In this document: piece after piece, positions 1-64,000 of the stretch | Position numbering within the stretch: the first letter of the stretch is position 1 | How the letters are laid out: every line of letters starts with the position of its first letter | Assembly: GCA_023269035.1 (NCBI GenBank) | Contig: JAHFMJ010000002.1 | Location: 12,671-76,670 of the forward strand | Length of the DNA stretch: 64,000 bases | Origin: Candidatus Kaiserbacteria bacterium | GTDB taxonomy: Bacteria > Patescibacteriota > Minisyncoccia > Phycocordibacterales > Phycocordibacteraceae | Reading direction: 5' to 3' | Translations under genes and position numbers: made by a program | Notes under the pieces: generated by a model | What the model was told of the DNA's origin: nothing | The model's input: the letters and a program-made list of their open reading frames with translations, nothing else | Database searches by the model: none

Positions 1-57
1 GAAGTCAACGAATCTTGAAACCAAAGAATCAGGTGCTGAATTTTTGGTACGAAAGCA

Positions 58-639
58 ATGAGTCGGGAGATCACCACGCGAGGGCTCGTCATAGGTCGTC
101 GTTCAGCCGGCGAGGGAAGCCTCCGGATCTTGCTGTATACGGACGCATTGGGCCTCGTAGAGGCGCTCGCCAAGAGTGCACGCGAGGAACGTTCAAAATT
201 GCGTGCACACCTGCAAGAAGGGACACTCGGAACCTATACCCTTGTCCGCGGCCGGGACGTGTGGCGAGTCACTGGCGCATATAAGACGCAGAACGCATAC
301 CTCGTGCTGAGGGAGCGCCCGGAGAACCTCGAAGTTGCGGCGCGCGTCATTGGCACCGTCCGGCAGTTCGTGCGCGGAGAGGATACCGACCCCTATCTTT
401 TTCAGTGCGTTGCCGGTTTCCTTGAAGCGCTGCCGCTTTTGCAGCAAGAAACGGTCGCGCAGGCGGAATGCGTGGTGGTCTTGCGCGTGCTCTCCGCGCT
501 CGGCTACGTTCGTTCGGATATTACTTTCGCCGGGCTTCTCGACACTCGCTATGATGCCGAGACGCTCGAGGAGGTCTCTCGCATGCGGCCCGCGCTCGTA
601 CGCGCTATCAACGAGGGTATTGCAGCGAGCGGCCTCTAA
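58..639 (+). CDS. recO: DNA repair protein RecO-like
   Basis: 193-aa ORF. The N-terminal OB-fold-like segment (RGLVIGRRSAGEGSLRILLYTDALGLVEALAKSAR) and overall length and composition resemble RecO. No search was run. Confidence 0.5.
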   Translation: MSREITTRGLVIGRRSAGEGSLRILLYTDALGLVEALAKSAREERSKLRAHLQEGTLGTYTLVRGRDVWRVTGAYKTQNAYLVLRERPENLEVAARVIGTVRQFVRGEDTDPYLFQCVAGFLEALPLLQQETVAQAECVVVLRVLSALGYVRSDITFAGLLDTRYDAETLEEVSRMRPALVRAINEGIAASGL

Positions 640-660
640 GCGCCGCGCTATAATGCGCGC

Positions 661-2529
661 ATGTCTGAAAATGACGCCTTGGAACGTCTTTCGAAGAAAC
701 TAGACGGCGGTAAGACAGCAGACCCTCTTCGCCGCTCAGAACTCCGTCGGCAGAGCGCTCCAGTGTCGCGAGAGTGGGAGATGGCGCCGCAGCGGACTAT
801 CGTTGCTCGCGTACGGAGCATGAACCCGCTCGAACTTGTCTTTGGCGGGTCGATCGCCTTTTTTGTCATCGCGCTCGTCGTCTCCGGACTTCTCTTTTTT
901 GGAGGGAATAACACGATCTCGACGAAAAATGTTGATGTTGCCGTGAACGGTCCAACCGAGATAGGTGCTGGCGCGACGCTCCCGCTCAATATCGTGATCA
1001 CCAACAGGAACGCGGTCCCGATGGAGCTTGCCGACCTCGTTGTCGAATTTCCTCCAGGGACACGCTCGGACACCGATGTCTCCGTCAATCTTCCGCGGAC
1101 CCGCCAATCTATTGGGACCATACAGCCCGGCGAGAGCATCAATCGCACGATACGCGCGGTCATGTTCGCTGCAGCCGGCTCTGACGTCGTGGTCAAAGTA
1201 TCCGTTGAGTATCGCATCGCGTCGTCGAATGCCGTATTCGTCAGCGATGCAACATACACCGCGAAGATCAATCAGGCTCCCGCGTCCATCACCGTCGATG
1301 CGCTCAAAGAGGCCGTATCCGGGCAGGACGTCACGTTCAAGGTGTCTGTCACGTCCAACTCGCCGCTTCCGCTGAAGGATATGCTGCTCCTTGCGACGTA
1401 TCCGCCCGGGTTCACCTTTACTTCCGCGAGCCCGGTTCCCGTTGCTGGCAGCGCCGCGTGGGGGTTAGGTGACATCGAGCCGGGCGGCACGCGCTCCATT
1501 TCGGTCACCGGTCACTTTGTCGGCGAGGATGGCGACCAGAAAGTGATGCAATTCAGTGCCGGGAATAAGCAGTCGGGCACGGACGCAGCCATCGCTGCTC
1601 CGCTTGCCGCTACCGACATGACGCTCACGGTGACGAAGCCGTTCGTCTCAGTCGCGCTCGCGCTCGGAGGCGAGGTTACCGCAGAGCACACCGTGCAGCG
1701 GGGAGACGACATACGCGGCGATATCCGCTGGACAAACAACCTCCCGGTCGCCGTCCAGAATCTTGAGATCGAGCTCTCCTTTAAAGGACAGATACTTGAT
1801 CGCACCACCGTCTCGCCGCAGCGCGGGTTCTTCCGCTCTGTCGACCAGACGGCCCTCTGGAATACGGAGACCGACCCGCGGCTCTCGACCATCGGACCCG
1901 GAGAGTCCGGCGTCGCGTCCTTCTCGTTCAAGACGCTTCCGCAGAGCCAAGGCACCTTCAGGAATCCGGCACTTGATCTCACCGTCACTGTCCGAGCCCG
2001 TCGCCTCAGCGAGTCGAACGTTCCGGACACCGTCTCTTCCTCCGCAACCGCCCAAGTACTCGTCTCGACTGACCTCTCCCTTCTCTCCTCGCTTTCCAGG
2101 AGCGGCCCCTTCACTAATACCGGCCCAGTTCCACCCAAAGCAGACACTGAGACTACCTATACCGTGAGCTGGACGGCCGCGAACACGGCGAATGCAGTAG
2201 CAGACGCCTCCGCGAGTGCCGTGCTCCCGACCTATGTCCGGTGGAAGAACGCTGTTTCTCCCGACGGCTCTGGTATCACGTTCAATCCGGTCGGCGGGAT
2301 CGTCACCTGGGATATCGGCGATATCGCCGCAGGAGCATCGAAGACGGTCATGTTCCAGGTTGCGATCACGCCGTCGGTCTCGCAGGTAGGGTCGGCGCCG
2401 ACGGTCGTGGGCGATGAGCGCGTGTACGGCTTTGACCGCTTCACGCGCGGCAAGATCGAGAACACGACACCGTCCTTGACCACCGCGTCCGCGTCGGTTT
2501 CGCAGGGCAGTGGCACCGTGGTACCGTGA
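661..2529 (+). CDS. membrane-anchored surface protein with repeated Ig-like/DUF11-type beta domains
   Basis: 622 aa. An N-terminal hydrophobic anchor (LVFGGSIAFFVIALVVSGLLFF) is followed by about five repeats of roughly 100 aa with a recurring pattern (…VTFKVSVTSNSPLPLKD…, …NLEIELSFKG…, …YTVSWTAANTANAVAD…). This is typical of CARDB/DUF11-like cell-surface repeats. Confidence 0.5.
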   Translation: MSENDALERLSKKLDGGKTADPLRRSELRRQSAPVSREWEMAPQRTIVARVRSMNPLELVFGGSIAFFVIALVVSGLLFFGGNNTISTKNVDVAVNGPTEIGAGATLPLNIVITNRNAVPMELADLVVEFPPGTRSDTDVSVNLPRTRQSIGTIQPGESINRTIRAVMFAAAGSDVVVKVSVEYRIASSNAVFVSDATYTAKINQAPASITVDALKEAVSGQDVTFKVSVTSNSPLPLKDMLLLATYPPGFTFTSASPVPVAGSAAWGLGDIEPGGTRSISVTGHFVGEDGDQKVMQFSAGNKQSGTDAAIAAPLAATDMTLTVTKPFVSVALALGGEVTAEHTVQRGDDIRGDIRWTNNLPVAVQNLEIELSFKGQILDRTTVSPQRGFFRSVDQTALWNTETDPRLSTIGPGESGVASFSFKTLPQSQGTFRNPALDLTVTVRARRLSESNVPDTVSSSATAQVLVSTDLSLLSSLSRSGPFTNTGPVPPKADTETTYTVSWTAANTANAVADASASAVLPTYVRWKNAVSPDGSGITFNPVGGIVTWDIGDIAAGASKTVMFQVAITPSVSQVGSAPTVVGDERVYGFDRFTRGKIENTTPSLTTASASVSQGSGTVVP

Positions 2530-2536
2530 GGCATCT

Positions 2537-3859
2537 ATGGCTCAAGAAGCATTGATGGAAAAGATCGTCTCGCTGTGCAAGCGGCGCGGCTTTATCTATC
2601 CCGGCAGTGAGATCTACGGCGGCCTCGCTGGCACCTATGACTACGGACCTCTCGGCGTCGCTCTCAAAAACAACATTAAAAATCTTTGGTGGAAGATGTT
2701 CGTTACTGACAGGGAAGACATGTTTGGTATTGATGCTGCTATTTTGATGAATCCCAAAGCGTGGGAGGCCTCAGGGCATGTGGCAGGATTCTCTGATCCG
2801 CTTGTCGAGTGCAGTAATTGTAAAAACCGCTTTCGTGCGGATCATCTCGAAGACCCGGATGTTTGCCCTTCCTGCGGCAAGAAAGGAAGCCTTGGAGAGG
2901 CTCGTCAGTTCAACATGATGTTCGCCACTAAGGTCGGTGCGCTTGATGATGCATCTGCGACTATATACCTACGACCGGAAACTGCCGGCGGCATGTTCGT
3001 GAACTTCAAGAACATCGTTGACTCTTTCCACCCGAAACTCCCGTTTGGTCTCGGGCAAATAGGAAAGGCGTTTCGGAATGAAATCGCGCCGCGTGATTTC
3101 ATTTTCCGCTTGCGCGAACTCGAAGCCATGGAAGTGGAATATTTTATAAAACCAGAAGATTGGGAGCGCGCATTCGAGGAATGGCAGGAAATTATGCATG
3201 CATACGCGGACGAACTCGGTTTGCCAAAAGAATCAATACATGAACTAGAGGTTGCAGACGGTGACCGTGCGCACTACAGTAAACGCACGGTGGATTTCGA
3301 ATTTGACTATCCATTCGGTCGCAAAGAGCTATGGGGCCTAGCGTATCGGACTGATTTTGATCTTTTGGCGCATGAAAATTCCTCGAAGGTCACTCTTAAA
3401 TATCTCGATGAAGAGACGGGTGAAAAAATCACGCCTCATGTCATTGAGCCCGCACTTGGGGTCGACCGCACCATACTCGCGGTTCTCCTGTCTGCGTACA
3501 GGGAAGACGACCTTGGTGGAGAAACGCGTACGTACCTAAAGCTTCCTGCTATGCTTGCGCCGTACCAAGCCGCCATATTCCCCCTTCTTAAAAACAAGCC
3601 GGAATTAGTCGTTAGAGCACGCGAAGTATTCATGACTCTCAAGAAGGCAGGTGTTGCTGTGATTTTTGATGATAACGGCAACATCGGCAAGCGTTATCGC
3701 AGGCAAGATGAGATCGGCACGCCGTGGTGCGTCACCGTCGACTTCGACACATTGGGAGAAAAGCCTGAACTGAAAGACACAGTGACCGTACGTGACAGGG
3801 ATACTGGCGAACAAAAGCGGATCGGCATCGCTGAGCTGCCAAAAATGATGAAAATTTGA
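2537..3859 (+). CDS. glyQS: glycine--tRNA ligase (dimeric class II form)
   Basis: The N-terminus MAQEALMEKIVSLCKRRGFIYPGSEIYGGLAGTYDYGPLG matches the GlyRS alpha2-type signature. The ORF track starts at 2510, but the ATG at 2537 is the likelier start. Confidence 0.9.
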   Translation: MAQEALMEKIVSLCKRRGFIYPGSEIYGGLAGTYDYGPLGVALKNNIKNLWWKMFVTDREDMFGIDAAILMNPKAWEASGHVAGFSDPLVECSNCKNRFRADHLEDPDVCPSCGKKGSLGEARQFNMMFATKVGALDDASATIYLRPETAGGMFVNFKNIVDSFHPKLPFGLGQIGKAFRNEIAPRDFIFRLRELEAMEVEYFIKPEDWERAFEEWQEIMHAYADELGLPKESIHELEVADGDRAHYSKRTVDFEFDYPFGRKELWGLAYRTDFDLLAHENSSKVTLKYLDEETGEKITPHVIEPALGVDRTILAVLLSAYREDDLGGETRTYLKLPAMLAPYQAAIFPLLKNKPELVVRAREVFMTLKKAGVAVIFDDNGNIGKRYRRQDEIGTPWCVTVDFDTLGEKPELKDTVTVRDRDTGEQKRIGIAELPKMMKI

Positions 3860-3891
3860 CGGTCAGTTAGCTGGTAGGGTAGGGTACGTGG

Positions 3892-4152
3892 ATGGTGCGC
3901 TCAGAATTGGTATTCGTTGCCCTTTCGGCGCAAGATAGGATCGCGAAAAACAAAAGACTTCATGAACTAATGCGCCAAAGGACTTGGGCCATATGGGTGC
4001 TCCAGCTAGAGAGAAATGGATTGAAGGCGGCAGCGGGTTGGGCCCCCGAGAGAGTTGCCAAGATCGATGAGTGGTACGCTGACAATCTTGCTTCGATTGA
4101 AGTGAATTTTTCCAGAGCATGTGAGGAGCTGGATAGTCAATTCCCAGATTAA
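3892..4152 (+). CDS. hypothetical small protein (86 aa)
   Basis: An ORF fills the 335-nt gap between glyQS and the transporter gene. No recognisable motif. Confidence 0.2.
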   Translation: MVRSELVFVALSAQDRIAKNKRLHELMRQRTWAIWVLQLERNGLKAAAGWAPERVAKIDEWYADNLASIEVNFSRACEELDSQFPD

Positions 4153-4194
4153 TTTGGCCCTGTAGTGCTACAATAACAAGAAGACGGATTTTCC

Positions 4195-5265
4195 ATGAAC
4201 GACCAGCACCTCACTATTTCCATAAGCCCGCGCACCATCATTACTGCGATTTTGCTCGCGCTTTTGACGTGGGGGCTTTTTTACCTTAAGAACATCGTCC
4301 TCATCGTACTGACCGCAGTCGTGCTCTCTTCTTCCATAGAGCCCGCAGTCGCGTGGTTCATCAAGCGCGGGTTCCCGCGCTCCATGGGCGTGCTCGCTAC
4401 CTATCTCCTTATCTTTGGGACGGTCTTTGGCGTCTTTTATACCGTCATCCCACCGCTCTTGGATGAGGCCGGCGGCTTTCTTGCGCAGGTGCCGCAGTAC
4501 CTCAGTTCGCTACCTATCGAGCAGCTAGTGAATACTTCTTCGACGGTCGTCTCTACCGGTCAGGTGGTCGCGCATGAGAGCTCCCTCGCGCAAACCATAC
4601 TCGATTTCCGCAGTCTCTTCAGTTCGGCGAGCACAGGGACCTTCCGCGCGGTCTCCGGCATCTTCGGCGGGGTCATATCCTTCGTACTCGTTATCGTGCT
4701 GTCGTTCTATCTTGCCGTACAGGAAACAGGAATTGATGACTTCTTGCGGCTTGTCACCCCAGTCAAGCATCAGGACTATGTCGTCGGCCTTTGGAAACGC
4801 TCGCACAAGAAGATAGGCCTCTGGATGCAGGGGCAGGTGATGCTCTCGCTCCTCATCGGCGTGATGGTGTACCTCTGGCTCACTATCATCGGCGTCCCGT
4901 ACAGCCTCCTCCTCGCCATACTCGCGGCAATAACCGAACTCGTTCCGATCTTCGGCTCCTACATCGCCGCGGTTCCTGCCGTTGCCATCGCCGCGACCGC
5001 CGGGGGCGTGCCGCTCATGCTCTTCACCGCCGGGGGTTTCCTCGTCATCAATCAGCTCGAGGGGCATCTCATCTATCCGCTCGTGGTCAAGAAAGTGGTC
5101 GGCGTTCCGCCCTTGCTCGTCATTCTCGCCCTCATTACGGGCGCCCAGCTCGCAGGCTTCTTGGGAGTACTCCTTTCTGTTCCGTTCGCTGCCACTCTTC
5201 AGGAATTTGTCTCTGACATACAAAAGCGCAAAGAGCGCGAGCGCGCACATCTGGCCAAGGAATAA
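4195..5265 (+). CDS. AI-2E family transporter (PerM/UPF0118)
   Basis: 356 aa with multiple TM segments. The C-terminal conserved block (IYPLVVKKVVGVPPLLVILALITGAQLAGFLGVLLSVPFAA) is typical of the AI-2E family. Confidence 0.8.
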   Translation: MNDQHLTISISPRTIITAILLALLTWGLFYLKNIVLIVLTAVVLSSSIEPAVAWFIKRGFPRSMGVLATYLLIFGTVFGVFYTVIPPLLDEAGGFLAQVPQYLSSLPIEQLVNTSSTVVSTGQVVAHESSLAQTILDFRSLFSSASTGTFRAVSGIFGGVISFVLVIVLSFYLAVQETGIDDFLRLVTPVKHQDYVVGLWKRSHKKIGLWMQGQVMLSLLIGVMVYLWLTIIGVPYSLLLAILAAITELVPIFGSYIAAVPAVAIAATAGGVPLMLFTAGGFLVINQLEGHLIYPLVVKKVVGVPPLLVILALITGAQLAGFLGVLLSVPFAATLQEFVSDIQKRKERERAHLAKE

Positions 5266-6695
5266 TGTCTAAGTTCTATCTCACGACGCCGATTTTTTAT
5301 CCAAACGCGCGGCCTCATCTGGGCAACGTGTATCCAACCGTCATTGCTGATGCTCTCGCTCGTTATCATCGCTTGATGGGAGAGAGCACCTACTTTCTCA
5401 CCGGCACTGACGAGAATACTCAAAAAATGGTCGATGCCGCTACAAAGATTGGCACAGACCCGATCCGATTTCTTGACGGCACTGTCGCCGAGTTCAAGAA
5501 GACCTTTACTGACCTTTCTATTTCTTTCGACCAGTATATCCGCACGACCGATCAAGAAATCCATTGGCCGGGGGCGACCGCGCTCTGGCAGAAGTTCGTC
5601 GCCTCCGGGGATATTTATAAAAAAGAGTATGAAGGCCTCTACTGCGTCGGCCATGAAGCCTTTATCACCGAGAAGGATCTCGTTGATGGCAGGTGCCCTG
5701 AGCATGACACGGTACCGGAGCGTCTCAAGGAAGAGAATTATTTCTTTCGTCTCTCCAAGTATGCCGATGCGGTACGTGCGGTCATTCAAAGTGGCGAGTT
5801 GCGCATCCTCCCGCAAGAAAGGAAGAACGAAATACTCGCCTTTATCGGGCGCGGGCTCGAGGATGTCAGCTTTTCCCGCCCCCGCCGTACTCAGTGGCCT
5901 CAGGGCCTCGGGGTTCCCGTTCCCGGTGACGAGACGCAGGTGATGTATGTGTGGTGCGACGCTCTCGCAAATTACATAACAGCGATCGGATACGGACGCG
6001 ACGAAGCTCTGTTTACAACCTGGTGGCCAGCGGACCTTCACGTTATCGGCAAAGACCTCTTGCGCTTCCATGCCGCTATTTGGCCGGCGATGCTCCTATC
6101 GGCAGGACTCCCGTTACCCAAGGCCATCCTCGCACACGGGCTGATACTCTCTGGGGGTAAAAAGATGTCAAAGACGCTCGGCAATGTGATAGACCCGGTC
6201 GAGCTTATCGAGACCTATGGCTCTGATGCCGTACGGTACTATCTCTTACGGCACATCCCGCCGTTCTCGGACGGGGATATGACCGTCGAGGGCTTCAAGG
6301 AAGCCTACAACGGCAACCTGGCAAACGGCCTCGGAAATCTCGTCGCACGCATCATGAAGCTCGCCGAAGATAATCTTGAAGCGCCGATATCTCCGCCACC
6401 TGCCGCCATCCCGCCCGAGTGGAAAGCCTCCTTCGATTCTTTCGAACTCAACCGCGCGATGGATATCACCTGGGAGAAGATCCAAAAACTCGACCAACGA
6501 ATCACTGCGGAGGAGCCATTCAAGCTCATCAAGAGCGATCCGAAAAAAGGGAAAGCACTCATCGCGGAATTAGTCGCCGACCTCTACCACATCGTGCGCC
6601 TCCTTCACCCAGTGATGCCCGGGACGCATGAAAAGATAAAAGCTGCCATCCTTGCGAACAAAAAACCCGAAAACCTCTTTAACCGCTTCGACTGA
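5265..6695 (+). CDS. metG: methionine--tRNA ligase
   Basis: A HIGH-region variant (PNARPHLGNVY) and the KMSKS motif (KMSKTLGNVIDP) are present. Its start overlaps the previous gene's stop (TAATG). Confidence 0.9.
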   Translation: MSKFYLTTPIFYPNARPHLGNVYPTVIADALARYHRLMGESTYFLTGTDENTQKMVDAATKIGTDPIRFLDGTVAEFKKTFTDLSISFDQYIRTTDQEIHWPGATALWQKFVASGDIYKKEYEGLYCVGHEAFITEKDLVDGRCPEHDTVPERLKEENYFFRLSKYADAVRAVIQSGELRILPQERKNEILAFIGRGLEDVSFSRPRRTQWPQGLGVPVPGDETQVMYVWCDALANYITAIGYGRDEALFTTWWPADLHVIGKDLLRFHAAIWPAMLLSAGLPLPKAILAHGLILSGGKKMSKTLGNVIDPVELIETYGSDAVRYYLLRHIPPFSDGDMTVEGFKEAYNGNLANGLGNLVARIMKLAEDNLEAPISPPPAAIPPEWKASFDSFELNRAMDITWEKIQKLDQRITAEEPFKLIKSDPKKGKALIAELVADLYHIVRLLHPVMPGTHEKIKAAILANKKPENLFNRFD

Positions 6696-7516
6696 TGAAA
6701 CCGAAATACGTCGACATACACTGTCACCCCTATATGGGCGCGCTCCTTGAGCAGCAGGACGCGGTTATTGCGCGGATGAAAGAGGACGGGGTGATAGGGA
6801 TGGTGGTCGGCGTTGATGAGGCAACCTCGCAGCAGGCGGTCGCACTTGCGGAGAAATACGACCACCTCTACGCGACTATCGGCTTGCACCCGACCGATGT
6901 GCCAGCGGAAAATTTTGATATATCAAAATTTTCCGCTCTGGTAACGAGTCCGAAGGTGGTCGCCATAGGCGAGTGTGGCATTGATTTTTTTCGCATCACT
7001 GGTGATGTTGAGGCCGAGAAAAAACGGCAATGGCAGACATTTGAAGTACAAGTGGCATTTGCACTCAAGCACGACAAGCCGCTGATGATCCATTGCCGTC
7101 CATCGAAAGGAAGTATGGATGCGTATCTTGAGATGCTCGACTATCTTGAACCGCGCGTAAAAGAAAACCATTCACTCCGTGGCAACCTGCACTTTTTTGT
7201 CGGGAATCTTGATGTCGCGAAGCGCTTCTGGGCTATAGGCTTCACGACATCATTCACCGGTGTTTTGACCTTCACTCACGATTACGACGAAGTGGTAAAA
7301 GCTGCACCGCTCGATATGATACTTACCGAGACCGACGCCCCCTTTGCCGCTCCCTCTCCGTACCGCGGACAGACCAATTATCCTTCCTATGTACGGTACG
7401 TAGTAGAGGCGATTGCCCGCATCCGCGAAGAGTCTGAAGACAAAATTGCCGAAGCTGTCATGGCAAATGCGCGCCACCTTTTCGGTATTAGAGTAGGAAT
7501 TGCTTCAGAAAACTAA
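6695..7516 (+). CDS. tatD: TatD family metal-dependent hydrolase
   Basis: The opening VDIHCHPYM... and overall length are typical of TatD. It follows metG, a common arrangement. Confidence 0.85.
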   Translation: MKPKYVDIHCHPYMGALLEQQDAVIARMKEDGVIGMVVGVDEATSQQAVALAEKYDHLYATIGLHPTDVPAENFDISKFSALVTSPKVVAIGECGIDFFRITGDVEAEKKRQWQTFEVQVAFALKHDKPLMIHCRPSKGSMDAYLEMLDYLEPRVKENHSLRGNLHFFVGNLDVAKRFWAIGFTTSFTGVLTFTHDYDEVVKAAPLDMILTETDAPFAAPSPYRGQTNYPSYVRYVVEAIARIREESEDKIAEAVMANARHLFGIRVGIASEN

Positions 7517-7518
7517 CT

Positions 7519-8082
7519 ATGGTACGCTCCTCAGACATGGAAACAGACGTCATTGAGACTGAAATCGGCGACACGATTGGCATGGTTGATGATCCATCTG
7601 ACGGTGCCAAGCCGACCATCTACGAAGTGGGTTACAACCTGTTAGGGAGCCTCTCTGAAGACCAGGCGGTCTCAGGAGCAGGCGCGGTTCAGGCTATCCT
7701 TAAGTCCGAGGCCATAAGCTTTGTTGGCGAGCACGCTCCGGTCAAGATTTCCCTCGCATACACCATCACCAAGAAGGTAAATGGTAGGAACGAGCGTTTT
7801 GACAGCGCGTACTTTGGTTGGGTCGCCTTTGAGGCTCTTCCTGAAGCTGTTGTCCGTATCCAGGCAGCTCTTGAAGCAGAACAGAACATCCTCCGATTCA
7901 TACTGGTCCGGACAAGCCGAGACGCTGTTGCCGCAGCACAAAGCGGCGCAGTCGAGGCTCCCGTCTTGGGCAATATAGAAAAACCAAAACGCGAGGCTGA
8001 AGCTGGCGGCGAGGTCTCCGAGGCCGCACTCGAGCAAGCGCTCCAAAGCATGGCGACGGAGGACGCCAAGACCGCCGAATAA
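7519..8082 (+). CDS. rpsF: 30S ribosomal protein S6 with acidic C-terminal extension
   Basis: The core (YEVGYNLL…FGWVAFEALPEAVVRIQAALEAEQNILRFILVRT) is S6-like. It sits in an rpsF-ssb-rpsR operon context. The true start may be the internal Met at about 7582. Confidence 0.75.
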   Translation: MVRSSDMETDVIETEIGDTIGMVDDPSDGAKPTIYEVGYNLLGSLSEDQAVSGAGAVQAILKSEAISFVGEHAPVKISLAYTITKKVNGRNERFDSAYFGWVAFEALPEAVVRIQAALEAEQNILRFILVRTSRDAVAAAQSGAVEAPVLGNIEKPKREAEAGGEVSEAALEQALQSMATEDAKTAE

Positions 8083-8083
8083 T

Positions 8084-8527
8084 ATGTACCTCAACAAAGT
8101 TTTCCTTTACGGAAACCTGACACGCGATCCGGAGCTACGCGCGCTTCCGAGCGGCCAGCAGGTTGCCTCCTTCGCGCTTGCGACCAATCGCACGTACAAG
8201 AACAAAGAAGGGGAGAAGCAGGAGCAAGTCGAATTTCACAACGTTGTCGCCTTCGGCCGCCTTGCCGACCTCATCGGCCAGTACATGAAGAAGGGCCGGC
8301 CCATTTTCATCGAAGGCCGCATCCAGACCCGTTCATGGGAGAAAGACGGCGAGAAGAAGTACCGTACCGAGATAGTTATCGAGAACTTCCAATTCGGCCC
8401 ATCCGCTCCTGGCGCTATGGGAGGGGGTCGCGATGATGCTGCCGGCCCTTCACGAGCGGGAAGTGACAAATCAGCCGATATAGAGTATCCTTCCGAAGAA
8501 ATAAGCCCAGAGGATATACCTTTCTAA
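8084..8527 (+). CDS. ssb: single-stranded DNA-binding protein
   Basis: OB-fold SSB sequence (NKVFLYGNLTRDPELRALPSGQQVASFALATNR…) with an acidic C-terminal tail ending in DIPF. Confidence 0.9.
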   Translation: MYLNKVFLYGNLTRDPELRALPSGQQVASFALATNRTYKNKEGEKQEQVEFHNVVAFGRLADLIGQYMKKGRPIFIEGRIQTRSWEKDGEKKYRTEIVIENFQFGPSAPGAMGGGRDDAAGPSRAGSDKSADIEYPSEEISPEDIPF

Positions 8528-8531
8528 CACC

Positions 8532-8714
8532 ATGCCAGCACTTCCAAAATACGTAGACTACAAGAACGTCCAGTACCTGAAGACCTTCATGACACCGCAC
8601 GCGCGCATCATGGGTGCCCGTAAGACCGATATCCCTGCAGGCCACCAGCGCAAGGTGGAAGAAGCTATCAAGCGCGCACGCTTCATGGGGCTCCTCCCCT
8701 ACATCGCTCGATAA
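8532..8714 (+). CDS. rpsR: 30S ribosomal protein S18
   Basis: 60-aa S18 core (YVDYKNVQYLKTFMTPHARIMGARKTDIPAGHQRKV…). Confidence 0.9.
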   Translation: MPALPKYVDYKNVQYLKTFMTPHARIMGARKTDIPAGHQRKVEEAIKRARFMGLLPYIAR

Positions 8715-8749
8715 ATAAAAAAACCGCCGTGAAGGCGGTTTTTTTATTT
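8711..8749. terminator. bidirectional rho-independent terminator between rpsR (+) and efp (-)
   Basis: A GC hairpin (accgcc-gtgaa-ggcggt) is flanked by an A-run upstream and a T-run downstream. It lies between convergent genes. Confidence 0.6.
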
Positions 8750-9334
8750 CTTCTCCACGCGCTCCGTATACTCGCCAGTATCAGTGTTGATGCGGAGGAT
8801 GTCGCCTTCGTTGATGAAAAGGGGAGCGTTGACCGTCGCGCCGCCCTCAAGGGTGACGAGCTTGTTGCCGCCCTGGGCTGTGTTGCCTTTGACGGAGGGT
8901 GGCGCCTCAATGACCTTGAAATCCATCTTGATAGGTAGATCGACGCCGATGATCTCCTCGTTCCAAACCATGAGTTCGACGATGAGATCGGGCTTCAGGT
9001 ACTTCACTTTTTCACCAACCACCTCCTCTTGTATCGAAAAGCGGTCTTTCGGATTCTTCGGGTCGGCGAACCACGCTTCGCCGCGGTTGCGGTAGATGAA
9101 CTTTACCTCGCGCTCCTCGACGTCCGCCTCCTGCACCGTTTCGTTCTGGTGGAAGGAGACTTCGACGACCTTGCCGGTCTTGAGGTTGCGCATCTTGGTC
9201 TGATTGACCGGCTTCCTCTGTTGCATGCGGAAGACGTGCGAGGAGAGGACCTCGAACGGCTGGTCGTCGTAGACGATGAGTTTCTTAGGGACTATCTCGC
9301 TGTATGAGAGGACTGGCACAAGTGTAACCCCCAT
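8744..9334 (-). CDS. efp: elongation factor P
   Basis: Aligns along its length with EF-P (…KTGKVVEVSF…, …GEKVKYLKPDLIVELMVWNEEIIGVDLP…, …GNKLVTLEGGATVNAPLFINEGDILRINTDTGEYTERV). The loop region that carries the modified Lys is divergent. Confidence 0.8.
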   Translation of the reverse strand: MGVTLVPVLSYSEIVPKKLIVYDDQPFEVLSSHVFRMQQRKPVNQTKMRNLKTGKVVEVSFHQNETVQEADVEEREVKFIYRNRGEAWFADPKNPKDRFSIQEEVVGEKVKYLKPDLIVELMVWNEEIIGVDLPIKMDFKVIEAPPSVKGNTAQGGNKLVTLEGGATVNAPLFINEGDILRINTDTGEYTERVEKK

Positions 9335-9362
9335 AGGAGGATTGGAGTACTATACACGCTCT

Positions 9363-9986
9363 ATGCCGTATTCTCAAACGCTCTCTAGGGTTGCCCCGAT
9401 TGGGATATGGTCTAGTATAGGAGGGGTGGATGACCTCCTTTCATTGTCAGATGAGGCGCTTCTTGAGCTTTCTTTGCAGAGGCCAGGTGCATTCGAGATA
9501 CTCGTTGCGCGGTATCAGTCGCAGTTCTTGAGCCGCGCGCAGAGCGTGACGAGGAGCAGGGACACGGCCGAGGACGTGGTGCAGGACACCTTTGTCCGCA
9601 TCTACCGCTTCGCCCCGCGCTTCCGTGGGGAGGAGGGATCGTTCCGCGCATGGTCGCTGACCATCCTCATGAACGTCGCCCGCACTCACTACGCCAAGCA
9701 GGCGAGGCAACGCGGGCAGGTGGCGTCGCTCGACCCGGAGCACTACGAGTCGCTCGCCGACCTCTCGGTGCCCGACAAGGAAGGTCATGAAGGGTACGCG
9801 AAAGAGGTGATAGAGAAGGCGTTGGCGCTCGTCTCTCCCGAGGTGGCGCAGATACTGACCCTTGCGTACATCGATGACCTTCCGTACGCAGAGATCGCCG
9901 TGCGGCTCAGCATCTCCGTCCCTGCGGTCAAGACCAGGGTCCATCGGGCCAAGGCCGAGCTTCGCAAGGTAGTAGTACAAGAGTGA
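9363..9986 (+). CDS. RNA polymerase ECF-type sigma factor
   Basis: Sigma-70 region 2 (AEDVVQDTFVRIYRF…) and region 4 HTH (ILTLAYIDDLPYAEIAVRLSISVPAVKTRVHRAKAELR) are present. The start was trimmed to the first ATG after the efp overlap. Confidence 0.8.
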   Translation: MPYSQTLSRVAPIGIWSSIGGVDDLLSLSDEALLELSLQRPGAFEILVARYQSQFLSRAQSVTRSRDTAEDVVQDTFVRIYRFAPRFRGEEGSFRAWSLTILMNVARTHYAKQARQRGQVASLDPEHYESLADLSVPDKEGHEGYAKEVIEKALALVSPEVAQILTLAYIDDLPYAEIAVRLSISVPAVKTRVHRAKAELRKVVVQE

Positions 9987-10013
9987 TACACTTTAGCAAT
10001 TAGAAATTTATAT

Positions 10014-10346
10014 ATGAAATCAGAACAAGAACTTCGCAGTCAGATTATGCGCCGCGTGTACGGCGTCTATGTGACGCGCCTCATTGCGCGCCCTGCCATG
10101 CGCATCGCGGCGCTCGGAGCCCTCTATTTTGCGGTGGCGAGCACTGTCTCCGTCCCGCACGTCATCGCGAACGTAACCCACGTCAGCGGGGTCTCCGGCC
10201 TCCTTACCTTTACGCTCTCGGCGCTCCTTAATACGCAATCATTCGTACAGCTCGCGGTCCTGGTCGCGAGCCTTATCATTGTCTGGACCCTCGCTGATAT
10301 TGCCAAGAACGTCTCCCGCCCTCGCGGCAGCCTCTCGTTTAACTAG
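10014..10346 (+). CDS. hypothetical small membrane protein (possible anti-sigma partner)
   Basis: 110 aa with a short cytoplasmic N-terminus followed by two or three TM helices. It lies immediately downstream of the ECF sigma factor gene. Confidence 0.35.
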   Translation: MKSEQELRSQIMRRVYGVYVTRLIARPAMRIAALGALYFAVASTVSVPHVIANVTHVSGVSGLLTFTLSALLNTQSFVQLAVLVASLIIVWTLADIAKNVSRPRGSLSFN

Positions 10347-10613
10347 AATATAGAATTTTTCGAGTTTGACAGGCTCGCCACCTTCCTTTACCTTGAGGTT
10401 TACTATGGCGGGAGAATCATACAAGTCTTGGCACGGGGTGGAAATACTACAAGTACGGGCAAAGAAAGAACACAAACATAATCACAAACACGTCGCTACC
10501 TTCGTTGGTGAAGGTCCTTTACTAATAGTTACCTCTAAGCTCTACCGATGTAAATGCGGAGATGAAATTTTGAAAATAACTAATATAAAGAAAAAGAATA
10601 GATAGCTTTTTGT

Positions 10614-11642
10614 TTAAGCCTCAACCAATTTCCCTTTGATCTCCTTGAGGAGGTCATTTGCTATTTTGGGATTTTCTTTGAGGAAGGTGCGTGTCGCGTC
10701 GTAGCCGCGGCCCAGCGGGGTTTCGCCGTATTTATATGAGGCGCCTGATTTGCTGATGATCGTGTACTTCTCGCCGAGCGCGATGAGCTCGCCTTCACGG
10801 GAGATACCCTCGTTGTACATGAGGTCGAACTCGGTCGCCTTGAACGGCGCGGCCACCTTGTTCTTGACCACTTTCACCCGCACGCGACCGCCGACGATTT
10901 CCTCACCCTTCTTTATCTGCGCTATGCGGCGGATGTCGAGGCGCACGCTGGTGTAGAACTTGAGCGCCTTGCCGCCAGTCGTCGTCTCGGGGTTGCCGAA
11001 CATCACGCCTATCTGCATGCGTATCTGGTTGATGAAGATGATGACCGTTTTGCTCTTTGAGGTTATTGCGGTGAGCTTGCGCAAAGCCTGGCTCATGAGC
11101 CGCGCCTGTTTACCCATCTGTGCTGAGCCCATCTCGCCCTCGATCTCATCTTTCGGCGTTAGCGCTGCTACAGAGTCAACGACGACGACATCTATCTTCC
11201 CGGAACGCACCAGGCTCTCGGTTATCTCGAGCGCCTGCTCGCCGGTGTCGGGTTGCGAGACAAGGAGCTCGTCGGTCTTCACGCCGAGTCGCTTGGCGTA
11301 GTCAGGGTCGAGCGCGTGCTCTGCGTCGACGAACGCGCATACACCTCCCTTCTTCTGCGCCTCGGCGATGATGTGGAGCGAGAGCGTTGTCTTGCCAGAG
11401 GACTCTGGCCCGAATATTTCAATAATGCGTCCGCGGGGAACGCCGCCGATGCCGAGCGCCCAGTCGAGGCCGATAGAGCCCGTCGGGATAGCGTCGACGC
11501 CTGATTTCGGGCGCTCACCGAGCATCATGATGGCCTCATCGCCGAATTTTGTCTTGATGCTCGCTATCGCCTGGTTGATAGCAGCTTTCTTTTCTGAAAC
11601 AGGTGCCTCAGGTGCTTTTTCAGTTTTCTTTTTTTGTGCCAT
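10614..11642 (-). CDS. recA: recombinase RecA
   Basis: Walker A (GPESSGKTT), the L1/L2 regions and the conserved [12 protein letters not shown] block are present. Typical RecA length with a short N-terminal extension. Confidence 0.95.
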
Positions 11643-12015
11643 AGGGTGTTGTGGTGGATAGGGTCTGCTCTGTTACAAAAGCAATTTCTTTGGTAATGGC
11701 GCGGCCGAACCGGTCACGGGCGACCACCTGGAGAGCAGTATACCCTCTTGGGTAGGCACGTCGAACCGAGAACGTCCCGTCTTCAGAGAGCGGTACCGGC
11801 GCACCGTCTATGCTCAGAAATGAGACCCGTTCCGTCGTCCCGCTTATTGCTGTCAGACCTTCGGTTGTTTGGGTCTCTTGCAGGGTCATGGATGGGCCCT
11901 CGATGTACGGAAGCGCGGCATAAAAACTGTAACCGACGACGATACATAAGGCCACGAGGCTAAGGACAAGAGCCGCACGCGCGGGGGAGAACCTGATTTC
12001 CTTATGCGGGCTCAT
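11620..12015 (-). CDS. hypothetical membrane-anchored protein
   Basis: 131 aa with an N-terminal TM helix. It is sandwiched with short overlaps between ftsK and recA on the same strand. Confidence 0.4.
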
Positions 12016-14170
12016 CGCTCGTCTCTTCTCCAGAGTTGCCTGCGCCAGCGCTCGTCAGTACGTCACGCGGTCGCGCGCCGTCAGCCGCTCCGATGATGCC
12101 TTTCTCCTCGAGGATGTCCATGAGCCGTGCGGCACGTGCGTACCCAATGCGGAGCTTGCGTTGGAGGTAGGAGGTCGACGCTTTCCCGGCCTCTTCCACT
12201 ATCTGCTTTGCCTCCGCGAACAGGTCGTCGTCCACGTCGTCGTCTTCGAGCGAAGCTGAGAAGATGGCGTTCGGCGATTCGCCCGTCGTTGCCGTCAGCG
12301 TGATCGCATCGAGCGAGACCTCGTTATTTTTCTTGATATAGCTAACGATCGACTTCACTTCATTTTCGGAGATGAACGCGGTCTGGATGCGGTGCGGCTT
12401 GCTCATGTCCGCGCTCTGGTAGAGCATATCGCCGGCACCGAGCAATTTTTCCGCTCCGGCGGCGTCGAGGATGGTGCGCGAGTCTATCTGCGAGGCCACC
12501 TGGAGCGCGAGCCGTGCAGGTATATTCGCTTTGATAGTGCCGGTGATGATGTTGACGCTCGGCCGCTGCGTGGAGAGGACAAGATGGATGCCCACGGCCC
12601 GGCTCATCTGGGCGAGCCGCACGATGCCTGCCTCGAGCTCGCGCGGGTATATCTGCATGATGTCCGCGAGCTCATCGAGTACGATGACGATGAAGGGCAT
12701 CTGATCGGGGGCGTCACCCGTACCATCCCATTTCCCGACGACGTTCTCGTGATACGACTGGATGTCCCGTACTGCCTGCGTCTCGAGGATGTTGTAGCGG
12801 CGCTCCATCTCTTTCGCTGCCCACTTCAGTGAGAGGATTGCTTTCTTCGGGTCGGTAATCACCGGGGTCAGCAGATGGGGGATAGAGTTGTACAGCGTCA
12901 GCTCAACTCGCTTCGGGTCGATCATGATGAAGCGCAATGTTGCCGGGCCGTTGCGATAGAGGAGTGAGGCTATGAGAGCATGTATGGCGACGGACTTGCC
13001 GCTGCCGGTTGCTCCAGCCACAAGAAGGTGCGGCATCTTGGCGATGTTGGCAAAGTGAGACGTTCCCGCGATGTCTTTGCCTAAGCCAACGAGGAGTGGT
13101 CGCTGGTCACCCTGGAACTTATCGTCAGCAAGGAGGGAACCTAAGCCCACAGTCGCCTTCTTGCTGTTGGGCACTTCGATGCCGACAAGCGATTTTCCCG
13201 GTATCGGCGCTTCGATGCGGACAGGTGAGGCAGCAAGCGCGAGCTCGAGGTTGTTCTGGAGCGCGAGGATCTTCTGTAGGCGAACGCCTTCAGCGGGCTT
13301 CAGCGAGTATCGCGTAACCGTCGGGCCGATGGCGACCTCATCCATCTCAACGACGATGCCGAAGTTCGCGAGCGTCCGCTTGATGAGGTTCGCGTTCGCT
13401 TTGATATCGCCGTTATCCGGCTTCCCTTTGTCGCGGTCGAGGAGCGAGAGTGGGGGAGGGTTGTAGGTACTGTCGACTGGAGCAAATGAAATCCCGGCAG
13501 TCTCTTCTTCCCGGATTGGCTCCGATTTTTTTGCCCGTACTTTTTCAGGTATTTGAGGTTTTTCTTCTTCCTCTGCGTTTTCTTCGGATGCGTCTTCCCC
13601 TTCTCCCCCACGAATGGTTAGTGGGGGAGGAACGTCAGTAGCATCTTTTTTCCCAAAAGGGAATGCCGGCAGGGTCAATTTCGGGAGCCCTAGAGGCGTG
13701 TCAAGCGCAAGAAGCGCGCCGACGATAGCGATGCCTATAAGGACGATAGAGCCGAACGTCGTCTCAAAAAGGGATACGAACGGGGTGGCGATCAACCGCC
13801 CCACCATGCCGCCCCAAGCGGCATTGGCGACAGAAAGAAGCGCGATGCCTGAGAGGAAGAGAAGAGTCGCCCCCAGGACGCGCGTACCTCCGAGGCCTGC
13901 TTGTTCGCGCTGACGGACTAACCCGATAGCAAGGAGTATAAGCGAAAGGGGGATAAGAAAATAGCCTATGCCGAATAAGCCTTCTTTGAGGAAAAGATAC
14001 AAGAATTGCCCGGCTTTTCCGCCTCCTCCGAATGAGGCAAAAAGGAACAGTGCTGCAGCAATGCCGGCGAGGATGGAATAGATGCTTCGGGCTGTTTCCT
14101 GCTTTAGATTGAGTGAAGGGTGAGGGAGGTGCAGTTTGTTCTTTTCTCGCTCCTTTTTCTTTGCCATCAA
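12002..14170 (-). CDS. ftsK: DNA translocase FtsK/SpoIIIE
   Basis: N-terminal TM domain, an acidic linker, a motor domain with Walker A (VAGATGSGKSVAIHALI), and a C-terminal gamma winged-helix (YLQRKLRIGYARAARLMDILEE). Confidence 0.9.
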   Translation of the reverse strand: MMAKKKEREKNKLHLPHPSLNLKQETARSIYSILAGIAAALFLFASFGGGGKAGQFLYLFLKEGLFGIGYFLIPLSLILLAIGLVRQREQAGLGGTRVLGATLLFLSGIALLSVANAAWGGMVGRLIATPFVSLFETTFGSIVLIGIAIVGALLALDTPLGLPKLTLPAFPFGKKDATDVPPPLTIRGGEGEDASEENAEEEEKPQIPEKVRAKKSEPIREEETAGISFAPVDSTYNPPPLSLLDRDKGKPDNGDIKANANLIKRTLANFGIVVEMDEVAIGPTVTRYSLKPAEGVRLQKILALQNNLELALAASPVRIEAPIPGKSLVGIEVPNSKKATVGLGSLLADDKFQGDQRPLLVGLGKDIAGTSHFANIAKMPHLLVAGATGSGKSVAIHALIASLLYRNGPATLRFIMIDPKRVELTLYNSIPHLLTPVITDPKKAILSLKWAAKEMERRYNILETQAVRDIQSYHENVVGKWDGTGDAPDQMPFIVIVLDELADIMQIYPRELEAGIVRLAQMSRAVGIHLVLSTQRPSVNIITGTIKANIPARLALQVASQIDSRTILDAAGAEKLLGAGDMLYQSADMSKPHRIQTAFISENEVKSIVSYIKKNNEVSLDAITLTATTGESPNAIFSASLEDDDVDDDLFAEAKQIVEEAGKASTSYLQRKLRIGYARAARLMDILEEKGIIGAADGARPRDVLTSAGAGNSGEETSDEPA

Positions 14171-14316
14171 TGGATTTTAGCACGGTGGCCAACACACCAG
14201 CATGTATAACTAGCGCAGAAGTTTGATTTGTGTCGTAGCCATTTTTTACTCTTGCTAAAGACATTCAAAGGACGTAAGCTTTGTTGTATGTCTAAAAGAC
14301 ACTATTAGTCTCTAAT

Positions 14317-15063
14317 ATGTCTTATATTGTAAAAACATCCCCAAAGGACGACTTTGATAAAAATAACAATAGTTTAGGTGCTATTCAGCAATTTCAAAGT
14401 TTCTTCTCAAACCAATACCATACATTTCTTGTCCGAAAGACTGAAAGATTGGCGTCTGCCCTTTATGTTATTACAGGTTTTATGCCAGCCGACGAACCTC
14501 TTCGGACCCGTCTAAGAACATGTGCCCTTGCACTCATTTCTCAGTCATCAAATCCCGATGAGTTGAGCCATTCAGGGCCAGGAAAATTTATTAATCATTG
14601 TGCTGAAATTGGCACCATCCTTGAAACAGCTCAATCAGGAGGTTTAGTGTCGCACATGAATGCAAAGCTCATTTGCAACGAATATGCGGCTCTGGCGAAC
14701 TTTGCACGCGATCACCACACAGAGATCGTAGAGAGGGGAAATCATATAGAGACCGCCGCTATTCCCGAGCCCCAAGGCCTTCCTGTTTCTCAAAGACATT
14801 TAAAGAAAAGTCTTTTAGAATTACAAAAAATTAAAAAGACGTCCAATTCTCAAAGTAAAGGACAACAATCTGATAGAAAAACAGCAATACTTAAATTGTT
14901 TGATAATAAGGACAGTATTTCTATAAAGGACGCAGTTGTTGAAATAGAAGGATGTAGCGAAAAAACAATCCAAAGGGACCTGCTCTCGCTAGTTCGAGAC
15001 GGTGTCCTTACGAAGAAAGGTGAAAGGAGGTGGAGTACTTACCAGAGGGCCAAGAATCTCTAG
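14317..15063 (+). CDS. hypothetical protein with C-terminal winged-helix DNA-binding domain (low-GC gene)
   Basis: 248 aa. The C-terminus (SIKDAVVEIEGCSEKTIQRDLLSLVRDGVLTKKGERRWSTY) matches the DeoR/HTH_11-type wHTH pattern. Codon usage is markedly AT-richer than the flanking genes. Confidence 0.5.
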   Translation: MSYIVKTSPKDDFDKNNNSLGAIQQFQSFFSNQYHTFLVRKTERLASALYVITGFMPADEPLRTRLRTCALALISQSSNPDELSHSGPGKFINHCAEIGTILETAQSGGLVSHMNAKLICNEYAALANFARDHHTEIVERGNHIETAAIPEPQGLPVSQRHLKKSLLELQKIKKTSNSQSKGQQSDRKTAILKLFDNKDSISIKDAVVEIEGCSEKTIQRDLLSLVRDGVLTKKGERRWSTYQRAKNL

Positions 15064-15585
15064 GCTCAGGCCTCATAAGGGTTTCCTTGCTCTTAGGCCT
15101 TATTTCAGTTATTATGCCTCTTGTGGGTAGATTGAGCCACGTATAAAGAAAGGCTCCTGAAAAGGGCCTTTTGGCATATGTTTGTCCACATGTACGGGCT
15201 TCCTTTGCTCAAGTATAGGCTGAGGAGGAACGTATAATAGGTTAACTCCCGCATTCAGGTTTCGGTTGCGCGTTGTTGTGGCGCGTCAACTCTCCCGTAC
15301 GAAAAGAACTTTGTCAGTTTCATATCCGGTTTCTTGTTCTGTATTTCTCCCGCGCTGAAGCACTTTCCCTATATATGGATGGACGTCCGCTCGAACACTC
15401 TTCTCTCTACCATCTACTCTCTTATGCGGAAACGCATAAGAGATGATGGAACTAAGTTGTGCTTCTTATCAGGTTTGCGATCCCAGCCCCGTTAAGGGCG
15501 TTGGGATACCCGTGCTTTATCCGCGGCACATTTATAAGTAAACGCGGAGAAAGCATGTCATCAATTAGTCAGTAATTATTACGCT

Positions 15586-18500
15586 ATGACATCTATTGCA
15601 CACAATTCAGTCGCGAAGCTCGCGGCGGTTGTTGTCGGATTGGCCATTGCGTTCTCGTTTGCGGTTCCTGCCCACGCGGCATTGACGGCAAGCCAGGTGC
15701 AATCAATCCTCTCCCTCTTGCAGTCGTTCGGTGCTGATCAATCAACGATCAACAACGTCAACGCCTCGCTGACGGGACAACCAACAACTCCAACGACTCC
15801 GACAACCCCGTCAGCCTGTTCGTTCACCAAGGACCTTACTCTTGGCTCGAAAGGTACTGACGTAACCTGCCTCCAGAACGCACTTATCGCGAATGGGTTC
15901 TCGATACCAGCCGGCGCAACCGGTTTCTTCGGAGCTCAGACGCAAGCTGCGGTTGCGGCATGGCAGAAATCTGCTGGCGTCAGTCCTGCAGCTGGTTACT
16001 TCGGTCCTAAGTCTCGCGCAGCGTTCGGCTCTGTCTCGACAGGCCCGACAACGCCGACGACTCCAGTCCCGACAGGAACCGGCCTCGCGGTCTCCGCTGG
16101 TGTACAGCCAGCTAACTCGCTTGCACCAGCTGGTGCAACGCGCGTTCCGTTCACTCGCTTCGTAGTTACTGCCGGTAATGACGGCGATGTCGTCCTCAAC
16201 TCGGTAGTGGTACAGCGCACCGGCCTCGGCAGCAATGCCTCGTTCGCCGGCGTCATCTTGATCGATGAAGCAAGCGGCACTCAGCTCGGCACTGCCAAGA
16301 CGTTCAACAGCAACGACCAGGCAACTATCGGCCAAAAGGTGACGATCCCTCGCGGAACGTCAAAGACCTTCTTGGTCGGCGGTAACATGGCATCGTCACT
16401 CGCAAGCTATGCGGGTGAGGCTCCGTCCATCTCGGTCGTCTCTCTCAACACCTCGGCAACGGTGACCGGTTCTCTGCCGATCTCTGGCGCCACGCACACT
16501 ACGAACAACACCCTGACCGTCGGCAGCCTCTCGATCGCTTCGTCAAATGCCTTTGCGGCAAACGCGACAACGACGAAGGAAATCGGCACCACAGGATACC
16601 GTGCAACGGGTCTCCGCCTTACCTCAAGTTCGGCTGAGGACGTCCGCATCCGCTCGATCCGCTGGAACCAGATCGGTTCTGTCACCGGATCGGACATCGC
16701 GAACGTAACGACCTACGTCAACGGTGTCGCCTACCCGGCGATCATGTCTGCTGACGGCAAGTACTACGAGTCCTCACTCGGTAGTGGCGTCGTTCTCGCT
16801 TCAGGCAACAATGCAGAGGTCTACGTTACCTACGACATCGTTGGTGGCTCTGGCCGCACCATCATCTTCCACGTAGAGAAGTCAACTGACATCTACGCGA
16901 CGGGTGAGACGTACGGTTATGGCGCTACGGTCACCGGTGGCAGCGCTGGTACGCCGTTCTTCTTCGGCTACCAGATCACTGTCTCTGGCGCAACGATAAC
17001 GACCATCCAGAAAGCAAACTCTGTTGCTGCGCAGAACATCGCGGCTAACGTCTCGAACCAGGTGCTTGGTGGTTTTGAAACCAACATCAAAGGCGAGGCT
17101 CTGACCGTTCAGTCGATGGTCTTTACTGTCGCTACCACAGGTGTTTGGACTGGGTCTCCTGAAATCACCAACATCACTCTTGTTGATGAGAATGGCACCG
17201 TGAAAGCTGGCCCCGTTGATGCCACGACTGTGGCCGGGGGAGGCCAGACGCTGACCTTCTCTGATTCAATCACCATCCCGACCGGTCTCCACACCTGGAG
17301 ACTGTTGGGCAAACTGCCTTCTGGGGCAGCCAACGGCGGCACCGTTATTGTGACAACTGTTCCGTCTACAGGCTGGGGAACACCGAAGGGTGAAACCACT
17401 GGTGACACCATCTCGCTCTCGGCAAACGGCTCGTTCGCCATGAACACGATGACCATCAAGAGTGGAGCAATGGCAGTGACCCGTGCAACCTCTCCTGCAT
17501 CACAGATTGTGGTTGCAGGAAGCACCAACCTGTTGATGGCGAACCTTCAGTTCGACGCATCGCAGTCTGGTGAGGATGTACGCTTCTCATCTGTCCCGCT
17601 CTCCCTTACCGCAGCGTCTACAACACTTGGTTCGTTAGGTCAGATAAACAACTGTCTCGTCTACGACGGTGCAACTGCCATTTCTGACTCAGCAGTCAAC
17701 CCGTCCGGTGCCTCTACGGCGACATACACCGTGACGGCAACTCTTACGAATCCGATTACCGTTACGAAAGGCACAGTAAAAACACTTGGTATCCGCTGTA
17801 ACATCTCAACCAGCGCTACCACCAACGCCGGCTTCATATGGGACCACGGAGACATTACGACCTTCTCGTTCTCAGGTCTCTCTTCTGGAACATCGCTCCA
17901 ATCTTCGCAAGTTACTGCTCCGACTGACACTGCAGTCGTTGTGACTGTTGGCGCAGGTGCGGTAACGGTAGCAACAGGCGCAGGAAGCCCGAGCTACAAG
18001 CTTGCGGCAGCCGGCTCGACTGATGTCACCTCTGGTGTCATTAAGTTAACCGCAACGAACGAGGATGTGAACTTGACCGAACTCGGTCTCCAGCTCACGA
18101 CCTACGCTTCGTCATCGATCGCTGACCTTGTCAAAGCATCGATCTACAACGGTGCTACGAAAGTCGGTGAAGCATACTTCACCACTGACAGTGGCTCCGC
18201 AGCAGCTTCTACTGCAACGTCGACACTCACGGGAGTTACCCTCACGACGGGCGCTGATGTGAACCTCACCGTCAAGCTTGACTTCTCGTCAATCGCGACA
18301 GGCGGTTCTGCAACGAGCTCCGGTCACTTCGTTGCTGTTGACTTCGTCAGCGGCAAGGGTACTGGTGTTGGCTCAGGCGGGACCTACAACCTCGGTGCGG
18401 CAAACGGCTCAACGGCTGTTGCTGGTATCCGCGTGTTCAAGTCCTTCCCGACCGTCGCTACAGGCTCTGGACTCTCGACAACCGGCCTTGCCGATGGTCG

Positions 18501-19095
18501 CCTTGGCCGCTTCACGGTCACGGCTGACTCACACGGTCCGGTCAACCTCGCGGAGTTCAACCTCCAGTTCGCAACGTCGTCGATTACACAGCTCTCTGCG
18601 GTGAACATCTACGGCTTTACGAACTCTGACTACACTGGTCCTATCAGCAACCTGACAGGCACCGGCGCAGTCAACTACCGTGGTCAGACGCTGACCGGCC
18701 CAACAAGCACGAACGCTGCTTTGTGGACCAGCTCAGCAACGAACTTCGAGTTCTCGGTTACCGACTCAACTGGCGCGTCAACGACGATCCAGGTCCCAGC
18801 CGGAACGACCTACTACTTCGAAATTCGCGGTACGGTGACTGGTGTTACGACTGGCTCAAGCGTCGTCACGACCTTGAGGGGTGATACGTATGCGCCGTTC
18901 ACTGCGAGCGGCCGCTACGCGAACCCGTTGGTCTCTTACACCAACAGCACTGCAATAGACACGGTGGGTGAAGCAGCCTTTATCTGGTCTCCGAACTCGA
19001 CCACCACAGCGGTGCTCGGTTCACAAGACTGGACAAACGCCTACAACATCCCTGGTCTCCCATCCAACGGCTTGATCTTCAACCGTGGAATCTAA
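15586..19095 (+). CDS. giant secreted cell-surface protein with N-terminal peptidoglycan-binding domain
   Basis: 1169 aa. Signal peptide (…FSFAVPAHA/ALT), PT-rich linkers (TTPTTPTTP) and a PG_binding_1-like segment (LGSKGTDVTCLQNALIANGF…AQTQAAVAAWQKSAGV), followed by about 1000 aa of T/S/G/A-rich beta-type repeats. Confidence 0.6.
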   Translation: MTSIAHNSVAKLAAVVVGLAIAFSFAVPAHAALTASQVQSILSLLQSFGADQSTINNVNASLTGQPTTPTTPTTPSACSFTKDLTLGSKGTDVTCLQNALIANGFSIPAGATGFFGAQTQAAVAAWQKSAGVSPAAGYFGPKSRAAFGSVSTGPTTPTTPVPTGTGLAVSAGVQPANSLAPAGATRVPFTRFVVTAGNDGDVVLNSVVVQRTGLGSNASFAGVILIDEASGTQLGTAKTFNSNDQATIGQKVTIPRGTSKTFLVGGNMASSLASYAGEAPSISVVSLNTSATVTGSLPISGATHTTNNTLTVGSLSIASSNAFAANATTTKEIGTTGYRATGLRLTSSSAEDVRIRSIRWNQIGSVTGSDIANVTTYVNGVAYPAIMSADGKYYESSLGSGVVLASGNNAEVYVTYDIVGGSGRTIIFHVEKSTDIYATGETYGYGATVTGGSAGTPFFFGYQITVSGATITTIQKANSVAAQNIAANVSNQVLGGFETNIKGEALTVQSMVFTVATTGVWTGSPEITNITLVDENGTVKAGPVDATTVAGGGQTLTFSDSITIPTGLHTWRLLGKLPSGAANGGTVIVTTVPSTGWGTPKGETTGDTISLSANGSFAMNTMTIKSGAMAVTRATSPASQIVVAGSTNLLMANLQFDASQSGEDVRFSSVPLSLTAASTTLGSLGQINNCLVYDGATAISDSAVNPSGASTATYTVTATLTNPITVTKGTVKTLGIRCNISTSATTNAGFIWDHGDITTFSFSGLSSGTSLQSSQVTAPTDTAVVVTVGAGAVTVATGAGSPSYKLAAAGSTDVTSGVIKLTATNEDVNLTELGLQLTTYASSSIADLVKASIYNGATKVGEAYFTTDSGSAAASTATSTLTGVTLTTGADVNLTVKLDFSSIATGGSATSSGHFVAVDFVSGKGTGVGSGGTYNLGAANGSTAVAGIRVFKSFPTVATGSGLSTTGLADGRLGRFTVTADSHGPVNLAEFNLQFATSSITQLSAVNIYGFTNSDYTGPISNLTGTGAVNYRGQTLTGPTSTNAALWTSSATNFEFSVTDSTGASTTIQVPAGTTYYFEIRGTVTGVTTGSSVVTTLRGDTYAPFTASGRYANPLVSYTNSTAIDTVGEAAFIWSPNSTTTAVLGSQDWTNAYNIPGLPSNGLIFNRGI

Positions 19096-19115
19096 GGGAC
19101 GTTAGTTCTTTAGCG

Positions 19116-19170
19116 AGCTGGGACTTCGCCCAGCAAAACAAAAAGCCCCCTCAGGGGGCTTTTTGTTTTG
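19116..19170 (+). terminator. rho-independent terminator after the giant surface protein gene
   Basis: Two hairpins (gctgggacttcgcccagc and agccccc-tca-gggggct) are followed by TTTTTGTTTTG. Confidence 0.6.
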
Positions 19171-19233
19171 CGTGGTTTCCACTCACACGGTACAATAGTG
19201 CCTTATGACCCCGTTAGAGGCACAGAAATAAGT

Positions 19234-20076
19234 ATGAATGAAGATAAAACTACAACTATAGGTGTATCTAACGGAGCCTCTAACGGGGTGAAATCACTTT
19301 GGATATTCCTTGGCGGGGCAGCACTCATCGTCCTTGCTCTCTCGGGCGTTGCATACTTCGTTGCGAAAGGGGGAAGCGGTAGCGTCGCAACCAGTACTCC
19401 ATCTACGACAAACAATGCCTCTCCCACTCAACAAGCTCCGCATTACACCATCACTCAACTCCCGACGACCAGTATCCGCGACATCATGCCAGACCTCAAA
19501 CACGAGGTTATCTTTTCTGCTTCTGTACCCGAAGCGGCCCGCAAGGTTATCCTTGATAAGGTCCTACCGGCACAAAAGCGCCTTGATGCTGACCCGATGC
19601 GCGCCGATGACTGGTATGATCTTGCGTCGTGGTACCACAGCGCGAACGACTTTGCCGCCGCGGCAGATGTGTGGGTATTCCTCACCAAGGTCATCCCGAC
19701 TGACACGACCGCGTACGACAACCTTGGGAAACTCTACTATCTTTCCCTCAAGGATTTCCCGAAATCAGAATCGTATTTCAAACAGTCGATTAAGATCAAT
19801 CCCGACTCATTCGTCCCCTACTACGAGCTCTCGCAACTCTACACCTATTCCTACAAGATCGACACGACCGCTGCCGTGGATATACTTGAGACAGCTGCGG
19901 TGCGTTTTCCGCAAAATCCGGACCCCTATACCCTTATCGGCATCTACTGGCGCGATCACGCTAACCCAACAAAAGCACGCGACGCGTTCCTGAAGGCGAT
20001 GGACCGTGCCCGCACAGCAGGAGACGTCGGCCAGATCAACGCTATCGGTGATGAACTCGCCAAGCTTCCCCAATAG
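19234..20076 (+). CDS. membrane-anchored TPR-repeat protein
   Basis: N-terminal TM helix (LWIFLGGAALIVLALSGVAYFVA). The C-terminal half contains TPR-like repeats (…AYDNLGKLYYLSLKDFPKSESYFKQSIKINPDSFVPYYELSQLY…). Confidence 0.55.
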   Translation: MNEDKTTTIGVSNGASNGVKSLWIFLGGAALIVLALSGVAYFVAKGGSGSVATSTPSTTNNASPTQQAPHYTITQLPTTSIRDIMPDLKHEVIFSASVPEAARKVILDKVLPAQKRLDADPMRADDWYDLASWYHSANDFAAAADVWVFLTKVIPTDTTAYDNLGKLYYLSLKDFPKSESYFKQSIKINPDSFVPYYELSQLYTYSYKIDTTAAVDILETAAVRFPQNPDPYTLIGIYWRDHANPTKARDAFLKAMDRARTAGDVGQINAIGDELAKLPQ

Positions 20077-20259
20077 TATGAAGAAATTATTTACCTCCCA
20101 GCGAAGCGAGGGAAAAGGAAACAGGTTTCCTTTTCCGAGTGAGCGCAGAGGGCAAAGCCCCTTTACCCAGGATTTTTTTAAGTTCCTGCTCGGCTTCTCG
20201 CTCATCATCATTGCGAGCTTCGCGATAATCTATTTTTTCGGGGGAGGGAACTCGTAGAC

Positions 20260-20438
20260 AAATATATTCGGTTGTGCTAACATTGCTGACAGCACGACTG
20301 GAGACAGTAGGTCCCGAAAGGGGTAATGCCAAGGTAGAGAACCGGGCGCCTGCCGAAGTCAAAAAAGGTTAAGGTCGAACCCTTTACCCAGCCCGTGTCA
20401 TACGGGTTTTCTTTTTATAAGGAAAACCCTACACTCTT
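20260..20438 (+). promoter_or_regulatory. structured leader upstream of rplJ (candidate L10 leader or SRP-RNA-like element)
   Basis: A 180-nt non-coding stretch. It contains AGGUCC-CGAAAGG-GGUAAUGCC-AAGG-UAG, reminiscent of SRP RNA domain IV (AGGUCC-GGAA-GGAAGCAGCC-AAGG-CAG). Its position is also that of the rplJ leader autoregulatory site. Confidence 0.25.
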
Positions 20439-20936
20439 ATGGCAATTACAAAAGCAAAGAAAGAATCGCTTCTCAAAGGCACCGCTGATGCGCTTGCGCA
20501 GGCGGTGTCGATCGTATTCGTTTCCTTCACGGCTGTGACGGTCGCCGAGGTCAACGAATTGAGGAACGCGCTGAAGAGCGAAGGTGTCAAATACACGGTG
20601 GTGAAGAAGACCCTGCTCAAGAAGGCGCTTACCGAGAAGAACTATGAAGGAGAGATGCCCGAGCTTCCCGGCGAGGTCGCCTTTGCGTACCTCACTGTAG
20701 GGGATGACGTCACGGCTCCTGCGCGCACGCTCCAGACGTTCGTCAAGAAATTCAAGGAAAAATTGATGTTCCTTGGTGCAGTGATGGAAGGGAAGTACCT
20801 TTCCCGCGAGCAGACACTAGCGGTCGCGACTATCCCTCCGGTTCTGGTATTGCGCGGGATGTTCGCCAATATTATTAATTCTCCGATACAGCGTTTCGCA
20901 ATAGCGCTCGGAGAAGTAGCTAAGACAAAGATATGA
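20439..20936 (+). CDS. rplJ: 50S ribosomal protein L10
   Basis: [45 protein letters not shown]… is typical of L10. Confidence 0.9.
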
Positions 20937-21295
20937 CTCAGGATGAAATAATCAATGCAGTAGAGAAGATGAACGTCATGGAACTCAATACGTTGGTAAA
21001 AGCGATTGAGGAGAAATGGGGCGTTTCCGCAACCGCCGTCGCCGCTGCAGGCCCGGCCGCAGGCGGCGAGGCAGCAGAAGAGAAGTCGACCTTCACGGTC
21101 AAGCTTACCGATGCCGGCGCGCAAAAGATCGCCGTCATCAAAGTGGTGAAAGAGGCACTTACGCTTGGCCTCAAGGAAGCGAAGGATCTCGTTGACGCCG
21201 CTCCGTCCGTCCTCAAGGAAGGAGTGAAAAAGGAAGACGCACAGGAGTTGAAGAAGAAGGTAGAAGAGGCTGGCGGTAAAGTTGAATTGTCGTAA
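20933..21295 (+). CDS. rplL: 50S ribosomal protein L7/L12
   Basis: N-terminal dimerisation helix, an Ala/Gly-rich hinge ([15 protein letters not shown]) and the C-terminal domain ([28 protein letters not shown]…). Confidence 0.9.
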
Positions 21296-21314
21296 GAAAC
21301 CTTCCGTAGAGCCA

Positions 21315-21348
21315 TCGCAAAAACGCCCGAAAGGGCGTTTTTGCTTTT
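21315..21348 (+). terminator. rho-independent terminator after rplL
   Basis: Hairpin aacgccc-gaaa-gggcgtt followed by a T-run. Confidence 0.6.
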
Positions 21349-21375
21349 CATCACCGCACAGGTACAATAGCCTGC

Positions 21376-21942
21376 ATGTTCAGAGATGTCGTCCGGCTGT
21401 TAACCTCCACTACCCGCGCCAAGCTTCTCAAGTTCTTTCTTTTCCAGACCGATGGTCGAGCGAACCTCGCTACTACGGTGGCCACACTTGGGCTGAAAAA
21501 GAGTCCCGTAGAGAAGGAACTTTTGCAATTGGCCCGCATGGGCATTCTTATCAAAAAGCAGACAAAAGATAAGATTTTTTTGGTTAACTATGCGCACCCG
21601 CTCGTTGAGCCTCTTCGCATATTTCTTGAGGCGACAACACTGCCCACTGATCGCGAGATCAAAGACGCATTCCGCGGCGTCCGCGGCCTCTCGCTCCTCA
21701 TCGCTAGCGGCGCTCTTGCCCGCGAAAGCCGCAGTTCCATAGACCTGCTCATCGTGGTGGCAAAGAATCCCCACGATCCGCATATCATCCAGGCGGTTAA
21801 GCGTGCGGAACGGCTCAGTGCGTTGCCGCTGCGCTACGCGGTATTTGCCGCGAAAGACTACGAAGAGCGCATCCAGGCCTATGACCGGCTCCTCCGGGAC
21901 GTCTTTGAATTTAGCCACCGGATCATCATCCGAGAGACCTAA
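21376..21942 (+). CDS. hypothetical protein: N-terminal winged helix plus C-terminal minimal nucleotidyltransferase-like domain
   Basis: 188 aa. The N-terminus is ArsR-like wHTH (TRAKLLKFFLFQ…ATTVATLGLKKSPVEKELLQLARMGILIK). The C-terminus has a GS…D.D-like pattern (SGALARESRSSIDLLIVV). Confidence 0.4.
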   Translation: MFRDVVRLLTSTTRAKLLKFFLFQTDGRANLATTVATLGLKKSPVEKELLQLARMGILIKKQTKDKIFLVNYAHPLVEPLRIFLEATTLPTDREIKDAFRGVRGLSLLIASGALARESRSSIDLLIVVAKNPHDPHIIQAVKRAERLSALPLRYAVFAAKDYEERIQAYDRLLRDVFEFSHRIIIRET

Positions 21943-22029
21943 AGCGATATTCACACGAGGGGGTTAGAGTGCCCTCCTTCGTGGTACCCTTTTGTAAGGG
22001 GACACTCCCTTTACAAACCATTTAATTAA

Positions 22030-22737
22030 TTGATTAATACCTCCATGCTTATTCAAACGTGGGCCGATGTATTGACGCACTCGTTCCAGAACCTCACGAA
22101 CGGTATCGTCAGCTTCGTCCCGAACATTATCGTCGCAGTCATTATCTTTGTCATCGGCTGGCTCGTCGGAGCCGCGCTCGGTCGCATCATCGAACAGGTG
22201 GTGAAGTCCATCAAGCTTGATAGCGCGCTCAAGTCGACCGGTCTCAATGAGGCAGTCGAGCGCGCGGGATTCTCGCTTGATTCAGGGGCCTTCCTCGGCG
22301 GACTGGTGAAGTGGTTCTTTATCATCGTCTTCCTGATGGCTTCTTTGGAGGTCTTGGGACTGACGCAGGTCAACGCATTCTTGCAAGATGTCGTACTCTC
22401 GTACCTCCCGCACGTCATCGTTGCCGCACTCATGGTACTTGTTGGTGCTGTTCTTGCAGAAGTTGCGAAGGAAGTCGTTTCCGGTGGAGCAAAAGCCGCT
22501 GGCGTACGCTCGGCAGGGCTCGCCGCGAATTTCACCAAGTGGGCGATCTGGATATTCACTATCCTTGCTGCACTTGATCAGTTGCAGGTTGCGACTGCGT
22601 TCGTACAGACGCTCTTCACTGGCATCGTCGTTGCGGTAGCGCTCGGCCTCGGCCTCTCCTTTGGCCTCGGTGGCCAGGAGGCTGCTTCTCGCACTATCGA
22701 AAAGGTCCGTGGAGAGATCGGCAATCACAAGATGTAG
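22030..22737 (+). CDS. integral membrane protein with repeated 'conserved TM helix' (MscS-associated type) segments
   Basis: 235 aa with four to five TM helices. Repeats of the type (VVKSIKLDSALKS…, AKEVVSGGAKAAGVRS…) resemble the PF05552-like architecture. Confidence 0.45.
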   Translation: MINTSMLIQTWADVLTHSFQNLTNGIVSFVPNIIVAVIIFVIGWLVGAALGRIIEQVVKSIKLDSALKSTGLNEAVERAGFSLDSGAFLGGLVKWFFIIVFLMASLEVLGLTQVNAFLQDVVLSYLPHVIVAALMVLVGAVLAEVAKEVVSGGAKAAGVRSAGLAANFTKWAIWIFTILAALDQLQVATAFVQTLFTGIVVAVALGLGLSFGLGGQEAASRTIEKVRGEIGNHKM

Positions 22738-22755
22738 GAATATAGGTTTTTTCCT

Positions 22756-22784
22756 CAAAAAAGCCCCTTTAGGGGCTTTTTTGT
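22756..22784 (+). terminator. rho-independent terminator
   Basis: aaaaagcccc-ttta-ggggcttttttg. Confidence 0.6.
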
Positions 22785-22920
22785 TGTCCACAGGATGTCC
22801 CCATATGGCCTAAAATAGGCCAGTTTGACAAGGGGGTGCCTGCGGTATACACTCTCTTTTAGGTTTATGAGTACTAACACCAAAGGCACCTAGCGGCTCC
22901 ACGGTAGTCTAGTGACTTTC

Positions 22921-22971
22921 GCGGCCGCATGAAGCGGCCTTTTTTGTTCCTCGCAAACCAGTTCGTTGACA
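22921..22971 (+). promoter_or_regulatory. terminator hairpin plus CGTTGACAAC promoter-like module upstream of 23S
   Basis: gcggccgc-atgaa-gcggcc followed by TTTTTT, then cgTTGACAac. The same hairpin-plus-CGTTGACAAC arrangement recurs upstream of the 16S at 35841-35887. Confidence 0.4.
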
Positions 22972-23024
22972 ACACATCACAAAGAGAACACCGAGCATAA
23001 TTAAGTAAACGTGAAATAACGTTT

Positions 23025-26390
<3,366 letters not shown>

Positions 26391-26443
26391 TATAATTATG
26401 CTCGGTGTTCTCGGTGTGATGTGTTGATACGTTGAGTGTTCAG

Positions 26444-26553
26444 TTCTGGTGGCTTGTCAGTGGGGTCATACCTGTTCCCATTCCGAACACAGAAGTCAAG
26501 CCCACGAGAGCCGATGGTACTCCGCAAGGGGGAGAGTAGGTAGTCGCCAGAAC
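26444..26553 (+). rRNA. rrf: 5S ribosomal RNA
   Basis: UCUGGUGGC…CCGAACACAGAAGUCAAGCCCACGAGAGCCGAUGGUACU…GAGAGUAGGUAGUCGCCAGAA, with helix I pairing at both ends. Confidence 0.85.
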
Positions 26554-26572
26554 CGAGTACTCAACATAATAA

Positions 26573-26610
26573 AACCCCATCCTGAGCATAGTCGAAGGGT
26601 GGGGTTTTGC
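26573..26610 (+). terminator. rho-independent terminator after 5S
   Basis: aaaaccccatcc…gggtggggttttgc hairpin plus a U-tract. Confidence 0.5.
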
Positions 26611-26625
26611 TATGATGTAGGGGAT

Positions 26626-27366
26626 ATGCGTTGGGCCACGAAAAGAAAATTACTCTATGCGTTCGGTGTTGCGCTCGTTCTTCTCGTACTTGCCGGCGTT
26701 GCTTGGTTCGCCTTCTTCTATCACTCGCCCACCTGCAGTGATGGCGTGATGAATCAGAACGAAGAGGGGGTCGACTGCGGCGGCCTGTGCGACAAGCTTT
26801 GCCAAGCACCGAAGGTCTCTGCACTCTGGGCGCGCGCGGTTAACGTGGCGCCGGGCGTCTACCATGCGGTTGCGCTCGTACGGAACCCGGAGGCGAATGC
26901 CGGCACGGAGAGCCTCCCGTACACATTTTATCTTTATGATGCAAATAATATTCTCGTCGCACAGCGCGAAGGCACGATGTTTCTCAATCCCGGAGAGGAC
27001 GTGCCGCTCTTCGAAGCGAATATCCTTACTGGCTCGCGCATCCCAGTCAGAGCATTTGCCGACTTCGGTCAGGCAACCTGGAAGCGGATGGAGCGGCCAC
27101 AGAACCCTCTTGCGATCGTCTCCCAAACGCTTGATGAAAAAACACTCAAGCTTATCGGGACCGTTGAGAATACAAGTCCGCTTGCGGTCAAAGCGGCCCT
27201 GGTGACCGCGCTGCTGTATGACGCTGACGGCGTCCTGGTTACCGCGTCGCAGACCTCGCTCGCGACGCTTGCCGCGCATGATCGGCGCGCGGTCACCTTT
27301 ACCTGGCAAGTACCCTTTGTAAAACCCATAGTCAGGGCCGATATAGTCGCACGCGTGCAGCACTAG
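26626..27366 (+). CDS. hypothetical membrane-anchored Cys-rich protein
   Basis: The tracked ORF 26449-27366 overlaps the 5S gene. It was trimmed to the ATG at 26626 (MRWATKRKLLYAFGVALVLLVLAGVAWFAFFY…). A TM anchor is followed by CSDGVMNQNEEGVDCGGLCDKLC. Confidence 0.45.
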   Translation: MRWATKRKLLYAFGVALVLLVLAGVAWFAFFYHSPTCSDGVMNQNEEGVDCGGLCDKLCQAPKVSALWARAVNVAPGVYHAVALVRNPEANAGTESLPYTFYLYDANNILVAQREGTMFLNPGEDVPLFEANILTGSRIPVRAFADFGQATWKRMERPQNPLAIVSQTLDEKTLKLIGTVENTSPLAVKAALVTALLYDADGVLVTASQTSLATLAAHDRRAVTFTWQVPFVKPIVRADIVARVQH

Positions 27367-27372
27367 AGACGT

Positions 27373-28488
27373 ATGCAGATCCTACGTCGTACCGATTGGC
27401 TGATGCTCGGGAGTGCTGTGCTCATATCCCTTGCGGGCCTCGTAACGATGTACGGCTTTGGGACCGGAGGAGTTTTTGCTCCGCACCAGCTTATTTGGAT
27501 AGCCGTCGGACTCTCCGTTTTTTTTTCCTTGAGCGCTCTTGATCTGCATTTTCTACGCCGTACGGGCGTAGTCGTTGCTCTCTACTGTTTTGCGGTCTTT
27601 CTTCTCATACTTCTCTTTGCTCTCGGTTCCGTATTCCACGGAGCGCAGAGCTGGTTTAATCTCGGCGGCTTTGCGATACAGCCGGCCGACCCGGCGAAAC
27701 TCGCGCTCATCCTGGTCTTGGCAAAGTATTTCTCCCGGCGGCATATAGAGATCGCGCACGTCAGGCATTTGCTCGTCTCGGGCGCCTACATGTTCATTAT
27801 TTTCGCGCTCCTCTTTTTTCAGCCTGATTTCGGTTCGGCCGTCATTGTGGCGGGCTTATGGATGGCAATGGTCCTTGTCGCCGGTATCCCGGTCCGCCGG
27901 CTCCTAGTGCTTGTCGGCGGCGGTCTCGCTCTCGTTGCGCTCTTGTGGGTTTTTGCATTCGCACCCTATCAAAAGGCCCGCATCATCACCTTTCTCCACC
28001 CGCTCGCCGATATCTCAGGCGCCGGGTACAACGCTTTTCAATCAACGGTCGCGGTCGGATCGGGAGGACTCTTAGGGAAGGGGATCGGCTACGGCACGCA
28101 ATCACGGCTGCAGTTCCTCCCCGAGCATGAGACCGATTTTATCTTTGCTGCCTTTTCTGAAGAGTGGGGGCTTATCGGTACGCTCATCTTGCTATCGATT
28201 TTCGGGCTCTTGCTCTATCGGTTAGTAGATAATGCACGGCAAGGCGCGAGCAACTTCGAATCGCTCTTCGCGCTCGGTGTGGCCTCGCTTTTTCTCATTC
28301 ACGCCATCATCCATATCGGGATGAACATCGGTTTGCTCCCGGTCACTGGTGTGCCGCTCCCGTTCATGAGCTACGGCGGCTCGCACATAGTCACCGGCTA
28401 TGCGATGCTCGGTATTGTCAACGCCATGCGCCGCTACAGCCGCTCGGTGCATGATGATGAGCGGCATGAGTTGGTGGGGGTCAGTTAA
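27373..28488 (+). CDS. SEDS-family peptidoglycan polymerase (FtsW/RodA)
   Basis: 371 aa with about ten TM helices. Conserved blocks GYNAFQSTVAVGSGGLLGKGIGYGTQ, ETDFIFAAFSEEWGLIG and PFMSYGGSH are present. Confidence 0.85.
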   Translation: MQILRRTDWLMLGSAVLISLAGLVTMYGFGTGGVFAPHQLIWIAVGLSVFFSLSALDLHFLRRTGVVVALYCFAVFLLILLFALGSVFHGAQSWFNLGGFAIQPADPAKLALILVLAKYFSRRHIEIAHVRHLLVSGAYMFIIFALLFFQPDFGSAVIVAGLWMAMVLVAGIPVRRLLVLVGGGLALVALLWVFAFAPYQKARIITFLHPLADISGAGYNAFQSTVAVGSGGLLGKGIGYGTQSRLQFLPEHETDFIFAAFSEEWGLIGTLILLSIFGLLLYRLVDNARQGASNFESLFALGVASLFLIHAIIHIGMNIGLLPVTGVPLPFMSYGGSHIVTGYAMLGIVNAMRRYSRSVHDDERHELVGVS

Positions 28489-29615
28489 AATTTGTACAGG
28501 GCTTCTGTTTCTCGTAACATCTTTTCGAACGTAAAGTTTTCGGAGACGTGTTTATTTAGTTTTCCTGCGTATTTTTGACGCAATTCGGGATTATCTTTTA
28601 GCCTTTGCAGTGCAGTAGCGACTTGCTCTACACTACCTCTTTTAACTAGGAGTCCCGAGACTTCGTTCTGCACGATGTCGGGGATACCGCCGACGCCGCT
28701 AGCAATAACAGGGAGCCCCGCGAGGCCAGCCTCCAAAAGCGCATAGGGTAAGCCCTCTTTTTGGGAAGTAAGGGTGTAGATATCAAAGGCCTTTAGGAGC
28801 CGGCGCGCGTCAGGAATGAATCCGGCAAAATAAACCCGTTCGTGGATCTTCAGATCTGCCGCAAGTAGTTCTAATTGCCCGCGCTCTTCTCCCGCACCGA
28901 CGATGATAAAGGAGAGATCGGGCACTTTTGCTATCGCGCGTATGGCGGTATCTAATCCTTTGTTCCTCGTTAGCTCTGAAATAGTTCCGACCCACAGAGC
29001 GTCGCTCGGAACTAGTTTCCCTACAGCTTTCGAGATGTTGTCTCGGGCATCATCACGGGACGTGAGGGTGAACGGTCTGACGCCGTTATGAATGAGGCGA
29101 ACTGATTTTTTCTTAAAGAGTGCGGGTGCGGTTTTCAAATCCTTTTGCGATACGACGATGGTCTCGTGAGCGAGTAGGACCGTTACCCATGAGCTGATAT
29201 AAATGAGAAACTTTTGCAGGAATGGCCTCTTTTCCTGATGTGGCCAACCATGTGCGGTGAAAATTATTTTTTTTACGCCCGCTATGCGCGCCGAGAGAGC
29301 GCCAAGCCCGCCCGCTTTCGAGCTGTTGAGGTGGACGATATCGGGATGCTCAGTACGGAAAAGCTGAATAAGGAAAAAGAATGCACGAACCTCTTTCATA
29401 AACGAAACATCGCGTTCAAGGTGGGGGATACTCATCGTCGGTATTCCGGCATTGCGGAGCATATCGGCCAGTACGCCTTTCCCACCAAAAGCGACGGTCG
29501 CGTTGAAATTGTCTTTCGGCAAAGCTGTCGCCAGCTCGTACACATAACGCTGCGCCCCGCCGAACGGAGTGCTCTTGGTGACGAGGTAGAGGATCTTTTT
29601 TGTTCCCATAGCCAT
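28485..29615 (-). CDS. glycosyltransferase family 1 (GT4-type)
   Basis: 376 aa with the GT-B fold C-terminal signature (…EGLPYALLEAGLAGLPVIASGVGGIPDIV…). Confidence 0.8.
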   Translation of the reverse strand: MAMGTKKILYLVTKSTPFGGAQRYVYELATALPKDNFNATVAFGGKGVLADMLRNAGIPTMSIPHLERDVSFMKEVRAFFFLIQLFRTEHPDIVHLNSSKAGGLGALSARIAGVKKIIFTAHGWPHQEKRPFLQKFLIYISSWVTVLLAHETIVVSQKDLKTAPALFKKKSVRLIHNGVRPFTLTSRDDARDNISKAVGKLVPSDALWVGTISELTRNKGLDTAIRAIAKVPDLSFIIVGAGEERGQLELLAADLKIHERVYFAGFIPDARRLLKAFDIYTLTSQKEGLPYALLEAGLAGLPVIASGVGGIPDIVQNEVSGLLVKRGSVEQVATALQRLKDNPELRQKYAGKLNKHVSENFTFEKMLRETEALYKF

Positions 29616-29697
29616 GAAACTTCTTCCGTGCCCTCATGGTAGCAGAGACATGCGTGCTTTTCCGCTCTCATTTTCTCGTGTACCATATGCGGAAACG

Positions 29698-31023
29698 ATG
29701 CCCATAACCCTCCGTCGCGAATCCCTCACGCTCTTCGTGGGGGATATGGTCTTCCTTATCTTGTCGCTCTGGGCGACCTTATTTCTTCGATACGCAGACA
29801 TACCGACGAGCGAGATTTTCTTCGTCCACCTCCTCCCGTTCTCGTTCCTTTTCCTGCTCTCAGCGCTGGTCTTTTTCATCGCGGGTCTCTATGAAAAGCA
29901 CACCCTTCTCTTTAAATCCCAATTACCTGAGACCATCCTTTATGCCCAAGTCGCGAATATTGCCGTCGGCGCCATATTCTTTTTCTTCGTGCCGTACTTC
30001 GGCATCCAGCCGAAGACCAACCTCTTCATCTATCTTCTCCTCTCAACGCTTTTTGTCTCTCTTTGGCGGCTCTACCTCGTGCCTTTTCTCTCGCTCGGTA
30101 CGCGTGCAGAGGCGCTCCTCATTGGCGAGGGAAGCGAGTGCGAGGAAATAATGGGTGAAGTCAACGGCAACAACCGCTACGCCATACGCTTTGTTGGCGG
30201 ATGCGTTCGCCCTGACGATGTGCGTACGCATGAGGCGCTCGCTCGCCGTACCCCGGCAGTCTCCGTCGTCGTGATGCCCTTCTCGTACGGGGCATTTCTG
30301 CCGGAGTGGGATGCGCTCATGTTCTCTGGAGTGCGGTTTGTCGACTCGGCACGTTTGTATGAAGACCTCTTCGATCGTGTCTCGCTTCCCCTCGTCGATC
30401 AGCGTTGGTTCTTGGAAGAGCAGACGCGCACGCGCACCATCATCTACGCGTTCGCAAAGCGTTTAATGGATATAGTAATTTCCGCTTTAGCGCTGGTTGT
30501 GCTCTCGCCGCTTTTCATTCTGGTCCTCTGTATATTTTCGTTCAGTTATGGCCACCCGTTCATTTTTCAAAAACGTGTCGGACAAGGCAATAAGGAGATT
30601 AGAATAATAAAATTCCGCACGATGCTCTTTGACGACTCCGGCGACCCGGAGAAGCAGAAGCAGAATCGCATCACACGCTTCGGTGCCTTCCTTCGCAAGA
30701 CGCAGATAGATGAGATGCCGCAGTTCTGGAACGTGCTTCGCGGCGACCTCTCGCTTATCGGGCCGCGCCCTGAGATCCCTGCGCTCGTCGAGGAGTACAA
30801 GAAGCAGATACCTTTTTATGACATGCGTCACCTGCTTCAGCCGGGCATCTCAGGCTGGGCGCAGATCAAGCACGCAAGCCCGCCGAAGTTCAGCGTCAAC
30901 GTCGAGGCCACGAAGAAGAAACTCTCATATGACCTCTACTATCTGAAGCACCGCTCGTTCCTCCTTGATCTCATGGTCGTCCTTCGCACAATCAAAATAA
31001 TCCTTTCGCGTGCGGGAAGGTAG
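29698..31023 (+). CDS. polyprenyl-phosphate sugar phosphotransferase (WbaP/CpsE-type 'bacterial sugar transferase')
   Basis: N-terminal TM helices plus the C-terminal PF02397-type block (RFGAFLRKTQIDEMPQFWNVLRGDLSLIGPRPEIP…QPGISGWAQI). The start was trimmed to the ATG at 29698. Confidence 0.8.
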   Translation: MPITLRRESLTLFVGDMVFLILSLWATLFLRYADIPTSEIFFVHLLPFSFLFLLSALVFFIAGLYEKHTLLFKSQLPETILYAQVANIAVGAIFFFFVPYFGIQPKTNLFIYLLLSTLFVSLWRLYLVPFLSLGTRAEALLIGEGSECEEIMGEVNGNNRYAIRFVGGCVRPDDVRTHEALARRTPAVSVVVMPFSYGAFLPEWDALMFSGVRFVDSARLYEDLFDRVSLPLVDQRWFLEEQTRTRTIIYAFAKRLMDIVISALALVVLSPLFILVLCIFSFSYGHPFIFQKRVGQGNKEIRIIKFRTMLFDDSGDPEKQKQNRITRFGAFLRKTQIDEMPQFWNVLRGDLSLIGPRPEIPALVEEYKKQIPFYDMRHLLQPGISGWAQIKHASPPKFSVNVEATKKKLSYDLYYLKHRSFLLDLMVVLRTIKIILSRAGR

Positions 31024-31033
31024 AATAGTTGCT

Positions 31034-31945
31034 ATGAAAACATCTCGGAAAGCGATAGTGACGGGCGGTGCAGGGTTTATTGGCAGCAACCTCTCTCACG
31101 CGCTCTGTGAGGCCGGCTGGGAGACGCACATCATCGACCGGGATCCTTCGTTCCGGCGGGCTACACTTCCGAAGGAGGCACAACTCCATGAGGTAGACAT
31201 CCGTTCATGCGAGACGATAGAAGCTATCATGGCGGGCGCTGATGTAGTTTTTCACACTGCCGCCGTGCCTCGCGTCCCGTATTCGATAGAGCATCCTGTC
31301 GAGACGACCGATGAGAATATCACCGGGACGGTCTCGGTGCTCACTGCCGCAGCGCGTGCAAAGGTCCGTCGCGTCGTCTACTCCGCTTCTGGGTCTGCCT
31401 ACGGCAACCAGGAAACATTACCGCTTGGAGAAACATTGCCAGCAAACCCCGTCAATCCTTATGGATTACAGAAGTATGTCGGTGAGCTTTTTGCCAAGAT
31501 GTGGTCAGAGATCTATGGCATTGAGACGGTTTCCCTGCGCTACTTCAACGTCTACGGACCGGGCCTCGACCCCAACGGCCCGTATGCCCTTGCTATCGGA
31601 CGTTTCCTTAGTGCGCGGAAAAACAACGAGCCGATAACCATTTACGGCGATGGCACGGTGACGCGCGACTTCACCCACGTCAGCGATGTGGTCCGCGCCA
31701 ACCTCCTTGCGGCAGAGAGCGGACGGGTGGGGAAAGGCGAGGTGATAAATGTCGGCGCTGGGCGCAACGTCTCTATCAAAGCGCTTGCGGATATGTTTGG
31801 CGGAGAGGTTGTGTATGCTGCGCCACGCATCGAGGCGCATGACTCGCTCGCCGATACCAAAAAGGCAAAGGAGCTCCTCGGCTGGGAGCCGCGCGTACGC
31901 CTTGAAGATGGTATCCTGGAACTGAAGAAGTTATTCGGCATATGA
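31034..31945 (+). CDS. NAD-dependent epimerase/dehydratase (UDP-sugar 4-epimerase-like)
   Basis: Rossmann GxxGxxG motif (VTGGAGFIGSNLSHAL) and a YxxxK-type SDR signature region. Confidence 0.8.
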   Translation: MKTSRKAIVTGGAGFIGSNLSHALCEAGWETHIIDRDPSFRRATLPKEAQLHEVDIRSCETIEAIMAGADVVFHTAAVPRVPYSIEHPVETTDENITGTVSVLTAAARAKVRRVVYSASGSAYGNQETLPLGETLPANPVNPYGLQKYVGELFAKMWSEIYGIETVSLRYFNVYGPGLDPNGPYALAIGRFLSARKNNEPITIYGDGTVTRDFTHVSDVVRANLLAAESGRVGKGEVINVGAGRNVSIKALADMFGGEVVYAAPRIEAHDSLADTKKAKELLGWEPRVRLEDGILELKKLFGI

Positions 31946-32748
31946 TCATTGACGGCAGAGCTCTCGCAACACAGAGAACAGAAGAGGTACGAAAAGAGCG
32001 CGGACACTTCGGCGCTCTTTCTCTTGGTGTCATCATCGCGACGACCGATACGGTCACGAGCTCCTATGTCGGCATAAAGAAGCGCGCCGCAGAGGCTCTT
32101 GGCATAACAGTGCAAGAGTATCGCCTCCCGGGTACGTGTTCTGAGGTTGACATAGTCAATGCGGTAAAAAGCGCCTCGGTGCACGACGGCATCATCGTAC
32201 AGCTCCCGATACCGAAAGAGATCGATATCGACCGCATCAAAGATGAGATACCTATCCGCCTCGACGTCGATGTCTTGAGTAGCGCTGCGTTTGCTGAATT
32301 CTCTGCCTGTACATTCTCCGCGACACCGCCTGTTCCCGCAGCCATGCGCTATGTGCTTGAGCAGAACAAGGTGCAAATTTCTGGTGCCAATGTGGTCATT
32401 GTCGGTGGCGGGAGGCTCGTGGGCAAGCCGGCAGAGGTGCTGTTCCGTTGCCTCGGTGCACACACGAAAATACTCATTAAAGGCGATGATGTCGCGTCCT
32501 TCACAAAAGATGCGGACATCATCGTTCTCGGTACGGGAGTTTCTCACTTGCTCAAACCAGACATGGTCAAGCAGGGCGTGGTCATTCTTGATGCCGGCGC
32601 TTCCGAACTTGGAGGAAAGCTGACCGGCGACGCCGACCCGGCCTGCGCCGAGAAGGCCGCACTCTTCACTCCCGTCCCCGGGGGCTTAGGCCCCATCGCT
32701 GTCGTCGAAATCTTCGCCAACCTCGTCGCGCTAAAGAAAGGGGTTTGA
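31942..32748 (+). CDS. folD: bifunctional methylenetetrahydrofolate dehydrogenase/cyclohydrolase
   Basis: MIIDGRALA… and conserved blocks (IIVQLPIP, VVIVGGGRLVGKP, PVPGGLGPIAVV) are present. Confidence 0.9.
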   Translation: MIIDGRALATQRTEEVRKERGHFGALSLGVIIATTDTVTSSYVGIKKRAAEALGITVQEYRLPGTCSEVDIVNAVKSASVHDGIIVQLPIPKEIDIDRIKDEIPIRLDVDVLSSAAFAEFSACTFSATPPVPAAMRYVLEQNKVQISGANVVIVGGGRLVGKPAEVLFRCLGAHTKILIKGDDVASFTKDADIIVLGTGVSHLLKPDMVKQGVVILDAGASELGGKLTGDADPACAEKAALFTPVPGGLGPIAVVEIFANLVALKKGV

Positions 32749-32773
32749 TTTTAGGCACTCGAGAAGGCATACT

Positions 32774-34078
32774 ATGCCGATGCTTCAGACACGCCTTGTT
32801 GCCGCCGCTCTCCTTATAGTGGGCGCTACCATCGGCTGGTTTGTCACCGGCCTCTATGGAGCACCGCAGGTGCCGTTCCGCTTCGGCCTCGATCTCGCCG
32901 GCGGTTCGCACCTCCTCTATAGCGCTGATACGTCAAAAGTCGTCTCGGGCGATATCACCTCAGCTATGGACGCTCTGCGGCAGGTCGTCGAGCGTCGCGT
33001 CAATCTCTTCGGCGTCTCCGAGCCGTTAGTCCAGGTGGAGCAGGGAGGTGTGACCGGGAACGGCGAGTATCGCCTCATTGTCGAGCTTCCGGGTGTTACT
33101 AATCTGACTGATGCTGTGAAAGCGATAGGTCAGACGCCACTTCTTGAGTTCCGTCTGGCGCAAACGGTGGGCACTACGACCGTTTTCGTACCGACGGGAC
33201 TCACCGGCCAGTACATCGACCACGCGCAGCTTGAGTTTGCTTCAGGGAGGACGAGTACGCTCGCCAATACGCCCATCATCACGCTCTCTTTCACCACGGA
33301 CGGCGCAGAGCGCTTCAAGAAAATCACGACCGAGAACGTTGGCAAAGTGCTTGGTATCTTCCTCGATGGCGCTCCTATTTCGACACCGGTCATTCAGGAA
33401 GCGATACCGAACGGCCAGGCAACCATTACCGGCAACTTCACGCCGACATCGGCAAAGGCGCTCGTGCAGAATCTGAATTTCGGCGCGCTTCCCGTCCCTA
33501 TCACGCTCGTCTCTTCGCAGACGGTCGGCGCATCACTCGGCGAGACGGCTCTTAACCAAAGCGTCATGGCGGGCCTGTGGGGTTTTGCCCTGGTCGCCCT
33601 TTTCCTCATCCTCTGGTACCGCTTGCCGGGCCTCATCGCGGTTATCGCCCTCATGCTCTACGTAGCGGTGAACCTCGCCATCTTCAAGCTCATTCCGGTG
33701 ACGTTGACTACCGCCGGACTTGCAGCGTTCATCCTCTCCATCGGCATGGCGGTCGACGCCAACATCCTCATCTTCGAGCGTACCAAGGAGGAGCTCAAGA
33801 GCGGTAAGGCACTTGGGGACGCTATCCGCGAGGGATTTCACCGCGCATGGACCTCTATCCGTGACAGCAACCTCTCGTCCATCATTACCGGCGTCATCCT
33901 CTTCTGGATGGGCGGTACCGCAGTCATCAAGGGATTCGCGCTCGTCTTCATCATCGGCGTACTTGTTTCCATGTTCACCGCCATCACTGTTACGCGCACA
34001 TTCCTCATCGCGCTCGGTTTCGGCTCTGCCGCTTCGAAGGCATCGCACTTCTTGTTCGGTAATGGCCTTTCAAAATAA
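32774..34078 (+). CDS. secD: protein translocase subunit SecD
   Basis: N-terminal TM helix, a periplasmic domain (GLDLAGGSHLLY…) and a C-terminal six-TM bundle with (GMAVDANILIFERTKEEL). Confidence 0.9.
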   Translation: MPMLQTRLVAAALLIVGATIGWFVTGLYGAPQVPFRFGLDLAGGSHLLYSADTSKVVSGDITSAMDALRQVVERRVNLFGVSEPLVQVEQGGVTGNGEYRLIVELPGVTNLTDAVKAIGQTPLLEFRLAQTVGTTTVFVPTGLTGQYIDHAQLEFASGRTSTLANTPIITLSFTTDGAERFKKITTENVGKVLGIFLDGAPISTPVIQEAIPNGQATITGNFTPTSAKALVQNLNFGALPVPITLVSSQTVGASLGETALNQSVMAGLWGFALVALFLILWYRLPGLIAVIALMLYVAVNLAIFKLIPVTLTTAGLAAFILSIGMAVDANILIFERTKEELKSGKALGDAIREGFHRAWTSIRDSNLSSIITGVILFWMGGTAVIKGFALVFIIGVLVSMFTAITVTRTFLIALGFGSAASKASHFLFGNGLSK

Positions 34079-34081
34079 CGT

Positions 34082-35014
34082 ATGTGGATAGTTAAACACA
34101 GGAAAATCTTTTACTCCTTATCGGCGATACTCATCGTTGTCTCGATCGTGGCGCTCTTCGTGTGGGGATTGAAGTTCGGCATCGATTTCAAAGGCGGCTC
34201 GCTTCTTGAGATCGCCTACACGAGCAATCATCCTTTGGTGGGGGATGTCACGAAAGCGCTTGAAGACGCGGGTATCACCGGCTCTTCTATTCGACCGACC
34301 GGTGACACCGGCTACATAATCCGTACGCCCTTCCTCTCACCTGTCGAGTACTCCCTGGCACAGACGGCTCTGACGATGGGGAACACAAGCACGTTCGACC
34401 AGAAACGCTTCGACTCAATCGGCCCGACCATCGGCTCGGAGCTGCAGAGCAAATCTATATATGCGATCATCCTCGTCATCCTCGCGATAGCGCTCTTCAT
34501 TATGTTCGCGTTCCGTAAGGTCTCGCGCCCCGTCTCCTCATGGAAGTATGGCCTCATCGCGCTCCTCGCGCTCGCGCACGACGTCATCATTCCGATCGGC
34601 GCTTTCATCTTTCTTGGGCACTTCTTTGGCGCGGAAGTTGATACGCTCTTCGTCACGGCAATACTCGTCGTACTCGGCTTCTCGGTGCACGACACCATCG
34701 TCGTCTTCGACCGCGTACGCGAGAACCTCCGCCATCTACAGGAGCAGAATACCAAAGAGCCTTTCGAGGAGACGGTAGGGAAGTCCATCGGCCAAACCTT
34801 GAACCGCTCCATCAACACCTCGCTCACCGTCGTGCTTGTGCTCCTTGCACTCTTTATCCTCGGCCCGTCAGTCACGCACTTCTTCGTCCTCGCGCTTATC
34901 ATCGGCGTCATAGCCGGCACCTACTCGTCCATCTTCATCGGCTCGCCGCTCCTCGTCACGCTCCAAAAGATGCAAAAACCGGAAGTTGTTGCTCCTCCTA
35001 AGAAGAAACGCTAG
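34082..35014 (+). CDS. secF: protein translocase subunit SecF
   Basis: …GIDFKGGSLLEIAY… and conserved blocks (HDVIIPIGAF, GFSVHDTIVVFDRVREN) are present. Confidence 0.9.
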   Translation: MWIVKHRKIFYSLSAILIVVSIVALFVWGLKFGIDFKGGSLLEIAYTSNHPLVGDVTKALEDAGITGSSIRPTGDTGYIIRTPFLSPVEYSLAQTALTMGNTSTFDQKRFDSIGPTIGSELQSKSIYAIILVILAIALFIMFAFRKVSRPVSSWKYGLIALLALAHDVIIPIGAFIFLGHFFGAEVDTLFVTAILVVLGFSVHDTIVVFDRVRENLRHLQEQNTKEPFEETVGKSIGQTLNRSINTSLTVVLVLLALFILGPSVTHFFVLALIIGVIAGTYSSIFIGSPLLVTLQKMQKPEVVAPPKKKR

Positions 35015-35698
35015 TTATTCAATTTTCGTCCCGACGAAAGATTTTCCTTCGAGGTAGTTGGTTACTTCGTCCAGCTTCGAGCCATTGATAATGGCTACTT
35101 CAAGGCCAAGCGCTTCCGCTTCTTTTGCGGCTATTGGGTCGAAGGGGGAGGAGAGGCCCGGGTCCCATTTCTCCGGCAAGAGTTTGCGGAACTCTGGCCA
35201 AGTGATTTTTTCTATTGCTGTGGCGGTTGGGTCCTTCTTAGGGTCGGCAGTGTAAGCGTAGTCGATGTTGGAAAGGTTGATGACTTTTTTCGCCCCCACG
35301 TTCTTTGCAAGGAGCACGGCATCGTAGTCGGTGCTCCAGCCCGGCTTCCACCCTGCGGCGATGACTATTTTGTGTGTCGTTGGTACCGCCTCGGTTGGGT
35401 CGGTGTTGATGATCGGGTGTGCCTGTTCGAAAAATATTGAACGGAGGAGATGCGCGTTGAGCCGCGTGGCGTGGATGCCCAGCCAGTCGAGGTCGTCACG
35501 CGTAAGTGGCGTTACTTCATTTGCCGCGTCCTGATAGCGGCGGGCGGTTTTGCCCCCGCCCGTGATGATGATAAACGAGGCTCCTTTCTCGATGTGCGAG
35601 AGGACAAAAACTTTCAGTGCTTTAAGAAAGTTCGTATCGATGGCGTCTGGGACGATGAGGGAACCCCCCACGGAAATGACCAGTGTTTGCTTGTCCAT
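35015..35698 (-). CDS. pyrH: UMP kinase-like amino-acid-kinase family protein (archaeal-type length)
   Basis: 227 aa. N-terminal LVISVGGSLIV…, then IITGGGKTAR… and VINLSNIDYAYTADP. These are aspartate/glutamate/uridylate kinase fold signatures. Confidence 0.65.
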   Translation of the reverse strand: MDKQTLVISVGGSLIVPDAIDTNFLKALKVFVLSHIEKGASFIIITGGGKTARRYQDAANEVTPLTRDDLDWLGIHATRLNAHLLRSIFFEQAHPIINTDPTEAVPTTHKIVIAAGWKPGWSTDYDAVLLAKNVGAKKVINLSNIDYAYTADPKKDPTATAIEKITWPEFRKLLPEKWDPGLSSPFDPIAAKEAEALGLEVAIINGSKLDEVTNYLEGKSFVGTKIE

Positions 35699-35717
35699 AG
35701 GGCCTATAATACCCTAC

Positions 35718-35746
35718 TTGACTCCCCTATGGGGAGGGGGTAGTAT
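35718..35746 (+). promoter_or_regulatory. near-consensus sigma70-type promoter (TTGACT-17 nt-TAGTAT), possibly rRNA P1 or a small-RNA promoter
   Basis: TTGACT at 35718-35723, a 17-nt spacer, then TAGTAT at 35741-35746. About 100 nt downstream lies a hairpin plus T-run (35841-35866), then the CGTTGACAAC module at 35880-35889. Confidence 0.35.
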
Positions 35747-36043
35747 GCCCTTTACGCTTGTCTCACGGTAAGCGTCGCTTTAACATCACTATGACTCACT
35801 TCATTCAGTAACCTACCGATCGAAGAGACGTCTGTGTGATGCCGAGGCAAAAGCTTCGGCTTTTTCAATCCCGTGCGCTCGTTGACAACTGAATAACGAA
35901 AGATGCAATCACAAACAAACCAGTCTAAGAAACTAATCCCGACGTAAAAAGTCGGGACCCCGACCTAGGCGTCGGGGGAGCTATTCAATTTCTTCTGTTC
36001 CGACTATCGATCTCGTGCCGCCCAATTGGAGGCATGAGATCTT

Positions 36044-37498
36044 AACTGAGAGTTTGATCCTAGCTCAGGGTGAATGCTGGCGGCGTGGATAAGGCATGCA
36101 AGTCGAACGGGTTTAGACCCGTGGCAGACGAGGTAGTAACACGTAGGAACGTACCCCAAAGTCGGGCATATTCCGTCGAAAGACGGTGCAATTCCCGATA
36201 GTCTCTAAGGAGTAAAGATTTATCGCTTTGGGAGCGGCCTGCGTAATATCAGCTAGTTGGTAGGGTAATGGCCTACCAAGGCTATGACGTTTAGGGGAGC
36301 TGAGAGGCTGACCCCCACCGATGGAACTGAGATACGGTCCTTACTCCTACGGGAGGCCGCAGTCGAGAATCTTCCGCAATGGACGAAAGTCTGACGGAGC
36401 GACGCCGCGTGATGGATGAAGTCCTTCGGGACGTAAACATCTTTTATGAGGGATGAAGTTTTGACAGTACCTCATGAATAAGGGGCTCCTAACTCTGTGC
36501 CAGCAGGAGCGGTAATACAGAGGCCCCAAGCATTACCCGGAATCATTGGGCGTAAAGGGTGCGTAGGTGGCGTTGTTAGTCCTTTCTTAAATTCTCCGTG
36601 CTCAACACGGAGGCTCGAAGGGAAACGGCAATGCTCGAGGATGTACGAGGTACGTGGAACTCATGGTGTAGGGGTGAAATCCGTTGATATCATGGGGAAC
36701 ACCACAGGCGAAGGCAGCGTACTGGGACATTCCTGACACTGAGGCACGAAAGCGTGGGTAGCGAATGGGATTAGATACCCCAGTAGTCCACGCCCTAAAC
36801 CATGTTCTCTAGCTATAAGGAGTATCGACCCTCTTTGTGGCGAAGCTAACGCGTTAAGAGAACCGCCTGGGTAGTACGAGCGCAAGCTTAAAACTCAAAG
36901 GAATAGACGGGAATTCGCACAAGCGGTGGATCATGTGGCTCAATTCGTAGGTAAGCGAAGAACCTTACCAGGGCTAGAAACCTAGCTGCACGCCTCGGGA
37001 AACCGAGGAAGCCTTCGAGGGTGCTAGGCAGGTGATGCATGGTCGTCGTCAGTTCGTGGCTTGAGCTGTTCCCTTAAGTGGGGAAACGAACGCAACCCCC
37101 GTTGTCTGTTTTATATGTCAGGCAAGACAGCTCCCTCACGGGAGAGGAAGGAGGGGATGACGCCAGATCAGCATGTCCCTCTGATGCCCTGGGCTGCACA
37201 CGTGATACAATGGGCGCGACAAAAGGATGCAATACGGTAACGTGGAGCAAATCCCAAAACGCGTCCTCAGTACGGATAGAGGTCTGCAACTCGACCTCTT
37301 GAAGCTGGAATCGCTAGTAATCGTAGGTCAGCCATACTACGGTGAATACGTTCTCGAATTTTGTACTCACCGCCCGTCAACTCAAGGGAGCCGGGAATAC
37401 CCGACGCCCGCGTTTATCGCGGTCCACGGTAAGTTCGGTAACAGGGAGTAAGTCGTAACAAGGCACGGGTAGCGGAAGCTGCTCGTGGAACAATTCCA
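36044..37498 (+). rRNA. rrs: 16S ribosomal RNA (divergent, CPR-like; 3' end approximate)
   Basis: It opens with AGAGUUUGAUCCUAGCUCAG…CAUGCAAGUCGAACGG. The internal conserved regions are recognisable but carry mismatches to universal sites: GTGCCAGCAGGAGCGGTAA versus the 515F consensus, GGATTAGATACCCCAGTAGTCC versus the 806R consensus, and TGTACTCACCGCCCGTCA. Helix 45 is intact (CACGGGUAGC-GGAA-GCUGCUCGUG). About 1455 nt. Confidence 0.85.
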
Positions 37499-37676
37499 TG
37501 CGGAAAACATCTCTCCGAGATTCGTCTCGAAGGATTTATCCGGTCGATTGCCGAAAGGCAGAGTGATGATGTATGACTCTAAACAACATCCGGCACGCAG
37601 ATTGCCGAAACTGCGATAGGCGGAACAGAAGAAAGGGAAGAGCTCTTGGTCACTCTGGTTTGGAAATTCCAGGGAT

Positions 37677-37997
37677 TTACTCGTCTATTTCAGTGTATTT
37701 GATGCGAGGACAATCGGAATGGTAGTGCTTACCATGGTCATCCTCGACGGGGATATTTTTAGTATCGTAAAGCTTGAGTTCGTACTCGTCTATGACGTAG
37801 CTGTTTATCCATTTCTTTAATCCAAAGATCGTATGGCGGCATGACGGACTATCGCAATAGACAGCTGTCTTGTCCCTGCCCTGTTCATCTTTCCCGTGCT
37901 TCCTTTCGGAAACGCGGACTATGTCAGGGCGCTCGTGGCCTGATGCGAATCTCGCATTCATTTTCAGCATAATAACTTCAAAATCATCTTTTGTCAA
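37677..37997 (-). CDS. hypothetical small Cys/His-rich protein in the AT-rich 16S-tRNA spacer
   Basis: 106 aa (…CDSPSCRHT…HGKHYHSDCP…) in a low-GC context between the 16S 3' end and tRNA-Ile. No recognised family. Confidence 0.35.
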   Translation of the reverse strand: MTKDDFEVIMLKMNARFASGHERPDIVRVSERKHGKDEQGRDKTAVYCDSPSCRHTIFGLKKWINSYVIDEYELKLYDTKNIPVEDDHGKHYHSDCPRIKYTEIDE

Positions 37998-38147
37998 AGA
38001 GCTTTTTCTTTGTTTTTAAGGCCTTATTTTGCTAATATCACAGCACGCAGGAAAGAGTATGGCGAGTGTAAACATCGGGCTGCGCCCTCGTTTTCGCTCG
38101 CTGCGCTCCGGAAGAATGAAAGCCAGCTTTCATTCTCTCCCTCGCTT

Positions 38148-38222
38148 GCGAGCGTAGTTCAGTGGTAGAACGCTGTCCTGATAAGACAGAGGTCGAAGGT
38201 TCGATTCCTTCCGCTCGCACCA
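38148..38222 (+). tRNA. tRNA-Ile (anticodon GAU), CCA encoded
   Basis: Cloverleaf: acceptor GCGAGCG/CGCUCGC, D-arm GUUC-AGUGGUA-GAAC, anticodon stem CUGUC/GACAG with loop CUGAUAA, T-arm GAAGG-UUCGAUU-CCUUC, discriminator A, then CCA. Confidence 0.9.
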
Positions 38223-38224
38223 AT

Positions 38225-38250
38225 AGCCGGCCTACGCCGGCTTTTTGTAT
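38225..38250 (+). terminator. rho-independent terminator after tRNA-Ile
   Basis: agccggc-ctac-gccggct followed by TTTTTG. Confidence 0.5.
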
Positions 38251-38365
38251 GCGAGCGAGTACGCCAACTGCTTGGCGTACGTGAAGGAATCGAAGACCTT
38301 TGCGATGTTTACGAGGAACATTGTTTCGAGAAAACCGCAAAGGTATACTGCTCCTGTAAGGAGAG

Positions 38366-38381
38366 TTTCCTTCCGCTCGCA
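38366..38381 (+). repeat. exact 16-nt direct repeat of the tRNA-Ile 3' end (TTCCTTCCGCTCGCAC), att-like scar
   Basis: Identical to 38205-38220 (T-arm 3' half plus acceptor 3' strand of tRNA-Ile). It lies 145 nt downstream and abuts the ATG of the next gene. Confidence 0.7.
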
Positions 38382-38383
38382 CA

Positions 38384-39018
38384 TGAAAATCACGAAGTTT
38401 GGGCACAGTTGCCTCCTTGTCGAAGAAAACGGAGTTCGTATTTTAGTTGATCCCGGCGTTTACTCGACGGCTCAAAATGAGCTGAAAAATATCGATGCCG
38501 TGCTCATCACCCATGAGCATCAGGATCATGTCGACATCGCTTCACTGAAGACCGTTTTGGGGAATAACGCTGGAGCGAGGGTGATTACGAATGGAAGCGT
38601 CGCGGATATTTTTGTCAAAGAGGGAATCAAGGTCGACCTTGTCGAGGATGGTGCAAGTACGGACGTAAAAGGAGTAACGATAGAAGGGGTGGGGAAAGAG
38701 CACGCGCTCATCCACTCATCAGTGCCACGTATAAAAAACGTCGGCTACTTCATCGCCGGACGTTTTTTCTACCCTGGCGATGCGTTGACCATTCCCGGCA
38801 GACCGGTGGAAATCCTTGCGATGCCGACCGCCGCACCGTGGGGGAAGGTTTCCGAATTTCTCGACTATGCTATTGCCGTAAAACCGAAAGTCTGTTTCCC
38901 TGTTCACGACGCTATCCTCAAAGACCCCGCCTTCGGCAATCGCTGGCCGTCCCTCGTCCTCCCGCCCGCTGGCATCTCGTTCCAGATCCTTGAGTTAGGG
39001 AAGGAATACGAGTTTTGA
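38384..39018 (+). CDS. MBL-fold metallo-hydrolase (UPF0173-like)
   Basis: MKITKFGHSCLLVEENGVRILVDPG… and the HxHxDH motif (ITHEHQDHVD). The start was trimmed to the ATG at 38384. Confidence 0.75.
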
Positions 39019-39527
39019 ACCAGAATTTTTTTCAACGTTCTGCACAAATCATCGCACGAGACTTGCTCGGAAAATATTTGGTTTGTCGGGTACGCGGTAA
39101 GACGACCGCATACAAAATCGTCGAGACCGAGGCGTACGTGGGGCCGCATGATAAGGCGAGTCATGCGCATAGAGGGAAGACCAAGCGCAACGAGGTGATG
39201 TTTGGCGAGGCGGGGCACTGGTACGTGTACTTTGTCTACGGCATGCACAATATGCTCAACATCGTCACGGGGCCGAAAGGCTATCCCGCCGCTGTTTTGA
39301 TACGAGGAGTGGAAGGGGCTATCGGCCCCGGCCGCCTCACCAAAAAGCTCGGCATAACGCGCGCACTCAACGGCAAAGCCGCATCAAAAAAGTCCGGCCT
39401 GTGGATTGAGGACAGGGGAAAGAAAGTAAACCCGCGCCACATCAAGCGCACGCCACGCATCGGTGTACCGTATGCAAAAGATTGGGCGAAGAAGCCGCTT
39501 CGTTTTGTACTTGCAGAGCCTTCGTGA
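39015..39527 (+). CDS. mpg: DNA-3-methyladenine glycosylase (Mpg/AAG family)
   Basis: …LLGKYLVCRVRGKTTAYKIVETEAYVGPHDKASHAHRGKTKRNEVMFGEAGHWYVYFVYGMHNMLNIV… is a typical MPG family signature. Confidence 0.8.
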   Translation: MNQNFFQRSAQIIARDLLGKYLVCRVRGKTTAYKIVETEAYVGPHDKASHAHRGKTKRNEVMFGEAGHWYVYFVYGMHNMLNIVTGPKGYPAAVLIRGVEGAIGPGRLTKKLGITRALNGKAASKKSGLWIEDRGKKVNPRHIKRTPRIGVPYAKDWAKKPLRFVLAEPS

Positions 39528-39542
39528 TAGCGTTGGCTGTCT

Positions 39543-40490
39543 ATGGCAGCAGGAGATATACGGAGAGTAGAGGCGGGTCCTGCAGAGGGTGAGCCTCTGC
39601 GCGCCTCGAGGAGTATCCGCGGCAAGCGCGTACTCGTCTTCGGCTACGGGAAGATAGGACAGGCGCTCGTCAAGAAGCTCATCGCGGAAGGCGCCATCAT
39701 ACACGGCATAGTTCGTGCGAGTGGCATCTTTAGCGGCGCTGGCGCGAAAATGGCCGAGCACAAGGATTGGAAACGCTACATGCCTGCGGCCCACGCTGTG
39801 TTCATAGCCATACCCACCGTCGGCGACGGCGCCGAGGCCCTCGACTACATGCAGGAGGCGCTCAAGCGCGGCAAGCCGGTCATCACCGCCGAGAAGGCGG
39901 CCATCGCGAGCAACCCGCAACTCATGCGTCGGCAGGACGCTCTCTTACGCTATACGGCGACCGTCGGTGGCGGTACCAAGATGCTTAAACGTATAGGCGA
40001 GCATCCGCCCGGCTCCATCCGCGAGATAAAAGCCGTGGTTAACGGCACGCTCAATTACATCTCCTCGCGCGTGCGGGCCGGTCTGGCACAGAAGGATGCA
40101 GTGCGCGAGGCGGTCAAGCAAGGCTACGCTGAGACGGATACTGATGACTTTGCTGTCATCCTGGCAGATGAAAAGGATGACGTGATAAGAAAGGCAGTTA
40201 TCATGGCCAACCACTCGGGCATGTTCAACCAGCCGGTGACGAAAGAGAATATCACCTTCATCCCTCCACCACCCGGCAACCTTACGGCGAAGCGGTGCAT
40301 CGTGCGCATCACACCTGCGGGTGTTGAAGTGGGATTCATAGAAGACGGCGGTAGCGAATGGCTCTCGGAGGGAGCGAACAACGTTCTCTATGTCAACGGG
40401 CACAAGGAGGTCGAAGGACCAGGAGCCGGCCCGGAGCCAACCGTCTCTGCCATGCTCGACGACTACCGCGATGTTCTCGGTAGTATATAG
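39543..40490 (+). CDS. homoserine dehydrogenase-family protein (NAD-binding plus catalytic domain, no ACT domain)
   Basis: GxGxxG (VFGYGKIGQALVKKL), a mid-region (ATVGGGTKML…VNGTLNYISS) and the C-terminal motif (GPGAGPEPTVSAMLDD) match the HSD pattern. Confidence 0.6.
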   Translation: MAAGDIRRVEAGPAEGEPLRASRSIRGKRVLVFGYGKIGQALVKKLIAEGAIIHGIVRASGIFSGAGAKMAEHKDWKRYMPAAHAVFIAIPTVGDGAEALDYMQEALKRGKPVITAEKAAIASNPQLMRRQDALLRYTATVGGGTKMLKRIGEHPPGSIREIKAVVNGTLNYISSRVRAGLAQKDAVREAVKQGYAETDTDDFAVILADEKDDVIRKAVIMANHSGMFNQPVTKENITFIPPPPGNLTAKRCIVRITPAGVEVGFIEDGGSEWLSEGANNVLYVNGHKEVEGPGAGPEPTVSAMLDDYRDVLGSI

Positions 40491-40496
40491 TGGCTG

Positions 40497-40932
40497 CATG
40501 ACGGTCGAGATCCCAGGCAGTCATTGGATAGGCGAGATAGATCAGAAGGCTTTTATAGTCCAAGACGGCAAAGTATTGATGTGCCTCGATGCTTTCGTCC
40601 GTAAGTGGGACTTTCCCGGCGGGCGGCTGCACAAGAGTGAAGGATACGAAGAAGGATTTGCCCGCGAGATACGTGAAGAACTCGGGATAGAAATCGTCTT
40701 GGGCGGCCCCCGGTACGTCTATCTTGGAGAAGGGGAACGCTTTTATAGCGGCATCCCCCGCTACTACATTATCTTTGATGCAACGCTTAAAGACCCGAGC
40801 GCGAAGTTTACTGTCGCTGAAGATGAGATACTGGAATTGAAGTGGATAGGCGCAGGGGATGTCTCCGACCTTGCAACCTGGGAAGAGTGGCGGGAGATCC
40901 TGAAAGGTTATTTCAAAAATCATGCTTCCTAA
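40497..40932 (+). CDS. NUDIX hydrolase
   Basis: NUDIX box GGRLHKSEGYEEGFAREIREELGIE. The start was trimmed to the ATG after the preceding stop. Confidence 0.75.
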
Positions 40933-41566
40933 GATACTCGTGTTCGCGTCGGGCTCTTCGACTGGTGGCGGGTCGGGGTTTGAGAACCTGGTGCGCCACT
41001 CGCGCGAAGCGGGCGGCGACCTGAAAGCCGAGATCGTCGGCGTCGTCAGCAACAACGAGCACGGCGGCGTGCGCCTGCGTGCTGATGCACTCAAGATTCC
41101 TTTTATCTATTTTTCAGGGCCCTATGACGCCGAGCATTATCGCGCGCTTGCTGAGAAGAGCGGCGCGGAGTGGTTTGTGCTCTCCGGCTGGCTTAAGAAA
41201 GTGCAAGGGTTGGACCCAAAACGGACATTCAACATCCACCCCGCGCTCCTCTCTATACTCGGTGGCCACTTTGGCGGCAAAGACATGTACGGCCACCATG
41301 TGCTTGATGCCGTGTACGGAGCCCTAAAGAGAAGGGAAGTGAATGAGTTTGGCATTAGCATGCATTTCGTGACGGACGAGTACGACCGCGGTCCCGTCTT
41401 TTTTGAACACGCAATGACGGTGAAGGAAGGTATGACGAAAGAGGAAATGGGTGAGAAGGTGCACAAAGCCGAGCACGAGTGGCAGCCAAAGATAACCAAC
41501 ATGGTCGTGCACGGCGAGATTGAGTGGGACGGCAGCGACCCGCAGTCGCTCAAGGTCCCTAGTTGA
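40922..41566 (+). CDS. purN: formyltransferase, PurN-like (phosphoribosylglycinamide formyltransferase family)
   Basis: N-terminal ILVFASGSSTGG…, and NIHPALL matches the catalytic NIHPSLLP motif region of the formyl_trans_N domain. 214 aa. Confidence 0.65.
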   Translation: MLPKILVFASGSSTGGGSGFENLVRHSREAGGDLKAEIVGVVSNNEHGGVRLRADALKIPFIYFSGPYDAEHYRALAEKSGAEWFVLSGWLKKVQGLDPKRTFNIHPALLSILGGHFGGKDMYGHHVLDAVYGALKRREVNEFGISMHFVTDEYDRGPVFFEHAMTVKEGMTKEEMGEKVHKAEHEWQPKITNMVVHGEIEWDGSDPQSLKVPS

Positions 41567-41582
41567 TATATAGTAGCGGGAC

Positions 41583-41664
41583 GGGCACGTGGCGGAATTG
41601 GTATACGCGTACGTCTCAGAAGCGTATGTCGCAAGACTTGGGAGTTCGAGTCTCCCCGTGCCCA
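41583..41664 (+). tRNA. tRNA-Leu (anticodon CAG), class II with long variable arm, no encoded CCA
   Basis: Acceptor GGGCACG/CGUGCCC. The D-arm UGGCGGAAUUGGUAUACGCG is nearly identical to the E. coli tRNA-Leu D-arm. Anticodon stem UACGU/GCGUA with loop CUCAGAA. Variable arm UGUCGCAAGACUU. T-arm GGGAG-UUCGAGU-CUCCC. Confidence 0.8.
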
Positions 41665-41668
41665 CTGG

Positions 41669-42091
41669 CTAGAGTTTGAAGTGCGCGGTTGAGTTGAACG
41701 TACGGTAGTCGACCGTCAGCTCTTCTCCTTTTTTTATATCACGCGAAGCGACGAACGTGTCGCCTTCGTCATGTGTCACGAGGTTTGGCTTACGGGAATG
41801 GTTGAGGAAATACGACTTATCCATGGCTTCCAGCCCGAAATCAGGCACGTAATACGCACCATCCTGGAGGGCGCAGAAATCACGCACCATGTCCTTTGCC
41901 TCCTTCGGTGCGTCTATCGCGTCGAGTTCTTTGACCGAAATGCGGAAGGTCCGCTTGCCGCTCTTGCAGTGTTTGAAAGGGGCGGTGCCTTTCGGCATCC
42001 GGCGTACAGCGACGACCCCGACCCCGTGCTTCGTTATGCCGATCCGGCAGTACACGTCGGAGAGCGAGCGGAGGAACTCTTGCTTGTTCAT
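41669..42091 (-). CDS. SET-domain protein (putative lysine methyltransferase), 140 aa
   Basis: It is the C-terminal part of the long antisense ORF 41669-43423, starting from MNKQEFL…. SET signatures are present: GVGVVAVRRMPKGT, YFLNHSRKPNLV (an NHSCxPN-like motif with Cys replaced by Arg) and GEELTVDYRTF. Its stop lies 4 nt from the tRNA-Leu 3' end. Confidence 0.6.
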   Translation of the reverse strand: MNKQEFLRSLSDVYCRIGITKHGVGVVAVRRMPKGTAPFKHCKSGKRTFRISVKELDAIDAPKEAKDMVRDFCALQDGAYYVPDFGLEAMDKSYFLNHSRKPNLVTHDEGDTFVASRDIKKGEELTVDYRTFNSTAHFKL

Positions 42092-42133
42092 GAGGTGATA
42101 TTCTACTATGATTCTTTCTATACCAGAAAACCA

Positions 42134-43450
42134 ATGAACGGAGATACCACTACCGACCACAAAAGACGTTTCCTCTTCGTGTCCTACGAGAACTGCGCGA
42201 GCGATATCGCCTGGCAGGTGGCTAAGGAGGGGAACGAGGTGAAGTTCTATATCGCGAGCAAGGACGACCAGGATGTCGGCGAAGGTTTTTTCGAAAAGGT
42301 CCAGGATTGGAAGGCCGAGGTCGCGTGGGCCGATGTCATCGTGTTCGACGACGTGTTCGGCTTCGGCAACTCCGCAAGCCAGCTGCGCAAGCAGGGGAAG
42401 CTGGTCGTTGGCGGTACCGCCTATACCGACCAGCTCGAGATAGACCGTTCCTTCGGCCAGAGCGAGCTCAAGCGGCTCGGCGTCCCCATACTTAACTATC
42501 AGGAGTTCACCGATTTCGATGCCGGCATTCAGTACGTCAAAGAGCATCCGGATGCCTACGTGATCAAGCCCTCCGGCGCGGCACAGAACCACAAACAGCT
42601 CCTTTTCGTGGGCCAGGAAGATGACGGCGCCGACGTCGTACGTACCCTTGAGGCATATAAGAAGGTCTGGGCGAAACAGATAAAGGTGTTCCAGCTCCAG
42701 AAAAAGGTCTTGGGCGTCGAGATAGCTGTCGGCGCGTTCTTCAACGGTAACCGCTTCATAACCCCGATCAACGTCAACTTCGAGCACAAGAACCTCTTTC
42801 CCGGAAACGTCGGCCCGCCGACCGGGGAGATGGGCACGAGCATGTTCTGGAGCTCGCCGAACAAACTCTTCAACGCAACCCTTAAGAAATTCGAGGAGAA
42901 GCTCGCTGAAGAGAAGTACGTCGGCTACATCGACCTCAATTGCATCGTCAACGGATACGGCATCTACCCGCTCGAGTTTACCGCACGCTTCGGCTACCCG
43001 ACCATCCAGATACAGCAGGAAGGCATGATGATGCCGACTGGCGAGCTGCTCTACATGCTTGCCTCGGGCGCCGACTTCGAGCTCAAGACTAAGAAAGGCT
43101 TTCAGGTCGGTGTCGCGCTTGTCGTTGCACCGTACCCGTACGAGGATAAGCGCATCTTCGACGCCTATTCGAAAGATACGACCATCGTGTTCAAGAAGCC
43201 TAACCAGCTTGAGGGTGTGCACATATCCGAAGTGCGCATGGTGAACGGCGAGTGGGTTGCCGCAGGATTTACCGGCTATCTCATCGTCGTCGTCGGCACC
43301 GGGCAGACGATGAAGCAGGCACAACAGCAGGCCTACAGCAGGGTGCAGAACATACTGATACCGAACATGTACTACCGGACCGACATTGGTGATAGGTGGT
43401 TCGAGGACTCCGACAAACTCCACAACTGGGGGTATCTCCGCGAGTCCTAA
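42134..43450 (+). CDS. purD: phosphoribosylamine--glycine ligase-like ATP-grasp enzyme
   Basis: The tracked ORF 41771-43450 has a non-protein-like N-terminus that is antisense to the SET gene. It was trimmed to the ATG at 42134. The ATP-grasp core and the block YPLEFTARFGYPTIQI match the PurD motif LEFNxRFGDPETQ. About 438 aa. Confidence 0.7.
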   Translation: MNGDTTTDHKRRFLFVSYENCASDIAWQVAKEGNEVKFYIASKDDQDVGEGFFEKVQDWKAEVAWADVIVFDDVFGFGNSASQLRKQGKLVVGGTAYTDQLEIDRSFGQSELKRLGVPILNYQEFTDFDAGIQYVKEHPDAYVIKPSGAAQNHKQLLFVGQEDDGADVVRTLEAYKKVWAKQIKVFQLQKKVLGVEIAVGAFFNGNRFITPINVNFEHKNLFPGNVGPPTGEMGTSMFWSSPNKLFNATLKKFEEKLAEEKYVGYIDLNCIVNGYGIYPLEFTARFGYPTIQIQQEGMMMPTGELLYMLASGADFELKTKKGFQVGVALVVAPYPYEDKRIFDAYSKDTTIVFKKPNQLEGVHISEVRMVNGEWVAAGFTGYLIVVVGTGQTMKQAQQQAYSRVQNILIPNMYYRTDIGDRWFEDSDKLHNWGYLRES

Positions 43451-43458
43451 CTGCCTTC

Positions 43459-44148
43459 ATGAACATCAAGCCTGTCAAAACCCGTACCTTTAAGGAAGGA
43501 GAAAACCTATCGTCTTTCATCGCGCGCTACATCAAAAAGGTTCCTGAACGCTCCGTGCTCGTTATCAGCTCCAAGGTGGTTGCGCTCGCGGAGGGCCGCA
43601 CTGCGCCGCTCTCGCAGAGAGCGGCGCTTATAAAGAGCGAGAGCGACCCGCGCTTCAAGGTTAACGACCCATGGTTCACGGTCAAAGACGGCATGGTGAT
43701 GGCCGCCGCCGGTATCGACGAGTCAAACGCAGACGGCAAGCTCATACTCCTTCCGAAGGATAGTTATAGTTCGGCCGTGGTGCTTCGGAAAGCTTTGCAA
43801 AAAAATTATAAAGTTAAATATCTTGGCGTTGTCATCGCGGACTCCTCCTTTATGCCGATGCGCTCAGGGGCTCTTGCTGCTGCGGTTGGCTACGCGGGTT
43901 TTAAAGGCCTGCGCGATTATCGCGGAAAGAAGGACATCTTCGGAAGAAAGCTCAAAGTCTCGTGGACGAATGTCGCAGATTCTCTCGCAACCGCCGCAAC
44001 CTTAGTGATGGGCGAAGGGGACGAGCGACAGCCACTTGCGCTTATCACCGACGCCCCGGTTCAATTTGTTGAGAAGGTGAATAAAAAGGAGCTTCGCATG
44101 CCGCCAAAAGGCGACATGTACGCGAAGCTCATAAGAAGCAGAAAATAG
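43459..44148 (+). CDS. CofE-family (F420-0:gamma-glutamyl ligase-like) protein
   Basis: Aligns block-by-block with archaeal CofE: VLVISSKVVALAEGR versus VLVVCSTVISKAEGR, AAAGIDESNADGKLILLPKD versus NAGIDASNVEEGSLLLPPLD, and …LGVVIADSSFMPMRSG…GRKLKVSWTNVADSLATAATLVMGEGDERQPLALI. The start was trimmed to the ATG at 43459. Confidence 0.7.
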   Translation: MNIKPVKTRTFKEGENLSSFIARYIKKVPERSVLVISSKVVALAEGRTAPLSQRAALIKSESDPRFKVNDPWFTVKDGMVMAAAGIDESNADGKLILLPKDSYSSAVVLRKALQKNYKVKYLGVVIADSSFMPMRSGALAAAVGYAGFKGLRDYRGKKDIFGRKLKVSWTNVADSLATAATLVMGEGDERQPLALITDAPVQFVEKVNKKELRMPPKGDMYAKLIRSRK

Positions 44149-45479
44149 TGCTCCGAGGTACAATACCGAATATGAAGGAATGGAAACCGCTTGCCAAGCG
44201 TTTTATCTTCGAGCGTTTTGACATTGAACCCGAGAACGGCCGTATTGCTTTTGTGTATACGACGGATGCAGGACATTCTTTCACCCATGAACTCAGCTAT
44301 GACTTTCCCAAAAATGTGAACGTACAAGAGCTCATCCCAGCGGCTTTTGCGCTCGGCATGGCAGAGCTCGCGCATTTTTGGAAAGCGACCCTTGCTCCGG
44401 AGATTCTCGTGAAAGCGGGCGCACTTTCCAAAGACCAAATCGCGTTCTGGGAAAATCTTTACACCAAAGGGCTCGGTGAGTTTTTTTATGTCAATCAGAT
44501 AGATTTTCGCGGTCTGATACAGATAGCTAGCGCTCCGAAGGTGCCGGAAATTCGACCCGCGGGAGGCACTCGGGCGCCAAATCGTGCGCTGGTCCCCTTT
44601 GGCGGCGGTAAAGACTCCTTGGTCACGGGGGAGATGCTTAAGAAGCAAGAAAAAGGGTTTTCGTGGTTCGAGCTTGAACCACTGCCTTTCGGAAAAAAAC
44701 TACGAGAAATATCAGGCGTTACCACATGCGTGAGCATGGGCCGTAACGTGGCGAGGAACTTTGCTTCCATTATGGATCTTGTTCGACAAGGAGCCCCGAA
44801 CGGCCACGTACCCATTACAGCGACCTATATGTTTAGTGCCGCCTTTGTTGCGCAGGCGGAGGGTTTCTCCGATATCGTGATGTCGCTCGAGAGGAGTGCA
44901 GACGTCGGGAATGTTGAGTACCTCGGTCAGATGGTGAATCATCAGTATTCGAAAAGTCTTGAGTTTGAAATCATGGCGGCAGAGTATATCCGCACCTATA
45001 TCAACCCCGATCTGCGGCTCTTCTCGCTCCTGCGACCGCTCTATGAGATACAGATAGCGCAGGAGTTCGCAAAGCACTCCGAATATTTCTCCTCCTTCAT
45101 CTCTTGCAACCGCGGCCTTAAGACAGGTACTTGGTGCGGAGAATGTGCAAAATGCGCTTTCATGTTCGCGGCGCTCTCGGCATTTCTCCCACCTCAGACG
45201 GTTGTTGGTATCTTTAAAAAGAACCTCTTTGAGGACACGCTGCTTCTACCACTGTATACCGATATGATAGGCCTTGGCAGTATGAAGCCGTTCGACTGTG
45301 TCGGCACGTTTGAAGAAAATCTCCTCGCGCTCTTTCTCTCGGGAGAACAGTATAAGAAAGTAGGCATGTCACTACCGGCCATCCTCATGCAATTGCCAAT
45401 TGCAAAGGGCGGAGAGCACACAGGATTGCTTACCGAACGCGGCGACCACCGCATCCCGAAAGAGTATAGGTATGAATAG
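44148..45479 (+). CDS. PP-loop ATP pyrophosphatase-family protein with QueC-like core and extra N- and C-terminal domains; candidate MurL-type (UDP-MurNAc-L-Ala-L-Glu) epimerase
   Basis: 443 aa. A PP-loop SGGxDS-type motif (LVPFGGGKDSLV) sits at about residue 155. A QueC-like zinc motif C-x9-C-x2-C-x2-C (SCNRGLKTGTWCGECAKCA) sits at about residue 330. The start codon (GTG at 44148 or ATG at 44172) abuts or overlaps the CofE-like stop, and the 3' end overlaps the murD start by 8 nt. The gene itself is confident. The functional call is a hypothesis. Confidence 0.45.
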   Translation: MLRGTIPNMKEWKPLAKRFIFERFDIEPENGRIAFVYTTDAGHSFTHELSYDFPKNVNVQELIPAAFALGMAELAHFWKATLAPEILVKAGALSKDQIAFWENLYTKGLGEFFYVNQIDFRGLIQIASAPKVPEIRPAGGTRAPNRALVPFGGGKDSLVTGEMLKKQEKGFSWFELEPLPFGKKLREISGVTTCVSMGRNVARNFASIMDLVRQGAPNGHVPITATYMFSAAFVAQAEGFSDIVMSLERSADVGNVEYLGQMVNHQYSKSLEFEIMAAEYIRTYINPDLRLFSLLRPLYEIQIAQEFAKHSEYFSSFISCNRGLKTGTWCGECAKCAFMFAALSAFLPPQTVVGIFKKNLFEDTLLLPLYTDMIGLGSMKPFDCVGTFEENLLALFLSGEQYKKVGMSLPAILMQLPIAKGGEHTGLLTERGDHRIPKEYRYE

Positions 45480-46656
45480 TTTAAAGAAAATTGCGATTGC
45501 CGGGTTCGGTATGGAGGGGAGAGCACTCTATGAGTATCTCAAGGGGAGCGCCGAACTGCATATCTTTGACGAGCGTCAGGTGTCTGTAGAAGGAATTAAT
45601 GCAACCCTTCACCAGGACCTCTCTATTCCATCGGACTTTGATGTCGTCTATAAAAGCCCCGGCATCCCGACACATAAGCTCCTGCTCGAGTCACCCCATA
45701 CCCACATCTCAACCCTCATGGACATCGTCTTGGAGAAAGTGGGCGAGAGGGCAATAGGCGTTACGGGCACTAAAGGCAAGAGCACCGTTGCTTCCCTGAT
45801 CTACCACATTCTTCATGAGGCGGGGAAAAATGTTGAACTCTTCGGCAACATAGGTGTTGCCGACATGAATATTTTAAAGACTGACTCATCATCGCGTATC
45901 TACGTCATTGAACTCTCAAGCTATCAGTGCGAACACATCACTCATTCCCCGCATATCGCGGTTCTTACGAATCTGTATGAAGAACACCTTTCTCATCACG
46001 GTTCTTTCGAGGCATATCGCGATGCGAAGATGAACATCACGAAATTCCAAAAACAAGACGATGTTTTTATACAAGGAGATGAACTCCCCGTGGCACAGCC
46101 TTTCGAGACGAAACTCCTCGGTGCTCATAATCAAAAGAACTGCGCTATCGCACTTGCTGCGGCAGAGATTTTTGGTGTCTCTGAAGTAGAGGCGCGCAAG
46201 CACATTGCAACCTTTAACCCCCTTCCGTATCGTCTGGAGAAGGTCGGCGAATACGGGGGAATTACTTTCTACGACGACTCGCTCGCAACTATTCCCCAGG
46301 CGACACTCGCGTCGATAGCGGCGCTCCCACGGGTCGATACTATTATTCTTGGCGGCGAAGACCGGGGAATCTCATTCGACGCGTTTGCAGAAGCGCTGGC
46401 CAAAACCGCGATTGCCACGTTTATTATTTTTCCTGATACAGGAGGAAAAATGCTCTCAGAACTCAAAGATCGCAGAACCGTGCCCGTTTCTTCAATGGAA
46501 GAAGCGGTTAAAGCCGCATATGCTCACACGCCTGTGGGCGGCACTGTACTCCTCTCGAATGCATCTCCGAGTTTTAACCTCTTTAAGGATTATAAAGACA
46601 AGAGTGCACAATACCGAAAATGGATTCAATCCTTCGGATCAACTGCTAAGCTTTAA
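45472..46656 (+). CDS. murD: UDP-N-acetylmuramoyl-L-alanine--glutamate ligase (MurD or MurD2-type)
   Basis: Mur ligase architecture. N-terminus IAIAGFGMEGRALYEYL, P-loop GVTGTKGKSTVASLIYHIL, and a C-terminal domain. The start was trimmed to the ATG at 45472. Confidence 0.8.
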   Translation: MNSLKKIAIAGFGMEGRALYEYLKGSAELHIFDERQVSVEGINATLHQDLSIPSDFDVVYKSPGIPTHKLLLESPHTHISTLMDIVLEKVGERAIGVTGTKGKSTVASLIYHILHEAGKNVELFGNIGVADMNILKTDSSSRIYVIELSSYQCEHITHSPHIAVLTNLYEEHLSHHGSFEAYRDAKMNITKFQKQDDVFIQGDELPVAQPFETKLLGAHNQKNCAIALAAAEIFGVSEVEARKHIATFNPLPYRLEKVGEYGGITFYDDSLATIPQATLASIAALPRVDTIILGGEDRGISFDAFAEALAKTAIATFIIFPDTGGKMLSELKDRRTVPVSSMEEAVKAAYAHTPVGGTVLLSNASPSFNLFKDYKDKSAQYRKWIQSFGSTAKL

Positions 46657-46660
46657 CTAT

Positions 46661-47581
46661 ATGTCTCGCGTCTACGACAAGGCGTTCTTCGGCTCAGCTA
46701 TCGTGCCAATAGACCAGGCAACGTTGAATGTCACCACCTCTGCAGTGCTTTATGGTCTGAGCATCTACACCGTCTTTCCGGTCTGCGTTACTGGAAAAGG
46801 CCTCAGGGCGTTCCGGCTCAAAGAGCACTTCAAGCGACTCCTGGATTCTGCGCGCATCATCGGCATCGATACGTTCGAGAAAGAATGGACTGAAGCAAAA
46901 TTTATCGACGCAGTGCAACAGACGGTTTCCGCGAACGCTCCGCACGAAGATGTGTTTGTCCGGGCGACAGTGCACGTTAACGAGCGCGTGCCCGGCACGC
47001 GCTCGCGCGGACTCGCAACGGTGTTGAGCATCTTTCTCTATGAGGCGGCGCCTATAATCCCGCAGGATGGCGCGCGCCTCAAGACCAGCGTATGGCGGCG
47101 CGTCCCCGACTACGCCATCCCCTCGCGTGCGAAAGTGAATGGCGCGTACGTCAACTCGGTCTTGGCGAAGCAGGACGCGCTCGACAGCGGCTATGACGAT
47201 TGTATCTTTCTCGACACGGAAGGGCATGTGTGCGAACTCTCCGCAGCAAACATCTTTCTCGTTCGCGGTGGCACTCTCATCACTCCCGGGACCGGAAGCG
47301 ACATACTCGAGGGCATCAATCGCCGCACAGTCATTGAGATCGCCCGGTCGACCGGTATCGCGCTCGAGGAGCGCACGGTCGACCTTACCGAGCTCTACGT
47401 CGCGGACGAGGTCTTTGCCTGCGGCACCTCGTCCTTCATCGCACCGATCAAAGAGATAGATGCTCGTACTATAGGCACAGGTCTGATGGGCCCTCTCACG
47501 GCGCGATTGAGGGAAAAACATACGCGCATCCTTCACGGTGAGGATCCAGAATATGCTAACCTTCTGACCCCACTACCATGA
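46661..47581 (+). CDS. class IV aminotransferase (D-amino-acid or branched-chain aminotransferase)
   Basis: Fold-type IV signatures (…FRLKEHFKRLLDSARIIGI…, …GAYVNSVLAKQDALDSGYDDCIFLDTEGHVCELSAANIFLVRGGTLITP…). The start was trimmed to the ATG at 46661. Confidence 0.75.
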   Translation: MSRVYDKAFFGSAIVPIDQATLNVTTSAVLYGLSIYTVFPVCVTGKGLRAFRLKEHFKRLLDSARIIGIDTFEKEWTEAKFIDAVQQTVSANAPHEDVFVRATVHVNERVPGTRSRGLATVLSIFLYEAAPIIPQDGARLKTSVWRRVPDYAIPSRAKVNGAYVNSVLAKQDALDSGYDDCIFLDTEGHVCELSAANIFLVRGGTLITPGTGSDILEGINRRTVIEIARSTGIALEERTVDLTELYVADEVFACGTSSFIAPIKEIDARTIGTGLMGPLTARLREKHTRILHGEDPEYANLLTPLP

Positions 47582-48432
47582 TAAGCAAAGGGTTTTCATA
47601 CGCCTTTCTTGGCGCGCTCGCCTGGTCGGGCGCGATACTCTGCACCAGGCTTGTTCTTCAGAGCGGCGAGAACCTGTACAACGTCATTTTTTGGGCGGTG
47701 CTTTTCAGTTTTCCCTTTTGGCTGTTGCGTTTTACTCGGCACACCAGCGAACTTAAAGCCCTGACAAAAAAGGATTATCTGATTTTACTCGCCATGACGC
47801 TCGTCAGCACGCTCGGCGCGTCATTGGTCGAATTCTTTGCGCTTAAATACACCCCGGCCGTTAACTACTCCTTTTTGATCAGGACCGTCATCCCTTTCAC
47901 GTTCATATTTGCCTTTTTCGTTCTCGGGGAAAAATTTACTTTCAAGAAGATATTCATCGCGTCCGTATTGCTTATCGGTGCCTATCTTCTTGCCACCAAT
48001 GGCAAGGCCCTCTCGCTTTCTCTCGGCGATTTTCTGACGATTTTTGAAGCCATGCTTATTGCTCTCGGCAATAACACGCTCGGCAAGCTCGCGAGCAGCC
48101 GCATGAGCACGGGATTGAACACCTCCGCGATATTTCTCATAGGTTTTTTACCAGCCATCGTTATCATGTCTATATTCGGTACGATCCACTGGCCGCAGAG
48201 CATTCTTTTTATAGTTCTCATCGCGCTTTGCAATATTCTCCTCGCTCAATTTCGATTTACCGCTTACAAAAATACTTCGGCCGCCGTTGTCACGATGGTC
48301 TTTTCCTTTACCCCGGTATTTGTATCTTTGCTGGCCATTCCTTTTCTTGGAGAATCTCTCTCGGTAATCCAGATAGTTGGTGGGGTGTTGATAGTTGCCG
48401 GAGGTGTTTTAGTTGAAGCATTAAAAGTGTAA
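47578..48432 (+). CDS. DMT/EamA-family membrane transporter
   Basis: 284 aa with about ten TM helices in two EamA-like halves. Confidence 0.65.
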   Translation: MISKGFSYAFLGALAWSGAILCTRLVLQSGENLYNVIFWAVLFSFPFWLLRFTRHTSELKALTKKDYLILLAMTLVSTLGASLVEFFALKYTPAVNYSFLIRTVIPFTFIFAFFVLGEKFTFKKIFIASVLLIGAYLLATNGKALSLSLGDFLTIFEAMLIALGNNTLGKLASSRMSTGLNTSAIFLIGFLPAIVIMSIFGTIHWPQSILFIVLIALCNILLAQFRFTAYKNTSAAVVTMVFSFTPVFVSLLAIPFLGESLSVIQIVGGVLIVAGGVLVEALKV

Positions 48433-48442
48433 GCTGGGTTTT

Positions 48443-49654
48443 ATGCGCATCCACATGATCGGCATCGGGGGAATAGGCATGAGCGCGCTCGCGCAGCTTT
48501 ACGTGCATGAAGGTACGCACGTGAGCGGGTCGGATAAGGAGGCGTCGCCGACCACCCAGCTTTTAGAGAAGAAAGGAGTGCACGTTTCCATAGGCCAGAA
48601 GGCCGAGAACGTACCGACGGATGTTGATCTGGTCGTCTACTCAGACGCGGTGTGGAATGATAATCCTGAGCGGATGCGCGCCAAAGAGCTCGGATTGAAG
48701 GAGATTTCTTATTTCGAAGCGCTCGGCGGGGTGGCAAAGGGGAAGAGGACGATTGCGGTCACCGGGACGCATGGCAAGACGACAACGAGCGCGCTCATCG
48801 CAAAAATACTAAAAGACGCCGGCAAGGAGCCGACAGCTATCATCGGGAGTATCGTGCCCGAATTCGGAAGCAATTTTCTTGCCGGGAAGAGCGACATCTT
48901 TGTCGTCGAGGCGTGCGAGTACCGGAACCACTTTCTCCGCTTCCACCCCGACATCCTCGTCGTCACGAACATGGAGTGGGACCATACTGATTTCTTTAAA
49001 AGTTTTGATGAGATGAAAAAAGCTTTCGAGGAGGCACGCGGTCAGGCAAAGACAGTCATTGATGCAGGCGTTTACAAAAGTGAGACAGTACCTGTGCTCC
49101 AGCTCATCGGGGATTTCAATATGATGAACGCGCGCGCCGCGAAGGCCGCCGTACGAGCGGCATTCCCTGATATCCCCGACCCAGCGATCGATTCTTCCCT
49201 TGCGGCGTTTACCGGAACCTGGAGAAGGTTTGAAATAAAAGGCGCGACCGAAGAAGGCGCTCTTGTCGTCGACGATTACGCTCACCATCCGGGCGCGATC
49301 TCGGCGACTCTGAAAGCCGCACGTGAAAAGTTTCCTGACAAAACGCTTGTCGTCGCGTTCCATCCCCACCTCTATAGCCGGACGCGCGACCTCATGGAGG
49401 ATTTTGCGAAAGCGTTTACGGACGCGGATGAAGTTTTGTTGGCACCGATCTACCCGGCCCGCGAAGAGCCGATAGAGGGGGTTACGAGCGAGGCGTTGGC
49501 AAAAAGAATCGTGGCAAACGGAAAACATGCCGAAGCGCTCCCGTCGCTCGATGCGGTCGAGGCGGAACTGAAAGCACGCAGCGCGCCTGAGACCGTACTT
49601 ATCACGATGGGCGCAGGAGACATTTATAAAGTTGCCGATGCTCTCATAAAATAA
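48443..49654 (+). CDS. murC: UDP-N-acetylmuramate--L-alanine ligase
   Basis: IHMIGIGGIGMSALAQLYVHEGTHVSGSD and the P-loop IAVTGTHGKTTTSALIAKIL match the MurC pattern. At 403 aa it is rather short. Confidence 0.75.
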   Translation: MRIHMIGIGGIGMSALAQLYVHEGTHVSGSDKEASPTTQLLEKKGVHVSIGQKAENVPTDVDLVVYSDAVWNDNPERMRAKELGLKEISYFEALGGVAKGKRTIAVTGTHGKTTTSALIAKILKDAGKEPTAIIGSIVPEFGSNFLAGKSDIFVVEACEYRNHFLRFHPDILVVTNMEWDHTDFFKSFDEMKKAFEEARGQAKTVIDAGVYKSETVPVLQLIGDFNMMNARAAKAAVRAAFPDIPDPAIDSSLAAFTGTWRRFEIKGATEEGALVVDDYAHHPGAISATLKAAREKFPDKTLVVAFHPHLYSRTRDLMEDFAKAFTDADEVLLAPIYPAREEPIEGVTSEALAKRIVANGKHAEALPSLDAVEAELKARSAPETVLITMGAGDIYKVADALIK

Positions 49655-49655
49655 T

Positions 49656-50330
49656 ATGGGAACACTATTTGTCGTAGCGACGCCGATAGGGAATTTGGGA
49701 GACATCACCCTCCGGGCTCTTGAGACATTGAAAGATGTTGACCGCATCGCCGCAGAGGATACACGCGTAACGGCAAAGCTGCTCGCCCACTATGGGATAC
49801 GAAAGCCGCTTATCTCGCTCCGCGCCCGCTCAACCCGCGCGGCATTCGAAAAAGTCGTTGCGCTTATAGAGGATGGCGAAAAAATCGCCTATGTCACCGA
49901 CGCAGGCACCCCGGGTATTTCTGATCCTGGCGCTCTCCTGGTGTCCCTCGTCCGCGAGAAGCTCGGTGAGAAGGCGGTCATTGTTATTCCGGGAGTGTCC
50001 GCGGTGACAGCGGCGCTCTCCGTCGCCGGCATACCTGCCGACGATTTCATATTCTTAGGCTTTTTGCCGCATAAGAAGGGCCGGCAAAAGCTCTTGGACG
50101 AGATTTCGCTCATGAAGCGCAGTGTCGTCCTTTACGAGTCGCCGCATCGCATCGAAAAGCTCCTCGCAGAGCTTTTCGATAGGGTTCCTCAACGACAGAT
50201 CGTCATTGCCCGTGAGATCACCAAACTGTATGAGCAGATAGCGTCAGGAACCGTGGCCGAAATCAGCGAACGGATGAAGAAAGGAGATATCCCCGTAAGG
50301 GGCGAGTTTGTGGTCATCTTGGGGCGCTGA
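49656..50330 (+). CDS. rsmI: 16S rRNA (cytidine1402-2'-O)-methyltransferase
   Basis: MGTLFVVATPIGNLGDITLRALETLKDVDRIAAEDTR… is the tetrapyrrole-methylase-fold RsmI signature. Confidence 0.85.
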   Translation: MGTLFVVATPIGNLGDITLRALETLKDVDRIAAEDTRVTAKLLAHYGIRKPLISLRARSTRAAFEKVVALIEDGEKIAYVTDAGTPGISDPGALLVSLVREKLGEKAVIVIPGVSAVTAALSVAGIPADDFIFLGFLPHKKGRQKLLDEISLMKRSVVLYESPHRIEKLLAELFDRVPQRQIVIAREITKLYEQIASGTVAEISERMKKGDIPVRGEFVVILGR

Positions 50331-50342
50331 TACAATAGCAAG

Positions 50343-50582
50343 ATGTCAAAAGGGTCGGCGATCATCGTCCTTGGTCTTCTTTCGGCTTTTATACCGTTCA
50401 CTGGTTTTGGAGCGCTCGTCAAGGTCCTCGCGGTGCTCTTTGGATTCCTTATCATGGGTCTCGGGTTCTTGGTGCGGCAAGAGAGGCTTTGGCTCCTGCG
50501 CTCTCTCTCGGGAGAACATAAAACTGATGCATACACAGAAAACACTGCACCACAAAGCGGCACATCACATCAAGAAGCTTAA
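50343..50582 (+). CDS. hypothetical small two-TM membrane protein (79 aa)
   Basis: MSKGSAIIVLGLLSAFIPFTGFGALVKVLAVLFGFLIMGLGFLV… Its 3' end overlaps the start region of the next ORF in another frame. Confidence 0.35.
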   Translation: MSKGSAIIVLGLLSAFIPFTGFGALVKVLAVLFGFLIMGLGFLVRQERLWLLRSLSGEHKTDAYTENTAPQSGTSHQEA

Positions 50583-51612
50583 GGTGCCGCTTACCATAGG
50601 GGCCGCGATGCTGCTCGCAGCCGTAGCTTTTGCGTTCGTTCCGCACGAGTGGGACACGAGCGGCGCATTAGCCGATGCGTCCCCGCCCAAGCCAAAACCA
50701 GTACTCGACAAGGCCGCGTACGACCGACGTGTACTCGCGCTCGCTAATTACCCGGCTTTGGTCGGTACCTCGACTGCGTCAACTACGCCACACCTTTGGC
50801 CGGCAAAAGCCGTCTACCCGAATGCCGGCGCTCTTTTGCCTTTCCGCCGCATCGTCGCGTACTACGGTAATTTTTATTCCAAAGGTATGGGAGTGCTTGG
50901 TCAGTATCCGGAGGACGAGATGCTTATCAAGCTGAAGGGCGAGGCTGCGCTCTGGCAAGCCGCAGACCCAACGACCCCGGTCACGCCAGCCATCGACTAC
51001 ATTGCCGTAACGGCTCAGGCGAGCCCGTCTGCGACCGGAAAGTACATACTCCGCATGCCGGACACTCAGATCGACCGCGCGCTCGAGCTCGCGGCGAAGG
51101 TGGATGGCATCGTCATCCTCGATGTCCAGGTCGGACAAAGCACCTTGCAAACCGAGTTACCGCTCCTGGAAAAATACCTTTCGATGTCGAACGTGCACCT
51201 CGCCATCGACCCGGAATTCTCGATGAAGCACGGCGAGAAGCCCGGCAGGGTCATCGGCACTTTCTCTTCCGCAGACGTCAACTATGCGGCAACCTACCTG
51301 GCAGGGCTGGTGCAGGCGAATGACTTGCCGCCGAAGATCCTCGTCGTCCATCGCTTTACCGAGGACATGGTTACTGGGTATAAGAACATCACGCCTTTGC
51401 CCGAGGTGCAGATCGTGATGGATATGGACGGCTGGGGTTTCGCGGCAAAGAAGATCAACACCTATAACACGGTCATTTATCCAGAGCCGGTGCAGTTCGC
51501 TGGATTCAAATTGTTTTACAAGAACGATCTGCTCGCGCCCTCGACGCGTATGCTCACGAAGGAAGAGATACTGGAGCTCAGGCCGCGGCCGATATTCATC
51601 CAGTATCAGTAG
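50527..51612 (+). CDS. hypothetical membrane-anchored/secreted protein
   Basis: About 361 aa from the ATG at 50527 (or 50608). TM anchor LTIGAAMLLAAVAFAFV followed by an extracytoplasmic domain. Blocks (VDGIVILDVQVGQS, LAIDPEF, KILVVHRF) vaguely suggest a TIM-barrel hydrolase-like fold. Confidence 0.45.
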   Translation: MHTQKTLHHKAAHHIKKLKVPLTIGAAMLLAAVAFAFVPHEWDTSGALADASPPKPKPVLDKAAYDRRVLALANYPALVGTSTASTTPHLWPAKAVYPNAGALLPFRRIVAYYGNFYSKGMGVLGQYPEDEMLIKLKGEAALWQAADPTTPVTPAIDYIAVTAQASPSATGKYILRMPDTQIDRALELAAKVDGIVILDVQVGQSTLQTELPLLEKYLSMSNVHLAIDPEFSMKHGEKPGRVIGTFSSADVNYAATYLAGLVQANDLPPKILVVHRFTEDMVTGYKNITPLPEVQIVMDMDGWGFAAKKINTYNTVIYPEPVQFAGFKLFYKNDLLAPSTRMLTKEEILELRPRPIFIQYQ

Positions 51613-51659
51613 AAAATCTGCTACTGGAAACCAGAGTTGGGAAGCGTTACACTGCAAGG

Positions 51660-53123
51660 ATGGATTGGGGTGGCACGGTTACCTACCTCGCAGAAACTTC
51701 GCTCAAAGGGCGCTCGGTACCCTTTGGCATAAAGGACCAAGACCGTTTTGCGCATGTCTGCGTGATGGGACGGGCAGGGAGCGGACGCGCAGCACTCCTC
51801 GCTCGCATGGCCCTGCAGGATATCGAGCGCGGCGTCGGGACCGTCATCTTGGATGCCTCAGGCAACCTCGCACCCCTTCTCGTCGAAAGGCTCTCCAAGG
51901 ATGTTCGCGAACGGCTCATATTCCTCGACCCTGCTGACGCGGAGTATCCGTTTTCATGGAATCCGCTTGATGAATTCCGGGCGCTCCCTTCCGAGCGGGC
52001 ACTGCCTGTGCTCTCGAGTGCGATCGCGAGCCTCTACCGCATCCCCTCGAGCGCATTGACCGACACGCTCGCGAGCCACCTTCTCTCGAACAACGAGTCG
52101 ACGATGCTCACCGCGTACGACCTCCTGACCGATCCGGTGGTGAGGGAGAAGGCGTTCGGCACGGACTCTGACGAGCGTAAAAACTTTGAGACCATCATGA
52201 GCGATGCCGCGGAGAGCGTCGCGATTGTCACCGAGCAAGGCCGCTACCTCGCCAAGGATTCATTGGTGCGTAACCTCATCGGACAGAGCACATCCAAATT
52301 CTCTCTCGCGGCGCTTGAGAAAGGCGGCATCATCGTTGTCGACCTCTCTCGTATCCGGATGTTCCCGACGCGCATCACCCCCCTGGTACGGCTCTTCACC
52401 CATGCAGCGCGTTCCCGCGGGCTCAGCAATTCCCCGGTGACTGCATTCCTTCATGATTGCCTGCGCTACCTTGCCGAAGAGGATATCGACCGCATCCTTC
52501 CTGAGCGTTCCGTCGCGCTTGTCATCGCAGAGAGCATCCATACCGAGGAAGACAAGCCACTTCGTGATAAGGCCCTCGCACGGAGCGGTTCCGTCATCGC
52601 CTTTTCGTCACGCGAGGAAGACCTCGCCTCCGTTGAACACCTCTTCTATCCGTACGTTTCTCCTGAAGAGCTTGCGCTCTTGGAGGAAGGGGAATGCTGC
52701 ATCGCGCTCACCATCGACTCGGTCCGCTCGCGGCCTTTTTATGCGCGCGCGCTTTCCCTCCCGGAGCGGACGGGATGGTCGGCGCACGACGCTCTTGCTA
52801 TCTCACGGGAACGCTCCACGACGCCGCGCATCAAGGTCGACCAGCTTTTCAAAGAGAAGGGCTCTTCTGACGAGAAGAGTGAAAAAGGGAAGGGTAAAGA
52901 CGATGACCCTGGTTCGTTCTCAAGCGCGTTCCGTTCGATCTTCGCCAAGCAAGCTGGCACGACCGGGGCGCCATCCGCGCCTGCAAAGCCGGGGACTACG
53001 ACAGAGACCGAAAAAGTGAAAGAAACCAAAGAAGCGAAGAAGGCGCCTGCGGCGGTGAAGCCTTCGGAGATCCCGGAAGAGGAGCTCCGTCGCATGCTGT
53101 ATGTGGAACCGATGCCAGCATAG
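51660..53123 (+). CDS. P-loop NTPase of VirD4/TraG/HerA-like (DUF87-type) family with degenerate Walker A and a Lys/Glu-rich low-complexity tail
   Basis: VCVMGRAGSGRAALLARMA has an Arg where the Walker A Lys is expected. It also carries …ILDASGNLAP…IFLDPADAEYPFSWNPLD…. The C-terminal 90 aa are K/E/T/P-rich. Confidence 0.45.
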   Translation: MDWGGTVTYLAETSLKGRSVPFGIKDQDRFAHVCVMGRAGSGRAALLARMALQDIERGVGTVILDASGNLAPLLVERLSKDVRERLIFLDPADAEYPFSWNPLDEFRALPSERALPVLSSAIASLYRIPSSALTDTLASHLLSNNESTMLTAYDLLTDPVVREKAFGTDSDERKNFETIMSDAAESVAIVTEQGRYLAKDSLVRNLIGQSTSKFSLAALEKGGIIVVDLSRIRMFPTRITPLVRLFTHAARSRGLSNSPVTAFLHDCLRYLAEEDIDRILPERSVALVIAESIHTEEDKPLRDKALARSGSVIAFSSREEDLASVEHLFYPYVSPEELALLEEGECCIALTIDSVRSRPFYARALSLPERTGWSAHDALAISRERSTTPRIKVDQLFKEKGSSDEKSEKGKGKDDDPGSFSSAFRSIFAKQAGTTGAPSAPAKPGTTTETEKVKETKEAKKAPAAVKPSEIPEEELRRMLYVEPMPA

Positions 53124-53901
53124 TTTCGTAGCACTTTTTGTTCTGGCGCTTGCTCCGGCAAGCGCCTTTGCAAATGTTGCAATAACCGAGGTCATGTACG
53201 ACGTGCCGGGCGCGGACACCGGGCGCGAATGGATAGAAATACAAAATACGGGCTCAACTGCGGTCACTGTAAGCGGCTGGAAACTTTTTGAAGGAGGGGT
53301 CAATCATAAAATACTTGCGGTAAAAAATTCCACGCTCGCTCCGGGTGCCTATGGTGTCATCGCCGACACTCCAGAAAAATTTTCTGCAGACTGGCCTGGA
53401 TTCTCCGGCACTCTTTTTGAAAGCTCTTTTTCTCTTAAGAACACGGGCGAATCGCTTGTCGTAAGAGACGCGTCGTCGACAGACATCGCTTCAATCACCT
53501 ATGACCCCGGCCTTGGTGCCGGCGGCGATGGCAACACATTGAACTTGATCGCGGGCGCGTGGGTGTTGCGGCAAGCCTCTCCTGGGGCAAGCCCATCAGA
53601 GGCTGCCATCGCCTCTCAAGAAAAGCCGGCAAAGTCACCTGCAACCAAGACCGGTGTTTCTGGAGTAAGCAAGGTAGATGGCGCTAACGATCCTGCTTTG
53701 GGCTCGCGAGGCGCCGTCACCATTTCTGGCGGTGCAGCCGGAAGAAGCGCGGAGGCCGCTACCGTATCATTTTTCAGTAACCACAGCATCTTTCCGTATG
53801 CGCTCGGACTGTGCGCCGTTATTGGTATCGGTATCGCGGCAGCCATACGTCCTCGCAAACAAGCAAAAGGCGAGTACACTATCATAGAAGAAAAATCATG
53901 A
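53101..53901 (+). CDS. secreted lamin-tail-domain (LTD) protein with C-terminal TM anchor
   Basis: Signal peptide (FVALFVLALAPASAFA). LTD signature (VAITEVMYDVPGADTGREWIEIQNTGSTAVTVSGWKL…). C-terminal hydrophobic segment (YALGLCAVIGIGIAAAI). It overlaps the preceding gene by 23 nt. Confidence 0.6.
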   Translation: MWNRCQHSFVALFVLALAPASAFANVAITEVMYDVPGADTGREWIEIQNTGSTAVTVSGWKLFEGGVNHKILAVKNSTLAPGAYGVIADTPEKFSADWPGFSGTLFESSFSLKNTGESLVVRDASSTDIASITYDPGLGAGGDGNTLNLIAGAWVLRQASPGASPSEAAIASQEKPAKSPATKTGVSGVSKVDGANDPALGSRGAVTISGGAAGRSAEAATVSFFSNHSIFPYALGLCAVIGIGIAAAIRPRKQAKGEYTIIEEKS

Positions 53902-54758
53902 GCGATTCAAAATTGATACTCGTCACTGGCGGTGCCGGCTTTGTCGGCTCGCGCCTTTGCGCGCGACTGCAGAAGGAGGGCCACCACGTCATCTCTCTTG
54001 ATAACTATTTCACCGGCAGCCGCGATGCACGGGTCCCCGGCGTTGAGTACCGCGAAGGACACACGAAGGACATTGAGAAGCATGTCAGTGAGACGCCGGA
54101 TATCATCTATCACCTTGGCGAATACTCGCGCGTCGAACAAAGCTTCGACGACGTTGCGCTCGTATGGGACCTCAACAAAGCCGGCACCTTTGGCGTCCTC
54201 GAGTTCTGGAGGAAGCGTGCGTGCAAGCTCGTTTATGCCGGCTCTTCTACCAAGTTCGCCGACGGCGGCTTAGGCCGCGACCAGAGCCCGTACGCCTGGA
54301 CGAAGGCCAGCAATACGGAGCTGGTACGCAACTACAGCGCCTGGTTTAAACTTCCGCACGCGATAACCTATTTCTACAACGTGTATGGCCCTGGTGAGCG
54401 CTCGGGGAAGTACGGCACCGTTATTGAGATTTTCCGCCAAAAGCACTTGAAGGGAGAACCGCTTACAGTCAATGCGCCGGGCACGCAAAAACGCAATTTT
54501 ACCTATATTGAAGATATTGTCGAAGGTCTTCTTCTGGTTGGAGAGAAAGGAGAGGGCGACGACTATGGCCTCGGGGATGAGCGCGAATATTCCATACTCG
54601 AGATCGCGAAACTCTTTGGCGGAAAGATGGTCATGGGACCTGCGACTGCCGGCAACCGCATGGCCTCCGCGATAGATACCGCAAAGGCAAAAGGGCTCGG
54701 ATGGAAGGTCACCACAAGCGTCGAGGAGTATGTGAAGAAGATCGTCGCCGGTTCATGA
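53898..54758 (+). CDS. NAD-dependent epimerase/dehydratase (UDP-glucuronate decarboxylase/UXS-like)
   Basis: MSDSKLILVTGGAGFVGSRLCARL… (GxxGxxG) and SDR fold blocks are present. The start was trimmed to the ATG at 53898. Confidence 0.8.
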   Translation: MSDSKLILVTGGAGFVGSRLCARLQKEGHHVISLDNYFTGSRDARVPGVEYREGHTKDIEKHVSETPDIIYHLGEYSRVEQSFDDVALVWDLNKAGTFGVLEFWRKRACKLVYAGSSTKFADGGLGRDQSPYAWTKASNTELVRNYSAWFKLPHAITYFYNVYGPGERSGKYGTVIEIFRQKHLKGEPLTVNAPGTQKRNFTYIEDIVEGLLLVGEKGEGDDYGLGDEREYSILEIAKLFGGKMVMGPATAGNRMASAIDTAKAKGLGWKVTTSVEEYVKKIVAGS

Positions 54759-55963
54759 AAAAGATACTGATCTTTTCCCTCGCGTACTACCCGCGCGTCG
54801 GCGGCGCGGAAGTTGCCATAAAAGAGATTACCGATCGCATCAGGGATATCGAGTTCCATATGGTCACGCATCGGTTCGATGCATCGGCACCTGCGCAAGA
54901 GAAAATAGGCAACGTGCTCGTCCATCGTATCGGCTCCGGCTCGTCGTATGTTTCAAAGATACTGTTCATCCTGCGCGCTGCGCGCTTTGCGCGCGCGCTT
55001 GACCGGGAGCACCACTATGACGCGCTCTGGGCGATGATGGTCTACATGACTCTCCCCATCACGCTGATGCGCCTCTTCGACACGCGCATCCCGTACCTGC
55101 TCACGCTCCAAGAGGGTGATCCGTATGAGCACGTCTTCAGTCGCTGGTATATCAGGATTTTCTTACCGCTCCTCTCCGCCGGCTTTCGCCATGCTCGCGT
55201 CGCACAAGCGATCTCGACCTATCTTGCGGAGTGGGCGAAGCAGTACGGTTTCAAAGGCACTCCTCGCGTCATCCCGAACGGTGTCGACACCAAGCATTTT
55301 TCACAAACATATCCGCCCGCGGTTCTCAACGAGCTCAAAGATACGCTCGGAAAGAAGATGGGTGATGTCTTTCTCGTTACCACCTCGCGCCTGGTGAAGA
55401 AGAATGCCGTCGACGACGTCATTCGCGCGCTCCGGCAACTGCCCACACACGTCCGTTTCCTGATTATCGGTTCCGGACCCGACGAGGCGATGTTGAAAAA
55501 ACTTGCACAGACATGTGGCGTCACCGAACGTGTCACCTTTCTTGGCCATGTTGACCATGCGGAGCTCCCGAAATATCTCAGCGTCTCCGACATCTTTATC
55601 CGCCCGTCCCGCTCAGAGGGGATGGGAAATTCATTTATCGAAGCATTTGCCGCAGGGCTTCCGGTCATTGCGACCCAAGAGGGCGGCATCGCTGATTTTC
55701 TTTTTGACGAGAAACGTAATTCTGATAAGCCGATTACCGGATGGGCGGTCGACAAGGACTCTCCCAAGCAGATCGCGCAGGCGGTGGAGGAGATCATGGC
55801 GCGCTCCGAGAAGGTGCGTGCAGTGACGGCAACCGCTCGACAGATAGCCGTTGCGCAGTATGACTGGAATCTCATCGCGAAACGCATGAACGACGAAGCA
55901 TTCAGGGCTCTTTTTGAAACGATGCCAGTTTCTGCTACCATTTCCCCTAGGAAGCCACAATGA
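54755..55963 (+). CDS. glycosyltransferase family 1
   Basis: GT-B/GT4 C-terminal signature (…SRSEGMGNSFIEAFAAGLPVIATQEGGIADF…). The start overlaps the previous stop (ATGA). Confidence 0.8.
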   Translation: MKKILIFSLAYYPRVGGAEVAIKEITDRIRDIEFHMVTHRFDASAPAQEKIGNVLVHRIGSGSSYVSKILFILRAARFARALDREHHYDALWAMMVYMTLPITLMRLFDTRIPYLLTLQEGDPYEHVFSRWYIRIFLPLLSAGFRHARVAQAISTYLAEWAKQYGFKGTPRVIPNGVDTKHFSQTYPPAVLNELKDTLGKKMGDVFLVTTSRLVKKNAVDDVIRALRQLPTHVRFLIIGSGPDEAMLKKLAQTCGVTERVTFLGHVDHAELPKYLSVSDIFIRPSRSEGMGNSFIEAFAAGLPVIATQEGGIADFLFDEKRNSDKPITGWAVDKDSPKQIAQAVEEIMARSEKVRAVTATARQIAVAQYDWNLIAKRMNDEAFRALFETMPVSATISPRKPQ

Positions 55964-56427
55964 AGAAAAAACCGATTATTGTTGCCGCCTCCGGAGGTTT
56001 TGACCCGATCCATATCGGGCATATCCGTTATTTGCGGGGAGCCAGGAAGCTCGGCGACAAGCTCATCGTCATCCTCAATAATGACAACTGGTTGCAGAAG
56101 AAAAAAGGCTTCGTCTTCATGCCGCAGAAAGAGCGCGCCGAGATCATACGCTCCTTCCCGTTCGTCGATCAGGTGGTCATCACCGATCACAGCAAAGGCG
56201 ACCGCGATGTCAGCGTGGTGAGCGCCTTGCGGAAGATCCGTCCGGCGATATTCGCTAACGGTGGCGACCGCTTCAAGGACGATATTCCCGAGGCGATCCT
56301 TTGCAACACCCTCGGCATACGCATGGTGTTTAATGTTGGCAAGGGCGGCAAGGTGCAATCATCCTCGCAGCTGACGGCGCGTGCCATGAAGAGCGCCATG
56401 AGAAATGTTCTGCGCCACATAAAATAA
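55960..56427 (+). CDS. cytidylyltransferase-like nucleotidyltransferase (RfaE domain II/TagD-like)
   Basis: HxGH motif region (IIVAASGGFDPIHIGHIRYL). 155 aa, CTP_transf_like fold. Confidence 0.7.
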   Translation: MKKKPIIVAASGGFDPIHIGHIRYLRGARKLGDKLIVILNNDNWLQKKKGFVFMPQKERAEIIRSFPFVDQVVITDHSKGDRDVSVVSALRKIRPAIFANGGDRFKDDIPEAILCNTLGIRMVFNVGKGGKVQSSSQLTARAMKSAMRNVLRHIK

Positions 56428-56428
56428 G

Positions 56429-57541
56429 ATGAAGGTCCTCATCACGACCGGGCTCTATCCGCCGGAGATCGGCGGGCCTGCCACGTACTCGAAATTCCTC
56501 GTCGATCAATTGCCCCGCTACGGCTACGAGGTCGAAGTCCTCGCGTTCCGTGACGTACGGGAGTACCCGAAATTATTTCGTCACTTCATGTTTTTTTTCA
56601 AAGTCCTTGCACGCGGTCGGCACGCCGACATCCTCTATGCGCAAGATACGATAAGCGTCGGCGTGCCGACCGCGTTTGCGAACGTCTTCCTACGGAAAAA
56701 ATTCGTGCTCCGTATACCGGGCGACCACGTGTGGGAACAGGGGACGCAGCGCTTTGGCGTGAAAGAGATGCTTGAAGACTTCCCGCTTTTCTCCTCACAC
56801 TGGCACCCCTATCTCATGGTGCTCCGGCTCTTACAAAGGTTCGTGGTGAAAAGCGCCGATCTCGTCATCGTCCCCAGCAAGTATCTTGAGCGAATCGTCT
56901 CCGCCTGGCAGGTAGAACCGCAACGCTTGAAATTGGTATACAACGGTATTGAAGAGTTCAAGGATACCGGCAACAAGCCGGTCCTGCGGGGGCTCCTCAA
57001 GTTCCAAGGCAAGCTCCTCGTATCTATCGGCCGGCTCGTCTCGTGGAAAGGGTTTGCCGGCCTTATCGACCTCATGCCGAGCCTCAAGAATGATTTTCCC
57101 GACCTAAAACTCCTTATCGTCGGCAATGGGCCTGACCTCGCATCATTGGAGGAGCGTGCGAGGAAGAAGGGGCTCGCTGATGACGTCATCTTTGCCGGAG
57201 GGCTTGAGCGGGACGTGCTTATCCGCTACATCCGTGTTTCGGACGTCTTCGTCCTTAACTCGCGCTATGAGGGGCTCTCGCACCAGCTCCTCGAAGTGAT
57301 GGCGGTTGGTGTGCCTATCGTCGCAACCAAAGTGGGCGGGAACAAGGAGGTCATCGACCATGAGAAGAACGGATACCTGGTCGCACCGGATGATGCGCCG
57401 CGCATGAGGAAGTACATCGGCGAGCTTTTGAGGAATACCGAATTGCGCGCCCGCATCACTGCGGCAGGGAAGCGGAAGGTAAAGCAGTTCTCGAACGAGA
57501 AGATGGCTCAGCAGACGGCGCAGCTGTTCAAAGCTCTATGA
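56429..57541 (+). CDS. glycosyltransferase family 1
   Basis: …YEGLSHQLLEVMAVGVPIVATKVGGNKEVI… is the GT4 signature. Confidence 0.8.
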   Translation: MKVLITTGLYPPEIGGPATYSKFLVDQLPRYGYEVEVLAFRDVREYPKLFRHFMFFFKVLARGRHADILYAQDTISVGVPTAFANVFLRKKFVLRIPGDHVWEQGTQRFGVKEMLEDFPLFSSHWHPYLMVLRLLQRFVVKSADLVIVPSKYLERIVSAWQVEPQRLKLVYNGIEEFKDTGNKPVLRGLLKFQGKLLVSIGRLVSWKGFAGLIDLMPSLKNDFPDLKLLIVGNGPDLASLEERARKKGLADDVIFAGGLERDVLIRYIRVSDVFVLNSRYEGLSHQLLEVMAVGVPIVATKVGGNKEVIDHEKNGYLVAPDDAPRMRKYIGELLRNTELRARITAAGKRKVKQFSNEKMAQQTAQLFKAL

Positions 57542-58596
57542 AGGTGCTGATGCTCTCGACCGATCGGAAACTCTTTGAAGCGGATAGCGCTGTAGGGAAA
57601 CGCGTTGCTCTCTATGCGGCGCTGATGGATGAGCTGCACATCATTGTTTTTTCATGCGCTCCGCATCGTCCGCCGATCCGATTAGGGAAGAACGTTTTCA
57701 TCTACTCAACGAACTCATTCTCACGTTTTGCCTATGTGTATGACGCCGTTCGGATCGGAGCGGCCCTGAAGGGGATAGATGTCGTCACGACGCAAGACCC
57801 GTTCGAGGTCGGGCTCGCGGGCATGCTCATCGCGCGCCGCCTCGGCGCGCCGCTCCATGTGCAGGTGCACACCCATTTTCTTGGCGCTGGCTTTGCGCAG
57901 GCACATTGGCCGCTGAATGGGATTCGCATGGTCATTGCACGTTTTGTCCTCTCTCGTGCAAAGCGCATACGCACCGTCTCAGAGCGTATAAAAGAAAAGC
58001 TCATCGCGACATACGCGCTCACGGTGCCTATTTCTGTCCTTCCTATTTTTGTTGATGCAGGAAAGTTTCACATGCTAGGGCACACCACGCATCCTCGTTT
58101 CAAGACGACACTCCTCGTGGTGTCGCGGCTCGAAAAGGAAAAGCACGTCGATACAGCGATTGATGCCCTGAAGAAAGCACGCGATGCCGGTTTCCCGGCC
58201 GGTATCGTTGTCGTTGGGACAGGGAACGAAGAATCGGCCTTGAAAAAGAAGGTAAAAGACCTCGGGCTTTCAAACGAGGTCGAATTTCCGGGCTTTCAGG
58301 CTGACCTGCTTCCGTATTACAGTATGGCCGACCTGGTGCTCTCTCCCGGCGCTCCGTACGAAGGCTTCGGCATGGTCGTTATAGAAGCGCTTGCCGCTGG
58401 CGTTCCTGTCCTCTCGAGAGATGTGGGCGTCGCGCGGGAGGCGGGGGCGATGATCGCGGAAGGGAACTTTGGCGACGCGCTCCTTGCCTGGCTATCGGGC
58501 GCGAGGGAAAAAGGAGTGTTACGCTATAGCCCATATGCGAGTACTGATGAATACGCGCGTCGCTTCGTAGAAGATATCGCGTTGTGCAAACCATGA
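57538..58596 (+). CDS. glycosyltransferase family 1
   Basis: …PYEGFGMVVIEALAAGVPVLSRDVGVARE… is the GT4 signature. Confidence 0.75.
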   Translation: MKVLMLSTDRKLFEADSAVGKRVALYAALMDELHIIVFSCAPHRPPIRLGKNVFIYSTNSFSRFAYVYDAVRIGAALKGIDVVTTQDPFEVGLAGMLIARRLGAPLHVQVHTHFLGAGFAQAHWPLNGIRMVIARFVLSRAKRIRTVSERIKEKLIATYALTVPISVLPIFVDAGKFHMLGHTTHPRFKTTLLVVSRLEKEKHVDTAIDALKKARDAGFPAGIVVVGTGNEESALKKKVKDLGLSNEVEFPGFQADLLPYYSMADLVLSPGAPYEGFGMVVIEALAAGVPVLSRDVGVAREAGAMIAEGNFGDALLAWLSGAREKGVLRYSPYASTDEYARRFVEDIALCKP

Positions 58597-59939
58597 GTAC
58601 GAACTCACACGACAGGAAATATTTTGGTACCGACGGGGTGCGGGGAGCGGTCGGGCAGAAGCTAATGACCGCCGACTTTGCCCTGCGGCTCGCAAACGCA
58701 GCCGCGCGGGTGCTCGCGCCGAATGGCGGGACCGTGCTCATCGGCAAAGACACGCGGCTCTCCGGATACATGTTCGAGTCGGCGCTCGAAGCAGGCTTCG
58801 TCTCCGCTGGGGTCAACGTCATGCTCATGGGCCCGCTGCCCACTCCCGGCATCGCGTATATGACGAAGCATTTCGCCTGCGACTTTGGCGTGGTCATCAG
58901 CGCATCCCATAATCTCTATAATGATAACGGCATCAAGTTCTTCGATGGCAACGGCGAGAAGCTCTCGGATGCCCTCGAGCATGAGATAGAGAAACGCTTG
59001 GAAGAGCCGTCGGTGACGCGCGAATCAAAAGCGCTCGGACGCGCGACACGCGTCGACAGGTCGCGCGCTGAGTACCAGAAGTTTTGCACCTCGACGTTCC
59101 CCGCGGGCCTCTCTCTTGAAGGCGTGAAGCTCGTGGTCGACTGTGCGAACGGCGCAGGATACAAAGTGGGACCACGAGTCTTTGCTGATCTCGGCGCGGA
59201 GGTCATCCCGATCGGCACCGCGCCGAACGGAACGAACATCAATGACGGCTGCGGCGCTACCGCGCCGCAGCTCCTGCAGCTGATGGTCACGGGAGCCCAC
59301 GCGGACGCCGGTATCGCGCTTGATGGCGACGGCGACCGCCTCATCATGGTCGATGCGGAAGGAAACATCGTCAATGGCGATCAGCTGCTCTACATCCTTG
59401 CCAAAGACCGCAAAGAGCGTGGCACCTTGAAAACCCCGGTCGTCGGGACCGTCATGAGCAACGTCGGTCTCGAGCTCGCACTGAAGGAGCTCGGCATCGA
59501 ATTTAAGCGTGCCCAGGTGGGCGATCGCTACGTGCTCGAGATGCTCCGCGAGACCGGTGGGACGCTTGGTGCCGAGTCCTCAGGGCACGTGCTCTGTCTT
59601 GATATCGCGACCACGGGCGACGGCATCGTCAGCGCGCTCCAGATCCTTGCCATCATGAAGCGCTCAGGTACGACCCTTCAGGCTCTGACGCAGGGGATGC
59701 ACACATTCCCCCAGGTGCTCCTCAATGTGGCCGTTTCAAAGAAAGTCGATCCGTATTCGGTCCCGGCGATAGAAAAAGCCGCGAAAGAAATAGAAAAAGC
59801 CTTAGGGAACGAAGGACGTGTCGTACTCCGCGCCTCGGGGACGGAGCCGGTCGTCAGGGTCATGATAGAGGCGCGTGAGAAAGAGACAGCAGAGCGATAC
59901 GCGAAGAGCCTTGCCGATACGGTACGCGCAGCTGTCTGA
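58593..59939 (+). CDS. glmM: phosphoglucosamine mutase
   Basis: KYFGTDGVRG…, the active-site Ser loop (ISASHNLYNDNGIKFF) and the C-terminal phosphate-binding region are present. The start overlaps the previous stop (ATGA). Confidence 0.9.
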   Translation: MSTNSHDRKYFGTDGVRGAVGQKLMTADFALRLANAAARVLAPNGGTVLIGKDTRLSGYMFESALEAGFVSAGVNVMLMGPLPTPGIAYMTKHFACDFGVVISASHNLYNDNGIKFFDGNGEKLSDALEHEIEKRLEEPSVTRESKALGRATRVDRSRAEYQKFCTSTFPAGLSLEGVKLVVDCANGAGYKVGPRVFADLGAEVIPIGTAPNGTNINDGCGATAPQLLQLMVTGAHADAGIALDGDGDRLIMVDAEGNIVNGDQLLYILAKDRKERGTLKTPVVGTVMSNVGLELALKELGIEFKRAQVGDRYVLEMLRETGGTLGAESSGHVLCLDIATTGDGIVSALQILAIMKRSGTTLQALTQGMHTFPQVLLNVAVSKKVDPYSVPAIEKAAKEIEKALGNEGRVVLRASGTEPVVRVMIEAREKETAERYAKSLADTVRAAV

Positions 59940-59942
59940 TGC

Positions 59943-61616
59943 ATGCTTTTCTTAAGGGAACATAGCGTGATGCTCAAGCTCGGAGCGCTCATGGCGCTCG
60001 GCTTCCTGCTCCGGCTCGGCGCAGTGACCTACGGGCTTCCTTTTGATGTTTTTGGCGACGAGTTCGTTCATGTTGCGACGGCGCTCTCGTTCTTGAACGG
60101 CATGACGCTCGTCGCGTCGCAATCGTTTTCATACGTACCATCCTTCATGGCTCTTATGCTCGCGCCGTTCTTCGTTCTTTACGGCGGTATTGGTATCATC
60201 CTCCATACCTTCGCAAACGTCGCCGCATTCAAAGAGTTTGCCATCCTCAATACGGAATGGTTCATGATCGGAGGGCGCATCCTCTCGGCGCTCTTCGGAA
60301 CTGCATTCCTCGGCCTCATCTTCCTTTTTGCAAAACAATTCATGTCGAGCCGGTTCGCGCTCCTTGCCGCCGCGTTCGCCGCGTTCGACTTCTGGCTCGT
60401 GCATGAGTCACAGATTGGGCACTTCTGGATGCCGATGACGTTCTTCATACTCGCTGCCTGCTATGCGCTCCTCCGCGTTGCACAAGGAGGAGGGAAGCGG
60501 TGGTCCCTCGCTTCTGCAGCCATGATCGCGTTCGGGTACTGGTGTGGCTACGTCTCCGTGTTGCTCATCCCCTGGTTCGTTCTTGCACATGCCGCTGCAA
60601 AACCGCGTTCATATAAGGAATTCTTTTTCTCGAACGGCGTACTGGCATTTTTGTTCGCTGGTATCTCGTGGCTCAATCCCGTCAGTTTCCTGCGCCAGTT
60701 CGGCCGTGCGCTGAAGAACCTCCTTCTTGTCGCCGGCATAGCGATACTGCCCGACCTCCCGGTGACGACCGGCGTCGGCGCGGTGCACCCGCTTCAAAAC
60801 GCGCTCCTCGTAGGACGCGTGATCTTCGATGCGAATCCTTTTCTTCTCTGCGTAGCCCTTATAGGTTTTGTGCTCATCGCTCGGCGATTCAAGCTCTTTT
60901 CCTTCGAGTCGAGCGTGCTCATAGGATTTCCGATCGCCTACTACGTCGTCACGATCTTCATCTGGACCGATCCTGATCCGCGCTACATCCTGCCCATCAT
61001 CCCGTTCCTTGTCGTCTCCTGCGCTTTTGCACTCTCTGAATTGAGCGTCTTTCTAATAAAGCGGATGAGCCCGCTTTTCGTTCGCATTTCTGTCAGTGTT
61101 GTCGCTATCGGCATCATCCTCTACACCTTTGCCCCGACAGTGCAGTACACGCTTCTTCTCCAACAGCCTGACACGCGCGTTGCTGCGGCTCTGTGGATAA
61201 CAGAGCACATTCCCTCGGGGGCTCATGTCGTTCTTGATGCTAAGAAGCTCACGCTCCCACGCGACAGCGAAGTGCTGACCTATTTGGAAAAGAACGCCCC
61301 GGGCGAACTACGCACGAAAGACCGCTTCTTGATCGAGAAAGGGGAAGTCCCGTCACCGGCATATTTCGTACTCTCTCGCGCGGTTGCCGATTCGCTCACC
61401 CTGCCGCTCAAGCAATTCGATTGGTACGTCAACGAGTATTATCCCGATACGGATACGCATGACCCGGGTAATGGGTTCATACGCGTTGCCACGTTTTCGC
61501 CCGCGCAGAAGAGCAATCTGGCCGATACGCTCTCAGGAGCGCTTGACCCGTTCGCAGCGCTCACTGGGCTCACCAACCTCGGGCCCTACGTTGTTATCTA
61601 TAAGCGTGCAGAGTAG
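59943..61616 (+). CDS. polytopic membrane glycosyltransferase of the GT39/GT83 (PMT/ArnT-like) superfamily
   Basis: 557 aa with more than ten TM helices. The N-terminal loop with acidic DE motif (LPFDVFGDEFVHV) is typical of GT-C enzymes that use polyprenyl-phosphate sugar donors. Confidence 0.55.
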   Translation: MLFLREHSVMLKLGALMALGFLLRLGAVTYGLPFDVFGDEFVHVATALSFLNGMTLVASQSFSYVPSFMALMLAPFFVLYGGIGIILHTFANVAAFKEFAILNTEWFMIGGRILSALFGTAFLGLIFLFAKQFMSSRFALLAAAFAAFDFWLVHESQIGHFWMPMTFFILAACYALLRVAQGGGKRWSLASAAMIAFGYWCGYVSVLLIPWFVLAHAAAKPRSYKEFFFSNGVLAFLFAGISWLNPVSFLRQFGRALKNLLLVAGIAILPDLPVTTGVGAVHPLQNALLVGRVIFDANPFLLCVALIGFVLIARRFKLFSFESSVLIGFPIAYYVVTIFIWTDPDPRYILPIIPFLVVSCAFALSELSVFLIKRMSPLFVRISVSVVAIGIILYTFAPTVQYTLLLQQPDTRVAAALWITEHIPSGAHVVLDAKKLTLPRDSEVLTYLEKNAPGELRTKDRFLIEKGEVPSPAYFVLSRAVADSLTLPLKQFDWYVNEYYPDTDTHDPGNGFIRVATFSPAQKSNLADTLSGALDPFAALTGLTNLGPYVVIYKRAE

Positions 61617-61628
61617 TATTGTCCGTAT

Positions 61629-62243
61629 ATGAGTCTCATCGCTTTGCTCAAACGCATACCTGTTGATTTTGGGATGGAGAATCTCAAATACACAACCAAA
61701 GGCAAGGAAATCGCTTTGGCGTTCGTGGGCCAGGGCAGCGCCGGAGCGACATTGCTCGATGTCGGTTGCCGCGACGGTTATTTCAGCCGCTTATTTGAAA
61801 AGCGCGGGTTTACCGTGACGTCCATCGATATCGAGTGCAAGTGGGACAAATGCAGCGTGGTCGATGCCAATAAGCCGCTCCCGTACCCCGATAACTCGTT
61901 CGACCGCATCTGGTGCTCCGAGGTCATCGAGCACCTTATCGATCCGGCAAAAACCATTGCCGAATTTCGACGCGTCCTGAAGCCGGGCGGTATCGCGGCC
62001 ATCACGACCCCGAACTCGACGTTCTGGCTCTATAGCGTCCTACGCTTGTTCGGCAAGACGCCGAAGGACGTTCAAAATAAGACGCACATTCACTTTTTCG
62101 GAAAAAGCGATTTACAGCCACTTTCTCCCGCAGACAGCATGATCTACGGCTTCTTCCCGTACCTCGGTCCACGGTTCCGCATCAGCCGCGGCGTCGGCCT
62201 GCTCTCGCCGACGTTCGTCTTTGCTATACGGAAACAAGCATGA
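61629..62243 (+). CDS. class I SAM-dependent methyltransferase
   Basis: Motif I (LLDVGCRDGYF) and the post-I/II regions (IWCSEVIEHLIDP…VLKPGGIAAITTPN) are present. Confidence 0.8.
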   Translation: MSLIALLKRIPVDFGMENLKYTTKGKEIALAFVGQGSAGATLLDVGCRDGYFSRLFEKRGFTVTSIDIECKWDKCSVVDANKPLPYPDNSFDRIWCSEVIEHLIDPAKTIAEFRRVLKPGGIAAITTPNSTFWLYSVLRLFGKTPKDVQNKTHIHFFGKSDLQPLSPADSMIYGFFPYLGPRFRISRGVGLLSPTFVFAIRKQA

Positions 62244-63181
62244 AGGCGCTCATAAAGATAGCCATTACCGGCGTTGTCCTCGCGCTCCTTTTTTCAGCCG
62301 TCGATGTGCATGCGCTCCTCGCGCATATCTCTGACGTGCCGTGGTATGCGATCGCCTACGCCGCTCTTTGTTATTTCATCGCGACGTATCTCGGTACGCT
62401 TCGTTGGACGATGCTCCTCAAAGCGGAGGGCGTCATCCTTCCGTTCCGACACCTCCTTTTTTATAATCTCTCTTACAACTTCTATTCAGTCGTGCTTCCC
62501 GGAGGGAAAGTCGCCGCTGAAGCCATTCGCGTCTATCAAATCGTCCGCGACACGGGAGATGCGAATGTGCGCGGTAAAGTTATTTTTCCGACGCTGCTCG
62601 ACCGGTCGATGGTCGTCGCTGTTTCTGCACTCGTTGCTGTACTCTTTTTCATCACTGCGCCTGTTGCCGTAGCGTTTCCCTGGTGGCTGCCGTATGCCGG
62701 GGTGCTCGCCGTCGGTGCGATCATGCTCACCGTGTTCCTCCCGGTTGAGCGGCTCTTCTCGTTTGGCAACGGGCTTGCCATCCCGAAGCGCTCTACGCTC
62801 CAGTCATTGCGTGATGCCCTTACAAAGTACCGTTCGCGCCCGGCGCTCCTCCTCTCCACGTCTGTCATCACGCTCCTTATGAATGTGGTTATCGCAAGCG
62901 GCATCTACGGCATCACACTCTCGCTGCACCTGCCGGCTTCGTACCTCCTGGTGTTCGAGGTCTTCTCCGTCGGCATGGTCACCGCGTTCCTTCCGCTCAC
63001 CATAGCCGGCATCGGCGTGCGCGAAGGCGTGTTCGCATATGTGCTCACTGCCGCCTCCGGCGCCCCGATCGAGGCGACGCTCTCGGTCTCGCTTCTCGCG
63101 CTTCTCGCGCTCCTCTCTGTTGTCGTTGTGGGCGGTGTTGTCGAGTTCTATCGGCATTTCATACGGCACGAAAAGATATGA
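62240..63181 (+). CDS. flippase-like membrane protein (lysylphosphatidylglycerol-synthase TM-region/UPF0104 family)
   Basis: 313 aa with about eight TM helices. The N-terminal block (…LLAHISDVPWYAIAYAALCYFIATYLGTLRWTMLLKAEGVILPFRHLLFYNLSYNFYSVVLPGGKVAAEAIRVY) resembles the PF03706 pattern. Confidence 0.5.
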   Translation: MKALIKIAITGVVLALLFSAVDVHALLAHISDVPWYAIAYAALCYFIATYLGTLRWTMLLKAEGVILPFRHLLFYNLSYNFYSVVLPGGKVAAEAIRVYQIVRDTGDANVRGKVIFPTLLDRSMVVAVSALVAVLFFITAPVAVAFPWWLPYAGVLAVGAIMLTVFLPVERLFSFGNGLAIPKRSTLQSLRDALTKYRSRPALLLSTSVITLLMNVVIASGIYGITLSLHLPASYLLVFEVFSVGMVTAFLPLTIAGIGVREGVFAYVLTAASGAPIEATLSVSLLALLALLSVVVVGGVVEFYRHFIRHEKI

Positions 63182-64000
63182 AAAAACTCTTGTATATCCT
63201 TCCCGAGTACCGCAGTGACGCGCACACGCATTTTTCCTACATTCCCGATTTTCTCGCTCGCCTCGCGCCATCCCTCTCCATAACGCTGCTTGTCGAGAGG
63301 GGAGAGTTGCCCGCTATTAACGGGGTACGAAGCGATTACTCCTCGCTTCTCTCCGTCATTTCCGCGCGGCTCTCCGGATGCAGAACGGCTTATGTCCACT
63401 ATTCGTTCAAAGGCGCCTTCCTCTCGGCGCTTATCTTCCGTCTGACCGGAGGAAAGGTCTTCTACTGGAATTGCGGCGAGTCGTGGAAGTATGGCCGCTC
63501 GTTCTTCCGCGGAGCCTTCGAACGCCTCGTCTATATGCTCGTCTCGCATGTCGTCACCGGGAGCGCCGGGCTTGCACAGCAGTATGCGACTCACTACGGC
63601 ATCCCGCGAAGCAAAGTCCTCGTCATGCCGAACTGGATAGATGTGCGCGGTACGCGCGGAAAAGCGAATCGAGAAGAGAAGCGGAGAGCACTCGGCGTCG
63701 GTGCGGATACGAAGATAGTAGTGTTCGCGCATCGCCTTTCGGAGCGGAAAGGAGCGCAGTATCTGCCTGACATAGCGGCTCACCTGCCGGAGGATGCCGT
63801 ACTTCTTGTCATCGGAGACGGGCCCCTCCGAAAGAGCGTCGAGGAAAAGACTCTCTCCGTAAGGCCTGCAGCGCGATTCCTTGGGTGGCAAGCGCACGAT
63901 GTCGTACTCTCATATATGAGCGCGGCTGACGTGTTCATCATGCCCTCCGACGAAGAGGGATTTCCTCACGTGCTCCTGGAGGCTTTCGTGTTCGGCGTTC
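63178..64000 (+). CDS. glycosyltransferase family 1 (3'-truncated by window end)
   Basis: ATG at 63178 (MKKLLYILPEY…). The GT4 motif begins at the window edge (…PSDEEGFPHVLLEAFVFGV). No stop within the window. Confidence 0.7.
   Translation, partial: MKKLLYILPEYRSDAHTHFSYIPDFLARLAPSLSITLLVERGELPAINGVRSDYSSLLSVISARLSGCRTAYVHYSFKGAFLSALIFRLTGGKVFYWNCGESWKYGRSFFRGAFERLVYMLVSHVVTGSAGLAQQYATHYGIPRSKVLVMPNWIDVRGTRGKANREEKRRALGVGADTKIVVFAHRLSERKGAQYLPDIAAHLPEDAVLLVIGDGPLRKSVEEKTLSVRPAARFLGWQAHDVVLSYMSAADVFIMPSDEEGFPHVLLEAFVFGV

Follow-up and report, generated by a model that had tools for sequence, protein, structure and literature searches.

A putative regulator gene and a predicted rRNA-style promoter and leader adjoin upstream of a giant surface protein gene in Paceibacteria

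The interval between ftsK and the gene of a giant, cell-wall-anchored surface protein, located in the window (the 64,000 nucleotides of a Candidatus Kaiserbacteria contig that were analyzed), is best read as two adjoining regulatory units: a regulator gene, and the expression region of the giant gene. The latter would combine an rRNA-style promoter with a Nus/boxA antitermination leader and serve a very highly expressed surface protein. We consider this reading as a whole, including antitermination, somewhat better than an even bet, with a probability of about 0.55. The region is characterized by conservation of sequence and structure, covariation, motif enrichment, and the identity of a motif with those of rRNA leaders. 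All features of a preliminary description of this interval were present to within 1-2 nt, and the two neighbors it named, ftsK and a 1169-aa PG_binding_1 protein, were indeed found there.

The gene order recA-p131-ftsK (minus strand), HTH regulator (plus strand), a gap of 260-1350 nt, and giant PG_binding_1 protein (plus strand) was observed in essentially all of the ~160 Paceibacteria loci fetched. In the window, ftsK (12,002-14,170, minus strand; Pfam FtsK_alpha, FtsK_SpoIIIE, and FtsK_gamma) opens the divergent ftsK-p131-recA block, and its position and orientation were unchanged in essentially all loci. Relatives were detected in species-representative genomes (176) and metagenomes (227), with 3354 matching cluster representatives. 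By iterated nhmmer, the gap was recovered in 125 loci, each time directly 3' of the regulator gene, and orthologs of the giant protein lay downstream of it in nearly all loci. Judging from this synteny, the block formed by regulator, gap, and surface protein has been passed on vertically throughout the class Paceibacteria.

The drop in GC content is real (0.36-0.47 in 300-nt windows from 14,050 to 15,400, versus 0.55-0.62 on either side), and the regulator gene, with a GC of 0.41 and a GC3 of 0.35, contrasts with its neighbors (GC3 of 0.62-0.73). The preliminary description had suggested horizontal acquisition, which would make the stretch an islet carrying a foreign regulator. However, the identical gene, order, and orientation throughout the class, where the gap is also kept, refute this suggestion, to which we give next to no credence; moreover, the identity of the regulator protein tracks the relatedness of the neighbors. 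The GC3 of the regulator gene was lower than that of ftsK in 82% of 116 loci, most markedly in GC-rich genomes: a low GC3 characterizes the gene family as such.

The regulator gene (14,317-15,063, plus strand) encodes a protein of 248 aa, with a four-helix bundle (aa ~18-138), a disordered linker (142-179), and a DeoR-type winged helix (180-244). As previously described, the protein combines a C-terminal DeoR-type winged helix with an N-terminal domain without known sequence family: HTH_DeoR was the only Pfam match (aa 187-233; E 4e-5, 23.7 bits for a cut-off of 21), the N-terminal part belonged to no Pfam family, and its four-helix bundle had an Avd/S23-like fold. Transcription of the gene would start from a putative promoter at 14,252-14,280 (plus strand), read from the sequence as TTGCTA (14,252-14,257), a 17-nt spacer, and TAAGCT (14,275-14,280); orthologous upstream regions show the same TTGCxx-N17-TAxxxT form.

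The promoter, 5' UTR, and first codons of the regulator gene contain 3-4 copies of the motif tAAARGACA (14,257-14,322, plus strand), with matches at 14,257-14,263 (AAAGACA), 14,267-14,273 (AAAGGAC(g)), 14,289-14,293 (reverse, TGTCT), 14,295-14,301 (AAAGACA), and 14,318-14,322 (TGTCT, over the ATG). In 115 orthologous upstream regions, 265 copies were counted, compared with 15.4 ± 3.5 in shuffled sequences (~17-fold), and the density reached 2.14 per 100 nt between -100 and 0, against a background of about 0.08. The palindrome TGTCT-aaa-AGACA, from which autoregulation had been proposed, is present at 14,289-14,301; however, the form TGTCY-N3-RGACA occurred in only 3 of the 115 regions, and a 5+5 palindrome alone is unremarkable, as similar short inverted repeats arise by chance in the same region of other loci. 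On the evidence of these comparisons, the palindrome of the window is an unusual arrangement of two tAAARGACA copies; the hairpins and sequence motifs of the interval go far beyond what chance would produce, which does not hold for the palindrome in itself.

The conserved arrangement consists of direct, strand-biased repeats, and such a bias is unusual for a dimeric operator. The proposal of autoregulation thus holds insofar as the palindrome halves belong to a strongly enriched motif, but not in its palindromic form. Most likely, the regulator would bind the tAAARGACA repeats and repress its own promoter; it may also affect the divergent ftsK-recA block or the downstream promoter P1 (see below). 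In the promoter region of the giant gene, tAAARGACA was not enriched, which leaves adjacency as the one argument for a direct link between this gene and the regulator. A second, intragenic cluster of AARGAC(A) was found in Lys-Asp codons in the 3' half of the regulator gene (14,792-14,933, plus strand; copies at 14,792, 14,858, 14,908, and 14,927), and across 120 loci an intragenic density peak was observed at +400 to +700. In regulator coding sequences, Asp following Lys was encoded by GAC in 79-86% of cases, versus 45% for other Asp codons; the corresponding values in control genes were 49-64% and 50-56%.

Consistent with the preliminary description, the 520-nt gap downstream held no long ORF (none above 57 aa between 15,064 and 15,585). 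The small protein that relatives might have encoded there was not found either, with no conserved ORF or peptide among 109 distinct gaps, and neither gap nor leader matched an Rfam family. Two putative sigma-70-type promoters, P1 and P2, were recognized. P1 (15,087-15,115, plus strand) is composed of TTGCTC (15,087-15,092), 17 nt, and TATTAT (15,110-15,115), with conserved boxes and spacing but a variable spacer; 72 of the 109 distinct gaps matched its strict pattern, 62 of these 72 with GTG(G) after it. The expected P1 start coincides with TGTGGGTAG (15,122-15,130, plus strand), a weaker, inverted copy of a DnaA-box-like site, complementary to the box TTGTCCACA at 15,182-15,190 (plus strand). 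The latter, which reads TTATCCACA in most other lineages, matches the canonical DnaA-box 9-mer exactly or almost exactly. This inverted pair flanks an A-rich tract, a GC hairpin, and a T-run (15,149-15,172, plus strand; bidirectional in form), which correspond to the weak intrinsic terminator suggested earlier (GGCUCC-UGAAAA-GGGCC-UUUU, 15,152-15,172, 5 pairs), although a consensus scan made no call. The hairpin and T-run were far stronger in relatives (e.g., AAAAAGCCGATTTTTTCGGCTTTTT), with 28 of the 72 gaps passing a strict detector. As RNA, 15,122-15,190 gave a fold z of -3.35.

In some lineages, P1 and the hairpin could yield an RNA of ~55 nt, which lends weak support to the earlier suggestion of an independent non-coding RNA, whether this short transcript or a processed, stable leader RNA acting in trans. 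We regard such RNAs as distinctly unlikely. In many lineages, the conserved -35 and -10 boxes of P1 are indeed followed 40-70 nt on by a hairpin resembling an intrinsic terminator, and a similar unit (TGTGGATAGG, about 30 nt, and a terminator) precedes the 23S promoter in two species. However, the sequence from P1 to the terminator is poorly conserved except for GTGG, and the terminator is missing in several lineages, where P1 would therefore read into the leader. Moreover, no terminator separates leader and ORF, and the element always lies in cis to the same gene.

TT[AG]TCCACA was found within 400 nt past the regulator stop codon in 66 of 81 loci, always on the plus strand, whereas elsewhere it occurred 13 times for about 10 expected. 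This stronger of the two DnaA-box-like sites is centered near -50 to -60 of P2, with a median of 33 nt from box end to -10 hexamer. The -10 hexamer of P2, TATAAT (15,233-15,238, plus strand), is nearly invariant in the alignments and would direct a start at about 15,245; TATAWT followed the box in 91 of the 92 gaps containing one. In this lineage P2 has no good -35 box, whereas in other lineages its form is TTGSnn-N17-TATAAT. On the plus strand of the window, TTGTCCACA has just one further exact copy, upstream of the 23S promoter, a position at which two other species also have a DnaA-box-like box, inverted. A conserved, canonical DnaA box (TTATCCACA) with an inverted partner in an AT-rich region could mark a replication origin or a DnaA-titrating locus, yet there are two boxes only, dnaA and dnaN do not adjoin, no GC-skew switch is seen at window scale, and genes further out on both sides are on the plus strand. 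The box is also at a fixed distance from a promoter and recurs upstream of the 23S promoter, and an origin or titrating locus is thus very improbable. DnaA may act at the box as a transcription factor. The two promoters, the DnaA-box-like sites, and the boxA-like element described below were all absent from the preliminary description.

A 5' leader of about 340 nt is predicted from P2 to the giant gene (15,245-15,585, plus strand; MFE z -2.9). Its nucleotide-level conservation in 125 loci, its covarying helices, and the lack of a conserved ORF agree with the earlier view that the gap serves the surface protein gene as a long, structured leader or as a regulatory region. Such a leader is exceptional in this genome, since few genes have a Shine-Dalgarno sequence (7 of 48) and many appear to be leaderless; the giant gene itself has no Shine-Dalgarno sequence.

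Within the leader, a boxA-like motif, GAACUUUGUCAGUUUCAUAU (family consensus GAACUUUGACAAuuuAAUA), was identified at 15,306-15,325 (plus strand). In a scan with a weight matrix derived from 55 leaders of other species, it was the best site of the window (26.8 bits), followed by the 16S leader; as the matrix instances were chosen by a regular expression that fixed the YTTGWHA core, only the flanks constitute independent evidence. Within 930 kb of loci, the motif was nearly confined to the gap. The exact 11-mer TCGTTGACAAC was restricted to the sequences ahead of the rRNA genes, at 80 nt from the 23S and 163 nt from the 16S. Of the 10 positions specified in the E. coli-derived consensus GYTCTTTAANA (PMC5725501), these rRNA copies, GCUCGUUGACAA and GUUCGUUGACAA, match 8; the giant-gene motif, GAACUUUGUCA, matches only 7 and differs at several positions from the genome's own rRNA copies. 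Upstream of the 23S gene (22,784-22,981, plus strand), we observed a terminator, TTGTCCACA (22,784-22,792), a TTGACA-N17-TACACT promoter, a leader hairpin, and the boxA GUUCGUUGACAAC (22,960-22,973); the 16S leader carries the boxA GCUCGUUGACAAC (35,876-35,895, plus strand). The 23S leader and its boxA recurred in two other species (L167 and L168; rRNA leaders were compared in three species only), whose 23S-leader copy was almost the same as the one in the giant-gene leader of locus L027. No boxC-like element was found within 20 nt after the giant-gene boxA, and neither nusB nor rho turned up in the window parts examined. In rrn operons, a hairpin and then boxA follow the second promoter (PMC10250234), and the giant-gene leader has the same order.

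The hairpin in this "boxB position" upstream of boxA, H2 (15,264-15,291, plus strand; model R2; fold z -2.75), has a conserved UUGUUGUG loop. In alignment A10 (32 distinct sequences), 93.2% of its cells were paired, versus 79.8% in shuffles and 18-45% when slid, and both sides changed in 8 of 9 pairs. Further downstream, the P hairpin (15,410-15,449, plus strand; -24.1 kcal/mol, z -9.2) consists of an outer CCAUC/GAUGG helix and an inner 11-bp stem with a GAAA loop; the GAAA hairpin reported earlier is this stem, one nt off (15,419-15,442). It is enclosed by a long-range helix, GAAGCAC (15,357-15,363)/GUGCUUC (15,459-15,465), which appeared in many single-sequence MFE folds. The 25 pairs of these elements (model R1, alignment A7, 39 distinct sequences) were paired in 91.7% of cells, versus 70.9% after shuffling and 33-42% after sliding. 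Double-change cells numbered 165, compared with 50.6 ± 5.7; like those for H2, these counts come from alignments fitted to the tested structures. The two P-hairpin helices were paired in 94.8% and 91.6% of cells, with both sides changing in 16 of 20 pairs, and the covariation sought in the gap was thus found for both the P hairpin and H2. Support for the long-range helix (83% of cells) was weaker because of low sequence variation and some misassigned 3' partners.

The second hairpin of the preliminary description corresponds to D1 (15,480-15,507, plus strand), which is preceded by the conserved UUAUCAGGUAUGCGA and was independently predicted in 16 of 16 loci with differing stem sequences. A third hairpin, D2 (15,511-15,557, plus strand; 16 of 16 loci), absent from that description, has a long stem and a conserved apical loop, AUUUAUAAGUAA. 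Together, D1 and D2 had a z of -6.3 in the window (-2.4 to -10.9 across the 16 loci). Invariant single-stranded stretches of the leader include GGAAnUUAGUUGUGCUU and UUAUCAGGUAUGCGA.

It is possible, though we hold it to be rather unlikely, that the functional core lies in this 3' domain, which comprises the long-range helix, P hairpin, D1, D2, and invariant junction nucleotides; it would be a small-molecule riboswitch or a protein-binding platform controlling translation or stability of the surface-protein mRNA, with boxA as an accessory. The neighboring regulator would be one candidate binder: its N-terminal fold resembles that of the nucleic-acid-binding Avd, and regulator and leader always adjoin. 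The multi-helix architecture and strictly conserved single strands, kept across proteins just 40-50% identical, fit such a sensor, as do the end of the domain about 28 nt before an AUG without Shine-Dalgarno sequence and the potential of GUCAU (15,552-15,556) to pair with AUGAC of the start codon. However, no conserved expression platform (terminator or clear start-codon sequestration) and no match to an Rfam family or known aptamer were found, D1 and D2 are wholly missing in short-leader lineages, and the most widely conserved elements are the promoters, the box, and boxA.

Under the antitermination reading, the hairpin and T-run between P1 and P2 would insulate the giant-gene unit from read-through. 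Once transcription had begun at the predicted starts, NusB/NusE (S10) would bind the boxA of the nascent transcript and render RNA polymerase resistant to termination. As happens in rrn operons, the enzyme could then traverse the whole of the long, structured, untranslated leader and the 3.5 kb of the gene; the leader domain further downstream probably governs how stable the mRNA is or how its translation is initiated. The giant gene (15,586-19,095, plus strand) encodes a signal peptide, Pro/Thr linkers, a PG_binding_1 domain (Pfam), and then ~1000 aa in which Thr, Ala, Gly, Ser, and Val abound (pI 5.5). Judging from its signal peptide, PG_binding_1 domain, and composition, the product may be an S-layer protein; it is predicted to be highly expressed.

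Like DeoR-family regulators, the regulator has a winged helix scoring above the Pfam HTH_DeoR threshold, but its domains are in the opposite order, the HTH being C-terminal, a four-helix bundle replaces the C-terminal sugar-phosphate sensor domain, and its predicted sites are direct repeats. Unlike Avd of diversity-generating retroelements and the "S23 ribosomal protein" or 23S rRNA intervening-sequence four-helix-bundle proteins, its N-terminal domain is outside their sequence families and is fused to a DNA-binding domain; moreover, no reverse transcriptase lies nearby. As with DnaA boxes that serve as transcription-factor sites, most lineages carry the exact 9-mer (TTATCCACA) at a constant position ahead of a promoter. 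The gap has no cluster of boxes and no origin context, and in this lineage the box has a G at position 3.

S-layer protein genes such as Lactobacillus slpA, Thermus slpA, and Caulobacter rsaA also have long 5' untranslated leaders; they encode an abundant secreted envelope protein and have strong, sometimes multiple promoters and a long structured leader thought to stabilize the mRNA. These leaders are shorter than that of the giant gene and are not known to bear a boxA. Like the E. coli rrn control region (tandem P1/P2, boxB-boxA-boxC leader, rrnTAC antitermination complex), the giant-gene region has two promoters in tandem, and early in its long, structured leader a hairpin precedes a boxA-like 12-mer; the motif also occurs in the 16S and 23S leaders of the same organism. 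In contrast to rrn, the downstream gene encodes a protein, Nus binding is predicted, no boxC occurs within 18-19 nt of boxA, the motif departs from GYTCTTTAANA at 2-3 positions, and there is no leader-trailer helix. There is precedent for boxA upstream of non-rRNA genes (suhB and Citrobacter genes) and CRISPR arrays, identified, as here, through the rRNA-leader motif of the same organism (PMC5725501, PMC7665894). The suhB boxA adjoins the start codon and represses translation (PMC5725501, PMC7665894), whereas that of the giant gene fits antitermination better, because it lies ~270 nt upstream of the AUG. Compared with these precedents, the giant-gene boxA belongs to a different phylum and to a much longer, more structured leader.

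The gap between the regulator gene and the giant-protein gene (15064-15585) lacks a long ORF, as the preliminary description had stated, and is conserved. Used alone as a query, it retrieved relatives at E-values down to 1e-28 where the flanking proteins were about 47% identical. An iterated search located it in 125 loci of related Paceibacteria, always starting just past the regulator stop codon, and comparison of these relatives supported the helices of its hairpins by covariation. The preliminary description had considered that relatives might encode a small protein there in another frame; a small conserved peptide was ruled out by clustering all ORFs of 25 aa or more in 109 distinct gaps (814 in total), coherent same-frame clusters being limited to 8 or fewer near-identical loci. 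The covariance models of Rfam 15 gave no match at the gathering score in the region, and at E <= 10 only chance matches to eukaryotic or viral families were obtained; the region thus matches no known RNA family, and its multi-helix leader RNA is absent from Rfam. We estimate at roughly 0.8 the probability that the gap is a cis-acting region, made up of a promoter and a structured leader.

The contig belongs to the Patescibacteria, with 23S and 5S rRNA genes unlinked from the 16S rRNA gene, and the closest named homologues were from Candidatus Kaiserbacteria and Paceibacterota. Across essentially all of the loci retrieved, the genes came in the order recA(-), a 131-aa gene(-), ftsK(-), the regulator(+), a gap of 260-1350 nt and the orthologue of the giant PG_binding_1 protein(+); the wider neighbourhood was likewise kept (S6-SSB-S18, EF-P, an ECF-type sigma factor, a TPR protein and L10-L12). 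The low-GC dip was confirmed (GC of 0.36-0.47 between about 14050 and 15400), with a GC3 of 0.35 for the regulator gene of the window versus 0.62-0.73 for its neighbours. This asymmetry recurred in 82% of 116 loci and was greatest in GC-rich genomes, where regulator GC3 stayed at 0.37-0.47; the dip in composition thus belongs to the gene family itself. For the regulator gene (14317-15063) and its orthologues in the 116 loci taken together, GC3 was about 0.35-0.47, though neighbours reached 0.6-0.78. Horizontal acquisition of the regulator, which had been suggested from the window, was rejected on the conserved synteny and the family-wide low GC3, and the locus represents a clear case of a compositional outlier without horizontal acquisition. 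Nothing on the locus itself was found in literature searches on Parcubacteria ncRNAs, S-layers and translation signals.

Two promoter-like elements were recognized in the gap. The first, P1 (TTGCTC-N17-TATTAT, 15087-15115, + strand), has a conserved promoter form with a variable spacer, and an inverted box, TGTGGGTAG, lies at its expected start. Next comes an A-tract/GC-hairpin/T-tract (15149-15172), the possible weak terminator of the preliminary description, which is indeed weak in the window and canonical in many relatives. It is followed by a DnaA-box-like site, TTGTCCACA (15182-15190, + strand), replaced in most other lineages by TTATCCACA, the canonical DnaA-box 9-mer. TT[AG]TCCACA was present at the same place, on this strand only, in 66 of 81 loci, and occurred at chance frequency elsewhere in 640 kb. 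The second element, P2, has a nearly invariant TATAAT (15233-38, + strand), a median of 33 nt past the box, and a proper TTGSnn -35 sequence in other lineages. Only one other exact TTGTCCACA was found on the + strand of the window, after a terminator and ahead of the 23S promoter; two other species have an inverted box, TGTGGATAGG, and a terminator at this place. On this basis, the box is a predicted link between the giant-gene and 23S rRNA promoters. In these two species (L167 19985-20060 and L168 19940-20015), the region ahead of the 23S promoter contains a conserved GGAAATCCTGTGGATAGG and then a canonical terminator of bidirectional type, the same unit of box plus terminator as that between P1 and P2 of the giant gene.

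An oriC was considered for this part of the gap, with its DnaA-box-like site, and rejected: there were only two sites and no box cluster, neither dnaA nor dnaN was among the neighbours, and there was no GC-skew or gene-orientation switch, so the region is not an origin. Recognition of GAACTT...CATAT as an ECF-sigma promoter was likewise discarded, the spacing being 12 nt and not 16-17. An ECF-type sigma factor gene (Sigma70_r2/r4_2; 9276-9986) is present in all loci, about 4 kb upstream in the same conserved neighbourhood, and no ECF-type promoter was recognized in the region studied. Pairing of GTGG...CCAC as a covarying RNA stem was not retained; both arms keep their sequence and for this reason read better as protein sites, the RNA fold being nonetheless stable (z -3.35).

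The leader, which would extend from the predicted P2 start to the giant gene (about 15245-15585), begins with one to three variable hairpins, then carries the most widely conserved motif of the gap, a boxA-like sequence, and ends in a 3' domain. Its structure was described using covariance models built from narrow seeds (R1 for the P hairpin and a long-range helix, R2 for the H2 hairpin) and single-sequence folding. RNAalifold on MAFFT alignments of leader modules returned no pairs or sequence-invariant pairs only, because the hairpins vary in length and were misaligned, and a naive all-against-all scan of column pairs in the nhmmer alignment yielded G/U-rich artefacts only. For H2 (15264-15291), 93.2% of cells were paired versus 79.8% in shuffles and 18-45% in slid controls, with changes on both sides in 8 of 9 pairs, these covariation counts, like those for R1, being taken from alignments fitted to the tested models.

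Downstream of the boxA-like motif, a long-range helix, GAAGCAC/GUGCUUC, received moderate support (83% paired). The GAAA-loop hairpin of the preliminary description occupies 15419-15442 and is enclosed by an outer helix (15410-15449; z -9.2). In this P hairpin, the outer helix reads CCAUY/RAUGG and the sequence of the inner stem is entirely variable; the two helices were 94.8% and 91.6% paired, with both-side changes in 16 of 20 pairs. Taken as a whole, the 25 pairs of R1 were paired in 91.7% of cells versus 70.9% in shuffles, and double-change cells numbered 165 versus 50.6 ± 5.7. The 3' domain also contains an invariant single-stranded stretch, GGAAnUUAGUUGUGCUU. In many lineages, UUAUCAGGUAUGCGA precedes two hairpins, D1 and then D2, the latter with a conserved loop, AUUUAUAAGUAA. 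D1 (15480-15507) corresponds to the second hairpin already reported; D2 (15511-15557) had not been listed. Both were predicted with the same topology in 16 out of 16 loci, with different stem sequences (z -2.4 to -10.9), and are missing from short-leader lineages. The D1 apex carries a conserved sub-motif, CGUUCGGUCGAACGAAC, in several lineages whose stems otherwise differ (e.g., L015 5440-5460, L017, L100 and L105).

The boxA-like motif (family consensus GAACUUUGACAAuuuAAUA; GAACUUUGUCAGUUUCAUAU at 15306-25 in the window) was almost confined to the gap in 930 kb of loci. Similar copies were found in the rRNA leaders of the window, GCUCGUUGACAA for 16S and GUUCGUUGACAA for 23S, as GCUCGUUGACAAC 163 nt before the 16S gene and GUUCGUUGACAAC 80 nt before the 23S gene; these two copies were the only exact occurrences of TCGTTGACAAC in 128 kb of both strands. 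With a weight matrix built only from the giant-gene leaders of other species, whose instances had been chosen with a core pattern, the window leader came first, ahead of that of the 16S gene. In other loci, the motif of the giant-gene leader reads GUUCGUUGACA and GUUCAUUGACAAC. The first 160 loci contained no rRNA genes; three longer loci were added, two of which reached the 23S gene. The 23S leaders of these two further species carry GUUCAUUGACAACUCAUCAC, nearly identical to the copy in giant-gene leaders such as that of L027 (GUUCAUUGACAACUACAUAU), the comparison of rRNA leaders covering three species only. The motif provides a lineage-specific boxA consensus, common to rRNA leaders and a protein gene. 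Its TTGACA was also tried as the -35 sequence of a third promoter and dismissed, no -10 sequence being conserved at 17 nt.

Several further observations were made around these elements. GUUGUG occurs in the H2 loop (15272-15279), in the invariant UUAGUUGUGCUU (15453-15460) and at the P-hairpin apex of short-leader loci (e.g., L027 5030-5040); it lies, relative to boxA, in the hairpin loop and about 140 nt downstream, and may be a repeated protein-binding site. Another boxA-like sequence, GGGAAGTTTGAGAACCATATAATT (12.4 bits), is located between the 23S gene end and the 5S gene (26374-26397). The 23S rRNA match itself (23043-26375) spans 3333 nt for a 2925-nt model, which implies about 400 nt of insertion(s) in the gene; an ORF inside it (23285-23740, - strand) had no Pfam match.

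The giant protein (1169 aa; gene at 15586-19095, + strand) was characterized by a signal peptide, Pro/Thr linkers, PG_binding_1 and a pI of 5.5, with about 1000 residues consisting for 59% of Thr, Ala, Gly, Ser and Val. These features fit a wall-anchored surface or S-layer-like protein, and the locus points to this giant peptidoglycan-anchored protein as probably a major component of the envelope. No terminator was found between the leader and the AUG. A Shine-Dalgarno-like sequence preceded only 7 of the 48 genes of the window, and a TAnnnT hexamer was observed 6-10 nt before the ATG of several genes (e.g., those starting at 661, 21376 and 61629, and at 9334 and 35698 on the minus strand), which suggests that leaderless mRNAs are common. 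With Shine-Dalgarno sequences essentially absent from the genome and many genes looking leaderless, a leader of such length is exceptional in this organism.

The 248-aa regulator (14317-15063) was confirmed to carry a C-terminal HTH_DeoR winged helix (PF08220, 23.7 bits for a cut-off of 21), matched by 30 of 33 family members. Its AlphaFold model comprised a confident helical bundle (aa 18-138), a disordered linker of variable length (aa 142-179) and the winged helix (aa 180-244). The four-helix bundle had no Pfam or NCBIfam match, a sequence search of the PDB returned nothing beyond a marginal winged-helix match, and NCBIfam gave none for the regulator, the giant protein or the 131-aa protein. 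Relatives were numerous: 670 at full length by indexed search, 3354 representative clusters at E <= 1e-10 by exhaustive profile search, 176 in a scan of one genome per species and 227 in a metagenome scan.

Upstream of this gene, the preliminary description had identified a palindrome, TGTCTaaaAGACA (14289-14301), and a further TGTCT on the ATG, both of which are present, and had suggested autoregulation. The ftsK-regulator intergenic region gave no alignable relatives with nhmmer, its conservation between species being limited to short copies of one motif. On the two strands together, A[AG]GACA occurred 265 times in 115 distinct upstream regions of 126 nt, versus 15.4 ± 3.5 in shuffles, with a density peak between -100 and 0 from the ATG (2.14 per 100 nt versus a background of about 0.08). 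The consensus is tAAARGACA, usually in three to four copies between -105 and +30, mostly 9-16 nt apart, and with a strong strand bias (223 forward versus 42 reverse). Autoregulation is supported in a modified form, through the repeats enriched upstream of orthologues; the TGTCY-N3-RGACA palindrome was found in 3 of the 115 regions only. In the window, the palindrome reads as one reverse and one forward motif copy, with more copies at 14257, at 14267 and overlapping the ATG.

A second density peak was observed within the coding sequence (+400 to +700), written as Lys-Asp codons, and 6 of the 22 motif matches in the window fell within 14257-15009. The Lys-Asp codons of the regulator are strongly biased to AAR-GAC: GAC made up 86% of the Asp codons following Lys within the first 30 codons and 79% of those past codon 150, versus 45% where Asp in these genes had another residue before it, and the control genes (ftsK, recA and the giant one) showed no such difference. 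The coding sequence therefore seems to be partly constrained at the DNA level. We infer that these sites act as DNA operators, with the product of the gene itself as the simplest candidate to bind them, and autoregulation has a somewhat better than even chance of being correct. Two other observations were made. An RNA hairpin, AAGACAC...UAUUAG/CUAAUA...UGUCUU (14295-14324; -8.8 kcal/mol, z -2.6), buries the regulator start codon, as computed for the window sequence only. Two AAGGACA copies 11 nt apart (54055-54072, + strand), inside an ORF at 53811-54758, may be another site pair for the factor binding the regulator repeats, or due to chance.

Overall, the giant gene would be expressed from rRNA-like signals, namely tandem promoters and an upstream protein site common to the 23S promoter. 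Through its hairpin and boxA, the leader would recruit NusB/S10, so that RNA polymerase would be processive across the long untranslated stretch and the 3.5-kb gene; mRNA stability or Shine-Dalgarno-independent initiation would be the target of the 3' leader domain. The regulator would control its own gene via the repeat array, and could be linked to the giant gene by their invariant adjacency and by the intragenic site cluster, 150-300 nt upstream of P1. A much broader interpretation, which we consider unlikely, is that this element of 300-800 nt between the regulator and the giant gene represents a new, Paceibacteria-specific class of large structured cis-regulatory RNA, whose conserved 3' domain would be the target of the adjacent four-helix-bundle/winged-helix protein or of an envelope-related metabolite. 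In combination with the DnaA-box-like sites that rRNA promoters also have, it would tie production of the main surface protein to growth and replication, in organisms without the usual machinery of growth-rate control.

Next to nothing is known of how Patescibacteria, which cannot be cultivated on their own, regulate their genes. The locus offers several concrete, testable regulatory elements conserved across the whole class, including the promoter type TTGCxx-N17-TAxxxT and the DnaA-box-like upstream element common to 23S rRNA and surface-protein promoters, as well as a large transcription-factor family (the 3354 clusters), for which a binding motif is predicted and whose coding sequence itself contains sites. 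In the DeoR family, the HTH is N-terminal and followed by a C-terminal sensor domain, whereas that of the regulator is C-terminal. Its bundle is similar in fold to the four-helix bundles of bAvd and S23, the 23S rRNA intervening-sequence protein; however, membership of the bAvd family was limited to a faint match in 1 of 33 members (E 0.089), no reverse transcriptase was present in any neighbourhood inspected, and there was no association with an rRNA intervening sequence.

The leader can be compared with the rrn operons of E. coli, in which a boxB hairpin, boxA and boxC closely follow P2 in this order and recur ahead of the 23S gene; the antitermination complex requires boxA, which is also sufficient for it (PMC10250234). 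The consensus GYTCTTTAANA is derived from E. coli and gamma-proteobacteria (PMC5725501); against this consensus of another phylum, the rRNA copies of the window matched at 8 of 10 specified positions and the more diverged giant-gene copy at 7 of 10. Comparison with the rRNA leaders of the same organism is an accepted means of identifying diverged boxA sequences, and the occurrence of boxA upstream of protein genes and CRISPR arrays is established (PMC5725501, PMC7665894). No boxC-like G/U-rich element was found about 18-19 nt past boxA, the alignments showing no conservation beyond CAUAUCC, and neither nusB nor rho was among the ORFs examined in the window. We consider a boxA/Nus antitermination mechanism, with predicted NusB/NusE binding, slightly more probable than not. 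The boxA-like motif lies about 60 nt past the start predicted for the putative P2, with the H2 hairpin directly upstream, at the position of boxB; such a shared boxA would add this phylum and a surface-protein gene to the range of Nus-type antitermination.

Follow-up and report, generated by a model that had tools for sequence, protein, structure and literature searches.

Loss of the anti-Shine-Dalgarno core from 16S rRNA in a Parcubacteria clade, with no replacement Shine-Dalgarno signal detected

We confirmed that the 16S rRNA encoded in the window (the whole 64-kb stretch of DNA analyzed here) lacks CCUCC, the core of the anti-Shine-Dalgarno (anti-SD) sequence. The missing core is a clade-wide trait, shared by nearly all sampled members, and the sequences upstream of the genes support SD-independent initiation with no replacement SD in the clade. 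The anti-SD is among the most conserved of bacterial sequences, and lineages that are truly without it reveal which alternative cues mark a start codon and also show why CCUCC is otherwise retained. Loss of the anti-SD in Parcubacteria has been known since 2022 and is no new phenomenon here. Three points are sharpened: that no compensating SD has appeared, that open start sites together with a putative leaderless signature would take the place of the SD, and that the 16S tail appears to co-vary with the trailer that follows it.

Results

The 16S rRNA tail carries AUUCC where CCUCC is expected

The 16S rRNA gene lies at 36042–37500 on the + strand (Rfam RF00177 SSU_rRNA_bacteria, 1364.6 bits, model positions 1–1533), where 37500 is the end of the Rfam model and not a mapped mature 3' end. 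It is the one 16S rRNA gene visible in the window, and its length of 1459 nt is of the reduced CPR type. For a residue-level view of the 3' end, positions 37150–37750 were re-scanned with the Rfam model. Model positions 1521–1533, GAUcACCUCCUUu, align with GAACAAUUCCAUG at 37488–37500 (+ strand), with maximal posterior probability in all columns. This tail replaces the consensus tail GAUCACCUCCUUU / GAUCACCUCCUUA, and the covariance-model (CM) alignment therefore sets AUUCC at 37493–37497 (+) in the place of CCUCC. The Era-recognition motif GAUCA reads GAACA in the window tail. Alignment to a bacterial small-subunit covariance model had been proposed as a check; it ran continuously to model position 1533 and confirmed the tail. 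It also bore out the initial annotation, made from the sequence alone, in reading a tail without CCUCC and with AUUCC in its stead, while the tail string written there began one base early and took in the last G of the helix before it.

That helix, helix 45, spans 37464–37487 (+) and consists of a 10-bp stem, CACGGGUAGC at 37464–37473 with GCUGCUCGUG at 37478–37487, closed by a GGAA tetraloop at 37474–37477. The CM alignment and the MFE fold both recover it, so the earlier description of an intact helix 45 with a GGAA loop holds. Helices 44 and 45 are both intact in the window 16S, and across 96 distinct sequences 99.9% of the helix 45 cells are paired, with double changes in seven of the ten base pairs. 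An Rfam scan of the trailer returned rRNA only and no further match.

CCUCC is missing from nearly all sampled members of the clade

The 530-loop of the window 16S is an unusual, internally compensated sequence, GCCAGCAGGAGCGGTAATAC, a change that accounts for the failure of the 515F primer to pick up these organisms. We found this signature in at least 120 genome loci, nearly all of them assigned to Parcubacteria, Paceibacterota, Kaiser-, Adler-, Nomura- or Zambryskibacteria or Minisyncoccia; the scan took one genome per species and is a sample, not a census. The 16S 3' end was readable in 75 of the listed loci and 70 of these are without CCUCC. Only five of the 75 keep (C/U)CUCC, namely L026 (Kuenenbacteria), L044, L069, L097 and L116 (Peribacteria). 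Other non-canonical tails among the listed loci are GGAAUAAUUCA, GGAUUAAUUCC, GGAACAUAUCC and GGAUUAACUCA, and the core varies between close lineages as AUUCC, AUUCA, ACUCA, UAUCC and UUUCA.

A metagenome scan for the tail type of the window returned at least 96 contigs, again a sample and not a census. Thirteen of the contigs listed have 91–96% 16S identity to the window and all carry GGAACAAUUCC, and the closest genomes among those listed, MAGs of Kaiserbacteria and Paceibacterota, have 84–87%. The window has a G+C content of 54.6% and a gene content typical of a reduced CPR genome. The 530-loop signature, the 16S identity and the reduced 16S agree in placing the organism, in all probability, within the Parcubacteria (class Paceibacteria/Minisyncoccia).

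Among 74 clade members the U at 37495 is invariant and the C at 37496 is kept in at least 90%; the rest of the anti-SD site is not conserved. The GAUCA motif drifts within the clade to GAACA, GAAUA and GAUUA. The AUUCC tail is thus neither an artefact nor private to one genome. The initial annotation had presented it as a peculiarity of a single gene, and in this it was mistaken, as the feature is clade-wide and already published.

The tail co-varies with the 16S trailer

The 16S gene is enclosed by a 32-nt inverted repeat, in which a leader arm at 35978–36009 (+) is 88% complementary to a trailer arm at 37614–37645 (+). This leader-trailer helix is the usual processing stem of the pre-16S transcript, and its trailer arm sets the limit of the stretch where the mature 3' end has to form. 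Two hairpins are predicted within this stretch. Covariation points to a tail-trailer hairpin at 37494–37505 (+), with UUCC (37494–37497) and GGAA (37502–37505) as its arms and AUGC (37498–37501) as its loop. The MFE fold gives a second trailer hairpin, CGAGA-UUCG-UCUCG, at 37516–37529 (+), and a covarying hairpin is found at the equivalent place in relatives.

The arms of the tail-trailer hairpin change together, in the combinations UUCC:GGAA, UUCA:UGAA, CUCA:UGAG, UCCA:UGGA and UUUC:GAAA, and the relatives with a canonical tail have an equivalent CUCCU:AGGAG hairpin. Of 26 UUCC tails, 16 are followed by GGAA and none by UGAA; of 63 UUCA tails, 20 are followed by UGAA and none by GGAA; and of 5 CUCA tails, 4 are followed by UGAG. 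Stems of at least 4 bp form in 43 of 74 sequences, as compared to 11.4 (maximum 21) when each trailer is shuffled within its own sequence and to a mean of 30.9 (maximum 40 in 1000) when trailers are swapped between sequences. A MAFFT alignment of the tails was ungapped and left the 3' arms out of register, and a covariance-model alignment was used instead. In this CM alignment of 96 distinct sequences the hairpin helix is 92% paired, with double changes in three of its four base pairs; the alignment was fitted to the proposed structure and so leans towards the model, and because the sequences are also phylogenetically related the counts overstate independence. When the partner was slid by 1–3 columns, pairing of the whole structure, with both helices scored jointly, fell from 97.8% to 30–55%. 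RNAalifold independently predicts the tail-trailer helix. The pairing appears to have been kept across lineages by compensatory changes, in a stem that is short and in sequences that are related, and it suggests that the hairpin serves rRNA maturation and not mRNA binding.

Alternatively, the hairpin might outlast processing and, as an additional terminal helix, cap and sequester the 3' end of the mature 16S rRNA. Such a cap would account as well for the absence of mRNA pairing, and the 3' arm and an RAAYCG-like motif that follows it are conserved in the clade. Against this, the loop varies freely, as a spacer does, among relatives above 91% 16S identity (AUGC, AUGA, UGA, CGA, AAGA and UAU), but the stem persists. 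In the canonical-tail relatives the anti-SD is itself one arm of the hairpin, from which processing presumably releases it. The stem is moreover very weak. We consider a retained cap unlikely and favor a role in maturation. Two points weigh against the hairpin as such: its energy in isolation is just −2.8 kcal/mol, and in the MFE fold of the window itself the GGAA arm is paired further downstream, not with the tail.

Upstream regions show no pairing with the canonical or the new tail

Genes in the window were called crudely, as the longest non-overlapping ORFs counted from their first ATG, which yielded 55. Each was scored by the best duplex energy between the region from −20 to −1 and the 13-nt tail, against shuffled upstream regions. 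With the canonical tail the 55 genes scored −3.51 as compared to −3.75 kcal/mol when shuffled (one-sided p = 0.66), and with the tail of the window itself −2.63 as compared to −2.79 kcal/mol (p = 0.65). The identical procedure applied to 50 kb of E. coli gave −5.45 as compared to −3.88 kcal/mol (p = 0.00025); with annotated starts, E. coli had a mean of −6.4 and a core SD tetramer in 24 of 42 genes. The answer was unchanged for the 25 window genes with an N-terminus anchored by the position of a Pfam domain (−2.8 with the canonical tail, −2.4 with the window tail).

Relatives gave the same picture. We scored 348 genes flanking the 16S in 70 relatives with non-canonical tails, each against the tail of its own genome, and obtained −2.30 for both the real and the shuffled regions; with the canonical tail the same genes scored −3.17 as compared to −3.09 kcal/mol. 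The free-energy scan against both tails that the initial annotation had suggested thus found no SD signal in the window or in these relatives. In CPR relatives that keep a canonical tail, represented by 26 genes only, the core SD tetramer was present in 6 as compared to 3 in the control, and the score of −3.62 as compared to −3.08 kcal/mol was not significant.

Motif counts in the 55 window genes agree with the energies. Between −22 and −1 neither GGAGG (1.2 expected) nor AGGAG (1.7 expected) occurs once, which upholds the remark that most start codons here lack GGAGG-like motifs, and GGAG, GAGG and AGGA are no higher than expectation. Inspection confirmed that tatD, ssb, folD, secF and recA have no SD upstream; rplJ, rplL and efp are, like recA and ssb, also without one. 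Since the window holds 55 genes only, a small minority of SD-using genes could escape detection.

The initial annotation had left room for an altered SD, in which the new tail CAAUUCC would pair with an upstream GGAAU(UG) as a re-coded SD/anti-SD pair, and some observations lean that way: GGAAT stands directly ahead of the metG ATG, it occurs three times in all upstream regions of the window as compared to 0.8 expected, and GGAATTG lies 17–23 nt ahead of the start of the rpsF ORF. The metG motif is indeed present, at −7 to −3, but it is just 2 nt from the ATG, too near for SD-like spacing. The upstream enrichment covers all AT-rich k-mers and not GGAAT in particular, and the window contains GGAATTG, which complements the tail perfectly, 9 times as compared to 8.9 expected. 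Neither the window genes nor the 348 genes of the 70 relatives pair with their own tail any better than shuffled regions do. The tail sequence also varies among close lineages, which counts against a co-evolved SD, as such a pair would not tolerate variation. We regard an altered SD as very improbable. The SD-independent half of the earlier view of initiation stands and the altered-SD half does not.

Start codons lie in an open context and some follow a fixed −10 box

The start codons lie in a short A-rich, low-GC and weakly structured stretch. The MFE of the 40 nt centered on the start codon is −3.6 kcal/mol, as compared to −7 to −10 kcal/mol elsewhere. The start region has 41% G+C against 56%, and 34% A against 21%, and at positions −12 to −7 A reaches 36–43%.

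A second signal is a −10-like hexamer (TAnnnT that agrees with TATAAT at 4 or more of its 6 positions) at a fixed distance from the ATG. Of the 55 window genes, 8 have the hexamer starting at −12 or −13, over a background of about 0.34 matches per position; the chance of this count is near 1e-6 by a Poisson estimate from those counts. Relatives have the hexamer at −12 in 42 of 348 genes and at −13 in 19, with a background of 6.8 per position (binomial p ~1e-20). Upstream of the hexamer in these relatives' genes T occupies −15 in 71% and G occupies −14 in 69%, as in an extended −10 promoter, and 59 of the 61 start with ATG. E. coli has a −10 hexamer at this distance in 1 of 42 genes and no peak. 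About 15% of genes have an extended −10 promoter (TGnTAnAAT) that ends 7 nt upstream of the ATG.

With its end 7 nt ahead of the ATG, such a −10 box would let transcription begin at the A of that codon, and these genes are accordingly predicted to be leaderless. In the window the predicted leaderless starts are the ATG at 661 (+), with TATAAT at 649–654 and the whole element at 649–663, and, from the position of the −10 box, seven further start codons at 14167 (−), 21376 (+), 31034 (+), 35698 (−), 44172 (+), 51660 (+) and 61629 (+).

Neither a displaced tail nor a damaged gene accounts for the missing core

The 3' end might have been called wrongly, or CCUCC might be found elsewhere, whether in a displaced tail, behind an insertion that is spliced out or in another rRNA operon outside the window. 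Insertions are frequent in CPR 16S genes, the visible sequence is 64 kb of the genome only, and UCUCC sits in the window trailer at 37514–37518. This UCUCC is, however, not present in the trailers of relatives at 92–96% identity, the CM alignment reaches the end of the model without an insertion, and the transcript unit is closed at 37645 by the leader-trailer helix. No GATCACCTCCTT-like sequence with up to two mismatches was found on the + strand between the 16S and the trailer arm at 37614–37645. In the relatives CCTCC occurs within 150 nt past helix 45 in 12 of 116 non-canonical loci, as compared to 7.3% of random windows, and its positions are scattered. We rejected a displaced canonical tail on the lack of a GATCACCTCCTT match in the trailer and the chance frequency of CCTCC in the trailers of relatives, and hold a wrong end or a CCUCC elsewhere to be highly improbable.

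A decaying pseudogene or an assembly error in the tail, for which nothing specific speaks beyond a tail that is unusual among bacteria at large, has next to no probability given a full-length and high-scoring Rfam match with helices 44 and 45 undamaged, a 530-loop change that is compensatory rather than disruptive, an identical tail in independent assemblies from many environments, and a conserved leader-trailer processing helix around the 16S.

Discussion

With its missing CCUCC, this 16S rRNA exemplifies a trait already published for the clade. According to Tsurumaki et al. (2022, RNA 28:1041), CCTCCT is detected in no more than 48% of the 16S genes of Parcubacteria (PMC9297842). The Parcubacteria lineages without an anti-SD overlap the group that lacks uL1, and the authors state that SD helices presumably do not form in them (PMC9297842). 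The window belongs with this subgroup, having the same clade and the same missing anti-SD; its rplJ-rplL genes (20439–21295) have a TPR protein upstream in place of rplK-rplA, an arrangement compatible with a missing rplA but no proof of it. That report gives the missing motif two sentences, and a test for a compensating SD, an account of what takes the place of the tail, the tail-trailer hairpin and the leaderless promoter signature are absent from it (PMC9297842). Literature on SD, anti-SD or leaderless initiation in Patescibacteria, Parcubacteria or CPR comprised, in our searches, only Tsurumaki et al. and papers on ribosome biogenesis, and no description of an anti-SD/trailer hairpin was found in the literature searched. 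The negative result for a compensating SD, the leaderless signature and the co-varying hairpin, none of which was found in that literature, are modest extensions of the known trait.

Several known systems share parts of this arrangement. Like the 'SD-blind' ribosomes of Bacteroidia (Jha et al. 2021; PMC13000453), the clade lacks SD motifs and has A-rich, unstructured starts. CCUCC is gone here, whereas Bacteroidia keep it, hidden in a pocket of bS21, bS18 and bS6, for rpsU autoregulation and 16S maturation (PMC13000453). Two of these proteins, bS6 and bS18, are encoded in the window (7519–8082, 8532–8714). Mammalian mitochondria translate leaderless or near-leaderless mRNAs. Their 12S rRNA, of bacterial ancestry, is likewise a small-subunit rRNA without an anti-SD (PMC10582724). 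Mitochondria have few mRNAs and dedicated activators, unlike the free genome considered here, with its hundreds of genes and ordinary bacterial promoters and operons. Actinobacteria and Deinococcus are said, in the 2011 work of Zheng and colleagues and in the genome classes of GeneMarkS-2, to be rich in leaderless genes. They reportedly share the −10 box at a fixed short distance from the ATG and the near-exclusive use of ATG, and reportedly keep a canonical anti-SD with SDs on leadered genes, unlike the present clade, in which there is no SD class.

For the hairpin, the nearest counterparts are canonical. Bacillus-type rrn operons have an anti-SD/trailer hairpin of the CCUCCUUUCUAAGGAGG kind. 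The five canonical-tail Patescibacteria loci named above have the hairpin CCUCCUUUCUAAGGAGG at the same position and with the same geometry as in the window. In the non-canonical lineages, unlike these, both arms appear to have drifted jointly away from CCUCC/GGAGG, so that the pairing is kept and the sequence is not.

We give a probability of roughly three in four to the whole of the following explanation, in which the anti-SD was lost, no new SD arose, genes are started from open or leaderless sites, and the tail-trailer hairpin acts in maturation. CCUCC has been lost from nearly all sampled members of the clade and no substitute SD has arisen, so that mRNAs are recruited to the ribosome without pairing to the rRNA tail. 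Start codons lie instead in A-rich, low-GC and weakly structured surroundings. In a substantial minority of genes, about 15%, transcripts would, judging from the position of the −10 box, begin at the ATG and be translated as leaderless mRNAs. The former anti-SD bases, which are still under constraint, form the 5' arm of a hairpin of 3–5 bp with the first bases of the trailer, the two arms changing together, and this hairpin would most likely serve to mature the 3' end of the pre-16S rRNA or to check its quality.

Work on ribosome biogenesis offers a possible reason why the loss was tolerated. Most CPR have lost Era, which recognizes GAUCACCUCC adjoining helix 45 (PMC10582724), era is mostly missing from Paceibacteria (PMC12641178), and bS21 is frequently absent in Parcubacteria (PMC9297842). 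In F. johnsoniae, which ignores the SD, the anti-SD is still required for translation of rpsU (bS21) and for 16S maturation (PMC13000453). Because Era, the binder of GAUCACCUCC, and bS21 are both reported to be mostly absent from the class, loss of the anti-SD was probably permitted by the absence of the constraints that they impose; this literature speaks at the level of the class. With both constraints gone, trailer pairing alone would remain, in agreement with a tail that keeps its U and C at 37495–37496 but otherwise drifts freely, and with the variation of GAUCA.

For annotation the consequence is direct: gene finders that depend on an SD model will place starts wrongly in such genomes. 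A broader proposal, which we hold tentatively and at somewhat less than even odds, is that the class Paceibacteria as a whole forms no rRNA-mRNA recruitment helix, keeps the remnant of its anti-SD in a co-evolving maturation hairpin, and initiates translation on leaderless mRNAs from extended −10 promoters and at unstructured, A-rich internal starts. If this is true, the near-universal presence of CCUCC even where bacteria are SD-poor would come mainly from constraints of biogenesis, namely Era, bS21 autoregulation and trailer pairing, and the Paceibacteria would be a natural experiment in which constraints of ribosome biogenesis have been lifted.

Ribosomal RNA genes

The 530-loop region of the 16S rRNA (36494-36520) has the sequence CUCC...GCCAGCAGGAGCGGUAAUAC, in which the GGC/GCC pseudoknot pairs have changed in a compensated manner; this variant is common to more than 120 Parcubacteria species and mismatches the universal 515F primer. 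The 16S gene (36042-37500) is unlinked to 23S-5S (23043-26552) in the window, lying 9.5 kb downstream of it with intervening protein genes on both strands. No 23S was seen in any of the 120 listed genome loci of relatives within the 8 kb of sequence examined per locus, and at locus L198 the order 23S-5S...16S is as in the window, with a spacing of about 9 kb. The 23S rRNA (23043-26375) is 3333 nt long, as compared to 2925 model positions, and carries several insertions, including one of 50 nt near model position 228; Rfam detected no intron family within it.

A second trailer hairpin, CGAGA-UUCG-UCUCG (37516-37529), lies 3' of the hairpin formed between the 16S tail and the first trailer bases. 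In the trailers of relatives the stem at this site is longer and covaries, often with CUCGUACGAG or UUCG at the apex and with CUGA following the stem.

Protein genes

The bS6 ORF (7519-8082) encodes 187 aa, with the S6 domain confined to residues 35-131; the N-terminal extension ahead of it is acidic, and a long tail follows at the C-terminus. Tsurumaki et al. (PMC9297842) mention that bS6 is enlarged in CPR. Upstream of rplJ-rplL (20439-21295), a TPR-repeat gene (19168-20076) stands in place of rplK-rplA, a context that is compatible with the uL1-lacking Parcubacteria group without proving membership.

Long ORFs with Pfam matches occupy both strands at 41669-43450: the plus-strand ORF matches GARS (purD) domains, and the minus-strand ORF has a C-terminal SET domain. 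The region probably holds two shorter genes, convergent or overlapping, and gene calling by ORF length is misleading here.

RecA identical to that of the window was found in three metagenome assemblies from ENA, on short contigs (among them L218 and L219; ERZ27297344, ERZ27280176), where the ftsK-recA-sigma-efp-rpsR neighbourhood also matches, indicating that the organism recurs in independent samples.

Start codons and promoters

About 45-49% of start codons are immediately preceded by T (position −1), in the window and likewise in relatives; in the window, position −2 is commonly C. The pattern is also present in genes lacking a −10 hexamer and may reflect a start-context preference.

A −10-like hexamer, often preceded by TGn, begins 12-13 nt 5' of the ATG in 61/348 genes flanking 16S in relatives (among L001-L120) and in 8 of 55 window genes; hexamer and ATG together span 649-663, 21363-21378, 31021-31036, 44159-44174, 51648-51662 and 61617-61631 on the plus strand, and 14165-14179 and 35696-35711 on the minus strand. 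The literature searched yielded no report of such a fixed-distance −10 box or leaderless signature in Patescibacteria. The position of the hexamer in these sequences predicts that leaderless mRNAs would occur across the clade.

Follow-up and report, generated by a model that had tools for sequence, protein, structure and literature searches.

A hairpin-rich element at the 3′ end of a Patescibacteria tRNA-Ile gene, and its apparent relatives at other tRNAs

Direct repeats of a tRNA 3′ end are the textbook scars of DNA integration. Islands that tyrosine integrases direct to tRNA genes are flanked by attL and attR repeats of the tRNA 3′ end, the crossover falling in the T-loop or the anticodon loop. 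Elements of this kind, which integrate into tRNA genes, are reportedly treated by, for example, Williams (2002) in Nucleic Acids Res. The arrangement described here lies at a tRNA-Ile gene within a 64-kb stretch of Patescibacteria DNA, which we refer to as ‘the window’. Like the tRNA-targeting islands, it has a repeat extending from the T-loop as far as the tRNA 3′ end, a tRNA apparently regenerated by the insert, an original end apparently displaced, and the possibility of tandem accretion. Unlike them, it has neither integrase nor cargo, only 146 nt between its repeats, an inverted copy of the tRNA end, and cores that recur at different tRNAs. Set against the definition of that class, then, the flanking tRNA 3′-end repeat and the intact tRNA at one junction are present, and no integrase gene or remnant was found between the repeats or among 26 ORFs scanned across the window.

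Several other described systems come close in one respect or another. CIMEs, known from Streptococcus, are att-flanked derivatives of ICEs that have no integrase. Some recombination sites act as folded single strands: the attP(+) hairpins of CTX-phi and the IMEX elements, which XerCD uses at dif, and the attC sites of integrons. Repeats of the MITE, REP and PATE types have fixed terminal repeats and make short target duplications or none. And among the t-elements of plant mitochondria, and in the tRNA punctuation of animal mitochondria, cuts by RNases P and Z define mRNA ends and yield leaderless mRNAs. (On these, see also PMC3790967.)

The present element is like the CIMEs in being non-autonomous, presumably mobilised in trans, and bounded by att-like repeats at the end of a conserved gene. 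CIMEs, however, are kilobases long, descend from identifiable ICEs and carry no target-mimicking hairpin, whereas no viral parent was found here. Its inverted target copy recalls the folded single-strand sites: as with CTX-phi attP and attC, the folded form of an imperfect palindrome can resemble the target duplex, folding favours one of the two strands, and arrays could arise by successive insertions. The target here is the T-arm and acceptor region of a tRNA rather than dif or attI, and the likeness is one of analogy only. MITE, REP and PATE repeats are similarly small, non-coding, hairpin-rich and multi-copy, but the terminal helix of our element comes from local tRNA sequence and differs from tRNA to tRNA, and its duplication is 16-19 nt. 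With t-elements and tRNA punctuation it shares an acceptor/T-like helix adjoining an AUG, in a genome without Shine-Dalgarno (SD)-led initiation and with real tRNAs adjoining ORFs in relatives. It departs from t-elements in that its putative tRNA mimic has no T-loop, and in that no genes follow the other family members; the recognisable tRNA-like fold of a t-element, an acceptor stem plus a T-arm with its T-loop, is not found in it. Full-text searches of the literature returned no description of such elements, of bacterial leaderless genes adjoining tRNAs, or of anti-SD loss in this group, an absence that is not proof of novelty. What is apparently undescribed is a 146-nt non-coding insert with a closing helix built from, and tracking, the host tRNA, and with hairpin modules common to copies at other tRNAs.

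The tRNA-Ile locus and its duplicated end

The tRNA-Ile(GAT) gene, with its CCA encoded, occupies positions 38148-38222 of the + strand (ARAGORN; Rfam tRNA model, 77.1 bits), 650 nt downstream of the 16S gene. An extended -10-like promoter, TGCTAATAT (38030-38038, + strand), aligns with TGCTAGTAT in a related contig, L165, and the same motif precedes the tRNA-Ile of a second relative, L164. The next gene, also on the + strand (38383-39018) and outside the element, encodes an MBL-fold hydrolase of 211 aa (PF13483). Its start is ATG 38383: 211 aa is the standard length in about 120 homologs, M1 is invariant among them, and the N-terminus MKITKFGH is common to them. The nearest homologs are just 64-66% identical. 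The possibility that this protein is RNase Z was considered and rejected, as matches were faint and sub-threshold only; it is instead a hydrolase of the PF13483, or UPF0173-like, kind.

There are exactly two occurrences of the 16-mer TTCCTTCCGCTCGCAC in the window, on the + strand at 38205-38220 (copy 1) and at 38367-38382 (copy 2), with a gap of 146 nt (38221-38366) between. Copy 1 comprises the last 2 nt of the T-loop, the 3′ strands of the T-stem and acceptor stem, the discriminator (A38219) and the first C of CCA. In copy 2, A38381 is the equivalent of the discriminator; C38382 follows and then, immediately, the ATG of the MBL gene. When mismatches are allowed, the similarity of the two copies extends to 21 of 25 positions. 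Exact direct 16-mers are rare in the window. There are just two pairs, the other 16.8 kb apart, compared with expectations of about 0.5 pairs at any distance and about 0.003 within 200 nt. The exact 16-nt duplication of the tRNA-Ile end claimed in the preliminary description is therefore real, and its second copy does adjoin the MBL start codon. The coordinates given for copy 1 were right; those given for copy 2 (38366-38381) have to be corrected as above, and the gap from 145 to 146 nt.

That description also saw nothing between the copies but a terminator and a hairpin with a 7-bp stem. This was incomplete, for the interval also contains reverse-complement tRNA segments, a 9-bp hairpin and two further hairpins, all on the + strand. 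The terminator (38225-38246), found by terminator scan, is AGCCGGC-CTAC-GCCGGCT plus a T-tract: a 7-bp stem, six of its pairs GC, and then TTTTT. Inverted repeats show that it caps a long imperfect palindrome extending through the tRNA 3′ part. Beyond it comes the anti-acceptor segment TGCGAGCG (38250-38257), the complement of the acceptor 3′ strand plus discriminator; it complements CGCTCGCA in both copies, and with copy 2 forms helix P1. A perfect 9-bp hairpin, P2 (38259-38280), is inserted at the junction of the acceptor and T-stem complements, and equivalents of unrelated sequence occur in the kindred elements of contigs L018 and L185 (next section). The anti-T segment GAAGGAATCGAA (38283-38294), which appears both as an inverted repeat and in the fold, is complementary at 12/12 positions to the T-loop and T-stem 3′ strand of the tRNA (38200-38211), and pairs over 7 bp with copy 2 as helix P1b. 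Next is the M3/P3 hairpin module (38297-38343), whose core GCGATGTTT...AAAACCGC (38302-38338) also occurs in the L018 and L186 elements. Last is the P4 hairpin, ACTG-CTCC-TGTAA-GGAG (38347-38363), separated from copy 2 by 3 nt; this motif is found across the family and shows compensatory changes.

Positions 38250-38382 fold at -59.5 kcal/mol (z -6.7), copy 2 pairing with both anti segments and closing a bundle of three hairpins. The result has an acceptor-like helix, with a multi-branch in place of the T-loop. When the tRNA is included, the fold reaches -156.7 kcal/mol (z -8.4), and the anti segments can take up the 3′ part of the tRNA while copy 2 pairs with its 5′ part. Just such an arrangement would be expected of a 162-nt insertion into the T-loop that brought a new 3′ end with it. 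A search of positions 38223-38420 against Rfam 15 at E<=10 gave sub-threshold chance matches only, none to the tRNA clan, and blastn detected no further copies of the insert in the window or in the loci that we collected. A decayed tRNA or tmRNA in the interval was rejected, the relaxed, intron, tmRNA and mitochondrial modes of ARAGORN all coming back empty.

Two contigs, L164 and L165 (GCA_964531135.1), share with the window the same unusual 16S tail and the same neighbourhood of 16S, tRNA-Ile, MBL and glycosylase genes. The order in L165 is 16S end, spacer, tRNA-Ile, MBL, a 176-aa ORF, 3-methyladenine glycosylase and tRNA-Leu(CAG); the tRNA-Ile discriminator is followed by CAC and then by the ATG of a 60-aa ORF that overlaps the MBL ATG. 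In L164 the 16S end and a spacer again lead to tRNA-Ile; 3 nt on from the tRNA stands the ATG of a Cu-oxidase_4 gene, with a 103-aa ORF and then MBL beyond it. The downstream ORFs at these uninterrupted junctions thus differ from the window's. Neither contig contains a second copy of the tRNA-Ile end, and since both show the junction ‘tRNA-Ile end | ATG’ without it, this junction is probably ancestral to the clade. Because the tRNA-Ile end adjoins the ATG of the next ORF in both, just as copy 2 adjoins that of the MBL gene, copy 2 looks like the displaced original 3′ end, and copy 1, with CCA and terminator, like the inserted one. Conservation of the second copy in relatives, named beforehand as something that would speak against integration, was not found; L165 is without it. 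A conserved leader of the MBL gene was likewise rejected: regions upstream of the gene at about 230 homolog loci are unrelated, and the L165 spacer does not align with that of the window and is unstructured (z -0.03). At one locus, L122, a real tRNA-Thr precedes the MBL gene, and the geometry there (discriminator, C, ATG) is identical to that of copy 2. Three other retrieved assemblies of the strain are identical at the site, all with the insert, and so present no insert-free allele at this tRNA-Ile. Samples in which the strain is present include ERZ27297344, ERZ27280176 and SRR14366769.

The surroundings have features of their own. The rRNA genes are unlinked: 23S (23043-26375) and 5S (26445-26552) are followed by 9.5 kb of protein genes, and then by 16S (36042-37500). 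The 23S gene exceeds model length by about 400 nt and so carries an insertion, and inverted repeats flank both 23S (22984-23003 and 26393-26412) and 16S (35989-36002 and 37621-37634), presumably as processing stems. The UMP kinase gene (35015-35698, - strand) is of archaeal type, scoring 183 bits with TIGR02076 versus 45.6 bits with the bacterial model. A 5′ leader of about 100 nt (38045-38147) precedes the tRNA-Ile; it is structured (z -3.2), absent in L165 and partly common to L164, and includes a perfect 11-bp hairpin (38113-38136), and a segment, GTAAACATCG (38068-38077), that is complementary to the M3 motif at 38303-38312. The spacer between 16S and tRNA-Ile holds, on the - strand, a Cys/His-rich 94-aa ORF (37677-37997, ATG 37961) without a Pfam match, preceded by a near-consensus promoter (TTGACA-17-TATTAT) with its -10 box ending 7 nt before the ATG. 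At the same place L164 and L165 have unrelated small ORFs on the opposite strand. The earlier suggestion that this 650-nt stretch is foreign is thus borne out as to its variability between relatives, but nothing links the stretch to the repeat. Two independent megahit assemblies of the same strain stop at 38028, just upstream of the tRNA promoter, and a Logan contig stops inside the tRNA-Ile at 38183, which suggests strain variation, or repeats, upstream.

Kindred elements at other tRNAs

The same order of parts occurs downstream of tRNA-Gly(GCC) in L018, from another Patescibacteria MAG: terminator, acceptor complement (GCAGCCA), perfect 10-bp hairpin, GAGGAGAATCGAA, inner hairpins, and the copy CGATTCTCCCTGGtTGCAC. 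This element carries in addition a second anti segment (13/13, GGGAGAATCGAAC), and folds with the same topology as the window's (z -5.5). Three relatives of the L018 locus, L185, L186 and L188, were reached by way of an adjacent HTH protein. L185 and L186 contain variants of the element in which the anti-T segment and the displaced copy both change with the T-stem of the local tRNA (CTCCC / CTCTT / ACCCC). The tRNA-Gly of L188, by contrast, is directly followed by ACATATGTTT, which is the flank 3′ of the displaced copy in L018; because of this match, over the 26 nt of flank that L188 provides, L188 is taken to be an empty tRNA-Gly site. The comparison of relatives that the preliminary description proposed therefore did yield an occupied and an empty site, at tRNA-Gly, but no integrase island at tRNA-Ile. 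At the start of both L018 and L186, another tRNA is accompanied by further copies of the element, some in tandem; one ends in ...GGGTGCACCA and a terminator.

Two hairpin motifs unite these copies. P4, in the form ACTG-N4-TGTAA-N4′, occurs at five distinct places in the 2.07 Mb scanned, where chance would give about 0.16; each of the five falls within such an element, and four of them directly precede a displaced tRNA copy. Its pairing is consistent throughout: 20/20 pair cells are standard, three of the four pairs show compensatory changes, a G.U pair is conserved, and the covariation score is 0.95 versus 0.20 in shuffles (equalled in 0/500). M3 (GCGATGTTT...AAAACYGC) is common to the window, L018 and L186, the last with two occurrences; in the first two of these it sits 7 nt past the anti-T segment. 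Six elements were folded, with z between -5.2 and -7.7 for all. The + strand, which has more G.U pairs, folds better than the - strand in five of the six, an asymmetry that suggests a nucleic acid acting as a single strand, either RNA or + strand DNA, and not a duplex site for protein binding.

The evidence for the family comes from about seven copies on four contigs, reached by a biased sampling of neighbourhoods; a broad, loosely constrained search for the architecture gave too much noise to be used. Rfam, at E<=0.1, produced chance matches only on the L018, L185 and L186 elements, and the family module GCCCGATTGAGCWGGATT matched only coding sequence when compared with viral sequences. 

Some further arrangements of tRNA ends came to light in these contigs. 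In L186, M3 recurs at 2040-2190 together with a long hairpin, modules that have homologues within the L018 and L185 elements; they come after a displaced tRNA-Gly copy and its terminator, and no tRNA copy ends them. On the - strand of L142, the stretch 3783-3640 holds a tRNA-Arg(TCT) and, after a gap of 27 nt, an incomplete second copy that covers the anticodon stem to the 3′ end but has another acceptor strand; in the stretch 2636-2400, a tRNA-Leu(CAG) is followed by a segment resembling a T-arm and acceptor and, later, by its complement. The L142 arrangements may be further kinds of tRNA-end rearrangement.

Translation signals and genes adjoining tRNAs

The 3′ tail of the 16S gene (37487-37500) reads GGAACAATTCCATG instead of GGATCACCTCCTT, and is identical in L164 (1-35) and L165 (1-47); given this tail, the CCUCC of the anti-SD sequence is absent. 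SD-like motifs precede only 1 of 35 gene starts, versus a background of 12%. At 10 of the 35, versus a background of 3.3%, a TAnnnT box ends 5-9 nt ahead of the ATG, as in promoters of the leaderless type, and this points to leaderless mRNAs being widespread in this genome. Examples of the box in the window include those at 661, 21376, 35698 (-), 37961 (-) and 61629, and in many CPR and actinobacterial loci the MBL homologs are preceded by such boxes too.

ORFs that begin at tRNA ends are also common. Among the 48 distinct tRNAs in the loci, 13 have an ATG-ORF of at least 60 aa that starts between -1 and +6 nt from the tRNA end, and in seven of these 13 cases the ORF is not an MBL gene. The frequency suggests that mRNAs may be released by tRNA 3′ processing, as they are in mitochondria. 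Such tRNA 3′ ends were noted in L085, L086, L100, L102, L118, L121, L122, L127, L158, L164, L165 and L168; twice, the A of CCA also serves as the first base of the ATG.

Origin and possible role of the element

Starting from what is observed (the repeat, the structure, the common architecture and motifs, the element segments that match the local tRNA, the tandem copies and the one empty site), we hold with moderate confidence that the window contains a 162-bp hairpin element inserted in the 3′ end of the tRNA-Ile gene, and that it belongs to a family of non-coding tRNA-end elements of Patescibacteria. The unit would have entered the T-loop/3′ end of the gene, and would consist of 16 nt of tRNA 3′ end, the rest of CCA, the terminator, and about 115 nt of hairpins. 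Such an insert brings with it a replacement 3′ end, with the result that the tRNA-Ile is intact and now has a terminator of its own. The original 3′ end, copy 2, would have been displaced 162 nt downstream, and it still adjoins the MBL start because ORFs of this lineage often begin 0-6 nt after a tRNA. Each family element carries, in inverted form, the acceptor and T-arm 3′ strands of its own tRNA, which close onto the displaced end as a long helix, and also the conserved hairpins M3 and P4, the latter at the right junction.

The insertion may have come about by site-specific recombination in the T-loop, through a recombinase that we infer to be encoded elsewhere and to act in trans. The enzyme's substrate might be a single strand folded into a hairpin that resembles the double-stranded end of the tRNA gene. 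A crossover in the T-loop, regeneration of the target, and a conserved hairpin at the right junction all fit site-specific recombination, and regeneration of the target would account for the tandem copies as well. No recombinase was found near any copy of the element; RecA was the only one among the 26 ORFs scanned in the window. The integration scar proposed in the preliminary description thus survives in its geometry, a regenerated tRNA and a displaced end, but not in its integrase. Two other features sit less easily with conventional integration. The anti-T segment matches five T-loop nucleotides (TTCGA) that lie outside the direct repeat, which a simple crossover model does not predict; and homologous cores at different tRNAs, with ends matched to each, are unusual and count against a sequence-specific integrase.

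The alternative that survives best, although we regard it as rather unlikely, is that the element acts as an RNA. The helix formed by P1 stacked on P1b, which finishes with the discriminator A and a C immediately ahead of the AUG, would mimic an acceptor/T helix, and RNase Z or RNase P would cut there and release a leaderless MBL mRNA. More broadly, the family could comprise tRNA-like RNA genes that co-evolve with their tRNA, which is compatible with an insertional origin. The genome offers a suitable setting for this, with no SD usage, a 16S tail without CCUCC, frequent leaderless-type -10 boxes, and ORFs placed at -1 to +6 nt from the ends of so many tRNAs. The tRNA-Thr of L122 has the very geometry of copy 2, and the MBL AUG stands at the foot of the -59.5 kcal/mol structure without a -10 box 6-7 nt upstream. 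The compensatory changes in P4, its conserved G.U pair and the better folding of the + strand also speak for an RNA. Against these points, a strong terminator separates the tRNA promoter from the element, models of tRNA and of other RNA families fail to match, the mimic is without a T-loop, and a -10-like TATACT (38344-38349) could provide a 27-nt leader without any processing. Nor can mRNA release be the general role of the family, as no gene directly follows the displaced copy in L018, L185 or L186.

An immobile, local rearrangement is less probable again, and we find it doubtful. Template switching or fold-back at a highly transcribed tRNA gene would have produced a direct-inverted-direct triplication, kept thereafter by selection or gene conversion. 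The order of copy 1, inverted copy and copy 2 does amount to a long imperfect palindrome centred on the terminator loop, in which 38200-38231 pairs with 38236-38294 once P2 is removed, and the tRNA-derived segments of each element match its own tRNA. It leaves unexplained, however, why the non-tRNA modules M3 and P4 are common to different tRNAs and lineages, and why some copies are in tandem.

The deleted island that the preliminary description favoured fares worse, and must be considered markedly improbable. It makes of the repeats the attL/attR scar of a large integrase-bearing island, its interior since deleted and 146 nt of junk left behind. The direct repeat from T-loop to tRNA 3′ end is the classical signature of a tyrosine integrase, and the uninterrupted junction in relatives suits this explanation too. 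The interval, though, is no junk. It is highly ordered (z -6.7) and contains tRNA-derived inverted segments; it holds neither an integrase remnant nor a fragment of an ORF; and it is a compact structured unit whose architecture and two hairpin motifs are shared with equally small elements at other tRNAs. The core, moreover, is in no viral att site: in IMG/VR the 16-mer matched one phage tRNA-Ile and coding regions. Lastly, a chance repeat, or convergence with regulatory sequence of the MBL gene, is very unlikely, for while short motifs like GCGAGCG/CGCTCGC do recur locally (38092-38101, and the 5′ leader in L164), the roughly 0.003 exact pairs expected within 200 nt exclude chance, and no comparable leader exists at the roughly 230 MBL homolog loci.

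Returning to the inserted hairpin element, we put forward only tentatively, as a possibility that falls short of probable, the wider proposal that it represents an undescribed class: small, non-coding elements in Patescibacteria, inserting at tRNA 3′ ends or built onto them, which regenerate the tRNA, provide it with a terminator and fold into a bundle of hairpins whose closing helix mimics the acceptor/T-arm of the host tRNA and co-varies with it. They would recombine as folded single strands, like CTX-phi or attC sites, or act as tRNA-like RNAs, in SD-less lineages with tRNA-punctuated leaderless expression, the bacterial equivalent of tRNA punctuation in mitochondria. If the family is real and mobile, it would be a new kind of miniature tRNA-targeting element whose ends imitate their target. 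It would then bear on the use of tRNA structure in site-specific recombination, on the evolution of tRNA loci in ultra-small genomes, and on why metagenome assemblies break at tRNAs. If the element acts as RNA, it would be a new tRNA mimic. And the altered 16S tail, the absent SD motifs, the leaderless promoters and the ORFs at tRNA 3′ ends lead to the hypothesis that, in bacteria too, tRNA processing may make translatable leaderless mRNAs.

Follow-up and report, generated by a model that had tools for sequence, protein, structure and literature searches.

The window analysed here is a stretch of DNA of 64,000 nucleotides, and the segment that had been flagged within it (41669..42091, minus strand) is a real gene for a 140-residue SET-domain methyltransferase; the enzyme class is a known one, and the protein is unexceptional within it. 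The gene, called SET below, comprises 140 codons and a TAG stop codon. Its coordinates are exact, with the start ATG at 42091-42089 and the stop TAG at 41671-41669, and its frame is the 3'-terminal part of a minus-strand ORF of 584 aa (41669..43423). The motifs YFLNHSRKPNLV and GEELTVDYRTF are found in the 140-residue product. We ran the HMM search that the initial annotation had proposed, and the Pfam SET profile PF00856 matched the product over profile positions 1-104 of 105 with an E value of 5.1e-11 and a score of 43.4 bits (gathering cutoff 22.4), which is far above chance. An exact-sequence look-up for the window protein found no record. On one side SET converges with a plus-strand tRNA-Leu(CAG) gene (41583-41665 by ARAGORN, 41583-41664 by Rfam, with an Rfam tRNA score of 55.7 bits), the gap between the tRNA and the SET stop codon being 3-4 nt. 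A PurN-like formyltransferase gene lies on the same side (40922..41566, plus strand; Formyl_trans_N, E 4.3e-16) and is syntenic with relatives; its product scored 70.8 bits with TIGR00639, for which the cutoff is 150. On the other side a divergent spacer of 42 nt (42092..42133) separates the SET start from that of a PurD-like ATP-grasp gene of 438 aa (42134..43450, plus strand), whose ATG is at 42134. The initial description of a stand-alone SET gene inside a long antisense ORF was thus borne out by the ORF coordinates, by the PF00856 match and by the homologues presented below, and the spacings to tRNA-Leu and to the PurD-like gene were found to be correct.

The PurD-like protein matched GARS_A (E 1.2e-13) and GARS_C (E 4.9e-11), gave no match to GARS_N and scored 114.8 bits with TIGR00877, under the equivalog cutoff of 288 bits. 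Its homologues in 80 metagenome loci are 61-83% identical (61-66% in 79 of the 80). Since the protein falls below the equivalog cutoff yet shows such identity in diverse loci, we consider this family to be a very conserved but divergent PurD clade. Upstream of its last 140 codons, the long minus-strand ORF is a shadow of the PurD-like gene and not a gene: the 444 codons concerned (42092..43423, minus strand) gave no Pfam match and lie in register with the codons of the PurD-like gene, the real gene on the opposite strand. TTA, CTA and TCA are the reverse complements of stop codons, and none of the 439 codons of the PurD-like gene (GC3 0.78) is one of these; together with the codon register, their absence accounts for the long open frame. 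Such an absence is unremarkable, as the three codons make up about 0.66% of codons in genes across the window and the probability of finding none in 430 codons is about 0.06. Two further genes were observed downstream. A CofE-like gene (43396-44148) scored 187.6 bits with TIGR04132, "putative folate metabolism gamma-glutamate ligase", for which the cutoff is 350. The plus-strand ORF at 44148-45479 (443 aa) had no Pfam hit; inspection by eye revealed two motifs, CGECAKC and the PP-loop-like "PFGGGKDS". Its family, conserved and uncharacterised, has members in two of the related loci described below: in L007 (66%) the ORF adjoins the PurD-like gene, and in L035 (40%) it lies at a distance of 1.3 kb from SET.

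The motifs expected of a SET enzyme (GxG, (R/Y)FxNHSxxPN and ELxxDY with the conserved Tyr) are all present in the window protein. On the minus strand, the AdoMet-binding GxG motif (SET motif I) corresponds to codons G23-V24-G25 (42017..42025), the NHSxxPN motif to codons N97-H-S-R-K-P-N103 (41783..41803) and the ELxxDY motif with the catalytic-site Tyr to codons E123-E-L-T-V-D-Y129 (41705..41725). We analysed their conservation in an alignment of 31 close homologues (A1) and in one of 38 representatives of the broad SET family at 31-53% identity (A2). Positions invariant in A1 include G23-V-G25, V69-RDFCALQ76, N97-H-S99, N103, G122, E124-L125 and Y129. In A2, G23, G25, A28, N97 and E124 are invariant, R16, I32, F39, S99, N103, G122, E123, L125 and Y129 are at least 90% conserved, and H98 is retained in most but not all sequences; the VRDFCALQ block characterises the Paceibacteria clade only. 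This conservation indicates strong constraint in the family on the SET motifs for cofactor binding and methyl transfer. A sequence search against solved structures aligned residues 93-131 of the product with the NHSCxPN...GEELTYDY segment of KMT2A-D, GEELTYDY being aligned with the ELxxDY motif. The protein has the SET (beta-clip) fold, and a Foldseek search with its structural model matched 3kma at an E value of 4.6e-6, with TM-scores of only about 0.4, which indicates that the SET-I/insert region of the model is poorly matched to solved structures. Structural matches in BFVD include SET proteins of phages and giant viruses. The sequence strongly predicts that the gene product is an intact AdoMet-dependent methyltransferase of the SET-domain type.

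The residue that follows NHS in the window protein is an Arg (R100), and the initial annotation had suggested that this replacement of the motif Cys may affect the pseudoknot and the Zn site. In SET families that have the Cys of NHSC, this residue helps the post-SET Cys cluster to bind zinc, and the post-SET motif is defined by the Cys in NHSCxPN and a zinc-binding CxCxxxxC segment. The window protein does not have such a post-SET zinc cluster (SUV39, SET2 or KMT2 type). After the catalytic Tyr the family retains a tail of only 11-20 aa without a conserved Cys cluster, and in the window protein none of the 11 residues after Y129 is a Cys. Across close homologues the position of R100 is occupied by R, K, S, T, D, E, A or L. 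Because residue 100 is variable and a post-SET Zn module is missing from the family, we attach no particular significance to R100, and the suggested effect on a Zn site falls away.

SET proteins of this kind proved to be widespread. In a collection of 5.8 billion proteins we found 195 homologues of the product, 56-68% identical and nearly all of 140-150 aa, with E values down to 3e-59 and a best match at 68% identity. All listed homologues bear a precomputed PF00856 hit, and those that carry a name are called "SET domain-containing protein" of Patescibacteria, Paceibacterota, Adlerbacteria or Parcubacteria. The family is therefore already annotated in public MAGs. In the literature that we searched, no paper had SET domains in Patescibacteria, CPR or Parcubacteria as its subject. 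When 1.84 billion cluster representatives were searched exhaustively with a profile, 485 clusters (counted at 50% identity) were retrieved at E<=1e-10 and 1484 at E<=1e-3, most of them stand-alone proteins of about 140 aa; ten longer members were checked for fused domains and contained the SET domain only. Scanning one genome per species (GTDB), we identified 64 SET loci. About 37 of these are close relatives in Paceibacteria-type MAGs (Adlerbacteria, Lloydbacteria, Paceibacterota or Minisyncoccia labels), and the remaining ones, at 36-47% identity, come from MAGs labelled Doudnabacteria, Pacearchaeota, Gammaproteobacteria, Planctomycetota, Gemmatimonadetes, Eisenbacteria, Bacteroidetes and Spirochaetia. 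The same stand-alone architecture is seen at this identity in the MAGs labelled Gemmatimonadetes, Planctomycetota, Gammaproteobacteria and Eisenbacteria. With 485 clusters, and with the close form in at least 37 species-level Paceibacteria genomes, the family does not fit the earlier description of bacterial SET domains as sporadic. Distant relatives (28-44% identity) are also encoded by twelve IMG/VR viral contigs (L065-L076), one of them a giant-virus MAG.

We then compared the surroundings of SET with those of the related loci. The convergent abutment of tRNA-Leu(CAG) and SET is also present in L007 and L033, and tRNA-Leu(CAG) lies 0.5-1.5 kb from SET in L035, L016, L019 and L025. SET is flanked by PurN-like and/or PurD-like genes in L007, L010, L016, L019, L161 and L162, the PurN-like gene adjoining it in L007, L016, L019 and L162. 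The PurD-like/SET/PurN-like microsynteny is found in L007, L010, L161 and L162, at only 58-66% SET identity. The recurrence of both the abutment and the neighbourhood in relatives indicates that the arrangement is old and not the product of an insertion; the SET neighbourhood is ancestral for its sub-clade. In L007 we also observed an ORF of 232 aa with LAGLIDADG-like motifs (by eye; 6423-7163) that overlaps or abuts the tRNA-Leu(CAG) gene beside SET and is absent from the window.

In L007, L010, L161 and L162 an LPG_synthase_C-like gene (DUF2156/GNAT-type, about 300 aa) is located between the PurD-like gene and SET, divergent from SET with a spacer of 5-47 nt. Among the SET loci this gene was found only in these four and in L077, and it is not encoded anywhere in the 64-kb window. 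The 42-nt spacer between SET and the PurD-like gene is due to its absence here and is best explained by loss or relocation of the LPG_synthase_C-like gene in the window lineage. The initial annotation had asked for confirmation of expression despite so short a spacer. A -10-like hexamer, TAGAAT (42100..42105, minus strand), lies 8 nt upstream of the SET ATG and would be the promoter of a leaderless transcript. A hexamer of this type (TATACT, GATACT, TAGAAT and similar) ends 6-8 nt before the start codon in 20 of 41 SET orthologues, versus 0-6 in equal-sized control windows further upstream. An SD-like motif precedes SET in one of 49 orthologues. Between 41400 and 42400 a generic sigma-70 scan called no promoter, and a terminator scan returned only two terminator-like sites, on the plus strand inside SET, which are not meaningful. 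The 3' end of the 16S rRNA (37488-37500) reads ...GTGGAACAATTCC, without the CCUCC anti-Shine-Dalgarno, and SD-like motifs precede only 3 of the 46 long ORFs in the window, two of these three being shadow ORFs. Translation initiation in this organism is apparently SD-independent. The shared position of the -10-like hexamer and the 16S rRNA without anti-SD suggest a monocistronic SET mRNA with no leader or almost none, for which the short spacer would be no obstacle. It had also been proposed that an upstream start of the PurD-like gene could silence the SET frame. An in-frame GTG at 42095 could indeed serve as an alternative start and add 13 residues, and translation from it would still not overlap SET.

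On the plus strand we considered a coupled leader peptide (42092-42137), with GAGGTGAT at 42092-42099 followed by an ATG at 42108 that opens the peptide MILSIPENQ, whose TGA stop codon overlaps the PurD-like ATG (ATGA). This candidate was rejected because the 16S rRNA has no CCUCC and SD-like motifs are found at only 3/46 long ORFs; it is probably meaningless given the missing anti-SD. The rRNA genes themselves are unlinked and in an unusual order: the 23S (23043-26375) and 5S (26445-26552) genes come first, and the 16S gene (36042-37500) is about 9.5 kb downstream on the same strand, followed by tRNA-Ile(GAT) (region 36042-38222). The 23S match spans 3333 nt, as compared with 2925 nt for the model, which leaves about 400 nt of extra sequence (insertions).

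In all, the explanation that we favour, and to which we give a probability of roughly 0.6 as a whole, is an endogenous minimal SET methyltransferase that is vertically kept and expressed from a leaderless mRNA, the ORF around it being a shadow of the PurD-like gene. The SET product would then be a cytoplasmic S-adenosylmethionine-dependent methyltransferase of class V with a minimal, stand-alone SET domain; it would consist of an N-terminal helix and the SET core, and zinc modules of the pre-SET or post-SET kind would be absent. G23-x-G25 and N97-H-S99 would bind AdoMet, and the E123-ELxxD-Y129 segment and the short, aromatic tail at the C-terminus would close the channel in which the methyl group is transferred. 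We infer that the enzyme most likely methylates a lysine in an endogenous protein, such as one associated with the nucleoid or with translation. In part of the Paceibacteria (Patescibacteria/CPR) this family of proteins of about 140 aa would be passed on together with the genes around it, and the mRNA, leaderless and monocistronic, would start from the -10 element 8 nt upstream of the ATG, so that a spacer of 42 nt would be enough.

The initial annotation had also proposed a search for a conserved partner such as histone-like, ribosomal or surface proteins. From the 64 loci we took every ORF that lies within 4.5 kb of SET and grouped these ORFs by clustering. Once the shadow ORFs that overlap SET had been set aside, no partner gene conserved across clades was found, only lineage-specific housekeeping synteny. 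Adlerbacteria-type loci have infC/rplT upstream and tmRNA/SmpB/FtsH downstream, and in the P0005 group SET is located beside a Suf cluster. In L162, the genome of homologue P0007, an 85-aa SWIB-domain protein (chromatin-remodelling type; 1492-1749) is encoded 2.5 kb from SET.

The location of SET, 3-4 nt from the tRNA 3' end, had led to the suggestion that tRNA-Leu is an insertion hot spot and SET the cargo of a mobile element recently integrated there, and the occurrence of distant relatives on viral contigs would agree with such an origin. We regard it as highly improbable. The tRNA-Leu/SET abutment is conserved in L007 and L033 and both flanks are syntenic with relatives, the GC content of SET (0.553, GC3 0.72) matches its neighbours and the window (0.546), and no repeat of at least 10 nt of the tRNA-Leu 3' end that might serve as an att site was found in the 64-kb window. 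No integrase directly adjoins SET, which is flanked by the PurN-like and PurD-like genes, and PHROG and PADLOC searches gave no hits. The locus therefore lacks the features of cargo of a tRNA-targeted integrative element. A native gene could nevertheless be catalytically weakened or decaying, having lost the adjoining LPG_synthase_C-like gene and accumulated unusual substitutions. The window copy is indeed the most divergent of the sampled clade: of 80 highly conserved columns, 13 depart from the clade consensus in this copy (median 2). The substitutions D43K, G46K, D47R and V48T cluster in the loop after the GxG strand, with charge reversal in D43K/G46K/D47R and lower model confidence (mean pLDDT 69 for residues 41-50), and the pI of 9.13 is the highest in A1 (median 6.51). 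On the other hand the frame is intact and of full length, most deviations are conservative (I/V/M, F/Y, D/E), and with a best match at only 68% identity the window lineage is simply a long branch. Above all, every invariant cofactor and catalytic residue is kept, which makes decay distinctly unlikely.

The remaining alternatives concern the substrate of the enzyme. Patescibacteria are generally thought to be host-dependent, and SET could accordingly be an effector delivered to a host cell, where it would methylate histones or other chromatin proteins. The known SET proteins of bacterial pathogens, such as Chlamydia NUE and Legionella RomA/LegAS4, act in this way (PMC3980110). The window protein, however, has no hydrophobic N-terminal segment or export signal (maximum 15-aa Kyte-Doolittle hydropathy 1.11) and carries no additional domain for targeting; its N-terminus is a conserved amphipathic helix, MNKxxFLxSL. 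It scored 11.3 bits, over residues 112-136 only, with the NCBIfam model of the Legionella AnkI/LegAS4 (RomA) family (NF043024), for which the cutoff is 550. Its relatives of the same architecture occur in MAGs of phyla not known as host-associated, and its neighbours are housekeeping and not secretion genes. Together, the missing export signal, these relatives and these neighbours favour an endogenous target, and we judge a host-chromatin effector improbable. Another candidate substrate is a small molecule, a free amino acid or metabolite tied to the purine/folate-type or LPG_synthase_C-like neighbours, much as BurB acts on methionine. Five SET subtypes that share 33-42% mutual identity adjoin a PurD-like gene (in the window together with L007/L010/L161/L162, and in L077, L042 and L043). 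In L077, an AT-rich relative (1056-4192), two divergent SET paralogues flank the PurD-like gene; one overlaps its start by ATGA, and the other runs towards its stop codon and is transcribed divergently from the LPG_synthase_C-like gene. In L043 (1769-8341) a Doudnabacteria operon of abutting or overlapping genes encodes an FMN reductase (FMN_red), a PurD-like protein, a saccharopine-dehydrogenase-like protein, a peptidase M29 and SET. Against this, most SET loci have no PurD-like or LPG_C-like gene nearby, the motifs align best with KMT2-type lysine methyltransferases, and SET was found within 8 kb at only 1-2 of the 80 PurD-like-centred metagenome loci, most of which are high-GC contigs with BamD-like and ValS neighbours. 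A small-molecule substrate is thus doubtful, and a general functional link between PurD-like genes and SET was rejected on the last of these counts and kept as a low-probability lead. A bolder form of the idea is that the stand-alone SET proteins of Patescibacteria are not of nucleoid/histone type and belong to a recurrent, uncharacterised module with the PurD-like ATP-grasp ligase and, in this clade, the divergent LPG_synthase_C-like aminoacyl-transferase, and that they methylate a lysyl- or amino-group metabolite, a lipid, a cell-wall precursor or an enzyme of the module. It draws on the five subtypes beside PurD-like genes, which would not be expected by chance in so few sampled contexts, and we consider it unlikely. 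Two ORFs were noted by eye in these loci, a class-I-methyltransferase-like one that follows the SET, PurD-like and LPG_synthase_C-like genes in L077 and an AdoMet synthetase (MetK)-like one just past a convergent ORF in L043.

These results show that a minimal SET methyltransferase is maintained as a stable chromosomal gene in one clade of ultra-small, host-dependent bacteria. The very small genomes of these organisms and the strictly conserved catalytic motifs of the family suggest that a specific methylation event matters to them. The target, once found, would provide a data point on the role of SET enzymes in prokaryotes before eukaryotic chromatin. The locus also holds lessons for annotation. 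A long antisense shadow ORF, itself accounted for by codon register and codon usage, can conceal a real small gene in its terminal part, and a divergent spacer of 42 nt may suffice where mRNAs are leaderless and the ribosome has no anti-SD.

Compared with known systems, the window protein shows the testable features of the SET-domain methyltransferase superfamily and lies outside both the post-SET zinc-cluster subfamilies and the LegAS4 family. With the catalytic core of SET-domain protein lysine methyltransferases of the KMT2/MLL, SETD8, EZH2 and G9a type it shares about 20-30% identity over 75-90 aligned residues. In contrast to these, it has only 140 aa, lacks the pre-SET, post-SET, SET-N/WIN and partner-binding regions as well as the Cys after NHS, and belongs to a prokaryote with no nucleosomal substrate. 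The pathogen proteins Chlamydia NUE, Legionella RomA/LegAS4 and Bacillus anthracis BaSET are exported proteins, in many cases larger and with several domains, whose targets are host histones (PMC3980110), whereas the window protein has neither an export signal nor a secretion-system context. BurB of Burkholderia thailandensis, a SET-domain methionine S-methyltransferase (PMC12542666), is of similar size to the window protein and can methylate a free amino acid; the SET fold is therefore no guarantee of a lysine substrate, and a small-molecule substrate stays a live rival. Similar in design are the viral vSET (PBCV-1, 119 aa) and the archaeal Go1-SET, which like the window protein are single-domain enzymes of about 120-160 aa without zinc modules, and vSET and other viral SET proteins also match the structural model (Foldseek 3kma, BFVD). 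Go1-SET of Methanosarcina mazei methylates the chromatin protein MC1-alpha (PMC3980110) and thereby sets a precedent for a prokaryotic SET enzyme that acts on the cell's own nucleoid protein.
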